This document shows, piece after piece, positions 1 to 64,000 of a DNA stretch of 64,000 nucleotides (positions are counted from its first letter, which is position 1; each line of letters starts with the position of its first letter). The notes beneath the pieces are model-generated. The model saw nothing but the letters and a program-made list of their open reading frames with translations, had not been told where the DNA came from and made no database searches. This DNA comes from Trichosphaerium sp. ATCC 40318 (taxonomy: Eukaryota > Protista > Tubulinea): positions 248,001 to 312,000 of the forward strand of contig JALMLS010000179.1 in NCBI GenBank assembly GCA_038496445.1, given 5' to 3'. Position numbers and translations under genes: made by a program.

Positions 1-390
1 CTCTGTGCGTAGGGTTAGGTAAGCGTAAAGTAAATGCCAGAAAAGGAAATTTCGATTGTTGTACCTTTAGGAAGCTCGTCGTTCTTCATGCTCTTTCCTT
101 TACTTGGTGCCTTGTAAAGACAGAGGTAGTTATAGTGTAAAACGGCCAATCGCAATTCTAATTTGTTTTTCTTCTTTCCCACGCGTACCATACCTTGGTA
201 TTGTTGCGAATAGCTTGTTCGCTCGTACGGGTATTGATTCTACCATAAATACCCTTAGCAGTTGTATACTGTATTGTACTAGTACCTTGGGCGCTGTACC
301 ATGCTTGAAGTTACCTTTAGAGCTTCGCGATACATCATCGTCTTCAAACACGGACTTTGACCTAAAAGCGCCCTTGTTATTGCTAGACAT
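1..390 (-). CDS. Hypothetical spliced protein, 3' end runs off the window
   Basis: ATG at 390 (MSSNNKG...). Removing a 32-nt GT-AG intron (254-285) and a second GT..AAG intron gives an open frame (..HGTAPK/GIYGRINTR../APSKGK..). No family recognised. Confidence 0.4.
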
Positions 391-619
391 GTTGTTGAAC
401 CTTTCGAGACGGCTGTTGTACGGGTCAAAAATGTGTCAACACTTAAAAAAAATACCACAAGTTCCTTCAAGGACCTTTCACGTAATGAACTAATATTGTT
501 GGATTAAAATCCGTCTTTGTAGTTTATTTAGTGGAGTATTTTCATATTCGCTCTGTCTTTGGTTGATTCTGGTGATCCATTAATGTCGCTTTGTTCTTGC
601 CTTGGTCTCAGTGTTAGTT

Positions 620-2191
620 CTACGTCAGTTGTAGTGTTGATAATGCTGATGTTGTCTCTTGTAGTGAATTGATTATATCGTCAGGTTGTTCTTGCGTTGG
701 TTTCGGTGTCATGGTCTCCTTTTCTTCAGCTGTAGTGTCAACAGTGCCGAGAGTTGGCAAATCCAGTTTTTTCTTCTCTTTTGCCTTTACCATATATTCT
801 GGTTCTAGTACGTAAACACCTGTCTTGCTAGCCATGTATAGTTTCTTATTCAGGTATATCATGTGCTTCAAAGTCCATGATAATGCATTAACATTAAAAG
901 AAAGCTCTTCACATAAACGTATTTGGAGTTTAACCAATTCATGTGTTTTCGTGTGAAACTTATAAATGCCAGTGTCCATTGTTGATGTTTCACCATCGTA
1001 CCAAGTGTTATTACGCTTGTATATCAAGTATATATTTCCACTTGTATCAGAGCACATAAGGGATATATTTCGGAGCTGAAAGTATGGAATTTCGATGTCG
1101 ACGATTGCAATCGTTTTTTTAACACGTGAATAAACATAAAATCTGCTACCATCTTCAGTCATTTGTTGACGCAGGACACGATCGATATGTAATAAATAAA
1201 TATCATCTGTCGTTTTATCAATGGCGATGAAAGATATATCTGGAGCTGCAGGCATTTCAGTCAAAATCTCAACTTTGCCTTTGTCATTTATACATCCAAG
1301 AACTGACTGAGATGCCTTCTCTCCTACAAAAATGATACTCCTTCCGTTACTATCTAATCTTGCTAAGGAAATAGATAGCTCTCCATGTTCTTCATCCACT
1401 ATTCTCAAAGGGGAGAACAAACCGAAATCAAATATCTTTCCCATCATACTTTCTTTACCACCAATGATGGGCACGAAATGTGAGCCAGGGACAAAGGTAC
1501 GAAGAATATTACACTTTTCTAGCACGTCCTTATTAAATGCAAACAGTGTACCCTTTTTGTGTTGATAAAATGGAACCTCAGTCGTCACTATCACGTGGTT
1601 AATAATAACCCGGATTTTTATTTTGAAAAGCTTTAAAACGTACTTAGGGCATTAGCTGCATCTACTGGTAGATACTTGGCCAATTCTTTCTTACATACTT
1701 GACAAGTAAGTTCCTTGGTCTCGTATTTGAATAGAGCGTGATAGCTCCTGTCCACGATACATAACTATTTTTGGTGTTAGCGATTTATTTCTTGTAAATA
1801 TAAAAATTCTTAGTAAACGCGCACGTTTCCATCGTTATCTCCTCCTAGCCCGCTGATTGTGCGGAAAGATGTATTGGCGTGTTCAATTTGAGTTTTGTCA
1901 CTACATTTATTTCTTACTACCTTTGTTTTACGTTCGCCTACTAGCGCTCTACACATTGAGTAGTTCTTTGGTTCTTTAAGTAGATTTGAGAATTTGATTG
2001 CTGATAAGGTATAATACGACAATGAATCCTACAATTGCTTAGTAGTTGTTATTTAAACGCGTACGCACTCTTCCTTTTCTAGATTGGTCTACTTGGTAAC
2101 AAAACAAGCGACAAACACGCTTACAAGCCACCACATCAGCTACACGAAGCTCGTAAAACACTAAATCAAGAATTTCGGTGGGGAGCTGCAT
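620..2191 (-). CDS. F-box protein with a probable beta-rich/propeller C-terminus (multi-exon)
   Basis: MQLPTEILDLVFYELRVADVVACKRVCRLF is an F-box. Exons link through GTACG..AG introns to the 620-1594 ORF, which has no ATG of its own at the 5' end. Confidence 0.6.
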
Positions 2192-2651
2192 TTTGGACGT
2201 TGTAACAAGCGAAATGTTCAAAGCTGTTCAATGAATTGGAAACGACTAGTCATTTTTCGAAGCTTCTAGAAGAACCAACATATTGATTTAATCATCGCTA
2301 CGATAACATCTTCGCATTGAATGACCGCGATACAATTGCACAATGTCACATGTCAAATGACAGCTTTACTTGAGTGTTCATTTGCCATTCGTATTGAAAT
2401 TGTAAAGAAGGAAAGCAAGAACACATACGCTCCTCCTTTCGTTGTTGGCTCGCTTAATGTTTATTAAGAACAAGTTTTGCTACCAGGAAAGCTATTTTCT
2501 CTTGGGTGTCGTTCCGTGTAATCACGTGTACCATGAAGTTTAAACAAGAGCTGTAGTATGTAAAACGTTCAACTAAATAGAAGCGGAGCATTGTCAAGTT
2601 TGGTAAAGATAGTGTTTTTTTTTCTTTTGCTTTATTCTGGTCATCTTTACA

Positions 2652-4039
2652 ATGTTGCAAGCCTTGCGCGCTCAGGTAGAAGTCGCGAGCATTATGGTAA
2701 ATGATTGGCTTGAAAAAACTGTACTAACACTATAGCTATAGGCTCTAAACGCCTGTTGCTCGATAGGCATCATTTTTATGAACAAAATTATCTTTTCAAA
2801 ATACCACTTCAACTATGGTGTCGCACTTACGTGTTTTCACTTCTTTTGTACTGCGTTGGGCCTGTATATCTGTTCTAAAGTAAATCTGTTTGTCGTGAAG
2901 AAGGTACGTTAAACATTGCTCAAAACTGCGTAAAAATAACATCATACGCGGTTTAGGTGCCTTGGGAGCAAATATTAATGCTGTCAGCTTCTTTTTCCGG
3001 GTTTGTAGTATTAACAAACCTCTCACTAGTATATAACTCTGTATGCGCCTGTACAACCAATTCGTATTGACATGATTGCTTTAGGTTGGATTTTATCAGC
3101 TAATGAAGGTTTTAACAACGCCTACAGTGATAGCAATACAGGTACGAGACGTTTCAAGATTATCGAGATTAAACACGTTGCCAAATATTTATTTCTCGCC
3201 GATTCACGTGTTCTAGCTTCTGGCTTATAGAAAAACATATCAACCTATCGCACTGGTATCTTTATGCGTAGTTCTAGTCGGTGTAGCACTTGGAACTGTC
3301 ACAGACGTTGATGTTAGTTCAAAAAAAAAAATTCTTTGAAGAGTTCTTACCTTACCTTATTAATTCTTTTAAGGCTAATATTCTTGGCACTGTTCTTGCA
3401 ATATCAGGTGTTATTGTTACATCATGTTATCAAATATGGACTGGAACAAAACAGAAAGAATTAGACTGTAGTGCTTTCCAGCTATTGTACTGGCAGGTGC
3501 GTGAAACTCAACGAGTTCGAAGACACCTCTTTTTTTTCTTCTCTTTTTTTGATCAAACAATTAATTGGTTCCTTCAGGCGCCAGCTTCCTTTGTCTTATT
3601 ACTTGGAGTAGCACCTATAATTGATTCGGTACCTCAGATAATGGCTTTTCAATATGACACGACTCTGATATGCGCTATAATCGCAACAGGGTTTCTTGCA
3701 TTAGCTTTTAATTTATCTATTTTTTTGATTATTGGAAAGACTTCTCCTGTTACTTATAACGTTCTTGGTCATTTCAAAACATGTTGTGTACTTATTGGAC
3801 ATTTTACAATATTTGGACATCCATTATTACCACAACAAGTAATTGGAATCGGCTTGACACTATTGGGTATATTTTGGTATAGTTATATAAAGTTGAACGC
3901 AGCTACACCTCCAGAGGTTAAAGCCAGCGATATAGAACAAGTTGGTGAAGATAAAGAGACACTAGTTGGTAAAAAAGAAGTGGAACAAGTGCCTTCTTCT
4001 CCTCATGATACTAAAGAATCTGATGGCAGCGCGGTATAG
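2652..4039 (+). CDS. Nucleotide-sugar/triose-phosphate transporter family (UXT/SLC35E-like)
   Basis: Spliced MLQALRAQVEVASIMALNACCSIGIIFMNKIIF; QLLYWQAP; IIGKTSPVTYNVLGHFKT motif; several transmembrane segments. Confidence 0.85.
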
Positions 4040-4445
4040 CAAGCAACAAAAATCAAATAATGTGTTTTATTCTAACATTTTCTTTTTTTCTAGTAATGAG
4101 GCAAAACACACTGAATGAATGATAGCCTTGTAAAAATATAAAACGTATTGTTCTTTAGTAAGGAAAAGTATCATTTGTTCATTACTTATACATAATTTCT
4201 GACAAACACTGATTCGTTCATGACGTAAAAATGTCTTACATTTTTCTTGAATGAGTAGTACAATTTTCTTCCTATGTGAATTGAAACCGTTAAGGTATTA
4301 CAATAACACGTTATAAATACATCCATAAACATACTCTGAAGTGGTGAAGTCATATATTGTTTGAAACAACGAGATCGTTGGGTGTGAATTGAGAAGGAAA
4401 AAAAAAACCGCAATAATTGCTAACGGTGAAAAAAGCGTTTATTTA

Positions 4446-4865
4446 TTAGATTGGGTACGTAATAAAAAGCGCTAGGGTAGCTCCTACGCATTTACTTGGG
4501 CATACTAATGCATTTACTGCAACACAGCCTACATTAACACCGTTGTATGTTCCTTGAGCTGAACAAGCGTAAGGAGGAAAGCTTGGGTATTCAAAAGACT
4601 CCCCGATGTTGCACAAGCCTGATTTCGCTTTGGATAGAGTGTATGTTCCTTTATTAAATAGTGTGCCGTCGTCTTCGTAGTTTACGAAGGTACCATTGAG
4701 ATAGTAGTGAGAAAAACCTGTAACACTAGACTGAGCAACACGGTATGCCGTGAAGTTCATTTTAGCGCTGTAGTTGCAGTACTTATAAAGTTCTGGAGAA
4801 ACAGGCTTTGAATACGCCCATGTGGCTAATAATACGACTGCAAATATGAAGTAGATGAGTTGCAT
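4446..4865 (-). CDS. Small secreted Cys-containing hypothetical protein
   Basis: Intronless 139-aa ORF with a clear signal peptide (MQLIYFIFAVVLLATWAYS). Confidence 0.6.
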   Translation of the reverse strand: MQLIYFIFAVVLLATWAYSKPVSPELYKYCNYSAKMNFTAYRVAQSSVTGFSHYYLNGTFVNYEDDGTLFNKGTYTLSKAKSGLCNIGESFEYPSFPPYACSAQGTYNGVNVGCVAVNALVCPSKCVGATLALFITYPI

Positions 4866-5379
4866 TGTACGTAGGAAAATGATACCTTAATTGAGCAGTA
4901 TCGAGCGCCTTTTTAGCCAGAACAGCTTCCATTTACAGAATTTTTAAAAACAACATGAGTTTCTGCTACCAACAAATTACCTGACAAGTAGTGAGTTCGA
5001 ACCTTAGTTCCAACAACAATGCTGAAATACCACAAAGTGAGGGTAAATTATAAGAGGCTTAATGGCTCACTATGAACCTGTAGATTCAAATATTCGAAAT
5101 TGGTACTATGTTTAGGAGCACGTGTTACGAAAAGTGATTTTTACGTCGTGTTTAATGACAAGAATAAGCTGGGATTGCAATCACAAACGATATCTCAGCA
5201 TGGCTAATGCTTGACATATTAGAATATCGCCCTTAAACAAGAGCAAGATAAGTTTATGAACCATATTTCGAAACTTCCCTTTGCCAAATGTCGGCGATTA
5301 AGTGAGACACCTGTTTCACTGACACTTCGTTAAAAAACCCTTCCAATATTTCCTACAAGTGATAGCCAAGAGGCAGCCA

Positions 5380-6787
5380 ATGGACGAAGGTTAGTACACC
5401 AAAATGTAAAAACTGTTAGTTTAAAGTGCCTTTTTGGCTTTTACCGATATTTTGCGCTAACTAGTTGTGCAGTTACCGCTCTCGTGATAGACAACGGATC
5501 TAGTTCGTGTAAAGTTGGGTTTGCAGGAGAGGATGCTCCAGAGGCTATATTTCCATCATGTATTGGCCGCCCACGGCGTACAGATGATATTGTCGACACA
5601 AAACAGAAAGGTATAGTGCCAACGCAATATTCAGAAAAATTGTTTAAGTTTGACCTGACTTACTGCTCTACCAGTGATTTCTTATGTTGGCAATGAGGCT
5701 CAATCTAAGCGTGAAGTACTTACTTTAGAAAACCCCATTGAACGTGGCATAATCACCAACTGGGAGGCAATGGAGAAAATATGGCATCACGCCTTCTACA
5801 ATGAACTAACTGTTGCCCCAGAAGATCATCCAGTTCTCCTTACTGAAGCTCCAAAGAACCCAAAATCTAACAAGTAAGCCTAACTCAGTACCTTCCAAAA
5901 ACTCTAAATTTTGTTTTTATGTAATTTTGATGGGTGGTAAAACACCTTTGCTTAGCTATTATTGCTTAGAGAAAAGACCACACAGATAATGTTTGAGACT
6001 TTTGAAACACCAGCAATGTATATAGGTGTACAGGCAGTTTTATCTATGTACTGTAGTGGAAGAACAACAGGTACAACATCTGTGTGCTATCATTAGTAAA
6101 GTTTTCCAAGGTGTTGTAATCGATTCCGGTTATGGAGTTACACACACTGTACCGATCTATGAAGGTTATGCCCTACCTCATTCTACTCAAAGTGTGGATA
6201 TAGCCGGGAAGGAACTTACAGAATACCTCATGAAGATACTCTCAGAACGTGGTTATTCGAAAACTGCATCTGATAAAGATATTGTTAGCGACATCAAAGA
6301 AAAACTATGCTTTGTTGCTCTTGACTTTGAAGAAGAAATGCAAAAGGCTGCTACAACTGCTTTCGGTGAGCGATCATACAAACTACCTAACGGTGAGGTT
6401 ATCATCTTAGGCAACGAGCTTTTCAGATGTACCGAGGCTCTGTTTCGGCCATCTTTTCTTGCCAGAGAATCTGTAGGAATACATGAAACTTTGTACAACT
6501 CACTGATGAAGGGTGATGTTGATATCCGTCAGGATTTGTATGAAAACATCATACTCTCTGGTGGCTCCACAATGTTTCCTGGGATTGCAGATCGTATACA
6601 GAAAGAGTTGACTGCACTTGCTCCTCCATCACTGAAGGTAAAGATAATAGCTCCACCTGAGAGAAAATATGCTGTTTGGCTTGGTGGTTCCATTCTTGCT
6701 TCGCTTTCTACTTTTCAACAAATGTGGATTGCAAAAGAAGAATACGATGAATATGGTCCATCCATTGTCCACAAAAAATGCTTTTAA
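5380..6787 (+). CDS. ACT: Actin, divergent paralog (4 introns)
   Basis: [71 protein letters not shown]-terminal IVHKKCF. Confidence 0.95.
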
Positions 6788-7395
6788 CTATCTACTGTAA
6801 GAAAGCAACAAAAACCGTTGTACAAAATAAAAATTGGATTCTGATCAACAAATGTTCTCATAACTACTAAACATCTTGGTGTGGTTTTGTCCGTAATAGC
6901 AGACGTTTAAAAGGTTTAGGACTATATTCTCCTACAGTATGCAGCTCTATACCAACATAACAAATCCGGACGTTTTAATTCTTGTTATATTCCGTTGCTT
7001 CAATAAAAAACAGAGTTTCTGTAGACGTTGGTATTAGATTAGCAGTTGCAACAAGTAAAGCTAACCCTGTGCGAAACTGGGACAAGTTCGCGGAAGAGAA
7101 GAGTAGGTTTAGGTTCAGCAGGGTAATTCTCCTCCACGTAAATGGTACACTACTTTTTTTGAGCTGAGCATTTGCAGTTGTCAGTATCCACGTATCACTT
7201 CTAAAACTCCACAGAATTCATATGGCCACATGATAGACTGTTGATTGCTTTAGAGTTAAAGATACCAGTCTGTCCAAACTAGTCACGGATTCTTGGTGTA
7301 ACAACTAAAAGCAATTCATAAATTTTGAAATTCAGTTTGCTTTGAATTAAGCCAAGCTGTCAAGCAACTTCACAATTTAACGAATTACCTCGAGA

Positions 7396-8188
7396 ATGGG
7401 CACTACACAGGTGAAGGAGCTTGATGACCCAGCTATTAGACAAGAACCTCCGCTAGATGAAATTCTACCTGGCTTGTACCTTGGTACGTGTTTTCACGCG
7501 ATATTATAACTCCTGCGTAGCCCAGAATTGTTAACGTAATTTTTCAAGTAATTTGGACTAAAAAGTTATAAAAATACCATCTGACGCTTTTATATAGGCG
7601 ATATGTGGAAAGCAAAGTACTCTGCTGGTATTTTATTAAAATCAGGTGTCACACATGTCTTGCCTGTTGGCGAGAGCATGCCTAGACCATTCCCAGAGGA
7701 TTTTAAATACTATCCGAAGCGTATAGAGATTGATGACTCTGAAGTAGAAGATTTACTGAGTCACTTTGATGAATGCATCGAATGGATAGATGAGGCTCTA
7801 AAGGACGGTAAAATATACGTACACTGTGCCGCAGGTAAGAAAAAAGTGAACATCAAGCAAAACCGAACTTTCCGAAGTGTTTTTTTTTCCTTTTGGCCTT
7901 CGGTCTCTTCTCATGTTACTTCTAGGTATCTCAAGATCTGCTACTGTCGTTAGTGCGTATGTAATGAAGAAACAAAGCATATCGGCAGCAAAAGCAGAAG
8001 AACACGTGCGATCCAGGCGGGAGCAAATTATGCCGAACAAAGGTTTCAAAAAGCAGTTATTGCTTTATGAAGAGTGGGGATATAAAGTTGATAAGACGTC
8101 AGAAGAATATAAAGAGTATAAAGCTATAAAGGATGAAGAGAAAAAAAACGAAGTAAAGGTAAATTATGGCGTATTATTTGATAGCTAA
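7396..8188 (+). CDS. Atypical dual-specificity protein phosphatase
   Basis: EILPGLYLG; spliced catalytic loop VHCAAG/ISRSATVV; PNKGFKKQL. Confidence 0.9.
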
Positions 8189-8635
8189 ACTGTAATTGTA
8201 AAACCTGTTCCCATAAAAAAAAAAATACATGACACAGATTGTACTCTTATAATTATAGCCTTGATCTATTGATTTACATTTTTAAAGACAGTATAATAAA
8301 CAGTTTCCCTACTTCGTACCCTCACACTATTGGAAGATCTAGGATATGTGTACACGATTCTTTAAACATCACATTATCTGATCTAGCAAGATCTGACACT
8401 TCTACCAAATGGTGTAGATCTATTGCAATGAGGGTGTAATTTGTGCCATTTGGTCTGGTGTCACCACAAAAGCGAATCCCAAGAAAATCTTTTTCAAATA
8501 CTAATTTTGCAATCTATCCGTTTGTAACATCGCGAACATCGCTAATCTGGCGTACACAATAATCACATTTCTCAATCCTATCCTGTAAATATGGGATAAA
8601 CCAGTTACCACAAACAAGATACTCTGTGGTAACAA

Positions 8636-9696
8636 ATGGTGGCACGTGTTATTTGTATCTGTTTTGCGTTTATTTCCTTGTCACTTGCTGCTCTTTGCGA
8701 CGATATTACAGCTCCAGATGGAACAAAATACGATTTAACCGCAATAGAGGGTAAAACTGTAGTGGGTTTAGGCACCGAACCATGTGCCAATTGCGTAGTA
8801 CGCGAGAATTAGATAAATTTGTTTTTCGTTAAATTATTAAATTATGGTTTCGTAGGAAGAAAAATACCAGTACACGTTGAGCATTTGCTCACCTAATGTC
8901 GATGTTTGCTCACCTGCAGTTGAGCAATGTAGTGCATGTCAGCGATGGGAAGACTATACACACCCTTATGCTGCGGTAAATGATCCACAAAAAAAATTCG
9001 GCTTGTTTTAAATGAGTGTTGTTTAGGCTTGCGTTGGCGATTTCCAGGGCATGTCTGTTGTTGGCTTGAATGATGGCAAAGGTGTTCTTTTAAAAATGAA
9101 TGGAGAAATTGGTAGAACCAGCAATCGTATGTATATAATTTCGCTGTTTATTTAGCAAGGATTTGTTTGCTAATTTGTTCATTTGAAAAAAGTGACAATA
9201 ACATGTGACAAAAAAGCTGGAGGTACTGCGCTCAATGTTACGGTGAGTTAATAGAGATTTTGTAGGTTTCTCTTCGTTTGTAATTGATGAAGAAGCTATA
9301 GAATACCCAATGACGGCAAGGTCGGAATACGCGTGCCCTGTGAGCGGCGCAAGTACGAAAATTCTTCTAACTTTAATTACACACGTGATTTTGTTTGTAG
9401 ATTCGAAGTATATGTTGACATCTGGAATTATTCTTACTGGTGATGTTGAACGTACAGTAACCGTTAACAGCCTTGAGGAAGCTATTGATGTTGCCTCCTC
9501 TATGAAGGCTGCAGGGTTTTATTACTTTATGAAAGGTGATCCAAACGCTGGTGAGATGCACTATTTTACTTCTGTTACTGGAGTCATTGAAAACACAAGT
9601 GGTAATTCTATTTCTGGTATTGTAATCAAAAGCGATGAAGTAGAACCTAAGGTATTGGATCTTGTTCGCAAATATGGCAAAAAACTGTCAGAATAA
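8636..9696 (+). CDS. Secreted MRH (mannose-6-phosphate receptor homology) domain protein
   Basis: Signal peptide, then GTKYDL, YQYTLSIC, ACQRW, GKGVLL, ITCD and SEYACP motifs across about 6 exons, then an unknown C-terminal domain. Confidence 0.7.
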
Positions 9697-9770
9697 ATAA
9701 AGATCAACTCGTTCAGTTTTTGAAGGTGTTTTGGCATCTCAACCAATTGAAAGCGGCAGTTGCTATTATT

Positions 9771-11959
9771 ATGGCATTTTTTAAACTCGCTTTGTGGTGT
9801 ACATTTCCACCAAATTGATGTGAAAGATCGATAACTAATGCTATTCTATTTTAGCATTAGGCCTACTTTTTAAAACGCACTCTCAATTTGTAGCACACAC
9901 GTGCCTTTCTGCTCTTACCCTCATGTAAAGTACTCCATAAAGGTACACTAATGGAAATTTGCAGAGTTGCACGGGAGCTACCTATGCTCACACACCATCC
10001 CGAAAAATCACTCAAAACTGCTATTTCGGTCAAATCCGTAACATAACTTAAAAAGTTAAGGTCGCAGTCACTCAGTTCGAGTACTATGGCCCAGAGTGAC
10101 GTTGACACAGGCAAATTATCGCATGAAGAAGTTTGGAACGGTGTAAATAGCCTCTTTAACGTATTTTACCTTTTTTTGACTTCAAACTAGTACGCAAAGC
10201 CTGTACGAACTGTTCTAGGTGCTGTGACGTTCTTACAACTTGCAACAAAATGGATTGGTGGTAATTACATCCCTAACAGCTTTTTACGTACCGTTGCGCT
10301 CTTTTTTTCAATATTCGTCCACCTCTTGATGTATTGGACCGTTGAGCCTGCTGTAAGTCTTTATTTTTTGATCGGAGACACCTGTTCCCTCGCACATAGC
10401 CTAAACCTCTAAAATTGGTTATTTTTTTATCATTTTATCACGTGGTTAGGAAGGTTTCGGACATTAAAATAAACCGGTTTTTGAATTTTGGCTAGCAGCT
10501 TGGAAATTTTTTTTTGAGAGAGTTTTTATGCTCAGCTTGGTTGTATATCTTTTAATACCTTTGTAGCGTCATAAATATGCCTCAGGATTAGACACAACGG
10601 AAAAAGTTAGGAATTATGTCAATTTTGTTGATTGTTTTCCAATGTTTGAATATATGCGTCAACAAGGCTTGAAGAAGTATCCTACAAGTGTTACAAAATT
10701 ACATGTTATAAATCCACTTGACAACTATAAAGTACCAGTACGTAATTGTTCTTAGTATAGAAGTTTTCGGAGAAGCTAATTAACTAAATGGCAGGTTCAT
10801 ATTTTCTATAAAAACAAGCCAACATTAGACGGACCTGGATGTATTTTATTCATACACGGAGGCGGAATGATTACTGGTTCAATAAAGAGTACGAAGAAGT
10901 GTAAGTATAAACAAGTTTAAGTAGCATGTAGTGTACGAAGAATTTATTCGACAAACTGCCACGCATACAAATCTACCAGTTGTAGCGGTAGATTATAGAT
11001 TAGCACCGGAGACGCCCTTCCCGGGAGGTACTGTATTATCTAAATCACGAATTATTGACTGTGAAAAGGCGTAGAAGACAGTTATGAGGTGTACAAGTGG
11101 TTACTTCAACATGGCGCTGAACACAGTTCGTGTTTTTGAAACACCAAAAAAACTGAAGGATTTTACTAGGCATATCTACAAAGAAAATTGTGTTGATGGG
11201 TGACAGCGCTGGTGGATATATCATAGGATCAACTACAGTGCGCGTGCGTCACTAAACGAACAAAGATAAAAGTGAGAAAGTAACGTTGTTTGAAGGCAAT
11301 AATGGACGGTATACGTATTCCAGATGCCTGCTTTTTTTTGTACACATGGTCATGCAAGTTTGGGAACAATAATTCCCATAAACGATTTGCAAATGATAAA
11401 ATTATACCAAGCGCAATGATGACTCATTTCGCACGTGTAGTATCAGAGGGACTAGAACAGGTATGCTTTTACTTAGCCAAAAAAAACTGTTGAAAAAACT
11501 TAACGAAAGAAAAACTGCAGACACAAAGAGATGGATATTCGGTTCATGATGCTCCAGACAGTGTTATCAAAAAGTTCCCTAGATGTAAATTCTATGTACG
11601 TGTTATGTTGTATGACAGTATTTGTGAAAACAAAAGCAGCTTGTTTGTAATTTTTAGATATTGTTATGAAAATATCGTTCTTGTCTTTTCCACTTATAGT
11701 GTATTAGGTCGGAGATAGAGATCCTTTGTTAGACGATACTATGCAATTACATCTAAAGTTTCAAAAGGCTAATGTTGATACTACTTTATTAATATCGCCT
11801 GGTACTATTATTTTTTCTCTTAATTTTTTTAATTTTTTGACTGTTTATTTTTTTACAGGGTATTGCCATGGATATCTCATGATTCCTATTGAAAGTGATG
11901 TAATGAAGAAAGCAAAAAAGCATATTAAACTAAGCATCAGTGATGTAATGTCATCCTAA
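9771..11959 (+). CDS. HSL-family alpha/beta hydrolase (esterase/lipase) with hydrophobic N-terminus
   Basis: IHGGG, VDYRLAPETPFP, GDSAGG, DPLLDD and HG motifs in spliced exons. The 5' exons are uncertain. Confidence 0.85.
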
Positions 11960-12106
11960 GTACAAAAACTTGACAAAAATTAAACTCATGTGTTTACAAA
12001 AAATAACAAAAAAAAAAGACATCATTTGGCTGTTTTGGTAAAAAGCAGGAATAACATCAAGCATAACACGTGCTTTATCAAAAAAATATAAGCTTTACTT
12101 TTTTAT

Positions 12107-12823
12107 TTAATACAACGCATTTCCAGAATAAGAAGCGTTGTGGTAATGACAAACAATATAAATATTATCTTGTGCAAGCTGAAGAATATGATAGTAATCA
12201 TCCACATCATAAGAGCCATCTGTTTCTCTAAACCCAAAGTGTATACAAACAACGTTATCAGCGATTAAAGGCTCATTCAATAGAGTATCATATAGAGAAG
12301 CATCAGGAGCACCAAATTTCTTGAATTGATTTGCACGTGACTTACATTTTTCAGAGAAAGTTGATACGATTGTGGAACCTTCAGAAGGTTCTACGATTCT
12401 CCAACGTTTCTCATAATATACATTATAAGAAGGCCTCTTATCTGACACGACTATAGAGAATTTAAAGTAGAGGTGGTTTTGTGCTCTTCTGTTTGAGTCA
12501 TGTTCGTCCCATCTTCCGCATATCGGCTGTAGTTTTGCTCTGACGCTTCTGATATACTCTGATTCCACGATTACAGGTTCAATAGGCTTAGTTGGTGCCT
12601 TTACTGGCTTGTTTTTCCCTTTTTCTAGTCCGCACTTTCTACACGTCGTCCTTCGTGCCCAATTAGTTGTATGGCATCCGTTGCACCTCCAGTCTTGCTG
12701 TTTTACGTCGGGAAGCGACTTTGAATCAGCCTTCGGTGCTGCACATCTCTTACATGATGTTCTGAATGCGAAATTATGGTTGTTACATGCTGCGCAATAC
12801 CAGTCACCCTTTTTGAAGCTCAT
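12107..12823 (-). CDS. Protein with two RanBP2-type zinc fingers and an unknown C-terminal domain
   Basis: GDWYCAACNNHNFAFRTSCKRC and DWRCNGCHTTNWARRTTCRKC; intronless. Confidence 0.85.
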   Translation of the reverse strand: MSFKKGDWYCAACNNHNFAFRTSCKRCAAPKADSKSLPDVKQQDWRCNGCHTTNWARRTTCRKCGLEKGKNKPVKAPTKPIEPVIVESEYIRSVRAKLQPICGRWDEHDSNRRAQNHLYFKFSIVVSDKRPSYNVYYEKRWRIVEPSEGSTIVSTFSEKCKSRANQFKKFGAPDASLYDTLLNEPLIADNVVCIHFGFRETDGSYDVDDYYHILQLAQDNIYIVCHYHNASYSGNALY

Positions 12824-13083
12824 GTTTGTTTGATCTGTTTTAGAAATAATAATAAAACTTAGTTAGGAAAGTAAGTCAACTTAAGAGTGTTAAATCTCGA
12901 GAAAATTGTTTGCTGAAGTGGCCTTGAGTTCTTGTTCTGCGAAATTACGCTGCTATTTTCCTTTGTGTAGCACTATTCTACTATTAGTTTTATAGCTATT
13001 TTGTATTGAGTGTAATCAAGCACGTGTCAAAAACAATACTCAAAAAAAAAAGAAAGAGTTTCCAACTACGAATCAAGGGTCAT

Positions 13084-13518
13084 CTACCAACGTTTTGTGA
13101 TAAGATACAATATGTGCGTTGAAGCAATATCTTTATTCATACTATTTATGAGTAAAGTAATTGTAGGAGAGGGCGTATTGGTTTCTATTTTTACTGTACC
13201 AGTTTTATAGTCTCTCTTTTCCATCATCTTCCACACTGCATTAGCAATTGCCCATGGAAATACCATCATATTGCGAGCGGGTGTATGTCCTCCCACCTTC
13301 TCTACAACCTTTGGATCATCTGGATCCACTTTTGCAGCTGCACATCTGGTTTTAAATAGTGCTACTTCATTTTCGTAGTCCTTTTTCCCTGGATAATCTC
13401 CTTTCAAACATTCGTGGAATATTGTTGCCAACTTCTTAAATTCGCCTTTGTGCTTAAACAGGTGTCCTTGGTATGCTGGCCTTGTATAGTACTTCTTTGT
13501 TGGGTCTACTTTAGCCAT
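13084..13518 (-). CDS. Orphan basic hypothetical protein (144 aa)
   Basis: ATG-initiated ORF with protein-like composition; no family recognised. Confidence 0.55.
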   Translation of the reverse strand: MAKVDPTKKYYTRPAYQGHLFKHKGEFKKLATIFHECLKGDYPGKKDYENEVALFKTRCAAAKVDPDDPKVVEKVGGHTPARNMMVFPWAIANAVWKMMEKRDYKTGTVKIETNTPSPTITLLINSMNKDIASTHILYLITKRW

Positions 13519-13788
13519 GAGGAGCTGTTGTGTATCGTGTTGGGTATTTACAATTAATGAATGTAATGATTGAAATGAAAATGGTTGGGGTCTGATTGGT
13601 TTTCATTTTTATTGTTGTTCTTAGATTGAGTTTAATCACTTTTACCATTTAGGTAGATGTTAGTCATGGAAACATTAGTTACCACTCAATAACAACTCTT
13701 TGTAATAGCGTCATTTTGTGAAAAAGAAGTGATTTCTGATTGAAACGTATGCTTGCCACTAGATTGGTTTCCATTTTTCAAGTAGACG

Positions 13789-14602
13789 TCAATCTCAGAT
13801 AGGAGGCGGATCAGTTTCTATTTTTTATGGCAATATATTCAATCACTTGGCACTCGAGGTGCCGTAGAACATTGATTGATGACTAATATCCCTTGAGTGT
13901 GTCCCTAATATCACACACTAGTTTAGTTTAATTACTTTTTATTAATGCTATCAATCTCAGGTAGGGGTTGCATTGGATTTCGTTTTATCCATAGTTTCAA
14001 TCACTTGGCACTTGAGGTGCCGTAATACATTGATTGATGACCAATATCCCTTTGAATGCGTCCCTGTGATTACACAGTAGTTACTACTAGACACTGTTAT
14101 CAGGTAGGGGTTGTATTGGATTTCGTTTTATCCATAGTTTCAATCACTTGGCACTCGAGGTGCCGTAATACATTGATTGGTGACCAATATCCCTTGAGTG
14201 TGTCCCTAATATCACACACTACTTCACCATAGTCATCAATCTCAGATAGGAGGCGGATTAGTTTCTATTTTTATGGCAATATATTCAATCACTTGGCTGA
14301 GGTGCTTGTAATACCTAATGACCAATATCCCTTTGAATGCGTCCCTGTGATTACACACTAGTTACTACTAGACACTGTTATCAGGTAGGGCTTGTATTGG
14401 ATTTCATTTTATCCATGGTTTCAAACACTTGGCACTCGAGGTGCCGTAGTACATTGATTGATGATTAATATCCCTCATGTGTGTCCCTGTGATTACACAG
14501 TAGTTGCTATTAGACACAACCTTGCTCTGGTAGCAAGGTTTGGCGTTTAATTACTTCACCATAGTCATCAATCTCAGATAGGGGGTAGATCAGTTTCCAT
14601 TT
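13789..14602. repeat. Tandem array of about 135-185-bp hairpin-rich units (5 full, 1 partial)
   Basis: Units start near 13789, 13951, 14100, 14236, 14381 and 14568. Shared core TCAATCACTTGGCACTCGAGGTGCCGTA..CATTGATTGATGA..AATATCCC (degenerate in unit 4). Confidence 0.95.
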
Positions 14603-14603
14603 A

Positions 14604-15297
14604 GGAGATGCATAGGTTTCTGGAAGGTTCCGGAAATTCCCGTTTTTCCGGAAATTCTGCTTGTTCTGCAAATTCTACAAGAATATTTCCAGAAGAAAGT
14701 TCCACAAGAATATTTCCATTGGAAGGTTCATTTAATTGTATTTTTAGAGAGTTCACATAATGACTGAAGTGGCTTATTACACTCACCAAACCGAAAAAAT
14801 TAAATCATATTTACTTTATTTCTTTACAATGGCTTTGCCTTATTCCTCGATTTTTAACAAAGCTTATACCTCGAGTCTGTTCTGTGGTAGGGGTGAGTTC
14901 TTTCTTACTCCTAGGTACTTCAGCTATGAATATTGCGTGTAAGGTGCAGTTTTTACAAAATTTTAGTACCAAACACACGTACGATGTCAATATTGTTGGT
15001 ACTAGTGTTGTTAAGTGCTAGCGAATGAGCCATAGTGTAGGAGTATCACTTAGACATGCTGTCTTGCGAACAGCACAGTGAGCGACTGAAAAACTTAAGT
15101 ACATGTGATTGTTTACTAGTCCACAGTGCTCTAAAAACATGTTCTCAAAAAATATTGTGAATCCATACCAGAATTTCCAGAAGGTGCTGTTCTACCAGAA
15201 TTTCCAGAAGGTTCTGGAAGTTTCCAGAAATTCCACATCTTCCAGAATTTCCCGTAATTCCCGATTTCCAGAAGTTTCCGGAAACCTATGCATCTCC
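14604..15297. mobile_element. Non-autonomous TIR element (MITE, possibly hAT-derived)
   Basis: Perfect 17-bp TIR GGAGATGCATAGGTTTC (14604-14620) / GAAACCTATGCATCTCC (15281-15297), extending to about 33 bp with 4 mismatches. Many TTCC(A/G)GAA subterminal motifs. No TSD seen. Confidence 0.8.
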
Positions 15298-15345
15298 AAA
15301 GAGTAAACCAAGAAACTTGTTCAGAAAAAAAAACTCTCGGTACTT

Positions 15346-17304
15346 TTATTGTGCTATGAAATCAGTAAAGCTCTGGTTTTTTGTTTCCTTACGGTACTCA
15401 AATATAAGGCTATAAAGTTTACCAACTGTCATATCTTTCGCTACTATACTATTCAAAAAATTCCTCAACATTTTTCTTTCATTTTCTTTCTTAAAAGTAG
15501 AGTAATCTAGTTTTACTTTAGCTGCTGTTGCTGCCATGATTTGTTGAGCGAATTTAAGGAATTTATCGCCACCTATTTAATTCATTAACAAAAAATGAAC
15601 TCAAAGAGCATGTCAAGAAAAAAAGAGGAAAGTACGACCGTACCAAAGGCTCCACAACCCCAATGTCCGGTAGATATTGTTTTGCCTTCAAACGGCAAGA
15701 ATGACAGATAAGCCTTTCCAAGATCCCTATCTACCATGTATTCACTCCATTGGTTATACATTGTGGCATCTACAGCTATAACATCAAATATAGAATCTTG
15801 ACCTGGAGGTGACTTGTAGAAACCTAAAACAAAAGTTTAGATAGTTTTGTTTTCGTTTACTGATTGTTTAGCTGTTATTTACCTGTGTATTTAAAGCTGT
15901 ACAGATATCCTGAGTATTCAGAATAACGCTTGCAGTTGTGTATCGTTATTACTTCATTATCTTCCAATTGTTCGCAGAAGAGCATGCCTTGGAACATGAT
16001 GTTATTACAACCAAAGTGCATAAATTAGTACAAACCTGGGAAGCATTCTGGAGCGCAACTAAATAGCACCTCTTCTTGTGTAAGTGAAGGTATTATATGA
16101 CCAATGTGTAGAATCTTGTTAGCAAAATCAACAAATACTTTTGAAGGTGTATCTTCCATCCTAAAGAAAAAACAAGATAAGGACATGCATTCAGGTGCGA
16201 GAAAGACGAGAGCTCTTTTATCAATTCTTTAAGAGTAGGCAAAAGCAAGATGATGTTCAAATCTTGTTTCACGAGGTTGTTTGTGACTCGTAGAAAAAAC
16301 CAATTTACGAAATGGTCAAAAGGGAAAAAGGCTTCGAACATTACGATTTTGTACCTTTCCACATGTACATTTACAGTGTCTGCTCGAATTGCTGTATCAT
16401 CTGCTTCCCACTTTATTTCATCATTCAATACATGCCGTTTAAATACAACCAATCGTTCAGTGTCAATATCCTTTGCTTTCCTTTTATAACACAAAAATTA
16501 AAAAAACCCCCAGAAGCACGTGTGATTTTTATGTTAAAATATTGTTCGAGTTTGTGGTTTTGACACTCGCATTATCTAGCTAGTAATGTATATTCACATA
16601 CCATAAATAAGCCAACTGACATAGTGTTCTCTCAACTCCAAGGTCACTATTATTGTACACAGAGAAGAAGTTGACCTCACCAAAAATACGTCCTTCAAGG
16701 TACCCAACACTGCGTAGGTTACAAAAGAAACCGTTTGCTAAAATGTAACGTATTTCCTTCGCAGTAAACGCTAGAGAACCAGTCTCGCCAGCAGCCTAAA
16801 GAACAAAGCTGTTAGCCACAAGAAGGCGTCGAGATGACCGTTTTAGAAATAAGAAAATGTTGACACTTGACGTGGAGAATGGGGACGCACGAGAAGAGGT
16901 AATGTATCAGCAGTACATTCAAAGCACCAAGAAATGATATTCGGTAAAAGATCTGTGTAAAAGCTCCAACCAACTGTTTCTTCCTGCATACGTTCTTCAA
17001 AGTTTGTAATGGCTATTCTTAACCCATATAGTTCTGTCCGTTTGTTTAAAGGTAAACCACAGAAGTTTAGTATCGCTGTAGTTAAAGAATCAAAGTCTGT
17101 AATGGCCTTGAGTATTTCTTTTGTTTTAGAGCGTTGTTTTATGAAAATATTTAAGGACGGTGTTGTAGTCTCGTTTATATCGATTTTACGCCATGAGAAG
17201 TCATTAGGAGCTTTTTCAGTTTGTTTTAAACCCTTTGTTCTTGTTTCGCTTAAATGTGTTTCTCTGTTATTCGTTGTAGATTCTTTGTGTTCTCTAGGTT
17301 CCAT
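15346..17304 (-). CDS. PARG: Poly(ADP-ribose) glycohydrolase-like protein
   Basis: VDFANKILHIGHIIPSLTQEEVLFSCAPE, ISTGHWGCGAFG/GDKFLKFAQQIMAA and MTVGKLY across spliced exons. Confidence 0.85.
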
Positions 17305-17691
17305 TGTTGCTTTTATTGTTTGGTAGAGTGAATATGTGAATTGACAACTCGAAAATTCGCAAATTTTGGTTTACGTAATAACAGCTCATTTTCTTTTCGA
17401 GTTATTTTGCAATAACATCCTAATATCTCACTAGAGCTTTATTAAAAACTGGTGCTGCTTATGTGCCCACTATCATCAACAGTGATTACAAGTTACGTGA
17501 ATTTACTAGAATAAAACGGTTGGTTGAAAATCGGAAAAGTACTTTGATAAAGCTTTACAGCGCGTGCTGTTATAGTTATAATAAACGTATGTATTTAATC
17601 TGTTATAACACTGTAGTAGTGCACTACTAAATACTTACATAATACGGAATTATCGACTCTATAAAAACAGTACGTTTTCCACTTTTTTTTG

Positions 17692-19363
17692 CTATTTTTT
17701 CATTAAAATTCCTTTGTAAGAGATCAATAAATCTCCCTTTACTTTTTCGTCACGGTACTTTTCCATTTTCTCTATAAAGTTTGCATAAGCAATAGGTAAA
17801 GATTACAACATTAAGAGCCTAAATCCCATAGCATTTTCGCTCATTTAAAGCAAGATTTACGTACGCAACCCGAACACCTTATGGCGGACTTGTGTGTCTA
17901 CTCTTACTTCTGGCAAGTCAATATCTATGCAACCCATAAACTCGTCTTTTCTATAGACCAGTCAATAATGTACTCTATTATATGGTGCTAGTGACTTACC
18001 CAATTTTGTCCTTGTCAAAAACTTGAATATTTACTTTTGCTTTTCCTTTTATTCTCTTTGTAATCTCATAGTTCCACTCTGGGTGTAGTGTTTTTTTATC
18101 AACTGGGCTCTTCATTCCTGGGTAAGGTTCTACTTTAACTATACAATAAGGATCACTCTTTCCATTAAGGTCCTTTACAGCTAAGTCTATGCCTTTATGC
18201 ACTAATACGAATGAATAAAAAATAGCCATCGTAATTGTTCTAGTACCAGTTATAACGAGGCCTGTTGCTACTGGAACCTCAGCTTCTGTTTCAACTTCTT
18301 CTTCAACAATTTCTACAAACAACTAAGCATGAAAAACGCCAAAATGCAAAAGAAATCTCACCTTGTTTTGTTAAATCAAATTTAGGATTTTCTCCACCTG
18401 AGATATGCCAGGATTTAACAGAACCTGACTCGCTTGCTAGCTGTCTAAGTGGTTCTATAGCACCCTCAAAATTATTACCTAAAAAACCTGTCAAGTACAT
18501 ACAATAAGACGAAAAACCAAGTACCTTTTAAAGGCGATTCACTTCTTGGTATCATATTCATAAGCCATTTTCCTTTTATTGCCTCGTGCTTATGAAACAC
18601 TGCAAAAGCTTTCGTTGGTTTTTCCTTTAGGAATGTGATAGGTATAGAGCAAAGCACTATTAATGAAAATTATTATTAGGTTGACACGCATGTCATTAAA
18701 TAAACCAACCAAGAATTTTCCGAAAATAAATTCTGACAAAGCAAGTGTTGTATCTTGGTTCGGGTACCTTTATTAGTACTGTCGCGCATGTAAAATGATG
18801 CGTTACCGCATACAGTTGCTTCTGAATTATAGTATGACGCAGTAAAACCAACAGCAACAACAGACCGGTCAAGTTTAGGCAGATTTACTTCAATGCGCTC
18901 TTCAGCGTGCTTGGACAATGATTTATCGACCCCTTTGATGGTTCTCACATCGCCTATGGGCTTTGTGAGCATTAAAAGATTTACGGAATAATTTGCGGTT
19001 AAACGCGCAATTACGCGTATTTAAGGCATAAAAAACTCGTTGGAGTTGATAATACGAATAAAGAATGTCATCATACCCGAATGCTTCATCGCACCATCTT
19101 TACTATTCAGCGCGTTAAAATACACAACGTCGACTACTGAGCCATCCTTATTAGACCGTTAGGGCTACCCGAAAACATTATTGTCTTTTTACCTTTGCGT
19201 AGCTTATAGCCGCTAAATCCAAGTCTGCTGGAGGTTTAGATGACCTTGTGGACTTCATCCAGTGTAGAACGACTGTAAGTGTTGCGTCTTCTTTAACTGA
19301 ATCCATATCCGGGTACTGGACCTTCTTACGGTGCAAATTTTCATTAAAATCAATCGTTGCCAT
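17692..19363 (-). CDS. TerD-domain + C2-domain protein
   Basis: LTVVLHW..DLDLAAI, VVYFNALNSKDGAMKHSG and EERIEVNL (TerD); DLNGKSDPYC, LHPEWN and VFDKDKIG/KDEFMG (C2). Confidence 0.8.
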
Positions 19364-19444
19364 AGGCTGGTTAGCTTCACGCGAAGATTATAATATTTTT
19401 GACTTTTTTTCCCGAACGTCTTGTTACTTTCCCCATTGCCCAAA

Positions 19445-21793
19445 ATGAATAGTGTCTTGCTGTTAACGCTTCTGACGCTTACAACTTTCGCCTATGCGGT
19501 ACGAACACTTAAACAGAGACTTTCTAATGGTTTTTGAGGCGCTGTTTTCAAACGCTCTTGGTGATCACATGGTGTTACAGAGAGCTCCTCAAAGAGCGAG
19601 TGTATGGGGCTTTTCTCGTCCTGGTGACATAGTAAGTCATTTATTCATCTTGCTAAATAACTAATACCGTTAAACAAAGATTACAGTCACTTTCAACAAC
19701 AAAAAATACCAGGCATCTTCTGGTTCAATTGTACGCTTCGTTTCTCGTCTTTTAGCGCCATACGGACGCACGTGATTTACTTTGTTTTATAAGGGAGTTT
19801 GGCAACTCTACCTTGATCCTACACCTGCCGGTGGTCCATACACGTATGTTAAAACCAAAGATATTTCCTTACACATTTCTTCGATTGACTAAAAACGCAG
19901 GATTGAAGCTACCTCAACCTTTGGGCTTGCAGAAACCCTGTCTGTACGTAATTATTGCGTATAAAAGTCTTACCTCCAAAAGGATGTTCTATTTGGTGAC
20001 GTTTATGTTTGTGGCGGGCAAAGGCACGTGGTAGCGAAAAAAAGCGTTTCGACACTAATACTTGGCCTAGTAATATGCAATTCACTGTCGACCAAGCTTT
20101 CAACAACACAAAAGAAGTTGCGGCTGCGAATGATTTCCCAGATATACGTGTAATGACAGTAGGACAATCTACATACTCTTCAATTGTAAGCTAAGATACG
20201 CCGCTGATTATTGTGTTGCCGCTCTTTTCTAACTTCAACAACTGTAGCCTTTACAAGAGTTCAAAAAAGTTGATCATCCATGGATTCCTGCAAGTAGTCA
20301 ATCTATTGGCGTTGGAAACTGGTCTTCATTTAGTGCTGTATGTTGGTTTTTTGGAAGAGACTTATACAATCACCTTGATGGTAAGGTGCCTATTGGACTT
20401 GTACGTAAAACCGTCTACACATGACATCAGCTTTTTATCTTACATTGTTTTGCTTATTTAGTTGAGTGATAACTGGGGTGGTACACCAGTACAGGTACGA
20501 TAAAGCATGTTGCTACGTTATATTGACATTGTACTATGTAGGCTTGGAGCTCTCCGGACGCATCGAAAGTATGCAATCTCACTTTAACAGCACGCGCTGG
20601 TAATCAAAATGATCCTAATGTACTATGGAACGCAATGATAGTACCAATACTAGATGTACAATACCTTCTTGCTTTTGGGCTTATTACTCAAACTGATTTT
20701 TTTTTGTAGATGACAATAAAAGGTGCTCTTTGGTATCAAGGAGAAGCAAACAGTTATCAACCTGTACCCGTCTTTATTGAATAATCTAACTATTTACTCA
20801 ATCGTTTTAGGATTACTACGCTTGCGCTTTTCCTGAAATGATAAAAGACTGGAGATCAAAGTGGAGTACGTCGCTTTCTTTTGCAAGGGAGTTGGTTACC
20901 TAAATGATTTTTTCTCAAGATAGTGAAACTGATCCATTGTTCCCATTCTTTTTCGTTCAACTGGCTCCTTGGCTTGATGCAAATGTTGTAAATGAACCTG
21001 AATTGCGCGGATCTCAACTTGAAGCATGCGAATACCAAAACGTCGGGTATGTGATAGTACTGCTGGCTTTTCAAACTAATTGTTTATGTAGGTTTGCTGT
21101 GTCTGCTGACTTGGGAGATCCAACATCTCCTTTCGGTTCCATTCATCCAAGAGATAAACAACCTGTTGGTCAAAGACTTTTGAAAAACGCTCAAGCATTC
21201 GCTTATGGTGAAAAAGATGTTCAATACTTGGGACCATGGGCAAAAGATTGGTCAACTGTTTCAGTACGCTGTTCCCTCTCATCATTATTGCATAACACGG
21301 CAAATTAATGTATTCAACAAGGCTGGACCCAAAAGTGCTACAGCACGTATATCATTCTATGCTGATTCAATTGGAAGTGGACTTACTTTCAAGGCTAAAA
21401 CGTGCCTTGACAAAGTACCTGCCAAAGAATGTTCAGGTTTCAAACTTCAATCAAAGAGTGGTAAATGGTATGCCTTCAATTAAGACTGTTTGCTGCAATT
21501 GTACCGAAGCTAAAGAAACGCAAAAATTGTTAATTGTTTCTGATAGGTTTCAAGCAACAGCTACAATTGTAGGGAATGATGTTGAAGTGATTGCAAATCT
21601 AGATGTTCCTGGTATAAATGCAACAAGCTATGGATGGAATAATTATCCTCTCATGACTCTATGGAACGCTGTAAGCTATCTTTTTTGATAATAGTTTCTA
21701 ATGCTGACACACTCTTAAAACTAGGATGGCTTACCTGCAACGCCTTTCTTTTTCCCAAACCCTTATCCTGTAAACAGACCATCTACAGAATAA
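19445..21793 (+). CDS. SIAE: Sialate O-acetylesterase (SGNH/SASA), copy 1, 16 introns
   Basis: Signal peptide, [52 protein letters not shown]. Confidence 0.92.
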
Positions 21794-21923
21794 ATTATCA
21801 CATACATGTTTCTTAAGTTGATCGTAAGGTTTAGGTTGTTACATTCGCTGGTCGAGCATCCTTTCAAATCCCGTGGATTTTGAATGACTTTGTTGTCAAG
21901 TTGCTTTTCCGTATCATACCCAA

Positions 21924-24253
21924 ATGAATAGTGTCTTGCTGTTAACGCTTCTGACGCTTACAACTTTCGCCTATGCGGTACGAACACTTAAACAGAGACT
22001 TTCTAATGGTTTTTGAGGCGCTGTTTTCAAACGCTCTTGGTGATCACATGGTGTTACAGAGAGCTCCTCAAAGAGCAAGTGTATGGGGTTTCTCTCATCC
22101 TGGCGACATAGTAAGTCATTTATTCATCACTAAACACAACTAATGCCGTTACGCAAAGATTACAGTCACTTTCAACAACAAAAAATACCAGGCATCTTCT
22201 GGTTCAATTGTACGCTTCGTTTTTACCTCTTTTTGCGCACGTGATTATTTTTAACAGTTTTTAAGGGAGTTTGGCAACTCTACCTTGATCCTACACCTGC
22301 CGGTGGTCCATACACGTACGACATTGTACATGAGAGTTTTCCTCATACATTTCCTCAGGATTGAAGCTTCCTCAAGCCTTGGAAGTCAAATACTATCTGT
22401 GCGTTGTTTTAATAACTGTAAAAGTAGCTTACAGCTTAAAGGATGTTCTATTTGGTGACGTGTATGTTTGTGGAGGGCAAAGGCACGTGATAGCGGAAAA
22501 ACTTGTCGCCTTTTAACACTTGGCCTAGTAATATGGTATTTACTGTTGACCAAGCGTTCAACAATACAAAAGAAGTGGCAGCTGCCAATGATTATCCGAA
22601 TATACGTGTAATGACAGTAGGCGAGTCTACAACTTCTGTAACTGTATGTTATTACGTACCAGCTTAGAAGGTGTTAGTTAACAAAAACTGTTATAGCCTT
22701 TACAAGAGTTTAAAAAGATTGCACAGCCGTGGATTCCTGCAAGTAGTCAATCCATTGGCGTTGGAAACTGGAGCGAATTTAGTGCTGTGTGTTGGTTTTT
22801 TGGAAGAGACTTATACAATCACCTTGATGGTAAGGTGCCTATTGGACTTGTACGTAAACCGTCTACACATGACATCAGCTTTTTATCTTACATTGTTTTG
22901 CTTATTTAGTTGAGTGATAACTGGGGTGGTACACCAGTACAGGTGCGGTAAAGTACGCGTGGCTATATTGACGTTGTCCTATTTAGGCTTGGAGCTCTCC
23001 GGATGCAACAAAAGTATGCAATGGGACGGACAGTGTTGGTGGTCCACATGATATTCATGTTTTGTGGAACGCAATGATAGTACCAATACTAGATGTACGA
23101 ACCTTCTTGCTTTCGGTCTTATTACTTAAACTGATTTTTTAGATGACAATAAAAGGTGCTCTTTGGTATCAAGGAGAAGCAAACAGTTACCAACCTGTAC
23201 CCGTCTTTATTGAATAATCTAAGTATTTACTTCAATCGTTTTAGGATTACTACGCTTGCGCTTTTCCTGAGATGATAAAAGACTGGAGATCAAAGTGGAG
23301 TACGTCATGTTTTGACATAAAATAGTGCTTATTGTTTTTCTTTTTGACGTTGTATAATTGTTTGTGCGTTTAGACAGTGAAACTGATCCATCATTCCCAT
23401 TCTTTTTCGTTCAATTGGCTCCTTGGCTCAACGGCAATGTTTTCAGTGAGGCTGAATTACGTGCATCTCAACTCAAAGCATGCGAATACCAAAACGTTGG
23501 GCGCGTGATGATAGAACAGCTGGGGTTTTTTCTTCTGTTAACTTTTAAATTTAGGTTTGCTGTGGCTGCTGACTTGGGCGATCCAACATCTCCTTTCGGT
23601 TCTATTCATCCAAGAGATAAACAACCTGTTGGTCAAAGACTCTTGAAGAACGTTCAAGCTATTGTATACGGTGAAAAAGATGTTCAATACTTGGGACCAT
23701 GGGCAAAAGATTGGTCAACTGTTTCAGTACGTGTTCCCTTATTATTGCATAAACCAGCAAATTAATGTATTAAACAAGGCTGGACCCAAAAGTGCTACAG
23801 CACGTATATCATTCTATGCTGATTCAATTGGAAGTGGACTTACTTTCAAGGCTAAAACGTGTCTTGACAAAGTACCTGCCAAAGAATGTTCAGGTTTCTT
23901 ACTTCAATCAAAGAGTGGTAAATGGTATGCCTTCAATTAAGACTGTTTGTTGCAATGAAACTGAAGCTAAAAGAAACGCAAAAATTGTTAATTGTTTATG
24001 ATAGGTTTCAAGCAACAGCTACAATTGTAGGCACTGATGTTGAAGTGATTGCAAATCTAGATGTACCTGGTATAAACGCAACAAGTTATGGATGGAATAA
24101 TTATCCTCTCATGACTCTATGGAACGCTGTACGTAGTCTATTTAAATCAGTTTCCTAACGCTAACTGACTTGACTTCAAAATAGGATGGCTTACCTGCAA
24201 CGCCTTTCTTTTTTCCAAACCCTTATCCTGTAAACAGACCATCAACAGAATAA
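21924..24253 (+). CDS. SIAE: Sialate O-acetylesterase, tandem copy 2
   Basis: Same motifs and exon structure as 19445-21793. Confidence 0.92.
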
Positions 24254-24440
24254 ATTCTATCGCCCTTAGACACAACTCACTCAATGCATCGTCTTACTGT
24301 CACAAATAGTGTCCAATGTTCATCCATTCTTTGGATGGTCAACGTTAGTAAACAGCAAAACCATTGCCGTTTCCACAACGATGAGCTGCTGTACTCCTGT
24401 AAAGCGTATAATTAACAATCCTGCGATTACATGTAATAAG

Positions 24441-25301
24441 ATGGAAGCGTTACCTCTAGAGATTTTATGTGCCCTTTTAACTTTTTTAAAGCACGATTTT
24501 GATAAATGCGCTGTGGCGCAGACATGCTCTCTGTTCGCTCACGTGATACACCAATTTATAGGATACAACAAAGTCTATGTTTCACAATTGACAGCACCGC
24601 TTATATCTAAATACAAGGGCGTACTTAGAAAATCAAGGATACATTTGTACTCTGTGTCAGATGTGCGCTGGTTTAGTGGTGCACGTTATGTCTATTTTAA
24701 GCAATCTTTGGTGGTCGGAGGTGAGATGTCATATTTATCCGGTGTTCACACTATTGGACTTAAAGGTTGCGATGTATCTAAAGCTGATATGAATCATCTT
24801 GTTGGTGTACATACGATTGATTTAAGTAGAAGTATAATAACAGATAGTGGCTTACAAGCACTAGCAGGTGTTCATAAAATTGACCTGCGATTAACAACAG
24901 TCTCAGATGAAGGTATCAAGGCTCTCAGAGGCGTACATAGTATAAATCTCGGGTGTACAGGTGTTACAGATGAAGGTATAAAGGAACTAGCAGGCGTTCA
25001 TATGATAAATCTTTGGAGCTGTCAAAAGATAACGGACAAAGGAGTCAAGGCTTTGAGAGGTGTTCATACCATTAATCTTGGATGCACGAATACAACAGAT
25101 GAAGGTGTTATTGAACTAGCTGGTGTACATACAATTGATCTTTCAAGGTGTAATGTAACTGACAGAGGTATTGCTGCTCTAGCTGGAGTACATACTATCA
25201 ATCTTAAATGTTGCTATGGAGTAACAGAAAAGGGTATTAAGGCTATTCAGGGAGTTCACAACATAAATCTTACTCATTGTTTTGGTGTAACCAAATTTTA
25301 A
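24441..25301 (+). CDS. F-box-like/leucine-rich repeat protein
   Basis: MEALPLEILCALL followed by about nine 22-aa repeats GVHTI(D/N)L.C..VTD.GI.AL; intronless. Confidence 0.85.
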   Translation: MEALPLEILCALLTFLKHDFDKCAVAQTCSLFAHVIHQFIGYNKVYVSQLTAPLISKYKGVLRKSRIHLYSVSDVRWFSGARYVYFKQSLVVGGEMSYLSGVHTIGLKGCDVSKADMNHLVGVHTIDLSRSIITDSGLQALAGVHKIDLRLTTVSDEGIKALRGVHSINLGCTGVTDEGIKELAGVHMINLWSCQKITDKGVKALRGVHTINLGCTNTTDEGVIELAGVHTIDLSRCNVTDRGIAALAGVHTINLKCCYGVTEKGIKAIQGVHNINLTHCFGVTKF

Positions 25302-25611
25302 CAACTTTTTAAATATTGCTAAGTTGTACCTGGTATCCCAACACCACTTATTACCGGACTACTAGAGTGGGTGTATCCTTACGCTATTAGATGAACAGTT
25401 ACGAGCACCACCGAAAGTATGACTGATACAAACAATAAAATATGTGATATAAATAGCGTTAAAATGTCGGCCAAGTTTGTTTATTTAACAACGACGAGTA
25501 ACAAATATTTAGCTCGTTCTCAAATGATGATTAAACTCTACGATCGTTTCTCCGAAATTCTTTTGTTGGCTGAGGTTACATCACGTGACATATTTACAGG
25601 GCGTCCCTACA

Positions 25612-26010
25612 TTATTGAAGATCTCCTCCATTTTCGTTACAGTCACTGTACTCTTTAATACAAGTATGTTCTTCCGCAGGGCCTAAGGTATGATGTGGCG
25701 TATATATTGAGCCACAGCCTAGTTGGCAATCTTTGAAATAGCGCAAACATTGTTTTCTCTCATCACCAGTATTTGCTTCGAAACACGCTTGGAAGCTGTG
25801 TCGGCATCTGACGAAACAGTTGGTTTCTAGGTCTCCGGATATCACCACATCGTTTTTTTGACCTGTCAGCGTGTTTATAGGCTTCTCTGTTTGGTCTAGG
25901 CTACAAGCTACAACGCACACGTTCTGCAACATTTTTCTTTGAGCACCAGCACTCCTAGAATCTAATATAGCCATACAGTCATCTACACAAGGAGTACTAG
26001 TTTCTTGACA
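25612..26010 (-). CDS. Cys-rich hypothetical protein (3' exon; 5' end unresolved)
   Basis: Open Cys-patterned frame (C-x3-C motifs) starting after a TAG acceptor. Confidence 0.35.
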   Translation of the reverse strand, partial: CQETSTPCVDDCMAILDSRSAGAQRKMLQNVCVVACSLDQTEKPINTLTGQKNDVVISGDLETNCFVRCRHSFQACFEANTGDERKQCLRYFKDCQLGCGSIYTPHHTLGPAEEHTCIKEYSDCNENGGDLQ

Positions 26011-28889
26011 CTACATAAAGAGAGTGCTAGCCCAAAATAGAAAATTGTTTTGTGGACTGCTTCCAGTATGTTATGAGTAATGTAGCACTATGTGGAAACT
26101 TTGCACAGACAAATTCTCCATTTCACCTACACAAAGCACCAGTTTTTTGGCCTGGACATACTCACCCGCCATATTATACCTATTCCGTTTGAACCTACCA
26201 TATAGGCTTGCATACACTTCTACAAGGCACATAATCTTGTGTGAGTTAATACTACACGACAAGTTGTTTAAGAAGGCCTGGTAAGACATGAAATTGTTGT
26301 TGGATCAAAGTGATGCCACTTCGAATATTTGGGACACGTGAACAAAAATGTTAGGTTGTAAAAGTTCATAGTTTTTTGACGAGTGTTAAAGCACAGCCCG
26401 ACTTTCTTGTTTTATACGCAGGTACGTTTCCTGGTTCTCTGGTATTACCGTAGTATTTATTTTGTTCGTAGCTGTTGGACCTGTCTCATTCAAGTTTTAC
26501 TAATACTGTCTAGAAAGTGAGTTTCTAGCACTTTTAGTTTTGGATCTAGCAAGATCTGAAACTTCTGTCAAATGGTGTAGATCTATCACAATGTGACTAT
26601 TTGTGTTACAATGTTGTCCTTCATAGTGTACCTTACGTTCCTTGTGATAACAAAATTTACAATGTCAGTTTCACTAGACCATGGAAGATGATCGCAATAT
26701 TTTATCTACGCAAACTGTACATAGTATGATCAAACCATAGGAGTATTCAATGAGATTAAAGTGAAGTAAAAGGTACAAAGCTATCGAAACACTGAATATA
26801 ATGAATAAAGAGAAGTGATGTTGACATTGGCGTTAATCACTAAGCTCATTTGTATGCTTTTTAAACTACTTGCACATGTGTTGACATTTTCTGTGCCTGT
26901 TAACGTATTTACTGACGCCTAAAAAGAACAATCACGCGACATGTGTGTTGTATCAACAAGTTTCCATGGCTTGGATTTGACCTGAAAAAGCGCTATTTAT
27001 TTTAACGATAAGTCTACTTTCTAAAAGACCACTCTCGATTTATAACGCACGTAAGTCTACTCTTATACTCATGTAAAGTACTCCAGCTCTCCTTCAATAG
27101 GGCCGACCAAAAACACTAACATTCACTGCACAGATATCACTTTAAAATCAAACACATGGTAAAAGAACCTACAGTTTAATTTACTACTTCGTTATGACAT
27201 AAGCAACAACTAGTTAATTTAGCTCTAAGTATTACAACACCAAACGGAGCAGTTGATGCTATGTGGGAGCGAACGAACCTTCTTCTATAGTAGTCCCTAA
27301 TACATTGTCACATACCACCTACAACTGTGCGCCTGTACCTACTACACCTACCACCTCGTCAGCACTCAACGCAAGAACTAACAGCTACCCTTCCAATGGC
27401 TCCAGTGGATCCTACACCTACAAATACGCAAACAATTATTGCGGAGTAAGCACAATTACTTACATAAGAGGCTTTTATACTGCATTCACGATGGCAGCCG
27501 TTTTGTAGTTACCGCTAGTATCTCTGAAGCTTTTCTTTATGGTAAAGAGGAAAACTCTGTAATGTAAACAATAAACAAATCCTTACATTGTTTTCAGAAT
27601 GAATATGAGGCCACGTCACAAACAAGAAAGTTGATAAAAACCTGCAGCATGCTATCTAACCATTACGAATTCTCGCCAGAGCTAAAGGTCATGGACAGAA
27701 ATGTGTTCCGTTCTTCCAAATGATCGTATCGCTATCCAAAGATTAGTTGAAATAGGATCTGGGAGGAAACATAAATCTGCATCGAACTATTAATAACATA
27801 AGAAAAACTGTTCATTCCCTGTATTTATTTTGAACTACTATGCTTGGTTCAATATCGTACACCAACAAATAAGAACTAAAACGATTCTCGCAAAGAATTT
27901 ACAATTCTGTCAGTCTAGCGTCTTACGTGAGTGTAAAACTATTCGGTTAGACAAACCAACCTATTCGAATGCAATCAATAGCTCTTTTTATAGCGTCCTG
28001 TTGAATCCCGCATGCCCTTTCAAACCCTTTTGTGCGCGTGTTTACGAACTTGATAAAGTAGACGTTCGTTCGCTAGCATTGAAACGTTCATTCCACAAAT
28101 AATTGTTGGGTGATTCTTGGCGGTGTGGGTTTTTTTGTTGTGCCAACTCGAACGTGCACTATATTTCTACACACTATAAATGCAGGATACACTCGCGGGA
28201 TTTGGTATTTTGTAAAAGAACAATTTGGAGAAAACTGTAAAATATCGGAGGTGCACTCCTTGTGTAATATTCATGGTGATGCCGTATTGAACCTCTATGA
28301 GAATGAAGCTTTGCCAAAGTTCTCGCAACGTCCTGACAAGTACAGAATATTTGTAAAGCGATATTGTGCACCGGTGTAAAACCCATAAAAAACTTGTTAT
28401 CTGTGTTCGGTTAGTAGCGTAGCTAGCGCTACACACGTGATACGCTGATAAACTTTAAACCTATAGAAAGCGGTGCCTACACAACCAACAAAACTATTCT
28501 GTGGTTTTTTATTTTGATGTTTTGTAAGAATTTGGAACAAAAAGCAGCTAATATCGCGAAAGCAGCATACAGTTAAAGAATAGAAATGAATAAAGCGAAT
28601 CGCTATGCGATGGGTAGCAGTATTTTTGGTTTGGGTGAATAAAAGGTATTGGAGAAAAACAATAGTAAAGCGTTTGTAGAGTGTTTGGGTGTTGTTTTAT
28701 TGAAAAAGCTCACAATTGTGGAACGAAAAGCAAACCAATTTTCGGCTTTTAAAGACAAAACCACAAGAGTAATACACAGGTCGCACCTCATCTGATATTA
28801 CATCTATCAGTACGTAATGGTTATTTTACATCGATTTCTTTTTTTTTGTGTATCACGTGACTTTTTGGGGTTCTCACTCCCCTTTAGAC

Positions 28890-31800
28890 ATGTGGAATAC
28901 GCTTTTCGTGGGCCTATTCTTGGTTACCATCGCCGTCTACGTTGATGCTGCTTCGAGCCCTGGGCCGTTCGTAGCAAGTTGCAATGCCTCTACGTCAGCG
29001 TGGGGTTGCGTAGAGTGGAACAAACGCAGAAGCGGAGAAGTACTTCGTCTTCAATGTAAAGATACTCCAGAACCACACATGTCATGGGCTTCTAAAGTTG
29101 TCTTCAGCGACAAATACATCACGTGGGCTGGTAAAGAAGACAATAAACTCTCAGAATACGTTCCTGGTGCTGTAATGGACATTAATATTCGCGTTGTTGA
29201 CTACGAAGAGAAGTATCGCGGTATTCTCATCTATGCTTTATCCGAACAAGGTCAAAGAGTTGGAGAATGGCTTATACCTGAAGAAACTACACGTAGGTTG
29301 ACGTTACTTTCTTTTTTTGTTGTTTTTGGTAGCTTTTGTGAATCAAAAACGTTTTTGTTTAGTTTCAGAATTCTTACTTTTTTTTTGTTTAGCTTTCTTT
29401 CAATTGCCTTGGCCTGATTCGCACAGTTGTGGACAAAGTTTGATGCACAACGACGCAAGTCTAAAGCCTTTAAAGTCTACTTGGAAGTGGAAGGCTCCAC
29501 CTGCCGGCACTGGTAAAGTCACTTTCGAGTGTTTGATAAAACAAGGTCCTGCCAACCACGGCGCTTTTTATTGGCCAAACAAGAACGGACATTTGCAACT
29601 TTCTGAATCCAGTAGCACAAAACCAACACAAACATGGTTCACTTCCGAAGTACGTTTTTAGTCACGTGATTTAGATCGCTTTGGTTTTTTTTTTTACAAC
29701 TGTTTTTCTCATCTTGCTGTTGATGTCGTGTTTCTAACATTTCTGCTAGTTGGATCAATCATGTACTGAACGCTGTGCCCAAGAATCTCTTCTTTGCGAT
29801 AAAGTACTAATGGAAAGCATTGATAGTGGTGATGCTATTGATCAAACTTTCCTTCCTCAATCCATTCCTTGTACGCTTCCATATGTTGGTGGATGTACTG
29901 CTCTCGGCACATCTATGGGTGTTGATGGCCTCTGCTACTACGATGAACCACTTTGTGAAGATGAAGGACGTAACACAGACCGTGTTACATGTGAATCTAA
30001 AGACGGAAACGCAGCAAATGGGTAAGTGTAGATCCAGTTTTTTAGTTTCCAAAAGCACAGCGAAATACTCACCCTCTACTTAGCATGCGCATTTGTAAAT
30101 GTGCCCGTACTACACTCCCTCCATCCACAGTCAGCCAGAGAGGAGCACAACAGAGTCCTGCATCTAAATCGACATTGTCATCCCTCCTCGTTGTATTAGC
30201 ACTTATTGGTCTCACAACACACTCAAGTGGAAAAACAACAACTTCAATTGTTCTTTCCCTTTTCCTCATCGCATTGGTCACCTTACCAACTGGTACACAT
30301 GCTCACAACTGGGTCTACTCAGGCGCCAGAGCAAAGAACAGAGCGACAACACAAAGACCTTGTCCTCCACGAGTTAGTCCTGCTCCTCACGTTCAAGTTG
30401 GACCAAACCAAAAATTCGAGATTGAATGGTCTTCTGGACACAGAGGAGTATCGTATTGGGTTATCCTCAAAGGCGAAGATGAACACAGACTAAGGGAGAT
30501 ATCTAGAACAAAACTCCGTGAATACTTTGAAGAAGCACCACCAGAAGCACGCAAGAGCCTTCCTTCATACCACAGACATTTTGTATCCGGTACAAAGGAA
30601 TTCGACCCTAACCAATTCAAACGAGAAATCCCAGAAACATCTCCAGATTTCTTACCAAGACCTGATCATTTTGGTTCTTGGCCAGCAAACGCTCAATTGT
30701 TCGAGTACAAGGACAGTATTACAAAGGATAACTACGCCGAGTATGTCAATCCAAAGATGCCTTACGTAGAAGCTATGTACAAATCAACACACCACGCGAA
30801 CAGAGCTGGAGATGGTGACATGGTGCAATTGACAATACCTGGTCGCGGTGGCCTAGGATCTTATGTTATTCAATGGTGGTGGTCTGGATACCGTGATTGT
30901 GTTGATGTTGATTATCAACCAAATCAAGTCGATAAGATTTACGGTGAAAGAGATACTGGAAGTGGATTTGTGTACGTCTCTTTTATTTTTTTTTTTCTGT
31001 TTATTTTCTTTTCTGGTGGTGACTTATTTTACCGTTTAGTCGTATTGATCATTGCTACTTTCCAAACAGACGATCCACGGGCAGTACGTCTTTTTACTCG
31101 TTTTTTTTTTTCTTCAACAAAATTTGTTGAACAAGTCGCCTAAATACATACTGTGTAGATTGCCAAAGGGTTTTCAACAATCTTGGACCGTGCAAGTGTG
31201 GAAATTGCTTCGGATTCGCAGTTATGCCAAGAATACTTCCTGACAATCCATACAATGATAAAGCGAACCTCATTCCTTCAAACTGTGACTCACAAGTAAA
31301 ACTAAGCGACCTTACTAACGCCGGAGAAGACCCTAAAGACGTCAATATCTGCTTCTCAGTCACCCCTAGAGGTGGAAGCGATACATTGGCTGGTTACGAA
31401 GTTGTAAACGAAGGTGATCCTGCATACCACTCCACTTGTTACATCAAATCGAATGGACGTAAATTCGCAAATATCGTGCTTCCTAAGCTACACCAAGACA
31501 TTCCTTGGCGACACGGCGAAAGATGCATCTCATGTCATGCTGCAAATTACAACAAGAATACATCACGTATACCAAGATGGCCGCTTACAGACAAATGCAG
31601 AAACTGTGACTTGGAACCTGTTACAACTCCTACTTGGGACCCTCCAAGACTTATTTTAGTAAAGACGGATACAGCATGCGACGGTATGGGTAACTATTGG
31701 CGTGGAAGAACCAAACGCCACACATGCAAAAATGGAGAAGAGAAGGACTGCTTCAAGCAATTGTTTATCAGAGGTCGCGTTCCAGACTTCAACCAAAAGA

Positions 31801-32000
31801 ATTTCCATCCAACAGAGTGCGCTGCAGTCGCTGCAATGGATCCTGACTGCTCAGATACTGTTATCACTACAAAGCAACGATCCCTAGTCACGTGTAGGTG
31901 TCAAACCAAGATAGCCTGTTGCAACCAGTGCAAACAGATTGACGCAGGATTCAGGAATAAACTGTACACACTTCACCGTGGTACACCAGAGCTGAAGTAA
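28890..32000 (+). CDS. Secreted multidomain protein: Reeler + Cys-rich + TM/GPI-like segment + internal signal peptide + LPMO-like His-brace domain + Cys-rich tail
   Basis: Signal peptide; Reeler motifs YVPG, YRGILIYA..RVGEW and MH..K..WKAPPAGTGKVTF. Five GT-AG introns (including 30022-30083) join all ORFs in frame. THA|HNW, W..GHRG and YVIQWWWSGYRDCVDV follow. Confidence 0.8.
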
Positions 32001-32300
32001 AGCAACTTGTTATAGCCCAATAAACATACACAATCATCATTTCGTTAGCATAATACAGCCTCCGTTACTTTGTCAGTACTAAACTTAAACACCTCGAGTA
32101 TTTAAGGAAATATCAACCTTTGCAGCGCCTTCATTAGATAACAGTACCCGAAAATTAAATGGTGGAGTGTCTGGGTATTATGTTGTCACTTGTAGTACAC
32201 CATAGTTTTCAACTGGAGCGACTTTCTTGCTTCAAGTAACAGTCCATCCAAAAGACTTTATTTTTTCTAGTGTACATTTTTGTATTGTTATATTTCCTTT

Positions 32301-33415
32301 CTAATCGTCGTCTTTTGTACCGAATACAGCCAAATAAACCTGAACTTGCGACCTATACCTTTTTCCACTTGGATTGTACCAATAACTATCAGAACGTGGT
32401 GATCGTAGATTAGCTATTTTGTAAAAAAAGCAATTATTAGATAAAGTATTTTATGGTCCATTATTATTGCAACGTACTTGCCTCTCTTGTAATTACTTCT
32501 ATTGTCCATCCTTCTGGTAGATTATAATAAGCACCTTTATGCTTTATACTAGTACAAGGCTTCCTCACTAACGATTTAAAAAGTTAGTCTTGTGAAAAAA
32601 ACATTCCGGTTTTTTTCTTCAAAAAAGCTATTGTCTCCTGTAATACCTCCTTCTTTCCTTGGTCTCTTTCTAGCTCCCGCTTTTTTCGCAGGTGTCTTCT
32701 TCTTTACAGGTGTCTTCCTTTTCTTCACAGGTGTCTTCTTCTTTGTGCTATCTTCGAAATTAAAAACCCTGTCAGACGAATCTTGCGAATCTGACTTTCT
32801 CTTTCTCTTCCTGCTATTCACCCTCGGCTGTGGGCTTGCTGTTGGTGAAGGAAACGAGCTGTCATCCTAAATCGGTTCGATATAAAGAGTGACACGTTAC
32901 TTGATTGGTGTGGCTTGTGAACGTACGTCAGAGCTGGAAAGAGAAGAATCACTGATGTCAATCAGCTCTGGTTGGTTGGTGTTGTCTGTTACTGGCTCTG
33001 CGTCATGGTGTGTTTGCAAAACGTGAGCTGGTAAACATTGCGTTTGTTGCGGTTGAATGTTATCAATAATGGTGGTAGGTGCGTTCGGGGGCGCTAGTAG
33101 TATATCAGTTGTGCGCTAACACGTTTTACCGCTGGAACAACTCAGTTACTATGCATGCCTTGCTCTACTCCATTTGGGGTCGCTGTTGCTGGTGCTCCTT
33201 CAACAGGAGGTTGGTTTTGTACAAGCGTAGTAAGTTTTGCCAATAAGGCACTGATTTGTGGCGCTACGCGTAATCGAGGATCTAGCGTAAAATATCAACG
33301 AAATAGCGTTGTTTGTAAAAAAAACGTTAAAATCACCTCCTGCCTGGATGGGTATGTGGATACATGCATAGCCACAATTAGGACATTGTACAAGTGGCAC
33401 AGGCAACTGCGACAT
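32301..33415 (-). CDS. Methyl-CpG-binding domain (MBD) protein
   Basis: Spliced C-terminus LPEGWTIEVITREATNLRSPRSDSYWYNPSGKRYRSQVQV matches the MBD consensus. Lys/Arg-rich NLS-like region upstream. Confidence 0.75.
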
Positions 33416-33489
33416 TCAGGTGTCAAATTAAAACGACTTAACGGATCGTTACTTCCAAAAAAAAAACGAGTTTATTCCTCTTTTTCTTT

Positions 33490-34617
33490 TTATGCAAAAT
33501 CATGAGTCCAAAGTATTGGATCACGTGTTTCTATTTCTACAACAGATTCTACCATTTGATTTGAGGATGATATCATACCACCAAATCCCAGAGTCGCATT
33601 GTCTGGACAAAGGTGTCATTTTTTATGTTTTAGAAATACAGGTAAAAAAAAAACACAAACTTATCATTGTACACATACCTAGGTTCCATTTTAATCCTTT
33701 TGTTGTTACTGATTTACAAGGATTACCAAGTGGTATTAAACCAACTTTGCGAGCTATTTGTTCTTCGTTGTGTATACGGTGCTTACCTTTGTTTTTCAAG
33801 TGTCAGAAAAATTTCACAGAAATAAAATGTTTGGTTTTGTTATGGCGAACCTGGTGCTAATAGAAATATAACGTTATCGTCATCAACGATGTATATATGC
33901 TTCTTCATATGTGTATACATAATATTAAAATTTGACCTAACCACAACGAGTAAAAATCAATGTACTTCAACTTAGTTAAATTTTGTTTTTGTTGATTTTT
34001 CACTTACCATTCTTGTGATCTGTTGCCTCCAAGGCATCCAATAATGCAAACAGGGTCTTCATTATCATCCAGAGTCTGCATCACTTTATCTAGATCAGTT
34101 GTATCTTGATTCTTGTCCTTTATAATGTTGACTCCCTCTTTTGAGTAAAACTCGTATACTGTATCTTGTATGGAGTCTAAATCGCCCTTGATGATATCAG
34201 GAAGATACCTGGAGACCTTTGTTATAAACAGTTGTTAACTGACATTTTAAGCGTACTTTGCGCGTGTTTCGCGTGTTTCAAAGCGATTGTACAAGTGATT
34301 AGCTCCTCCGTCTGCACAAATGCGTGTTCGCGCTACAAAGCTGTTTACCAACGTGAGTTTCAACGCTAGTGTGCATTCTGTTGCACTAAAGGCGCGTACC
34401 TGAGCTCCAAAGGCGATTAAAATGTTGTGGGAGTTTGCCGTTTGTAATAACTAAGTTATACGCATGAGGGCTCTTAACATCAGCTGCACGCTTCACTGGA
34501 TAGAAGAAGTTTGCTCGCCAATCACCTAAAAACGTCAGATGACATTTGTAGAAGTTATTTACGGGTAGTTGTCTTTGTAGTACTCGTAGCAGCAGCTCTT
34601 AGAACCCGTGAGCGCAT
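33490..34617 (-). CDS. TPK1: Thiamine pyrophosphokinase
   Basis: [53 protein letters not shown]. Confidence 0.92.
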
Positions 34618-34696
34618 GGTACGTGTTGTAACTCAGTGACTTTGATTGCTAAGCTTGCTTAAGCACGTTGTGATTTATTAGCGGTCAGTGGGCGTG

Positions 34697-36447
34697 ATGC
34701 ATTGCGTAGATGTTACGATTTGGTATTCTACGTTCAAACAAAAGACAAGTGACTATAAACCATACTGTAGCTCGATACTACTCCAAGTACGTCCCCGTAG
34801 CACAGAGGCACTGTTTTACGGCGTGACAGGAAAAAAGCAACTAAAAAGAAGAAATTCGCACCAAGAAAGCCAAAGAGACCTAGAAAGAAGAAAGGAGAGG
34901 AAAGTACGTCAGTTGGCATTGAGCAAGGCTAATATAACAACAGATGAGGAAAATGACAAGCCACATACTCCTGTTTTGCTAAACGAATCCGTATCGTTAC
35001 TTCAACCGCGTAATGGAGGCGTATACGTCGATTGCACGTTCGGAGCAGGTGGTCACACCAAAGCCATCCTAGGTACGTTTTCATCTTCATTTACGTCATA
35101 TTTACGAAGTGATAAGATAGTTGCGAGGGCAGCGAGGTCATTGCAATTGATAGAGATGAAGAGGCATTCCGTATAAGTGAACCTCTTATTAACGAGTATG
35201 GTGAACGTTTATTACCAGTGAGAGGTCAATTTGGTAATCTAAAGGCGCTTCTTAATGAACGATGGTTAGTGACAAAGTAAGTTATCTAGTTTAACAACCC
35301 TTTTTAGTATTGATAAAGTTGATGGTGTACTAATGGATATTGGTGTTTCATCTGTGCAATTAGACACTCCAGAGAGAGGTTAGTTATCATCAATGCATTT
35401 TATTCCAAAACAACCTTGTCACGTGATATGTTTTGGATGCAACTATTTTTGGCTTCTTGTTCGTTTTTGTTACCTTCGTTCACGTGATACTTGGTGGTTT
35501 GTTGTTTATTGTAAGTTAGGATTTTCTTTTAGAAAAGATAGTATACTAGATATGCGTATGGGTCAAGGTGAGCATGCTAAAACAGCTCTAGAAGTAGTCA
35601 ATACAGCAACTCGTGAGGAACTTGCAGATATAATTTATAACGTACACTTTTTGGCTCGTTGCAATAGACTTGTTGTTAAACCTTTGTTACCAGTACTCAG
35701 AGGAAAGATTCTATAAGGTTATTACAAACAGAATAGTACAAGCAAGAAAATCAGGTACTCCTCGGACTACTTAGAAGCTTTCAATGAATACTTACTTGTC
35801 TCATTGCAGGTTCCATTATTTCTACCAAACAACTAGCAGGTGACATTGCTACTCTATACTTACGATAACTAACAGTATCTGTTAGACATTATATACAAAG
35901 CAAAGAGATCTGTACATGGCCAAAAGATCCATCCAGCTACATTAACTTTTCAAGCGCTTCGTATTCATGTTAATGATGAAGTACTTCTTTAAACAATATC
36001 TCTCCGACTTTGTTTGTTAAGTTTGTAAATAGATGGGAGAGTTATGTAGGGGTTTATTAGCAGCAGAGCAGGTACTTAAACCTGGTGGTCGCCTTGCAGT
36101 TATAACGTTTCATTCGCTTGAAACAAGAATAATAAAGAGTTTTATACAAAGATGCTACAATCCAACACCTAAAGCAGACCAAGGTACATCTTAACTCTAT
36201 TGCTTGCTCTCTTTAGATTGCACCATGCAGTTACTAATAATTGATACCAGTCGCTGCTGGTTCTACAGCTACGGATGCACCATCGTTTGCACTCATAACT
36301 ACCACTGCTGTCAAACCTACTGAAGAGGAAATAGAACGAAATATCAGATCACGGTCTTCTCAATTACGTGTTTTAGAGCGTACTGGAAACCCTGCTATAC
36401 AGCCACAATGGAATCCGCACACACATGCATTCGCTGATGAGTATTAG
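34697..36447 (+). CDS. METTL15: rRNA N4-cytosine methyltransferase RsmH/METTL15 (probably mitochondrial)
   Basis: [64 protein letters not shown]. Confidence 0.92.
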
Positions 36448-36498
36448 AACAGCACGATTATGTTTAATAAAAATGGTGGTAAAAGGAGATAAACACGC

Positions 36499-36633
36499 TA
36501 GTCCTGCCTTCAAATACAAGGCGTAAAAGACAGGAAACTACACCCTGCAATAAATCAGCATGGTTACATACATTCCCTAAAAACAACTACAGTCCTGCCG
36601 TCTTAATAAGGCGTAAATGCCAGGCCAACTGTA
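36499..36633. repeat. Two diverged direct copies (90-bp period) of a stem-loop motif
   Basis: AGTCCTGCC..AAGGCGTAAA..CAGG..AACT at 36499-36540 and 36588-36633. Confidence 0.65.
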
Positions 36634-38736
36634 TAGCAAACATTGGAAACCGCTTTGGTAAAGATCAAGCTTTTGCACGGGCACCATCCTAACTGAGCAA
36701 AGAGCTAAGTGAGCGTTTAGAGTAGTTACAAATTTTACTCTCTAGCATGTGATTTCTTCCAAGAAATCTAAGTAATCTACGTGCACAAGTCACTAATGAT
36801 GTGCTATTTGTAGTGTTGTTCTTAATTAGCCTCTTCACACTAAATAAGGCAAAACCGTTTGAATATGAACCATGCGCTCTGCTTACAAAGGGACGATGAG
36901 TCGGCATTTATAGCACATGACAAACCTCGTTACTACTGAAACACTCAGAAAGTGTAACCATCAACGCACAATTTCATTGACTCCCCGACGGGGGCGATAA
37001 CAAAGCACAAGGTCAGAAGTGCAATGAAAAACTACGCAATTTCATACTCGATTCTTATTGTGATAAGTTTCAAAATGGATTTTATACAATACGCACTGTC
37101 AAAAAACAAAATTGTGGTATTCTTCCACCCCTCCACTCTAGCTTATAACGTCATTCTAATACAATTTGCGTGAGTTTAAAAGATAACGTACGTGATTGAT
37201 TATGAGGAATTAAAGAAAAAGTTGATTGACTTTTTGTAACTGGGTTGACTTGTTTCTTGGTAAGTTGGTTACCAGTCGCTTTTTTTGTGAAAAATATGTT
37301 TCTTGATTCTAATGTAATTTATATGTGAAGCTGTTGGTTTATTTAGCAAAGTGTTTGTTTAAGGAGCATTGCACACTACAGTTTGTCTGACACCTTCTTC
37401 GCAGATATCGTATCTCCATTTACCAGCATCAGTGCCACTTGCAAAGATACTCACACAATCAACAATTGGATCGTTGTTGTTTGATGAATCAAAGTTGGTG
37501 TATGTCACTGCAGATCCATCATGCCACACAAGAGTACCTATAGTAAAGTAAGAACTTAGAGTTGCCTCAAATTACTGCAAATCGAAAATACCTTCATTGG
37601 CAATTTCATTTGCGCCAATCCAACATTGAGAAGCACCAGCATCAGCACAAGCTTGTTGTACAGCTGCATTGTCAGCTGCATTTGTAATTTTGGCCATATC
37701 TGTTCCGTAGGTAGATTGGCATGCGTCTTGTCCAAGTGAAGCATCATATGTTGAAGAAAGTGTCACATATGAGTGCACAACAGGTGCATTGCAAAGAATC
37801 GTCTGCCTGACACCTTCTTCGCATATGTCATATCTCCATTTACCAGCATCAGTGCCACTTGCAAAGATACTTACACAATCCACAATTGGGTCGTTGTTGT
37901 TTGATGAATCAAAGTTGGTGTACTCAACAGAAGAGCCGTCATGCCATACAAGAGTACCTATATCACAAAGTTAGACCCATTGCTTTGAAAAGTTGTGGAT
38001 ACATACCTTCAAGTGCTATTTCATTTGCACCAATCCAACATTGTGAGGCTCCAGCATCAGCACATGTTGTTTGTGCAGCGATATTGTCAGCTTCAGTTAG
38101 AATCTTAGCGAGATCTGTGCCATACATAGATTGACATGCATCTTGCCCAAGTGAGGCATCGTATATTCCGCCAGCAACGTATGACGCAGTTTCAGGAGCG
38201 TTGCACACTACAGTTTGTCGGACACCTTCTTCGCAGATATCGTATCTCCATTTACCAGCATCAGTGCCACTTGCAAAGATACTCACACAATCAACTATAG
38301 GGTCATTGTTGTTTGATGAATCAAAGTTGGTGTATGTCACTGCAGATCCATCATGCCACACAAGAGTACCTATAGTAAAGTAAGAACTTATGAGGTGCCA
38401 CGTGAAAGGCGTTTAGAATTCTAGGTCGAACATACCTTCATTGGCTATTTCATTTGCACCAATCCAACATTGAGAAGCACCAGCATCAGCACAAGCTTGT
38501 TGTACAGCTGCATTGTCAGCTGCATTTGTAATTTTGGCCATATCTGTTCCGTAGGTAGATTGGCATGCGTCTTGTCCGTAGATAGCATCATAAGTGGAGC
38601 TGAGGGTAACATAGGTTGATGGAGCCATTGTAGGCGCATCGGTAGGGGCTGCAGTGACAGGTTCGTTGCATACAGCGTATCTGAAGGCATCACATGTTTC
38701 GTAGAACCATCCAGAAAACAGTGTTGAGAGTGCAAC

Positions 38737-41135
38737 TAGTACTGTTAACGGTCCGACTCAACTCGACTCGACTTTTTTTGAGAAAAAACGGTCCTGAGTC
38801 GACTCAAAAAAAAATTCATCAAATGAAAAGTCAAGCAAATTTATTCATCTTGATGTAATTAATACATTTGTGGTTTACACCAATACAAGTTTGTATTTCT
38901 ATGCTTTCTGGAGTTAAAGAACAGCGCTTCTTAGTCATAACATTTGAGGCACGAGAAAACAAGCGCTCCACTGTAGCAGAGGAAGCTGGCATGCCAAGGT
39001 ATTTCCGAGCTAAAACTGCCAAACGAGGATATTTGTTAGAATTGTTTCTCCACCAACATAGTGGGTCTTCAAATAAATCAATACCGTCAGCTGCTAGAAA
39101 GCGTTTCATCTCACCTTTAAGTCCAGCCTATGTGGTTTTAGAAGTTTTAATGGAAGTACATTTAAGATGTAAAAAACGCTGAAAAAAAAAAAAATGTTTC
39201 CAAACAAAATTGTTTTGTACCTTAGGAAGCTCTTTAGGGCGAAGAGCATTACCAACTAAAGCTCGCACACGCTTAGCCTTGGAAGTATCTGTTTTATCTG
39301 GTAGTTGCAAACATGTAACATTTGATTCTTTAGAGTCCATCAAGGTTTCAATATGGTGCCATATTGGTTGACGATCTTTTTTGTCTATGTAAACTAGTTT
39401 CTTTGTGCGAGGATCTAAAGCAGCAGCCATGTATGCTGCATCATGTAAAGGATCTTTACCAAATGCTTTCGGTTTTAATCGCTTTTTTATCTCTTTCAGA
39501 ACACTTTTAAGTACCTACAAACATGTAAAAAAAAGATAGAAAAAAAAAATAACAACAAAGCCATACCAGTTTTACAGTATCAGAAGCTTGTGCTTTTCCA
39601 CTCTCCGTCAATAGCATTTGAGAAGCATTCTCCCGTAACACAATGACTAATACATGCACTAAAGATAATGTAGGGTATGTGTCACCTTCTAGAAGTTCTA
39701 ATACATCGGCAATGGGCTCCAGAACATCAAGGATGTGTTGAAAAATATTTTTCCTTGTACCAATTAAGAGTTCACTAAGAAAGTCCATTAAAGGAATCTC
39801 TTCCGAATCTTTAGCCCTAGCACGGTAGATTTCGTGAACATGGTGTAAGGTATCATAATGCTTGAGGAAATTTTTAAGCATAAAGTATGTAGAGCTCCAT
39901 CTGGTCGTAACATCTTATTGAAAAAAAAAATCAGGTTAATCAATTCAAAAAAAAAACTTTACCTTTTGGTATGGAGATTGGCTCATCAGCGTGGGTTGCA
40001 AAATAGCGTTGAGCACTTGGCGAGCGTCTAAATGAGGCAATAAAACTGCGTAATATAGCAATCCATGATTTGACATGTTTTAAAGCAGCACCTACCACTA
40101 ACTGTAAGATGTGACAATAGCAGCCCATAAAAATGGCGCCATTCGTATTTGTTTCGTTGTTACTCCAGGTGCATAATTTTTTATTTGCTAAAACAGCATT
40201 TGCAGCTGTGTCGGCTATATAAGCATCCGGTACTACGCCATAATCACATAATCTAGCCACTACAGCTTCCTAGGTGAGTTGATAAGTATTTTTTTGATAA
40301 ATAAAAACACAGCGTACACAAATATTGTCAGCTGTGTGTTGTTGAGGGAAAGCTATCACTCCCAGACAAAGCGTCCAGATCTTCCAATCTGTGTCCATAA
40401 ATGCCAAAGAGAGTCCAAGATAGCTTCTTCCGCGTTTATCTGTCCATATATCTGATATGGCTGTTGTATTTTGTACTAGCTTTGGCAAAGCTTTACAGAT
40501 CAGGTTTTTTTGAAACAAAAATCTTTGTTTTGCTAGTTTATGCACTGTTTGTCTACAAGGTAGTTTATACCGTGGTTTTAAGCGCTTAACCAAGTGTATA
40601 AATTCTACCTCTTCTATGAGTTCTTTAGAGCTTCGACAAGGTGAGTCTGCGCGTACCAACTGTGCTCCAAGGTTTCGCATGCACAAGAATCCATGTCATT
40701 AATTTTTCATCAATTTCGCTTTGTTCTTTTACAGAAAGTGGGCTAATTACCCCTACTGCTTCTAATTTACGCTGAGTTCGGTCTTCCCATTCAATAAGGT
40801 GTTTGTTAACACAAACAAACTTTAAATGCCTTCGCAATGTTGTTGTGCTTGAGCCATTGAATTGTTTACCACAATAATGGCATCTACATCGTATTTTTTT
40901 TGGAGTTTCACTGTCACAAGCATCCATGTGTGGCCACACATCTGATTTGGTGGAGTACACCCTTTTAGCCATCAATCAAACGCTATGTGTGATTGTAACA
41001 ATACGAGAAAAAGAACTTAAAACCAGGTTTTTATTATTTACACGTGTTTTTTTTTAAGTCGACTCAACTCAGTCCGACTCAACTTTTTATAAAATCAGTC
41101 CGACTCGACTTAAGACTGAGTCGTTAACAGTACTA
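38737..41135 (-). mobile_element. Autonomous hAT DNA transposon (2,399 bp)
   Basis: Perfect 14-bp TIRs TAGTACTGTTAACG / CGTTAACAGTACTA; 8-bp TSD AGTGCAAC (38729-38736, 41136-41143); GACTC subterminal repeats. Confidence 0.98.
38831..40972 (-). CDS. hAT transposase, about 618 aa, 5 introns
   Basis: BED finger (VW..CHYC..TTTLRRHL), SDIWTD, ADTAAN, CYCH, DVTTRWSST, LDPR, ASSATVERLFS. Introns at 40614-40656, 40270-40317, 39914-39962, 39515-39566 and 39128-39220. Confidence 0.95.
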
Positions 41136-43095
41136 AGTGCAACACAGTTTCTTCCAGCACTATTCCTGGTGACAATGAAAGACATGAATCGGTTGTAGTC
41201 TACAATACTTCCATCTCTCCAAAGGAATATGTCTGTAATTAAAAGTCAGACCTTGTTATGATGGAGTATTTGCTTAAACGCAGTACCTTCATCAAGGGCA
41301 TCAGTAGCGCCAATCCAACATTGCTCACTAAGGCCAAGGGCATTACAGGCATCAATGGCATCATCGTGATCTTGTTGAGAACTGATTGTTGCTAGATCTG
41401 TGCCATGAGTACTTTGACAAGCAGCTTGTGCATCTGTCGCTGACATTTCAGTTGATAGAACGACATACGCATTGGCCACACATACAACCAACGATATAAG
41501 TATCTACAAATTGCACTATGTTAGAGCACACTTATTTGACAAAAGTGAATGTCGTACTAAGAGTTTCGAAGTGTTTATCATTTGAGGATACAGTTGTAAG
41601 TTTGTTTGTTGTTGTTGTTTGTTATGTTTGTATTTTTGATATTTGTTTTATTCTGGCTAAAGAGTTTGCCTATCAAAACTTGGTGGTTTCAACGTGTTGC
41701 AGTCGTGTTGGTCGAGGCCAAAAACAAACCACGAAAGTAATCACTGAAAAAAAAACTTGTTCAAAACATGCTGTTTGAACAACAGTTCAATTGCAAGGCA
41801 AACTTACTCTTGAAAAAAAAAAAATAACGTCACATCACAAAAAACTGTGACAATCGCAAAGCCGTGTATCTCCACAAAAGCATAACAACGCTCAGCTAAC
41901 ACTAGCAACATGTTATTTTGTTGGTAAATATTACTCTTCACGCCACGCGCGAACTCGCTCATTCTTCACGATATATTCAAGTACTCGGGTGTGCAGCGTG
42001 TAATCTTGAGATTAAGACAGTAAAGAAGCTCGTGGACACTTCATAAATAAAGTGTGCACGTGTGAACAACTTTTTTAATGTAAACGTAAAAGCGCTCGCT
42101 AGCTCACGAAAAAACACTCGCATTGGCTATTCCACCCCGCCGTTATGAGTAGTCGTAGGGCGTTGTAGCTCAAGACGAAAAGATAGACCTTATGTTACTT
42201 AAATCAATGGATAATCTAAACAGTTTCGCGATAAAACATGAGGCACGATTACTACAGCTATCAGATGGCTATCACGTTAAAATATACACTCTTAGATACT
42301 ATTGATACTGACTATTGATTCGGGAGTAAAATTTGACACGTTCTAGCCATGGCTTTTTACTAAAAATTTCTTCAACCAATAGCACTCCGTCATAATAATG
42401 GGTAGCTTTTGAGACAGTTTAATAAAGCACTAGAATAGTTTGAGGAAAGTTTGGTTTTGTTTCCTGTTGATGTGTTACCTATCACGTGATTCAAACAGCG
42501 TTCAAGGTTAAACCAGCTCTTTGCACCTGCGCCTCCGGTATTTTCACCAGCGCGTAGCAAACTGACAGTGATTTGTGTCACTGTTAGTGCGTTGATCATC
42601 TCTTAGGTTTCACTGCTTAAAAGAACGTACATACTCTTCGTATTTCGATCTTAATTATCTAGTATTATACCTTCTCTACAAAATAAATCTTCAAAATCTC
42701 TGTTGAGCTGGTTGCAATGCACCCAGGTACTGTAAACCCTTCAAAGCCTTAATCCCATATTCTGTAACACTTGTTTTTGATACATTAATACGTCGCACCA
42801 CCGCCAAGTCGTATAAGCTTCCACCGCACTCCGACAGTGAGTGTAGTCTATTCTTAGATTATTCTTAAACAGATCCTACAGGGTTTTGCCTGCGGATACT
42901 TTACTATGACATCCTGCTATGCAGGCTGCGCTCCAAACCAAAGTGGTATGATTTTCAGTGAGTTGGAGTGCTTTAGAAGTAAAAATCAGACAGTAGAAAG
43001 AATACGCTGAACACCAGACAGTCAACATGTTTCGTACCTTAAATATTATTCAAATGAACAAAATGCGCACGCGGTACAAAAATCAATACCAGTAG

Positions 43096-44682
43096 TTATA
43101 ACAACTCAGCTTATAATAGGGCAAAGCGAAATCTTGACATTAAAGAAGAAAAAGAAGCAAAAAGGAGAAAGAGAAGGTAATAGTGCTAACACAAACGCCA
43201 GCATCTCATTTTTGAAGCTCAGAAAATAACTCATTACAATCAACTTTGAATCTTCAAATTTAACAATAAAAAATCAATGATTTAAAGTTTTGAATAGTAT
43301 CAAACTGACATCTTATAGCCAATTACGAACAGCCTCTTTGCCAAGTTTATCTGAATACACGCATTTGTGTGACTTGGATATCACACTTGAGACTGAAGAT
43401 GGTAACAAGATTGTTCGTGTACAATCAGGAAGAATGATACTTTCTTTAAACTCAAAGTACTCCTCGTTTTTTCTTTAATAGCTAATAAACTACAGGTACT
43501 TTAATAATGAGTTAAAGGACATAACATCAGGAGAGTATACCTACATTCTTGGAGAAAAAGAGACAGAAGAGTCTGTACTTGCACTACTCGACATTCTCTC
43601 TTCACGTGATAGCAAAATCAAAAAAGAAACTGTTGTATCAGATAATACTTCAATGTACACCATAGTCGCAAATGAACTATTAAACGTACGTGTCACATAT
43701 TAGTATCTTAACTAATTTACCTAGAAAGATGAAGATTCTGACTACGCTAAACAACTGTTCAAACATATTTATTGTGTTTGTTCCTTTGAGGAACTTATCA
43801 ATCTTGTAGTACCAGACGATTTCAAGTGTCATACATCTTTTTTAAATGCAATAATACGACACCATTCAAACACATCAACATTGATACAACACCTCATTGA
43901 TACCAAGAAAACAGCCAAAGTTGAACATAAAGTACTTGATCTTATGTGGAAGCACTACAAAGAAGGATGTGACCAACCGTATATTGATTCATCAGCCGAC
44001 CTATGCATACTTGCATGTACGTAGTATAATTTGAAAACTGTTCATTGATACACTAGGTATGAGCAATCATGTTGTCTTAGCTAAAAAGATGGAAACTAGT
44101 TTACCTTGCGTATTTGCAGGCTATTTGTGGAAACGTCAAATAGCCTCTAGGTGCTGGTGGGTACCATTGTGGCAGCAACTATGTTGTGAGTATTTCCCCA
44201 ATTTGGATACTCTCGCTATGAGATCTCAGTCGGATCTTGACAATGAGCTTTTCCAAAAGTTATACGGATCCTCTAGGTTGCAGTAAATACTACTTGATAA
44301 AGTTAACAGTTACAATAGAACACAACAACAAAAGCCACCATGCATTGGTAAAACAGCTTCTGCAACAATCAGTGTACCTGTTGCAAAACTGAGGGTTAAT
44401 GTCACATTTTACATGGCTGGAATAATGTGGTACAGGCACTGCGAAATTAAAGTGTTGTTAAGTGTTTCTAGGAGTGTTGGTACCAAGGTTAGCAATATTA
44501 AGGCGACTAAAATTTTGGTATTTCCGGCCCACATAGATGATATTTTGCGAGTGCCATACTTTTTTCGCTGTGGGCTGCCAGGACCAAAAAAAAAAGTGAC
44601 TTTTTATCGTAAAACTAACGAGGACCCCTCGAAAGTAGTTGTAAAAGCGTGTCATACTGACTCCACACCACCCTTTTATTGA
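43096..44682 (+). CDS. BTB/POZ-like domain protein (5' end uncertain)
   Basis: LCDLDITL..RMILSLNSK/YF resembles the start of a BTB domain; exons link in frame to 44682. Confidence 0.5.
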
Positions 44683-45006
44683 ATTGAAGCTGTATGTAGA
44701 CAACTAAGATATGCAAAAATAGTAACATCAAAGGGACTACGTTAGAGTTTTATCACTTATTGGATGAATGCCACCAGTATCACGTGATAAGGAATTAGCA
44801 TGTTTAGCCATACCATTGAAGATAATAAATTATTAAGTAATTACAGTTAGGAACACAAGTTCAAAAAAATAACACCATCTTTGTAGTTAGTTACACTTTC
44901 TTTATTTACAATGTAAGAAAATGGCATTGATTGCCTTTTGTCGAAGTTGTAAGCTACGCTTCGTTATAATATCTAATGAGTGGTTTATCACATATTACTC
45001 ACTTGT

Positions 45007-48000
45007 CTATTTACGATAATTTTTGCGCTGGAAGGCCGTTGGTTTTCTAGGAGCGAAAAAGTTTGATTTTCTTGAAGAGTATGAATTATAAGATCCGTAG
45101 GATTTGTTCTTCTTGAGTGGACAAGCATTTGACCAATGACCTGGCTTATTGCAGTTGAAGCACTTATTACCATAGCTACTGGTACCACCACTTGAAGATT
45201 GTCTATACGCGTTCCTTTGCTCTTGAATGGCACGTCTGTTCACCATGTTTGTTGGTTTTAATTTATACAAGTCGTTGTTAACAAATGTTTTGTTATGCCA
45301 TTCCCATACAACCTTATCAACTGTAATTTTACTAAACAAGCAAGGCGTTAGTTATGTTATATTATATTATATTTAGTAGTGAATCACAAGTTTTTTAAAT
45401 GGTCTAGAAGGCTAAAGTTGCAACAAAAATAAAATCACGTGATAAAATATTTCATAGAAATTACTTTTGTTTGCAAGGTTTTTGATTTTGTGTTGGTTTT
45501 AATCACCACGTGGAGTTTTTTAATTATGTACCTTTCGTTGAAACCTTTTAGGTGTAGCCCACTTAGAGTACGAACCCTGCTAAGTGCAACATAACCTTGT
45601 CCAGGTTCAAAAATATTATCAAGTGTTGCTTCAACTTTATCAAGCGACATGCCTTGACACTTATGTATAGTTAATGCCCAAGCAAGTTTTAAAGGAATTT
45701 GAACCCGCATGCACCTCCCATGAGGTGCTACTTCAGAGCAAAAAGCTTCTAAAACAATGATTAAACCAAGAAAGAAAAAAAAACTAGAAAGAAAGCGAAG
45801 TTGGTCTTAAACGCATACCTGGAATAATTGTTTCTTCAGCGCCATTAGCAAAGCGTACAACAGGTAGTCGTCCATTAGTACGTCTTATTTTTAGTAATGC
45901 TTGTAGTTGGTACACATATCTTCTATGTATATCATCCAAGTAAGATGCTCTATTATGATGTTTGCTATCTCTCTTTTGTTTTTTTATTTCTGTAATTTTC
46001 GATAACACACGGTCGAAGCTAGGCTCAAGATTGCTTTCCCAATTCAGTAATACGCCTCTTGATCCATTGACAAGTGGTGTTACACCCTTAGGGGAATGTG
46101 TTAGAAAAGTAAGAAACACGTGTTAATAGACTGGGAAAGGAAATTCGAACGAAAAGATTTTGTTAAACTTCGTTTTAAGTATTCTTCCTGTGACATACGT
46201 GAAACCGCAAATTTTTTAGCAACATCACCTGTGCACCAACCTTCAATGATATAGACTCTAAAGCTTGACTCCTAGATGGACAATTAATACAGAAAATGGT
46301 ATTTGACGGCAAAACAAAAAAAACAACATACTTGGTAAAAAACTTGTCTTCCTCCAAACGCTTCTTGCTTATAGAGTAGTTCTTGCTCTGAGAATGTGCT
46401 TCCTTCAATGATTCCAATTGTCTAACATACATATTTGCCTAACACAGAGTGTCAAAAAGGGTGGGTTTCAAAAGAGCCACAAAAGAGATCATACCAACAT
46501 TAGGTTACTCTTTTTTTTTCCTTCACCTTTGTTATCATCTGTATTAGGTAGAGATCTACCACCACCTACTTCAGTTGTGTCTACGGAGCCAAACGTTATC
46601 TAATAGGTGATTAAGATAAGAAATAATCCATCATGACGGTACCATAGATGCACGCAGTTTTTGTAAACGATCAAGGTTGATTTGATCAACTTTCTAGATA
46701 AAAAACATTATTCCTTGTATATCTTTGGAGTGCTTACACTATTCCTTGCATATAGTATAGTAGGATGAATACCATCGCTGACACTAAGTCTTTTGTTGCA
46801 ACTTCTCAGAAGAGTTTTTGTTCCTGGTGTGATACGACCAACACGAAGATCATTTAAACAACTAACAAATTTTATATCATCTTGTCGAAACGCCTTTAAC
46901 ACAATGCTATCAATACCAAGAAAAAAAACAAGTCTACGAGCAAATGCATAAATATATGACATACCTTAGTCAACTCAAACATGTTATTACGGAATAACGA
47001 CTTCCAGTTGTCCGCCTTTAAAAATAAGAGTAAAAATCACGTGAACTTACAACTAGAAAAGTGACGTACTTCAAATGCGTATTTACTTGTTTTCCATGGC
47101 TTTTCACCAGTCCTACTTTGACCACCAGAGCTGGAGTGTATCGGTGGGAGTTGGAAAAAATCCTATGAAGCTTGGTTAGCTTAAAAATTGCATGTCTTTA
47201 ACCAAGGAAAATAAAAGTGTTTACCCCTGTAGCTATTACTTGAATACGGCCATAAAACGGTTCTTGTCCCGATGCTTCGCTACGATAGTGGCTCGAGTTA
47301 TCTTTAGGCGCAAGCATACCAGTGACTGTTTTGATAATACCATCCAATAGTTCACCTGATATCATTGATATTTCGTCAATAATAAGAACGTCAAGTTTAT
47401 CCCATCTAGCGCTGTGTTAACAACAAAGAGTGCGTTTCTTAAAGTAAGTACGTTTCTCTTCTAGCATACATCTTATTGAGATCTATACGGGATAATGAGT
47501 AAAACACGACAGAGAAAAAAAGAGGAAAGTCCCAGGCAAGCAATAAAAAATTAGCGCACCACTTTCAAACCGAATTATACCACAACCAGCGAATGAATGA
47601 AGTGTTGTACCTTCTAGAGGCACAGCAGCTATACCTATAAAAACAAAAGTTAGCAATCAAAAAAAAGTAAAGAGAACACAAAAAGTTATTACCTGTTGAA
47701 GCTGTGATAGCCACTTTTTCGCTGAATTTATTTGAATATTTTTTACGAAGTCCATCGATTATTCGTTTTATCAAAAACGATTTACCAACACCACCAGGAC
47801 CAGTGATAAACAAAGATTCTCCAGACATTGCAATATCATAAATCAATTGCTGGTCTTCACTTAGTTTAGGCTTTCTTGTGACATGAATAGCGGATTCAAA
47901 TGGCTCCAACTGTTGTGTTTTCTTTGGCTTTGGTGTTGAAGGTTTGATTTTGTTCTTTAAAGCTTGAGCTCTATAAAAGTGTAAGTGTCACGTGATACAC

Positions 48001-48417
48001 TCAAAATATCACTTGATATTGATCTTGTAATTATACCTCTTTGAAGGCAGTTGAGCTTTTTTATATACACGTCCAGGCAGTGGAGGTCTTTTGGCGAGTA
48101 GGTCAGATAAATCAAAGAGATTTCGTTCCACCTCCTTTAGCACTGCATCAGTTTTTGATTTATTGCTAGCTGAGGTATTTACAGCAGTTTCATCGCCAGT
48201 TAAATCTATTTTGATAGGTTTGGACGTCTTTGTGACGCAATCATCTACCAGGTCGATTTTAACGATTTTCTGTCGTTTAGCGGCCGTAACACGCGTATTT
48301 TCACTCTATAGTTGACTCTTGTTACATTCTGGAAGGATTTTGAAGTAACTCATGGAAGACTCTGTTTAAGCGTACGAGAAATGATCTTTTACGCTTTCTT
48401 GCATCAGTGTTATCCAT
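45007..48417 (-). CDS. PIF1: PIF1-family DNA helicase with a C-terminal CCHC zinc knuckle
   Basis: [80 protein letters not shown]; [14 protein letters not shown]. Confidence 0.93.
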
Positions 48418-49018
48418 AGTAGAACCCAAACAAACGAGAAACTTAGTAAACGTAATTCTTGGCGGTCGAATATTCAAATTTTCTAACCGCTACGTCACAA
48501 TCGCTTTTCGTACAGATCTTCAATGCATACGATATCATGCACGTACGCGCTACATAAATTTGCGTAGCGTTAAAACTGTTTGGAAGGAGTGTCGCTTTTT
48601 GTTTAAGAAAGTACGGAACTCGATGAGTTTTGAAAAAATTGCTTTGCTGTCAGTACTTTTCTCCGGTACAGTATAAACGAAATCGCAAATGGTTTGTTGC
48701 ACGTATGTGTATAGTATCGTAGCTAAATGGTAAAATAGCAATTCAAGTGTAAGATAGATAGTTAGTTATGAGGTAGAGTAAAAACGTCGCAAAGATTCTC
48801 GAAACTTTCTCAAAGCGAAGCTTCCCAGTCGTTTTAAAATAGTGCGATTTTCCGCCATTACTGATACCAATTCTATGCTTTAACCGACTTTACTGATGTT
48901 ACAACATTAACAAGTATCACACAAGCCTCAAACAACATAAGTGATAATGGGTATAGAAGACTTCTCTGTCACATTATTGCAACAAGTTGTTTTAACAGTT
49001 CCATTGAAAAAGTCTTGA

Positions 49019-49717
49019 TCACTCTCTGTTACAACCACTTGCCATTAAATCTCCAACATTTTTTATATTGCTAGAGTTCCTCCCATAGAAAACAGGTACC
49101 CCAATCATCAGTTCATCCATTTTATAGGTATAGTCGTCATTAATGTAATCTCCATCTTCTAATCCTGCCTCTTCTAGGGTTCTATTATTAAGCCATTCAA
49201 CATCATCTTCTGAAAGAGGACCAACACTCCAATCAACTAAATAATGATCTTGGCTTTCATCATCTGCCGCCAAAAAGCAGCCATTTATCCTCCTTCCCAT
49301 TTGAATAAGCTCTAGTTTATAACCATTACGTAGTTTAACAGCAACAAGGAATGAATCTATGGCCATGGTAGCACGTATACGGCATCGCTTAAGCCTTCTT
49401 GCAAGGTCATGAGTTGTCATTGTTTTTGGGCACGTGAATCTGTATTCGTGATTGTATTGCATGTATATTAGGTTAAGTGTTGGACTTGTACGTATAAGTA
49501 TAAATGATACTATCATTTGAATGATCTCTTCTGGTATTATGTAGTCTGTTATTTTATAACGAAGAAGCATAGAGCAGTAAACAGAACTGTTTACTGAGTT
49601 TTTAGTATATTTTCTATTTTCTGGTTTAATACACTTTACACTGTCTCGTTTAAGTAGGTAATGCTTTGGCTTGTAATTATATTTATCATATACCGGATCA
49701 CCTTGTTTTTCAGCCAT
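49019..49717 (-). CDS. Hypothetical protein with F-box-like and ubiquitin-like motifs
   Basis: Intronless ORF; IPEEIIQMIVSF; NRTLEEAGLEDGDYI. Confidence 0.55.
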   Translation of the reverse strand: MAEKQGDPVYDKYNYKPKHYLLKRDSVKCIKPENRKYTKNSVNSSVYCSMLLRYKITDYIIPEEIIQMIVSFILIRTSPTLNLIYMQYNHEYRFTCPKTMTTHDLARRLKRCRIRATMAIDSFLVAVKLRNGYKLELIQMGRRINGCFLAADDESQDHYLVDWSVGPLSEDDVEWLNNRTLEEAGLEDGDYINDDYTYKMDELMIGVPVFYGRNSSNIKNVGDLMASGCNRE

Positions 49718-49950
49718 TGTTGAAACTACAAACAACATAAAGTCCAAATAATTCAAACCCCAATTTTTTTGTATCCTTTGAAGTGTTCCGAAACAAGTCT
49801 AGATCAACATTGAAATGGATCACGTCATCATAAGGTGTTCTTACAGTAAGAAACTAAGAACACTCATATCCAAGTTAGATTAGACTGTTATAAAACATAA
49901 TGCTAAGAGATGGTAAAAAGTGTTTACTAGGATTACAAGAGTACAATTAT

Positions 49951-51364
49951 CTATTCTGTCTCGCTATTACGTACAATATCAAATACAACAGGCTTATTAA
50001 AAGGCCGTAATTTAGAATTGACACTTGCTGCGTTGACATACACAACGTTGTGTTTTTTCGTGATGCCATATCCGCTATGAATATGGCCAAATACAACTGC
50101 CTTAGGTTTAGTGCGCTTTACAGCTTCAATAAGAGACGAAGCACCACAATCACCCATTGATGTAACAGACTGTAAATGCAACGATTAGTTACGCTTTGTT
50201 TGAGGCAATATTGATGTTGGCACGTACCCGTGTTGCTTGTGGTGGGTTATGAGATATGATGACATCTACACCTGATGGAATAAGCCCATGTGAATGTTCA
50301 AGGTCACTGTCTGTAGCGGCAAAAACCCAATCGTTGCATAATTTTACCTACACGTTTTTAGAACAAGACTGAAGAACTAGTTTTTTGTATTGCTTACCCA
50401 AGGTGTACCATAGAAATTTAAACCCTCTATTGTGACTTTACTGTCTTGTAAATATGTACAGTGTTTCTGTAGTTTCTCTTTTATTGCTTTAGCATCATAT
50501 GGCGTCTTATGATAGCGCCAATAGTGCTTAGCATACCACTCTGTATTCAGCGTTACATCATGATTGCCTATAGCCCATATAAGATCCCATGGCATTCACT
50601 GCGGTACAGATACCACTATCCCAAAAGGTGCTAAGACCAATTGGTAAAGGTGGTAATGCACGAAAGCTTGCCTGAAATCACAATTTTATGCTTAACAGGT
50701 AGACCATCCAACCACGTGACAAAATCATCCACGGCCTCTGCGCGACCTGTGACAACTGTTAAAATATTAAAATGTTGCACGTAGAGGACCTGAATTAGTA
50801 AAATCGCCAGCGTGAACTACGGATGATCAGAAGTGAGAAAACAAAGAGATATTTACTGAACGTACTTAAAATGTCTGCAGGTGGTATTTCAAGTTCTTTG
50901 TGGCGACAATGCGTATCAGAGACACAGACAATCCTATTCGCATGGTTATGTGCTGATGGAATTGTGTAGAGTACCTCACAGCATTTTCAGCCTTATCAGG
51001 AATGTTCGTAATGTGCTTTTTAGCACTTTTGGCGGCTGATACAAACGAAATCTACGCCTGTTACCTAAAGATTTGGAAATACCTATTTTGTACGCACTGT
51101 ATTTTTAGATGCAGGTTCATCTTTACACTTTACTATGGACTGCATTGCTATTGGCAACTTGTTGTACGCAGTTTTTTTGTCAGGCACTTGTAATCCATCG
51201 ATTTTGTCGCAATTACACCCCTCCTTTTCTCTGGGGTTGTATCTAGTGTATTGATCAGGTTCCGATCAAGTTATTTGAACTTACATCCACCAACCACATT
51301 TTTCACAATTCCAGGGCCTATGGTGGCGTAAGAGATCTGGTTTCTGTGTATTGTTGGTTGCCAT
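49951..51364 (-). CDS. Calcineurin-like metallophosphoesterase (MPPED/239FB-like)
   Basis: IVCVSDTH, HAGDFT, GNHD, ISHNPP, VFGHIH, YVNAA. Confidence 0.9.
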
Positions 51365-51415
51365 AGTATTATATTACAAATGTGTTTACTGTTTTAGACC
51401 AAACAATTTGACACA

Positions 51416-52402
51416 ATGGCAACAACTGACGGACCAAGCGAGAGTATTAAATACTCAGAAGAACATGCTAAGCTCTTGGATGGTAAGTTTTACATCCTCT
51501 GGTTTAAATACCTAAATTTCGACGTAGAGTTCATGGGACAATCCGATAAGAGTCTCACTGATGATCTCGAGCAAATAATTATAAATATTTCGCGAACAGG
51601 CCTCACATGGTACAACATGGCTCAACGCGTTGATAAATTAACTAATTGACATACAGTATGGACTGGGAAAAAATTAAAGAGCTCCTAGCCACAAAACTCG
51701 AAGCGGTATGTCATTCCACCTCATACGCTGTTTTTGAGCGTTTTTAACGTTGTATAGGTTTTAAAAGATTCAAACGACAAAAAACCAATGGAAGACTTTG
51801 AAAGCAAGCGACAACACTTACTAACGTGCCTTCGCGGATTTTCAGGGTAAAAACGCAGCTATTTGTAACTTTCGTTAATTATCATCGCTAGGCCACCATT
51901 CACAATCCAGCGCTTGTGTGAAATCCTCACAAACAACAAATACACTTCTACAAAATATTTAACAGGCGCTTTGGAAAAGGTACACAACAAATGCGCTAAA
52001 ACAGCCCAAACTCGCATTATTTCTACATTGTAGATGCGTCGAAATATGTACTGACACTCTAATTAGTTAGTCACTGTTACAGGCACTCAAAAAACGCTTC
52101 CTCCTGCAGAATATAATGACACTGTCGCTTTACAGACGCTCAATATCTTTTGTATTTCAAACAATGCTAATGAAAGCCAATCAAACGGTCCTGATACTCA
52201 AGACACCGAAGAAAAGATGGATGAATCTCTAGAAGATGCATCACCTCAAATAGACTCTAGCGCAGATGAGTCTGAAGAAGATGCTACGCCAACTAATATG
52301 GATGTGGACGACAGCACAACAGAGAGCGAAGAAGAAAAGCCGGAGGCTTCTACTACTGATGATGCTACTGAAGCTGAACCTACGGCTATGGATACAGAGT
52401 AG
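51416..52402 (+). CDS. PPP4R2: Protein phosphatase 4 regulatory subunit 2
   Basis: ISRTG..WEKIK, F..PPFTIQRLCEIL, ALEK, acidic tail. Confidence 0.88.
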
Positions 52403-52787
52403 AAGAGTATTTAGTGCTTATACGTATTTGATAGTGACGAAATGAGCAGTCAGATTAGAGGCTTCTTTTATTAATTTTAGAGAAGCCACCGTTTAAAAAA
52501 CTGTTCCATTTGTCCTTTTTTTTGTACGCTTTGCTTCAGTGTAACATAATAATAAGTAAAAATTGGCGAGTGTACATTTATTAATACCTCTGTTTTTGAA
52601 CTTTTTGATAACTGCTCAAGTGTCACAATACTTATGCGCTGTGTATGATTTATTGAAAGCATGAGATCATCTCTTTAGTCGGACCATTCCATTAGTCTAA
52701 CTTAACATCACGAAAACTCGCAAAAAAAAAAATTTCAAATAAAAGCTGAATTGGTCAGTTTTTTTTTACTTGAATAAGTACAAACAC

Positions 52788-53678
52788 ATGTCAAAGACAG
52801 CAAAACAACCCCAACATCCACAAGAGCCATCCCAGGTTTACCATGTACCTGTTATAGGCTATAGAGGCAAGCTTCAGTCCCTATTAGAAGCACAAATTAA
52901 CGCAGTTGCCAGGAGCAGGAAAATCTTGCTTTATAATTCGGTATACTGACGAAGTATATAATTCTGGGTATATTTCAACCATAGGGGTTGATTTTGTACG
53001 TCCAATACTAAGCATGCTTCGTTATTTCTAATTGATTTTGTCTACAGAAAATAAAGCGTTTAACGAATTCCAAGGATGAACCTACCAAAATCTTAGTATG
53101 TTATGATCTTGCTGCTCCAGGACGTATGTATTAATCTTTACTGGATTTAGCTGTGGGATACGTTCGGAGGAGGAAGGGACAGACGTTCAATGTATCATTT
53201 CCTGCCTTCTTCATTATATCGCCGAGCACAATGTGTTTTACTTCTATTTGATATCACAGACTTTAACACATATGCAAGTGTAGAATTCTTTGTTACTAGA
53301 GCGAGAGAGCTAAACATAGAGGTAGCCAGTTACTCAAAACAATTCGAAAATGTTACCTGACTTGATTTACAGCATTTGCTTATTGTTGTTGGAACCAAAG
53401 TTGATGAGAGCACACCTAAACAAAGACAAGACGCTAGTGAGTGTGCGGCTTTTTTCAAACTCCCATACTTTGAAACAAGTGCCAAAGAGGTACAAACCTA
53501 CAATTGCAAACACTATTTACTTAACATTTTTTAGAATATTGGTATTGATGATGTAATGAAAAAAGCACTTAGCACTGCAGAGGCAAATCCACGAATAGAG
53601 CTAAAGAGTAAACCTGTTGCACCAACAAAAGCACAACCTGATTCGCTTTGGGGACGCCTTCAAAAGATGTTTTTTTAA
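52788..53678 (+). CDS. Atypical Rab-like small GTPase
   Basis: Spliced GYRGAGKS, STIGVDF, LWDTFG, GTKVD, FETSAK. Confidence 0.85.
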
Positions 53679-53972
53679 AACAATAAATACCAGTGATTAT
53701 CACAATGTGTAATCAGAAAATCTTATTTTATTCTTGTTGTTGGTAATGTAAAATACTGTCTATGTATGCTTCTGAAATATTGTACAAGTGGTATTGCCAC
53801 CAACGAACGCATGAGGAGGCAGTTGCAAACTACTTTTCGAGAAATAGCAATGCTCCAAAAGATACGAAACAGAACATCACGTAAGTTCTTTAAGGCAATG
53901 CTTAAGTTTTTAAGCCAAGTAATTTTGTTTACACCTCAAGGAATGTACAATAGTGGATAATTACGGCTCAAT

Positions 53973-56900
53973 ATGTTACCTTTCGTAAAGAATCAGGTGA
54001 AATTACAGCTAATGCGGGCTTCGCTCGGGAAGTTCCTGAAAAGAAACGTTACACTCGAGCAAGTCACAGGAACTGGATTCAGCGACCTGGAATTCGACGC
54101 AGAGGTATTCAGCCAAAATGATCTTTACCTGCGTAATTGAACCTTACATGGCCCCTAGAAAATCAATAAGAACCTGCGGCACTTTCCTGTACGTGTAGGG
54201 CAATTGTATATCAGACAAGGAAGTATAAACATTCCTTGGGCGCAAGTATTGGAACGAGGGTTCAAGGTTCAAGCTTCTGATGTTGTGATTAACTTGGTGT
54301 ACGAAAAAAACGCATCAAAACCCGCGAAAACACCTCAAGGTTCGTTAATACGTTAAATTACATCCTTCAACCTGTCAACGGTATTGTACGCGTTTAACAC
54401 GAGTTTTCAGCTAAAACACCTCCAACGAGCGTCGAAACGCCTCGAGACGTACCCAAATACAACATAGCACAATCTTCATCGCCTGCTCTCGCAATTGACC
54501 CAGAAATTGAACAAACAATGCAAAATGAAGTTCAAGAGTCATCTCTAAACTTTGCTGATATTATCGTTGAAATTATAGAACAGTTAGCAGTTGGCATAGA
54601 AATTGAAATAGACAATATCATATTTAACATGGAATTTCCATTGAACACTTCAGGAAAATGCGCTATGCTTATGATACGTATATCCAAACTTGCTTACTTA
54701 AACGTTGGAGGCAATGGCAGCCCTGTGATAAGAAAAAACGGTGAGAGGAAGCCAAACAAAATAGTAAAGAAGCTCATAAGAATATCGGTAAAAACCACAG
54801 TCAAACTAATTTATTTCACTGAAAAATCGAGGCCTCAACGTGTTATGCCTGTTTTGGTTCTTTTTTAATTCAACAGGTATGTCATGATAACTTACACTTG
54901 CACTAGGGTTACAAACTTCAAGCTGCATGCAAGCCAAACTCAGCTGACCTGAGGACATTTTTATTCAAGCATACTGATTTTCCTACTTTCTTATCTAGTA
55001 AAAATGACACGGACATTGCTGTCACTATTAAGCCGGTACATCAATTTGAAGAAAATGTTTCTTGATTTATTAAGATACTTTTGTATTAGTTATAGTTTGT
55101 TAATATACTATCATAGGGTGATGCTGGAGCGAAGAATATTGAGGTTGAAGCAAATGGAATGCTAAAAGATTTGAATATAATTCTTGACTCTGAGCGGATG
55201 GGTATCATATCAGCTATAGCAGAACAAGTATCTGGGGTTCCTCGTCATGTTAGCGAACCCCAAAATACGGAAGAAGACGAAGCTACTGATGAAGAAAAGC
55301 CAGAAAATGATGAAACTGAATCGTTGGTTGAAGATGCAGTTGCTATTGATATTACACCTGCAGTTCTTGCTTTACTTTCTTCCGATACCGTAGACCCTTC
55401 TATAAAGAATCTGGAAGATCCTAGGGGATTTTGCACCGAGTTATTAGGCACTAGAGGTATGACTCAAGAAGGTCTCGCTATGGCGTTTCAATGCGATGAA
55501 AATCAGTTCATGACTTGGCTTAATGGTGAAGAAGAATCACTAGCAGTCATCGATAAGGTCTTCAGTGTTATTGTTAGTATAAAAGAAGAGAAAGAACGAA
55601 AAGAAGCGCTCTTGAAGGCAGAAGAGATTGCAAAATCAAACGCCAAAGACGAAGTTAGTGAAGACGAATTTTTTGATCCAGAAGGTTCTGATGATGGGTT
55701 TTTAAGTGCTAATGATAATTTCGATGACGAAGACATGTGGCATTCGCCTCAAGAGGTAAGTTCAGATAGTTTAGTTTTCTGTCAAGTCTAAATCTTTTTC
55801 AAACTGTTTTGTTTATTGGTTCAAACGCTCACGTGTTTTGCTAGTCTTCTGTCATTGTTATGAATGGAGAACAAGTAAAAAGGAGTTTCTATCCTGCCGA
55901 AGAAGATGGCGAAGAAGGTAGTGGGACTATGCTTACTGATAGCGAAATCCAGTTGAGACCTTCAAAAGGAACACCAAAGATAAAGTTCAATTTGAAAGTT
56001 GAGAATATTCGTGTTGGCGTTATAATGGATACTATCCCTACTACAGATGATGACAAAAAATTAGATAATTGTACAGATATACCTTGCGGTACGCATGGAC
56101 ATTAGCAAGAGATACTTAGCGAGAAAGCAAGGAATCCTTCTGTTTTTTGCTACAACTTTTTTGTAACATTATCAATCATTTATTTACTGTCTCTAGAGCA
56201 TCTCCTACTTGAAGCACATAATTTTGATATGACATATAATCGACGTAGACCTACACAAACTTTTTCTATAGACTTCGAAAAGTGTAGTTTCATGCACTAC
56301 CAAAGAGAAAAAGGCACTGCTTTTTTTCATTTTAATTTACCCTCTAATACCATCTGTAGTAAATGATCCCAATGAAAAAACATTCTCTCTACTTTGCTTC
56401 AGGTACGACATTTGTCTTGTTATATCTCTAAACTATAACTCAGGAAGCTTGTAATGGCTGAAGAGGAAGAAGAAATTGAGAAAGGTTCGTAGAAATTAGT
56501 TAATAAAACAACAATTGTACTCATTTATTTAGAGAAACCAGAACCTTGCTTGCGCCTAGTCATAAACACAACAGACCCTGACATGATTGCTGAAGCACCT
56601 TCCCGTTGCCAAAGTGTAATAAGACTTCGATTTACAGACTTACACCTTCAATTCCACATGGACTTGGTAAAAGCGTTAACTGACTTTACAGCTCGTATAG
56701 AAGTAGAGAAGAAACTTATCCTCGAAAAAGAAGATTCAAAAGAAGATAATACATACCACGAAGACGAAACACAAAGCAGCGAAGAAAAGGACTCATCATC
56801 ACAAGATATCGAACAGATACCAAATGATGATCGTTTCGAAAATCATTTTACACAGTTTGATGTCTCTGGTAATTCACTCTCTTTTGTACTTGTTGTTCCA

Positions 56901-59900
56901 ACCTTAACACGAGAGTACGTGTATTATAATTACTATCGTTTAATACCTTTCATCGTCACTGACACGTGATTTTTGTAGAAACGAGGATCCTAAAGCTGTT
57001 CAAGTCACTTTAGAGCTTAGGAGTCCTACTGTACAATCTCAGTGGCTTCGTGAGACACCATTCACAAGATATAGCTTTAATTTTGATCAATTGACAGTAC
57101 ATATGGATTCATGTCTTGCAAAGGATCACTGCATTACAACAAATAGAGGAACTAAAATCTTCGAGGCTCAACTTCGTTCAACAATGGATGAAACAACACA
57201 ACCTGCAAATATCCTCATCGCCAATGCTTTGTACCAAGAACAAGAAGAGAGAAGCAGTGATTCAGATGAAGAGTATGGCGATGAATTTGATGTAAATAGA
57301 GGAGAAGAATTCACACCTGGTTTTGCAACTAGTCATAGAGAAACTGCTTACACTCGACAAGTACGTTTTTGTTTTTTGGATTTTTAGATTCACAATTGAC
57401 CTAGGGACCATTCTCGGAGTCTTTGAAAGTAAACTGGAACGGATACACGCCTAGATCTGCAGAACAGGTTCAATATGGAGAGTATAAACACAGAGTCACA
57501 ACATCATCGGTTAGATTGGTTTTTATGTTTGTTTTACTCACATATTTTTGTAGAGGATTGCTGTTATCCTACAAATCCCTTTTGCAAGTCTAGAACTAAA
57601 GAAACGTAATTTCTGCTTACTCATGGACGTAATGGATACAATCAATGCTTCTTTTGCATCTCCACCAAATAGTCATTTACTACAACCCAACATTATTGAC
57701 ACAACGTACACTGTGACTAACTTTTTTCGTTATGTGCTAATTTTTTACTTTGAGAAGAAATTTTGTTCGCACATACCTTGCAAAATTCGCTTTTGAAGCT
57801 ACTGTATCTACTCTACATTTGACGTTACGTTCTGAAGAGCAACCAGTATCAAAAGAAGGTGATAAACCTCAAGAACCGTTCTCTTTCCGAGCAGTAAGTA
57901 TTTGTTGAGTTACCTTTACATTGAACTCATTGTTACTTCTTTAGGAGATTGATAGCCTGCGTGCGTTGGCTGTAGCAGGATATAAAGCCCCTGATGTTAC
58001 TTACTTTACATTAAACATGAATGCCTTAACATTATACAACTCAACAAACCCTCAAGACCTCATGCTCCTTCGTACAAACAACGTTGATGCTGACCCTAAT
58101 TTCTCAGTCATTTCGTTAAATTTCGGTACGCATTGATCAGCATGTCTCTTCTCGTGTTTTCTTGAAGTTTCTCTCTGTTACTTACTTGTTGATTTCTAAG
58201 GCACGTGTTGGAACGAGAAAAAGGATGCTGTTGACAACACCATCTTGCTTGATTGTAATCAACTTGTTGTTACTTATACAGATCATATGCATTGGCTTTG
58301 GAAGCTTATTGGATTCTTCTCAAGAGAAAGTTTATGGAACGCACCATGGGCAACTGTATCTAGACTCAATGTAGCACTTAATTCGTGCGGCATTGAGTAC
58401 TCTCCAATTGTACCTATTATGGATAGTGAGGCTGTAATGTGGATTGGTTTTGGGATGTTACAAGTACGTCAAAATGCGACGATCAATCTTTGATTTTTGC
58501 TTATTTTTTGTTCAGCTCTCTAAGAACTCAGACTCTCGTATACAACCAGAACGTTCAGTTTTACCTATTCGTATAAATAATGCATCTCTTGATATTATAG
58601 AATCTCCTACAATTGGGTTTATGCGTGAAAGAATACATCATTTATCAAGGATAGACTTTTTAGATATTGATGTTGTAACAGGGAAAAACTTTGAGGTACA
58701 ACTTTTTTCTTATTTATCATCAACAAAAAAAGAGCCCTTTGTTCTTTCAATTGGTGTTGTATCTCTTGGTTTACTCTTTGTTGTAGCTTTTGATCAAAAA
58801 TCAACTATGGGAATGGTGTGGCACTGCTTCTTTGTTTCATATATTCCTTGACTTTATTTATAACTGGTTTGATCCTCCACCACTTAATTATAAAGCTACA
58901 AACGTTGAATCTTCAAAAGAGATTATAGATGTTCGTGGAAAACCAACAGAGGTAGTAGATGAAGAGGACTTACTAGTAGTCATAAGAATTGAACCAAATG
59001 ATGAAGGAAAAGATCCTAAACCTGCCAAACGTGTTGAGAGACGACAAGCACTTAAAGCAGACACAAAGATTTCATGGCTTGACGATGAACCAGGTACCTT
59101 GGTTTTTAGAATCACTTGGGGTCACCTTGCTAATAAATCCAAAGGATTCAACGTGATAGAGGACTATATGGATACACTAGTTGATAATGTTCCTATGACT
59201 GCTGAAGAAAACTATGTTAGTCTTCCTCAACCACATACAAAGATTTCTTCAGTTTTTATTCTAAAGGATATTAACCTTAAGTTTACGCTTCTTCCTGGTG
59301 ATGAACTTTGTGGATTCAAAGAAGATGCTCATCAACATTCTAAGTATGAAAATGAGGACGAAGAAGACTCAAGAACTCAATCAGATAAAGGCTGTATTGT
59401 CCTTGATTTTAACAAATTCAACTTGTATTATATGCTATTCAAGAGGACAGACTTTGATGAGAATAGTGATGAGTATAACTATGGATGGAGGATACATTGT
59501 CATGTACATGATCTCGTTGTTCATGATAATATTGTTGCTTCAAAATGGCGCACTTTTATGTGTTATAATGTGCACTATCCGCGTCAAGATAACACTAACA
59601 TAATATCTTTCACATACGACACCCGAAATGATCCAAAGGTACGCATGAGAAAAACCATTTCAAGTTTTTTTTACTTTTTGACTTTATCGGATACCTACTC
59701 GTTTAAAAACGCTCTTTTTTATATCTTCTGTATGTAATTTAGCAACTACATTGCTTACAAGCATTGAAAATATTGTTAAAACCCGTGCTTAGTTACAAAC
59801 GTTTGATCACTTATTTTTTGTTTTATTAGGGCAATATCGCAAAGATAAGAGCAAGCTTGTTGCCTCTACGATTTTATATAGACCAATATGCACTCATGTC

Positions 59901-61107
59901 TCTACTAAGATTCTTTCCTATTGTATTTGGAGAAAGTAAACGTCCAAGAGGACCTAAAGGACCTGATAGTTCACCTTCTCCACCTACAAGGTTTGATGTT
60001 GTTTCTGTTAAAGATATAAATGTATTGGTCGATTTTAAACCAAAATCTATCGATGAGAAGTTCAAGAAGGATGATAACCCTGCTTCCCAATTTCTTGACT
60101 TGGTTCTTGTACCTTTTGAAAACTTAGCACTTAAGTTGTCTTCAAAGACTTTAACACAAGTGCGTACAAACAAGTTTTAAGAAAAAATATTTCTTGAAGT
60201 TGTCTATTTTCTTCTTCTTCTTTCGATGCTTATATCATTTACTATAGGTTGTTGGTTGGGAACAATTGATAGATACTTTTAAAGCAGCTTGGGAACCAGA
60301 GATTAAGCCACATGCTGTTGTAGCAAGTACGTTTGGTTTTTTATTCCACACTTACGAATAAAATGTTAATTTTCTTTATAGGATTGGTTTATGGATTACG
60401 GCCTTTACGTCCTTTCTTTGATGTTGGTCAAGGCATAAGAGATTTAGTAGTGATACCATGGGAAGAGTATACAAGTACAATAACCACTTACAATACGTTC
60501 TTGTTAACTGGTTTTTAGAAACCGGATCTCTTGGTTTGTTGCATGGTATACAGATGGGAACGTCATCATTTTTTCAAAAACTACTTTCAGGAACAACAGA
60601 GTTAACTGCAAGAGCGTTAGTAGATACAGCAAGCTTGCTTGATAAGACATCAGGTAAGTTTTTCGATGATCTCAGAAGTTGTGTTAGAGTTTTGTTGATT
60701 TTTCTCTAGATATTATTCAAAAAGGAGAGTCTCCTCCTGGACTACCTTCAAAGTTTGCGAATACACCTTCTAGCCCTGCTGAAGGTGTAGTACAAGCTAT
60801 ACAATCTGTTAGACGTGGTTTTGGGGAAGCTGCACATGTTGTAACGTTACCGTTATCTGTATTTAAAAAAGAAGGTGTTTCTGGCTTTTTGACAAACACA
60901 GCTAAAGCTATTCCTCTTGCTATTATTAGACCTACAGCTGGAGTCACAGAAGGTCTTGGACGTGTTGTATTAGGACTAAGGTATGTTTATTACTTGTATA
61001 CAAACGTTTTTCTAACAGAGTACAGGAGTGGAATGAACGGGAATGAAAAAGCTGATAGGGATAAAAAATATGGAGGAAAGAAAAAAAAAAGTAACCTAAA
61101 AAACTAG
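53973..61107 (+). CDS. ATG2: Autophagy-related protein 2 (lipid transfer protein), many introns
   Basis: Chorein-N-like LGKFLKRNVTLEQ; LLPLRFYIDQ..L.FF, VDFKPK, GIRDLVVIP.EEY, IPLAIIRP..G.TEGL..VVLGLR. Confidence 0.9.
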
Positions 61108-62137
61108 AGCGCAGCAACCGCTTGAGTTTTTGGTTTTAAACTTGTAGGATTTTTGGGTTTGTTGTACATACGGAGTTTTTATTGAGAAAGAATTGTAATA
61201 TTGTAAAAAAATAGTAAAAGTAGATTAGAAACCGCTCATAAAGTTATACCTGGTTATTGTGCTGTGCCCAAAATACTCTCAGGGTATAAATTAGGGTCCG
61301 ACTTTGTTGGTTAACCAATAAAGAATATGTTGGGACAAATTGCCAGGAGTTGCACAGATAAGAACAAAGAGCTTAATCTCGCATTAAGTGTTCCTTGTAT
61401 ACTCGCTTAGCTTTCTATGAATTCTTGCTGCTTATAACTGCTGCCCAGAATTATGGAGCATAAAATGTAGCCATAGACAGAATAAACAAAACGTTCGTTC
61501 ATTCTTTCATTGCCTTGAAAGTCACCCAATAAAAAATCCTTCGAGAATATTTACATTGTTTGAAATCATGTTCTATCAAGCGTAAGTTGAGTACGAACAG
61601 TATACACAAACTCTATTATGTTTGTCCATTAGGTCTTCCTTTCAAACGAAAGCACATTGATCAGAAAACCAAAAATATGTGAGTTTTCTAGTTTCATGAA
61701 TGAATAGAAAAATCAATACAGCTACCAGATAGCAATTTGTTATTTATGCACTTATTTGTTGTGCATAAGTAATGAGTAGACGTTGCAGAGTGTAATTAGT
61801 ACAAGAAATGTAGAACCACTTTTTTTTTTTATTGAGATTGATCGTAAATAAAAACTCTATGACAATCTTTTCTTCCAGATCCATTAGTAATTTACTTACT
61901 TTATCGCACCAAATATTGGAGCTTCGGCTCTATGGATCTTTTTTGATTTCAAAAAGAAAAATCTCATTCCTTGTACATTTGCAGAACAACACAAAGTTCA
62001 TATTGAGTTCTTGTTTGTTTGGTGTATTTGACTTAAGCAAGCTTACAGGCGCAATCCGCATTACAGTATAGTACAACACAAGCTCCATCGAGCTTGGGAA
62101 AGCCCTACATATTGAGCTTTTACGATTTTATTTACAG

Positions 62138-63841
62138 TTAACAGAAATCAGGTTCTTTGGGATTTTCTGAACAAGGAAAGTGACCACTCTGGCCACAGTT
62201 TGAGTCGACTATTTCATAGTGTGGTAATCCAAGCCTTGCAACTTTTCCAAAACTTGAAGTTGCTGTTATGAAAGCCACATCAGATCGGTGAAGCAAGTAA
62301 TTGTCACTAAAGGCCTTCACATACCGACCTTCAACTTCTATATTTAACAACAAGTAAGCCCAAACAAAAAATATAGAGACCAAAAAGAGAAATTATTTTG
62401 GCTCACCGATGTGTCCTATCTCCAGTTCTACAAACAATAACTTCTCCCCAAGTAAGTTTTTCATCTTTTCTACTATCCAGGGCATATCTGTAGTCAAGAA
62501 AACTTTAACTGGTCTATTTCTTGGGTCCTCAACCCTGCAACAATGTGCTAAGTAAAACAGTTGCAAAACAACTTTTTACGTACTTTTGGTAACATTGATA
62601 AAACCTATCAACGTCAATATCACTTAACTGATTTGACTCATCAACAAACCCCTTACGTAATTGAAGGCCAATAATAAAGTGAGTTTCGAATACATCAAGT
62701 ATAGGTTGTATAACACTCAGAACTTTGTCGGAAGGTTTAAATAATGTATCGTAAATAAGCCTAACAGATTTGTCCAGACCTCCTGATAACTCATAAAATC
62801 TACTCATCCCTTGCTCAGGCCATCTCCAGTCATAATTCCTGACCTTATTTTTTTCACATTAATACACGCAAAACGCCTCAAAATGAAAATGATTTCAAGC
62901 CTTCTTTACCGAGTTTAAAAAAACGTACACAAATACCCTTTGAAAATGCATCACGTGTACCTCCTTTTACAGATCTCCATTTATCAAAAATATCTTTTTT
63001 TATACTTGACATAGGCATTTCGTGTTTTACATTCAAAACAGGTCGACTAGTCCATCAAGCAAATAAATACAAAAACACCCTTGATTTCAAAAAAGAGATA
63101 AACTTCAATTACGTACTGTGATCCTGCTTGTGTGTAAGAAATTACCTCCCAATCCGTATGACAAACATAATCATTATCAAATGCTTAAGGAACAATTAAA
63201 CAGTCCAAGTAGGTTAACCACCGTGAAGGAAATATCTGTCTATCTTTCTTTACCTTTTTTAAATTCCATGTCAATTGGAAACTCAATCATATCGTTCAGA
63301 ATAGATGATACCTCCCAGTCAACATAGAAAACTCTTCCCAATGACATTGCCATTATCAGACTTGACGCTATAGAATTCAACCTATTACCCAACCCAGCAT
63401 TCTGTTGCCAAGCTACAAATTCTCGACTTGCACAATCTCTAGAGCTCTTGTCAAATTATCACCTAAGGATTCCTCTCCACGTGCACTGTACGTGATTGTT
63501 TCGAATGCCAATTGAGGTATGCATCAAGTATAGCTTCTGGAGTAGCATAAGCTTCTTCCTGGATCAAGACAAGTCAATCATTTCGAAGTATTAGGCTTTT
63601 TGCGGTGCGTTTTTTGGGAAACTTTGGGACGTACTACGAAGGGTAGAGAGTGTTTCCCTTCAGTGTATAGTGCAGCTATCTCAGACTCTATTACTCCAAA
63701 GTCATGAGGGTCTTCGTTAAAGACATTATAAGCGTAGTAGAGTATACACAAACAACCACAGATCAATAAAACGCGAACACAGTTTTGTACAGTTAAAACA
63801 CTCTTTGATGCTTTATCCTTTGTTGTATACATTGGTCTCAT
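62138..63841 (-). CDS. Type II membrane fucosyltransferase (GT23/NodZ/O-FucT-like)
   Basis: N-terminal TM; AGLGNRLNSI, IGLQLRKG, KVFLTTD, D.YLL...D..I....SSFG motifs. Confidence 0.8.
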
Positions 63842-64000
63842 AACCCACGCTCCTACAGTGTAACACAAACTTTGTTTTTTTGAAAAAGTCAACACTAAAG
63901 TCACGTGCTTTAAACAACTCGCCATACGCGTAGTTCGCGATGAATTAGAAGGCTGTCATTGGTTTGTACAAGAAACAGGCGGAAAACTTGTAAAACAGTT

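Follow-up and report, generated by a model that had tools for sequence, protein, structure and literature searches.

A protist precursor with a predicted internal signal peptide ahead of an LPMO-like candidate copper domain

Within the window, that is the whole 64,000-nucleotide stretch of DNA that was analysed, one spliced gene of Trichosphaerium sp. ATCC 40318 gives rise to a 901-residue secretory precursor. Its six coding exons lie on the forward strand between 28890 and 32000 (Table 1), and the spliced coding sequence of 2706 nt has no internal stop. A tblastn search of the 64-kb window found no second copy of the gene. Logan RNA contigs omit exactly the segments 29293-29392, 29650-29749, 30021/22-30082/83, 30972-31039 and 31084-31158. 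A 1280-nt contig (X1 record 1) has exons 1-4 joined and reaches 30351, beyond the histidine codon at 30304, and a further contig, 151 nt long and from run X5 (RNA-Seq on record), crosses from 30020 to 30083 as well. The third intron is 62 nt long with GT and AG at its ends, and its removal joins AAN-G-MRICKC in frame.

A single mRNA spans both halves of the precursor. A sequence-only reading of this stretch had placed the gene at 28890-32000, the intron at 30022-30083 and the frame across it, and had taken the two halves to be one transcript. All of these coordinates and motifs are present, the splice is seen in RNA contigs that bridge the intron, and the contig covering exons 1-4 bears out the single transcript. 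Twelve differences between strains or runs fall within the coding sequence; eleven are synonymous and the remaining one is an L>F change in the first hydrophobic stretch. The gene is under purifying selection.

Table 1. Features of the precursor gene, in positions of the window
Feature	Position	Strand	Remarks
5' UTR exon	28776..28809 (start approximate)	+	X1 record 1 reaches ~28776, where adapter begins
5' UTR intron	28810..28887	+	77-78 nt skipped in runs X1, X2 and X3; 28809/10 joined to 28888
Coding exon 1	28890..29292	+	Start ATG 28890; signal peptide and first half of Reeler-like module
N-terminal signal peptide	28890-28949 (aa 1-20)	+	Ends V-D-A
Coding exon 2	29393..29649	+	Second half of Reeler-like module; RNA joint 29292>29393
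Coding exon 3	29750..30021	+	Cys-rich module related to the GnT-V (MGAT5) C-terminal domain; RNA joint 29649>29750
Intron 3	30022..30083	+	Junction of the two halves; spliced out in X1 and X5 contigs
Coding exon 4	30084..30971	+	End of Cys-rich module, predicted membrane hairpin with internal signal peptide, HNW domain
Hydrophobic stretch 1 (LSSLLVVLALIGL)	30175..30213	+	Presumed stop-transfer, or GPI-signal-like
Loop TTHSSGKTTTS	30214..30246	+	Presumed cytosolic; n-region of internal signal peptide
Internal signal peptide	30247..30303	+	h-region IVLSLFLIALVTL and c-region PTGTHA; predicted cut 30303/30304
HNW domain (aa 385-600)	30304..30951	+	LPMO-like beta-sandwich (predicted)
Candidate ligands, HNW domain	His1 30304-30306; His46 30439-30441; Tyr196 30889-30891	+	Conserved in the family
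Cys20 and Cys199, HNW domain	30361; 30898	+	May form a disulfide
Coding exon 5	31040..31083 (44 nt)	+	RIDHC motif kept in relatives; joints 30971>31040 and 31083>31159 in X1, X2 and X3
Coding exon 6	31159..32000 (stop 31998-32000)	+	C-terminal Cys-rich module; no hydrophobic tail
3' UTR	32001..32047	+	Contig ends at 32014-32049

For copper proteins with a histidine brace, the catalytic domain is generally taken to have to follow an N-terminal signal peptide directly, a rule of position that serves both for recognising them and for designing expression constructs. In the precursor described here a signal peptide is followed by a Reeler-like module, a Cys-rich module, a hydrophobic stretch, a basic loop and a second hydrophobic stretch whose last residues are T-H-A, after which the sequence continues with H-N-W. 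An exhaustive search gave 394 relatives, of which 135 align from the histidine, so that with the window protein a set of 136 sequences could be compared. Residue 1 is H in 133 of them and D in three relatives, and 129 begin with HNW. At position -1 there is A in 104 sequences, G in 16 and S in 13, together 133 of the 136, and at -3 only A, V, T, S, C and G occur. P or G is found at positions -4 to -7 in 71/91 family members, and the median h-core length is 12 aa for the internal signal peptide compared with 11 aa for those at the N-terminus within the family. As a pattern of the aligned sequences, a histidine behind a signal-peptide-like h-region with a (-3,-1) site is far beyond chance.

Two hydrophobic stretches are kept in 93 of the 96 internal-type relatives, the core of the first having a median of 12 aa. 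On average the loops between them hold 1.9 K/R vs 0.3 D/E and so are basic, and the gap has a median of 8.5 aa. At the level of sequence a stop-transfer segment, a positive loop, an internal h-region and a (-3,-1) c-region are all present, and cleavage at the second signal peptide would create the free N-terminal histidine on which LPMO-type copper proteins depend. The hairpin topology is a model only, as a stable membrane span would call for longer hydrophobic cores than the ~12-13 aa seen here. No hydrophobic window follows His1 in the window protein, and just 3 of the 135 relatives have a C-terminal hydrophobic tail. The sequence-only reading had drawn attention to the two hydrophobic stretches ahead of HNW and to the first histidine, and both hold across the relatives, with the histidine, where conserved, always at +1 of a signal-peptidase-type site.

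The histidine is internal in 96 of the 136 sequences and lies directly behind an N-terminal signal peptide in the other 40, the arrangement that had been called normal for LPMOs. The internal layout is shared by at least 96 distant protist relatives. For one protein of the N-terminal form, P0007, the mRNA is complete: a stop in frame precedes the coding sequence, and the 3' end is polyadenylated. In a tree from a quick IQ-TREE run the two layouts interleave, and the starred branches demand at least five switches between them.

A single-sequence AlphaFold model of the HNW domain (pLDDT 32) was discarded, and an AF2 model was built on an alignment of 91 sequences (pLDDT 93.2, pTM 0.90). According to this model the domain is an Ig-like/FnIII-like beta-sandwich. 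The best VIA-align matches are LaX325 (PDB 6IBH, Z 8.1) and TdAA15 (Z 7.8), followed by AA13, AA10, AA11, AA9 and AA16 proteins at Z 5.8-6.6 (5.4-6.6 with fusolin included), and 13 of the best 20 rows are LPMO or LPMO-like. The Z-scores, at 8.1 or below, are middling on the scale of the tool, and the Ig-like folds of TTHA1873, UafA and pilins score similarly. The LPMO fold anticipated for the segment starting at HNW is thus supported by a confident sandwich whose top matches are LaX325, AA15 and other LPMO families.

Pfam LPMO_10 (PF03067) matches none of the 91 members and AA9 (PF03443) matches one, at E 0.0057; a profile search of the HNW domain against PDB sequences found no LPMO, and a Foldseek search of the model against the PDB found no match at E<=1e-3. 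Two word-indexed protein searches returned 3 and 7 matches, with no Pfam-annotated bridge to LPMO_10. The nearest ESM Atlas clusters are haptophyte proteins, in which 13-23% of cluster members carry LPMO_10, and most relatives stem from marine metatranscriptomes. Because no Pfam or PDB sequence profile detects the domain, it represents a new LPMO-like family, in line with the earlier suggestion that it may be distinct.

In the alignment of 91 sequences His1 is conserved in 90, His46 in all 91, and position 196 is Tyr in 90 and Phe in one, so that the second histidine and the tyrosine proposed from the sequence both prove to be conserved. In the AF2 model Tyr196 is found where the last strand begins. 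A histidine brace formed by His1 and His46, probably with Tyr196 below the metal, is a candidate copper site. H29, a histidine near position 92, D142, D198 and D201 are also conserved (each of the three aspartates in >95% of sequences) and could be the real ligands. As to the activity of the domain, we put an oxidative enzyme at somewhat short of an even chance, and a copper-handling protein of the X325/Bim1 type is a possibility of lower standing.

The spliced window protein matches profile A2, which describes the N-terminal module of the family, with 308 bits; A2 in turn matches the reeler domain of F-spondin (E 1.1e-5), and Pfam Reeler (PF02014) is matched by 31/75 relatives, the best at 3.1e-11. 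The N-terminal module is thus indirectly identified as Reeler-like, as the sequence-only reading had it, by way of the family profile rather than by a Pfam match of the window protein itself. Pfam searches with the separate exons of the window gene gave no Reeler match because an intron splits the module. Profile A2 also matches residues 412-502 of MGAT5 (E 3.6e-5), and the C-terminus of Pfam Glyco_transf_18 is matched by 5 relatives and weakly by exon 3 of the window gene (E 0.076).

The C-terminal Cys-rich module is kept in 62 relatives (alignment A3). It has no Pfam match and its profile found nothing relevant among PDB sequences; PAN/apple-like features provide a weak lead. Among the upstream partners in relatives, Reeler is seen in 31/75, DOMON in 3 and cupredoxin in 2, the DOMON-like stretches falling under the Pfam cut-off. 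The hint that the upstream half could be a redox partner gains support from the DOMON and cupredoxin modules that take the same position in relatives.

We consider it likely that the precursor is a cellular polyprotein that is cut at an internal signal peptide and so releases a copper histidine-brace protein, both the cleavage and the copper being predictions, and the sequence-only reading, which had proposed as much, is supported as a whole. The N-terminal signal peptide would bring the polyprotein into the ER, where the Reeler-like and Cys-rich modules would cross into the lumen until the first hydrophobic stretch halts transfer. The short basic loop would remain cytosolic and serve as the n-region of the second, internal signal peptide, whose h-region would re-start translocation. 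Signal peptidase would then cut after T-H-A, between 30303 and 30304, to free a soluble fragment of 517 residues with His385 as residue 1. A copper histidine brace would then be made up of the amino group and imidazole of His385, the invariant His46 and, probably, Tyr196; it would sit on an LPMO-like beta-sandwich, behind which comes a Cys-rich and possibly ligand-binding module. The Reeler half would stay membrane-bound, either through the hairpin or by a lipid anchor after further processing; its output would match that of the copper protein 1:1, and it may act as the redox or docking partner of that protein.

A wider proposal is a system, widespread among protists, in which signal peptidase cuts one precursor in two: an extracellular module for electron transfer or docking (Reeler, DOMON or cupredoxin) that stays at the membrane, and a copper monooxygenase that is secreted and belongs to a new LPMO family; this we regard as doubtful. 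In such a system the Reeler/DOMON/cupredoxin half may become GPI-anchored, because the first hydrophobic stretch, which contains a run of small residues, resembles a GPI signal.

The alternative that survives best accepts that the site is cut and that the brace forms, yet takes the product for a protein that handles copper or another metal, like X325/Bim1 or CopC, with the Reeler/DOMON/cupredoxin half used for surface metal reduction or hand-over in the manner of FRRS1-type reductases. Taken as a whole this is rather unlikely, if a serious competitor. Reeler and DOMON are both part of the established architecture of ferric-chelate reductase 1. Most relatives are from marine metatranscriptomes and the nearest Atlas clusters from haptophytes, phytoplankton for which trace-metal uptake outweighs polymer degradation. 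The gene family has, on the other hand, expanded in this amoeba, and the copper half has no C-terminal hydrophobic tail or GPI signal, whereas X325 proteins are GPI-anchored. The best structural match of the domain is the copper-binding LaX325 at Z 8.1, and brace proteins of the X325/Bim1 type act in copper import and do not cleave cellulose (PMC7924993, PMC7529816). D142, D198 and D201 could give the extra Asp ligand that is typical of X325, but Tyr196 is kept in 90/91 sequences, and it is the axial Tyr of LPMOs that has been contrasted with the Asp of X325 (PMC7529816). The large conserved Cys-rich module behind the domain, with its weak PAN-like features, also has the place that a binding module would take.

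It is improbable that the chain remains uncut as a two-pass membrane protein with both halves outside, in which HNW would be just a structural motif behind a membrane helix and the internal types would have no N-terminal brace. Two hydrophobic stretches with a basic loop would also fit a helical-hairpin anchor, but such an anchor gives no reason for A/G/S at -1 in 133/136 sequences, for a small residue or V at -3 in 136/136, or for the Pro/Gly of the c-region. The h-core of 12 aa is the size of a signal peptide rather than of a transmembrane helix, and an identical histidine starts the domain after true N-terminal signal peptides, the two contexts having swapped repeatedly in evolution.

Separate products, with an upstream gene that ends at the TAA 30023-30025 of intron 3 and a second that starts at ATG 30085 by way of a promoter inside the gene, of trans-splicing to the acceptor at 30083 or of initiation at an internal site, are very improbable despite the stop in the unspliced sequence, the ATG straight after the acceptor and a Met before the second hydrophobic stretch in 51/92 internal-type relatives, since cis-splicing of intron 3 is seen in two independent runs, one contig extends across exons 1-4, none of the RNA contigs at the locus retains intron 3, and intron-free transcript contigs of relatives have the same continuous ORF. 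The MRICKC behind intron 3 falls, in the alignment, on an RxCxC motif that the upstream module conserves, which puts ATG 30085 inside a domain, and a Met 11-35 residues before the histidine is missing in 41/92 internal-type proteins, the window protein among them, so that internal initiation is not a general route. A gene of its own from ATG 30085, or trans-splicing, was dropped on the RNA contigs and on the domain alignment over the junction.

If the favoured reading of a polyprotein cut at its internal signal peptide is correct, this unannotated protist family would keep the histidine rule chemically while breaking it architecturally, and LPMO-like domains would be worth seeking mid-way in long open reading frames. 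A new LPMO-like family from marine protists would be added, together with a rare cellular case of polyprotein processing by signal peptidase. The recurrent fusion partners (Reeler, DOMON and cupredoxin) suggest candidates for the natural electron donors of such proteins, or for a relay in marine copper uptake. Should the two-part monooxygenase also prove true, an enzyme and its dedicated reductant partner would be made 1:1 at the cell surface, and the Reeler domain would gain its first defined biochemical role.

Compared with the LPMOs of families AA10 and AA15 (Pfam LPMO_10) and of AA9, AA11, AA13 and AA16, the HNW domain shares a secreted Ig-like/FnIII-like sandwich, here predicted, with structural matches at Z 5.4-7.8, as well as a histidine that comes first behind a predicted signal-peptidase site. 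A further histidine is invariant, and the last beta-hairpin keeps a Tyr. The start of AA10 proteins, H-G-x-x-x-x-P-x-S-R, can be likened to the H-N-W-x-x-S/T-P-S/G-R of the HNW domain. The HNW family differs in having N-W rather than G and an aromatic residue at positions 2-3, in a spacing of 45 residues between the two histidines and, in two thirds of its members, in carrying the histidine hundreds of residues inside the precursor.

X325 proteins are GPI-anchored. The likeness to X325/Bim1 lies in an N-terminal histidine-brace protein at the cell surface, with the brace a candidate here, and LaX325 (6IBH) aligns with the HNW domain over 127 residues from residue 1 of both. Identity between them is just 16%, and in the window protein the copper half carries a large Cys-rich module and lacks a C-terminal anchor signal. 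In X325 an Asp joins the brace as a further ligand, and the protein is not active on polysaccharides (PMC7529816).

Viral polyproteins are laid out in a similar way: behind a stop-transfer segment comes an internal signal sequence with its (-3,-1) site, and one chain gives several lumenal ectodomains at fixed stoichiometry. Host signal peptidase processes flavivirus C-prM-E-NS1, alphavirus p62-6K-E1 and the bunyavirus glycoprotein precursor. The HNW genes differ in being a cellular family of free-living protists, and the predicted cut makes a metal-binding N-terminus. To our knowledge no cellular enzyme family is built on a stop-transfer segment and an internal signal peptide, and targeted literature searches found none of this build. 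Nor did literature searches find a description of the HNW family or of its internal-signal-peptide layout, which agrees with the earlier statement that no description of the architecture was known. With FRRS1/SDR2 (Reeler-DOMON-cytochrome b561) and F-spondin the window protein shares a Reeler-like N-terminal module, and some of its relatives have DOMON-like stretches; it differs from FRRS1/SDR2 in lacking cytochrome b561, its Reeler module being followed by a domain like the C-terminus of GnT-V and then by the hairpin.

The window has a G+C content of 38% and short GT..AG introns and is eukaryotic. Joining the six coding exons of the gene at 28890-32000 gives a coding sequence of 2706 nt, or 901 codons, with no internal stop. 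Contigs of public runs containing the stretch were aligned to 28700-32300; these skip all five introns of the coding sequence exactly, as well as an intron in the 5' UTR, and end at ~32045. The joint across intron 30022-30083 (..AAN-G-MRICKC..), proposed in the sequence-only reading, is real and both halves of the protein lie on one mRNA, because the contigs splice the exons and none of those on 28700-32300 retains this intron. The first record of run X1 (1280 nt) joins exons 1-4 and reaches 30351, 47 nt beyond the histidine codon at 30304, and a 151-nt contig of X5, a run recorded as RNA-Seq, spans the joint 30020>30083. Twelve coding positions vary between runs: 11 of the changes are synonymous, TAA>TGA at the stop among them, and the other is L>F within hydrophobic stretch 1; purifying selection acts on the entire ORF and its linker. 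In the 64-kb window the palindrome CACGTG is present 49 times compared with 7.9 expected from base composition (other 6-mer palindromes, 4-17), with copies in this gene and its 5' UTR at 28854, 29120, 29663 and 31889 (5' UTR intron, exons and introns).

Features of the gene, with the basis of each assignment
Feature	Position	Strand	Basis
5' UTR intron	28810-28887	+	skipped in contigs of public runs
Coding exon 1	28890-29292	+	sequence reading, exon joining, RNA contigs
Coding exon 2	29393-29649	+	sequence reading, exon joining, RNA contigs
Coding exon 3	29750-30021	+	sequence reading, exon joining, RNA contigs
Coding exon 4	30084-30971	+	sequence reading, exon joining, RNA contigs
Coding exon 5	31040-31083	+	sequence reading, exon joining, RNA contigs
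Coding exon 6	31159-32000	+	sequence reading, exon joining, RNA contigs
Hydrophobic stretch 1	30175-30213	+	motif check in sequence
Loop TTHSSGKTTTS	30214-30246	+	motif check in sequence
Hydrophobic stretch 2 + PTGTHA	30247-30303	+	motif check in sequence
His1	30304	+	motif check in sequence
His46	30439	+	motif check in sequence
Tyr196	30889	+	motif check in sequence

The hydrophobic stretches, the loop and the three putative copper-site residues, numbered from His385 as His1, were all found where the sequence-only reading had placed them. To define the family we ran an exhaustive phmmer search with the 222 residues from His385 (the HNW domain) against 1.84 billion representatives at E<=1e-3, which gave 394 proteins (best E 8e-37, 36-43% identity). 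Almost all come from marine metatranscriptomes and one from an acantharian transcriptome (EukProt); none of the records carries a name. Separately, a 165-aa gene call at 6001-6498 of a 183-kb JGI metagenome contig matches the HNW profile; it adjoins Usp and RhoGEF genes on this long, eukaryote-like contig and probably represents one exon of a split gene.

Cleavage-site residues were counted in the window protein and the 135 relatives that align from the histidine (n=136). The domain opens with HNW in 129, HNY in 3, DNW in 3 and HQW in 1, so that His1 is kept in 133/136. Position -1 is occupied by A (104), G (16), S (13) or P (3), and position -3 by A, V, T, S, C or G in every case. The three DNW proteins (P0032, P0123 and P0125) have Asp for His behind the same signal-peptidase site, and P0032, the sole one within the alignment of the domain, keeps His46; such variants may lack copper binding or use altered ligands.

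In 40 of the 136 the histidine falls inside the first 60 residues, preceded by an ordinary N-terminal signal peptide (N-terminal-type), and in the other 96 (internal-type) it lies at residue ~90 to ~920. The arrangement of two hydrophobic stretches followed by HNW is conserved among homologs: 93/96 internal sites have both stretches within 75 residues upstream, separated by a short loop with on average 1.9 K/R and 0.3 D/E. The hydrophobic core has a median of 12 residues in both stretches of internal-type proteins and 11 in the family's genuine N-terminal signal peptides, and P or G occurs at -4 to -7 in 71/91 internal sites. Given these core lengths, the P/G positions and the site pattern, the internal segment is built throughout (n-, h- and c-regions) like a cleavable signal peptide and unlike a 20-residue membrane helix.

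The best-supported interpretation is a cellular polyprotein processed by signal peptidase, for which we infer every step beyond the layout. The N-terminal signal peptide would bring the chain into the ER, hydrophobic stretch 1 would halt transfer and the basic loop would remain cytosolic, after which stretch 2 would re-insert, N-in and C-out, and signal peptidase would cleave after T-H-A. Of the two products, the Reeler/Cys-rich fragment would stay held at the membrane, and the other, a 517-residue protein beginning with His385, would be secreted. The window protein has no hydrophobic segment after His385, which would make the released part soluble. Since stretch 1 and the small-residue run before it resemble a GPI-attachment signal, the hairpin (both stretches and their loop) might later be swapped for a lipid anchor.

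A hairpin left uncleaved fails to account for the strict (-3,-1) pattern, the signal-peptide size of the h-region or the equivalence to N-terminal signal peptides. An origin of the two halves from separate transcripts or starts is contradicted by the RNA contigs, by a single domain spanning the junction, and by the many relatives that have no Met within the 11-35 residues before the histidine (41/92 internal-type proteins, the window protein included), so that internal initiation cannot serve as the general route.

The equivalence of the two layouts is apparent in a quick maximum-likelihood tree of 92 domains, where they interleave and well-supported branches demand at least 5 switches, for example between P0061 and P0064 or P0039 and P0094. 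Because of these forced switches, the N-terminal signal peptide and the hairpin with its internal signal peptide are equivalent in evolution as means of exposing this histidine. Contig truncation does not account for the N-terminal layout: P0007 has three independent 1.6-kb transcript contigs with an in-frame stop 24 codons before the ATG, one of them with a poly(A) tail. Near-identical HNW domains, with branch lengths of 0.10 and 0.05, occur in the internal-type P0039 (952 aa) and the N-terminal-type P0094 (269 aa); the difference in layout could reflect a very recent switch, a single gene with alternative transcripts, or a chimeric assembly.

For 75 internal-type relatives with complete sequences, the N-terminal regions were aligned and scanned against Pfam; the hits were to Reeler in 31/75 (best 3.1e-11), to the C-terminal portion of Glyco_transf_18 in 5/75, to DOMON in 3/75 (scoring under the Pfam cut-off) and to the plastocyanin/azurin family in 2/75. 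The window protein matches this alignment with 308 bits over residues 9-359, the alignment profile matches the F-spondin reeler domain of known structure (E 1.1e-5), and MRICKC at the start of exon 4 aligns with the conserved RxCxC of the Cys-rich module. The Reeler assignment therefore stands, and the ATG at 30085 falls within a domain and is no gene start. The Cys-rich module after the Reeler (29750-30110) is related to the C-terminal domain of GnT-V/MGAT5, an animal N-glycan branching enzyme: profile positions 201-301 match MGAT5 residues 412-502 in the PDB (E 3.6e-5), and the Glyco_transf_18 match covers Pfam positions about 470-557, the enzyme's catalytic part being absent. In P0024, P0031 and P0059 the upstream module is either a cupredoxin of the plastocyanin/azurin type or a DOMON-like domain following the Reeler, placing extracellular electron-transfer-type domains near the internal signal peptide. 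The P0024 cupredoxin (aa 366-441; 32.8 bits, cut-off 21.2) immediately precedes the hairpin.

Pfam matched neither the HNW domain of the window nor its 91 aligned members, except for one AA9 hit at E 0.0057, and the profile of this alignment recovered no solved LPMO among PDB sequences. AlphaFold2 gave a confident all-beta model from the 91 sequences (pLDDT 93.2, pTM 0.90). Foldseek returned nothing at E<=1e-3 against the PDB, with LPMOs recurring in weak rows. Exhaustive VIA-align put LaX325, a copper protein, at the top (Z 8.1 over 127 aligned residues, from residue 1 onward in both chains) and an insect AA15 LPMO second (Z 7.8), followed by AA13, several AA10, AA11, AA9, AA16 and fusolin at Z 5.4-6.6; 13 of the best 20 rows are LPMO or LPMO-like, interspersed with generic Ig-like folds (TTHA1873, UafA, pilins). 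For the proposed LPMO-like domain the modelled fold class thus has support, short of proof of homology, because the tool rates a Z near 8 as middling. Independent leads agree with this: among ESM Atlas models the nearest are haptophyte clusters, one with PF03067 LPMO_10 in 19% of members (TM 0.54), and the clusters nearest by language-model features bear LPMO_10 or the name 'chitin-binding type-4'.

Across the 91 sequences R9, H46 and Y74 are invariant, with H1 in 90, H29 in 82, Y196 in 90 (F in the other one) and D142, D198 and D201 in 88 each, a pattern consistent with a metal site. In the predicted site His1, His46 and Tyr196 would cluster in space. Cys20 and Cys199, each present in about 75/91, possibly form a disulfide. 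[quoted passage not shown] Both layouts continue after the HNW domain into a conserved Cys-rich module of ~280-400 residues (280 here, 31040-31997), with the motifs RxDHC, GVNVVP, DPxDPxFYSTC and KCxSC in an alignment of 63 sequences. It has no relative in a Pfam scan or PDB search, and its language-model neighbours are PAN/apple-like, a weak lead.

The predicted copper domain may act as an oxidase, or it may handle copper. In favour of an enzyme are the conservation of the Tyr, the possible binding module and the electron-transfer-type partner domains; in favour of copper handling are LaX325 as the best structural match, the several conserved Asp residues, a family mostly in marine phytoplankton and the Reeler-DOMON architectures found in metal reductases.

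No Pfam family covers the HNW domain, and neither the family nor the internal-signal-peptide layout is described in the literature searched, which is weak evidence as most subscription journals lie outside its coverage. We class HNW as a new LPMO-like family in which the N-terminal histidine would be exposed in a new way, by predicted cleavage. Comparable processing is known from viral polyproteins, which the window protein would resemble in its mode of processing.
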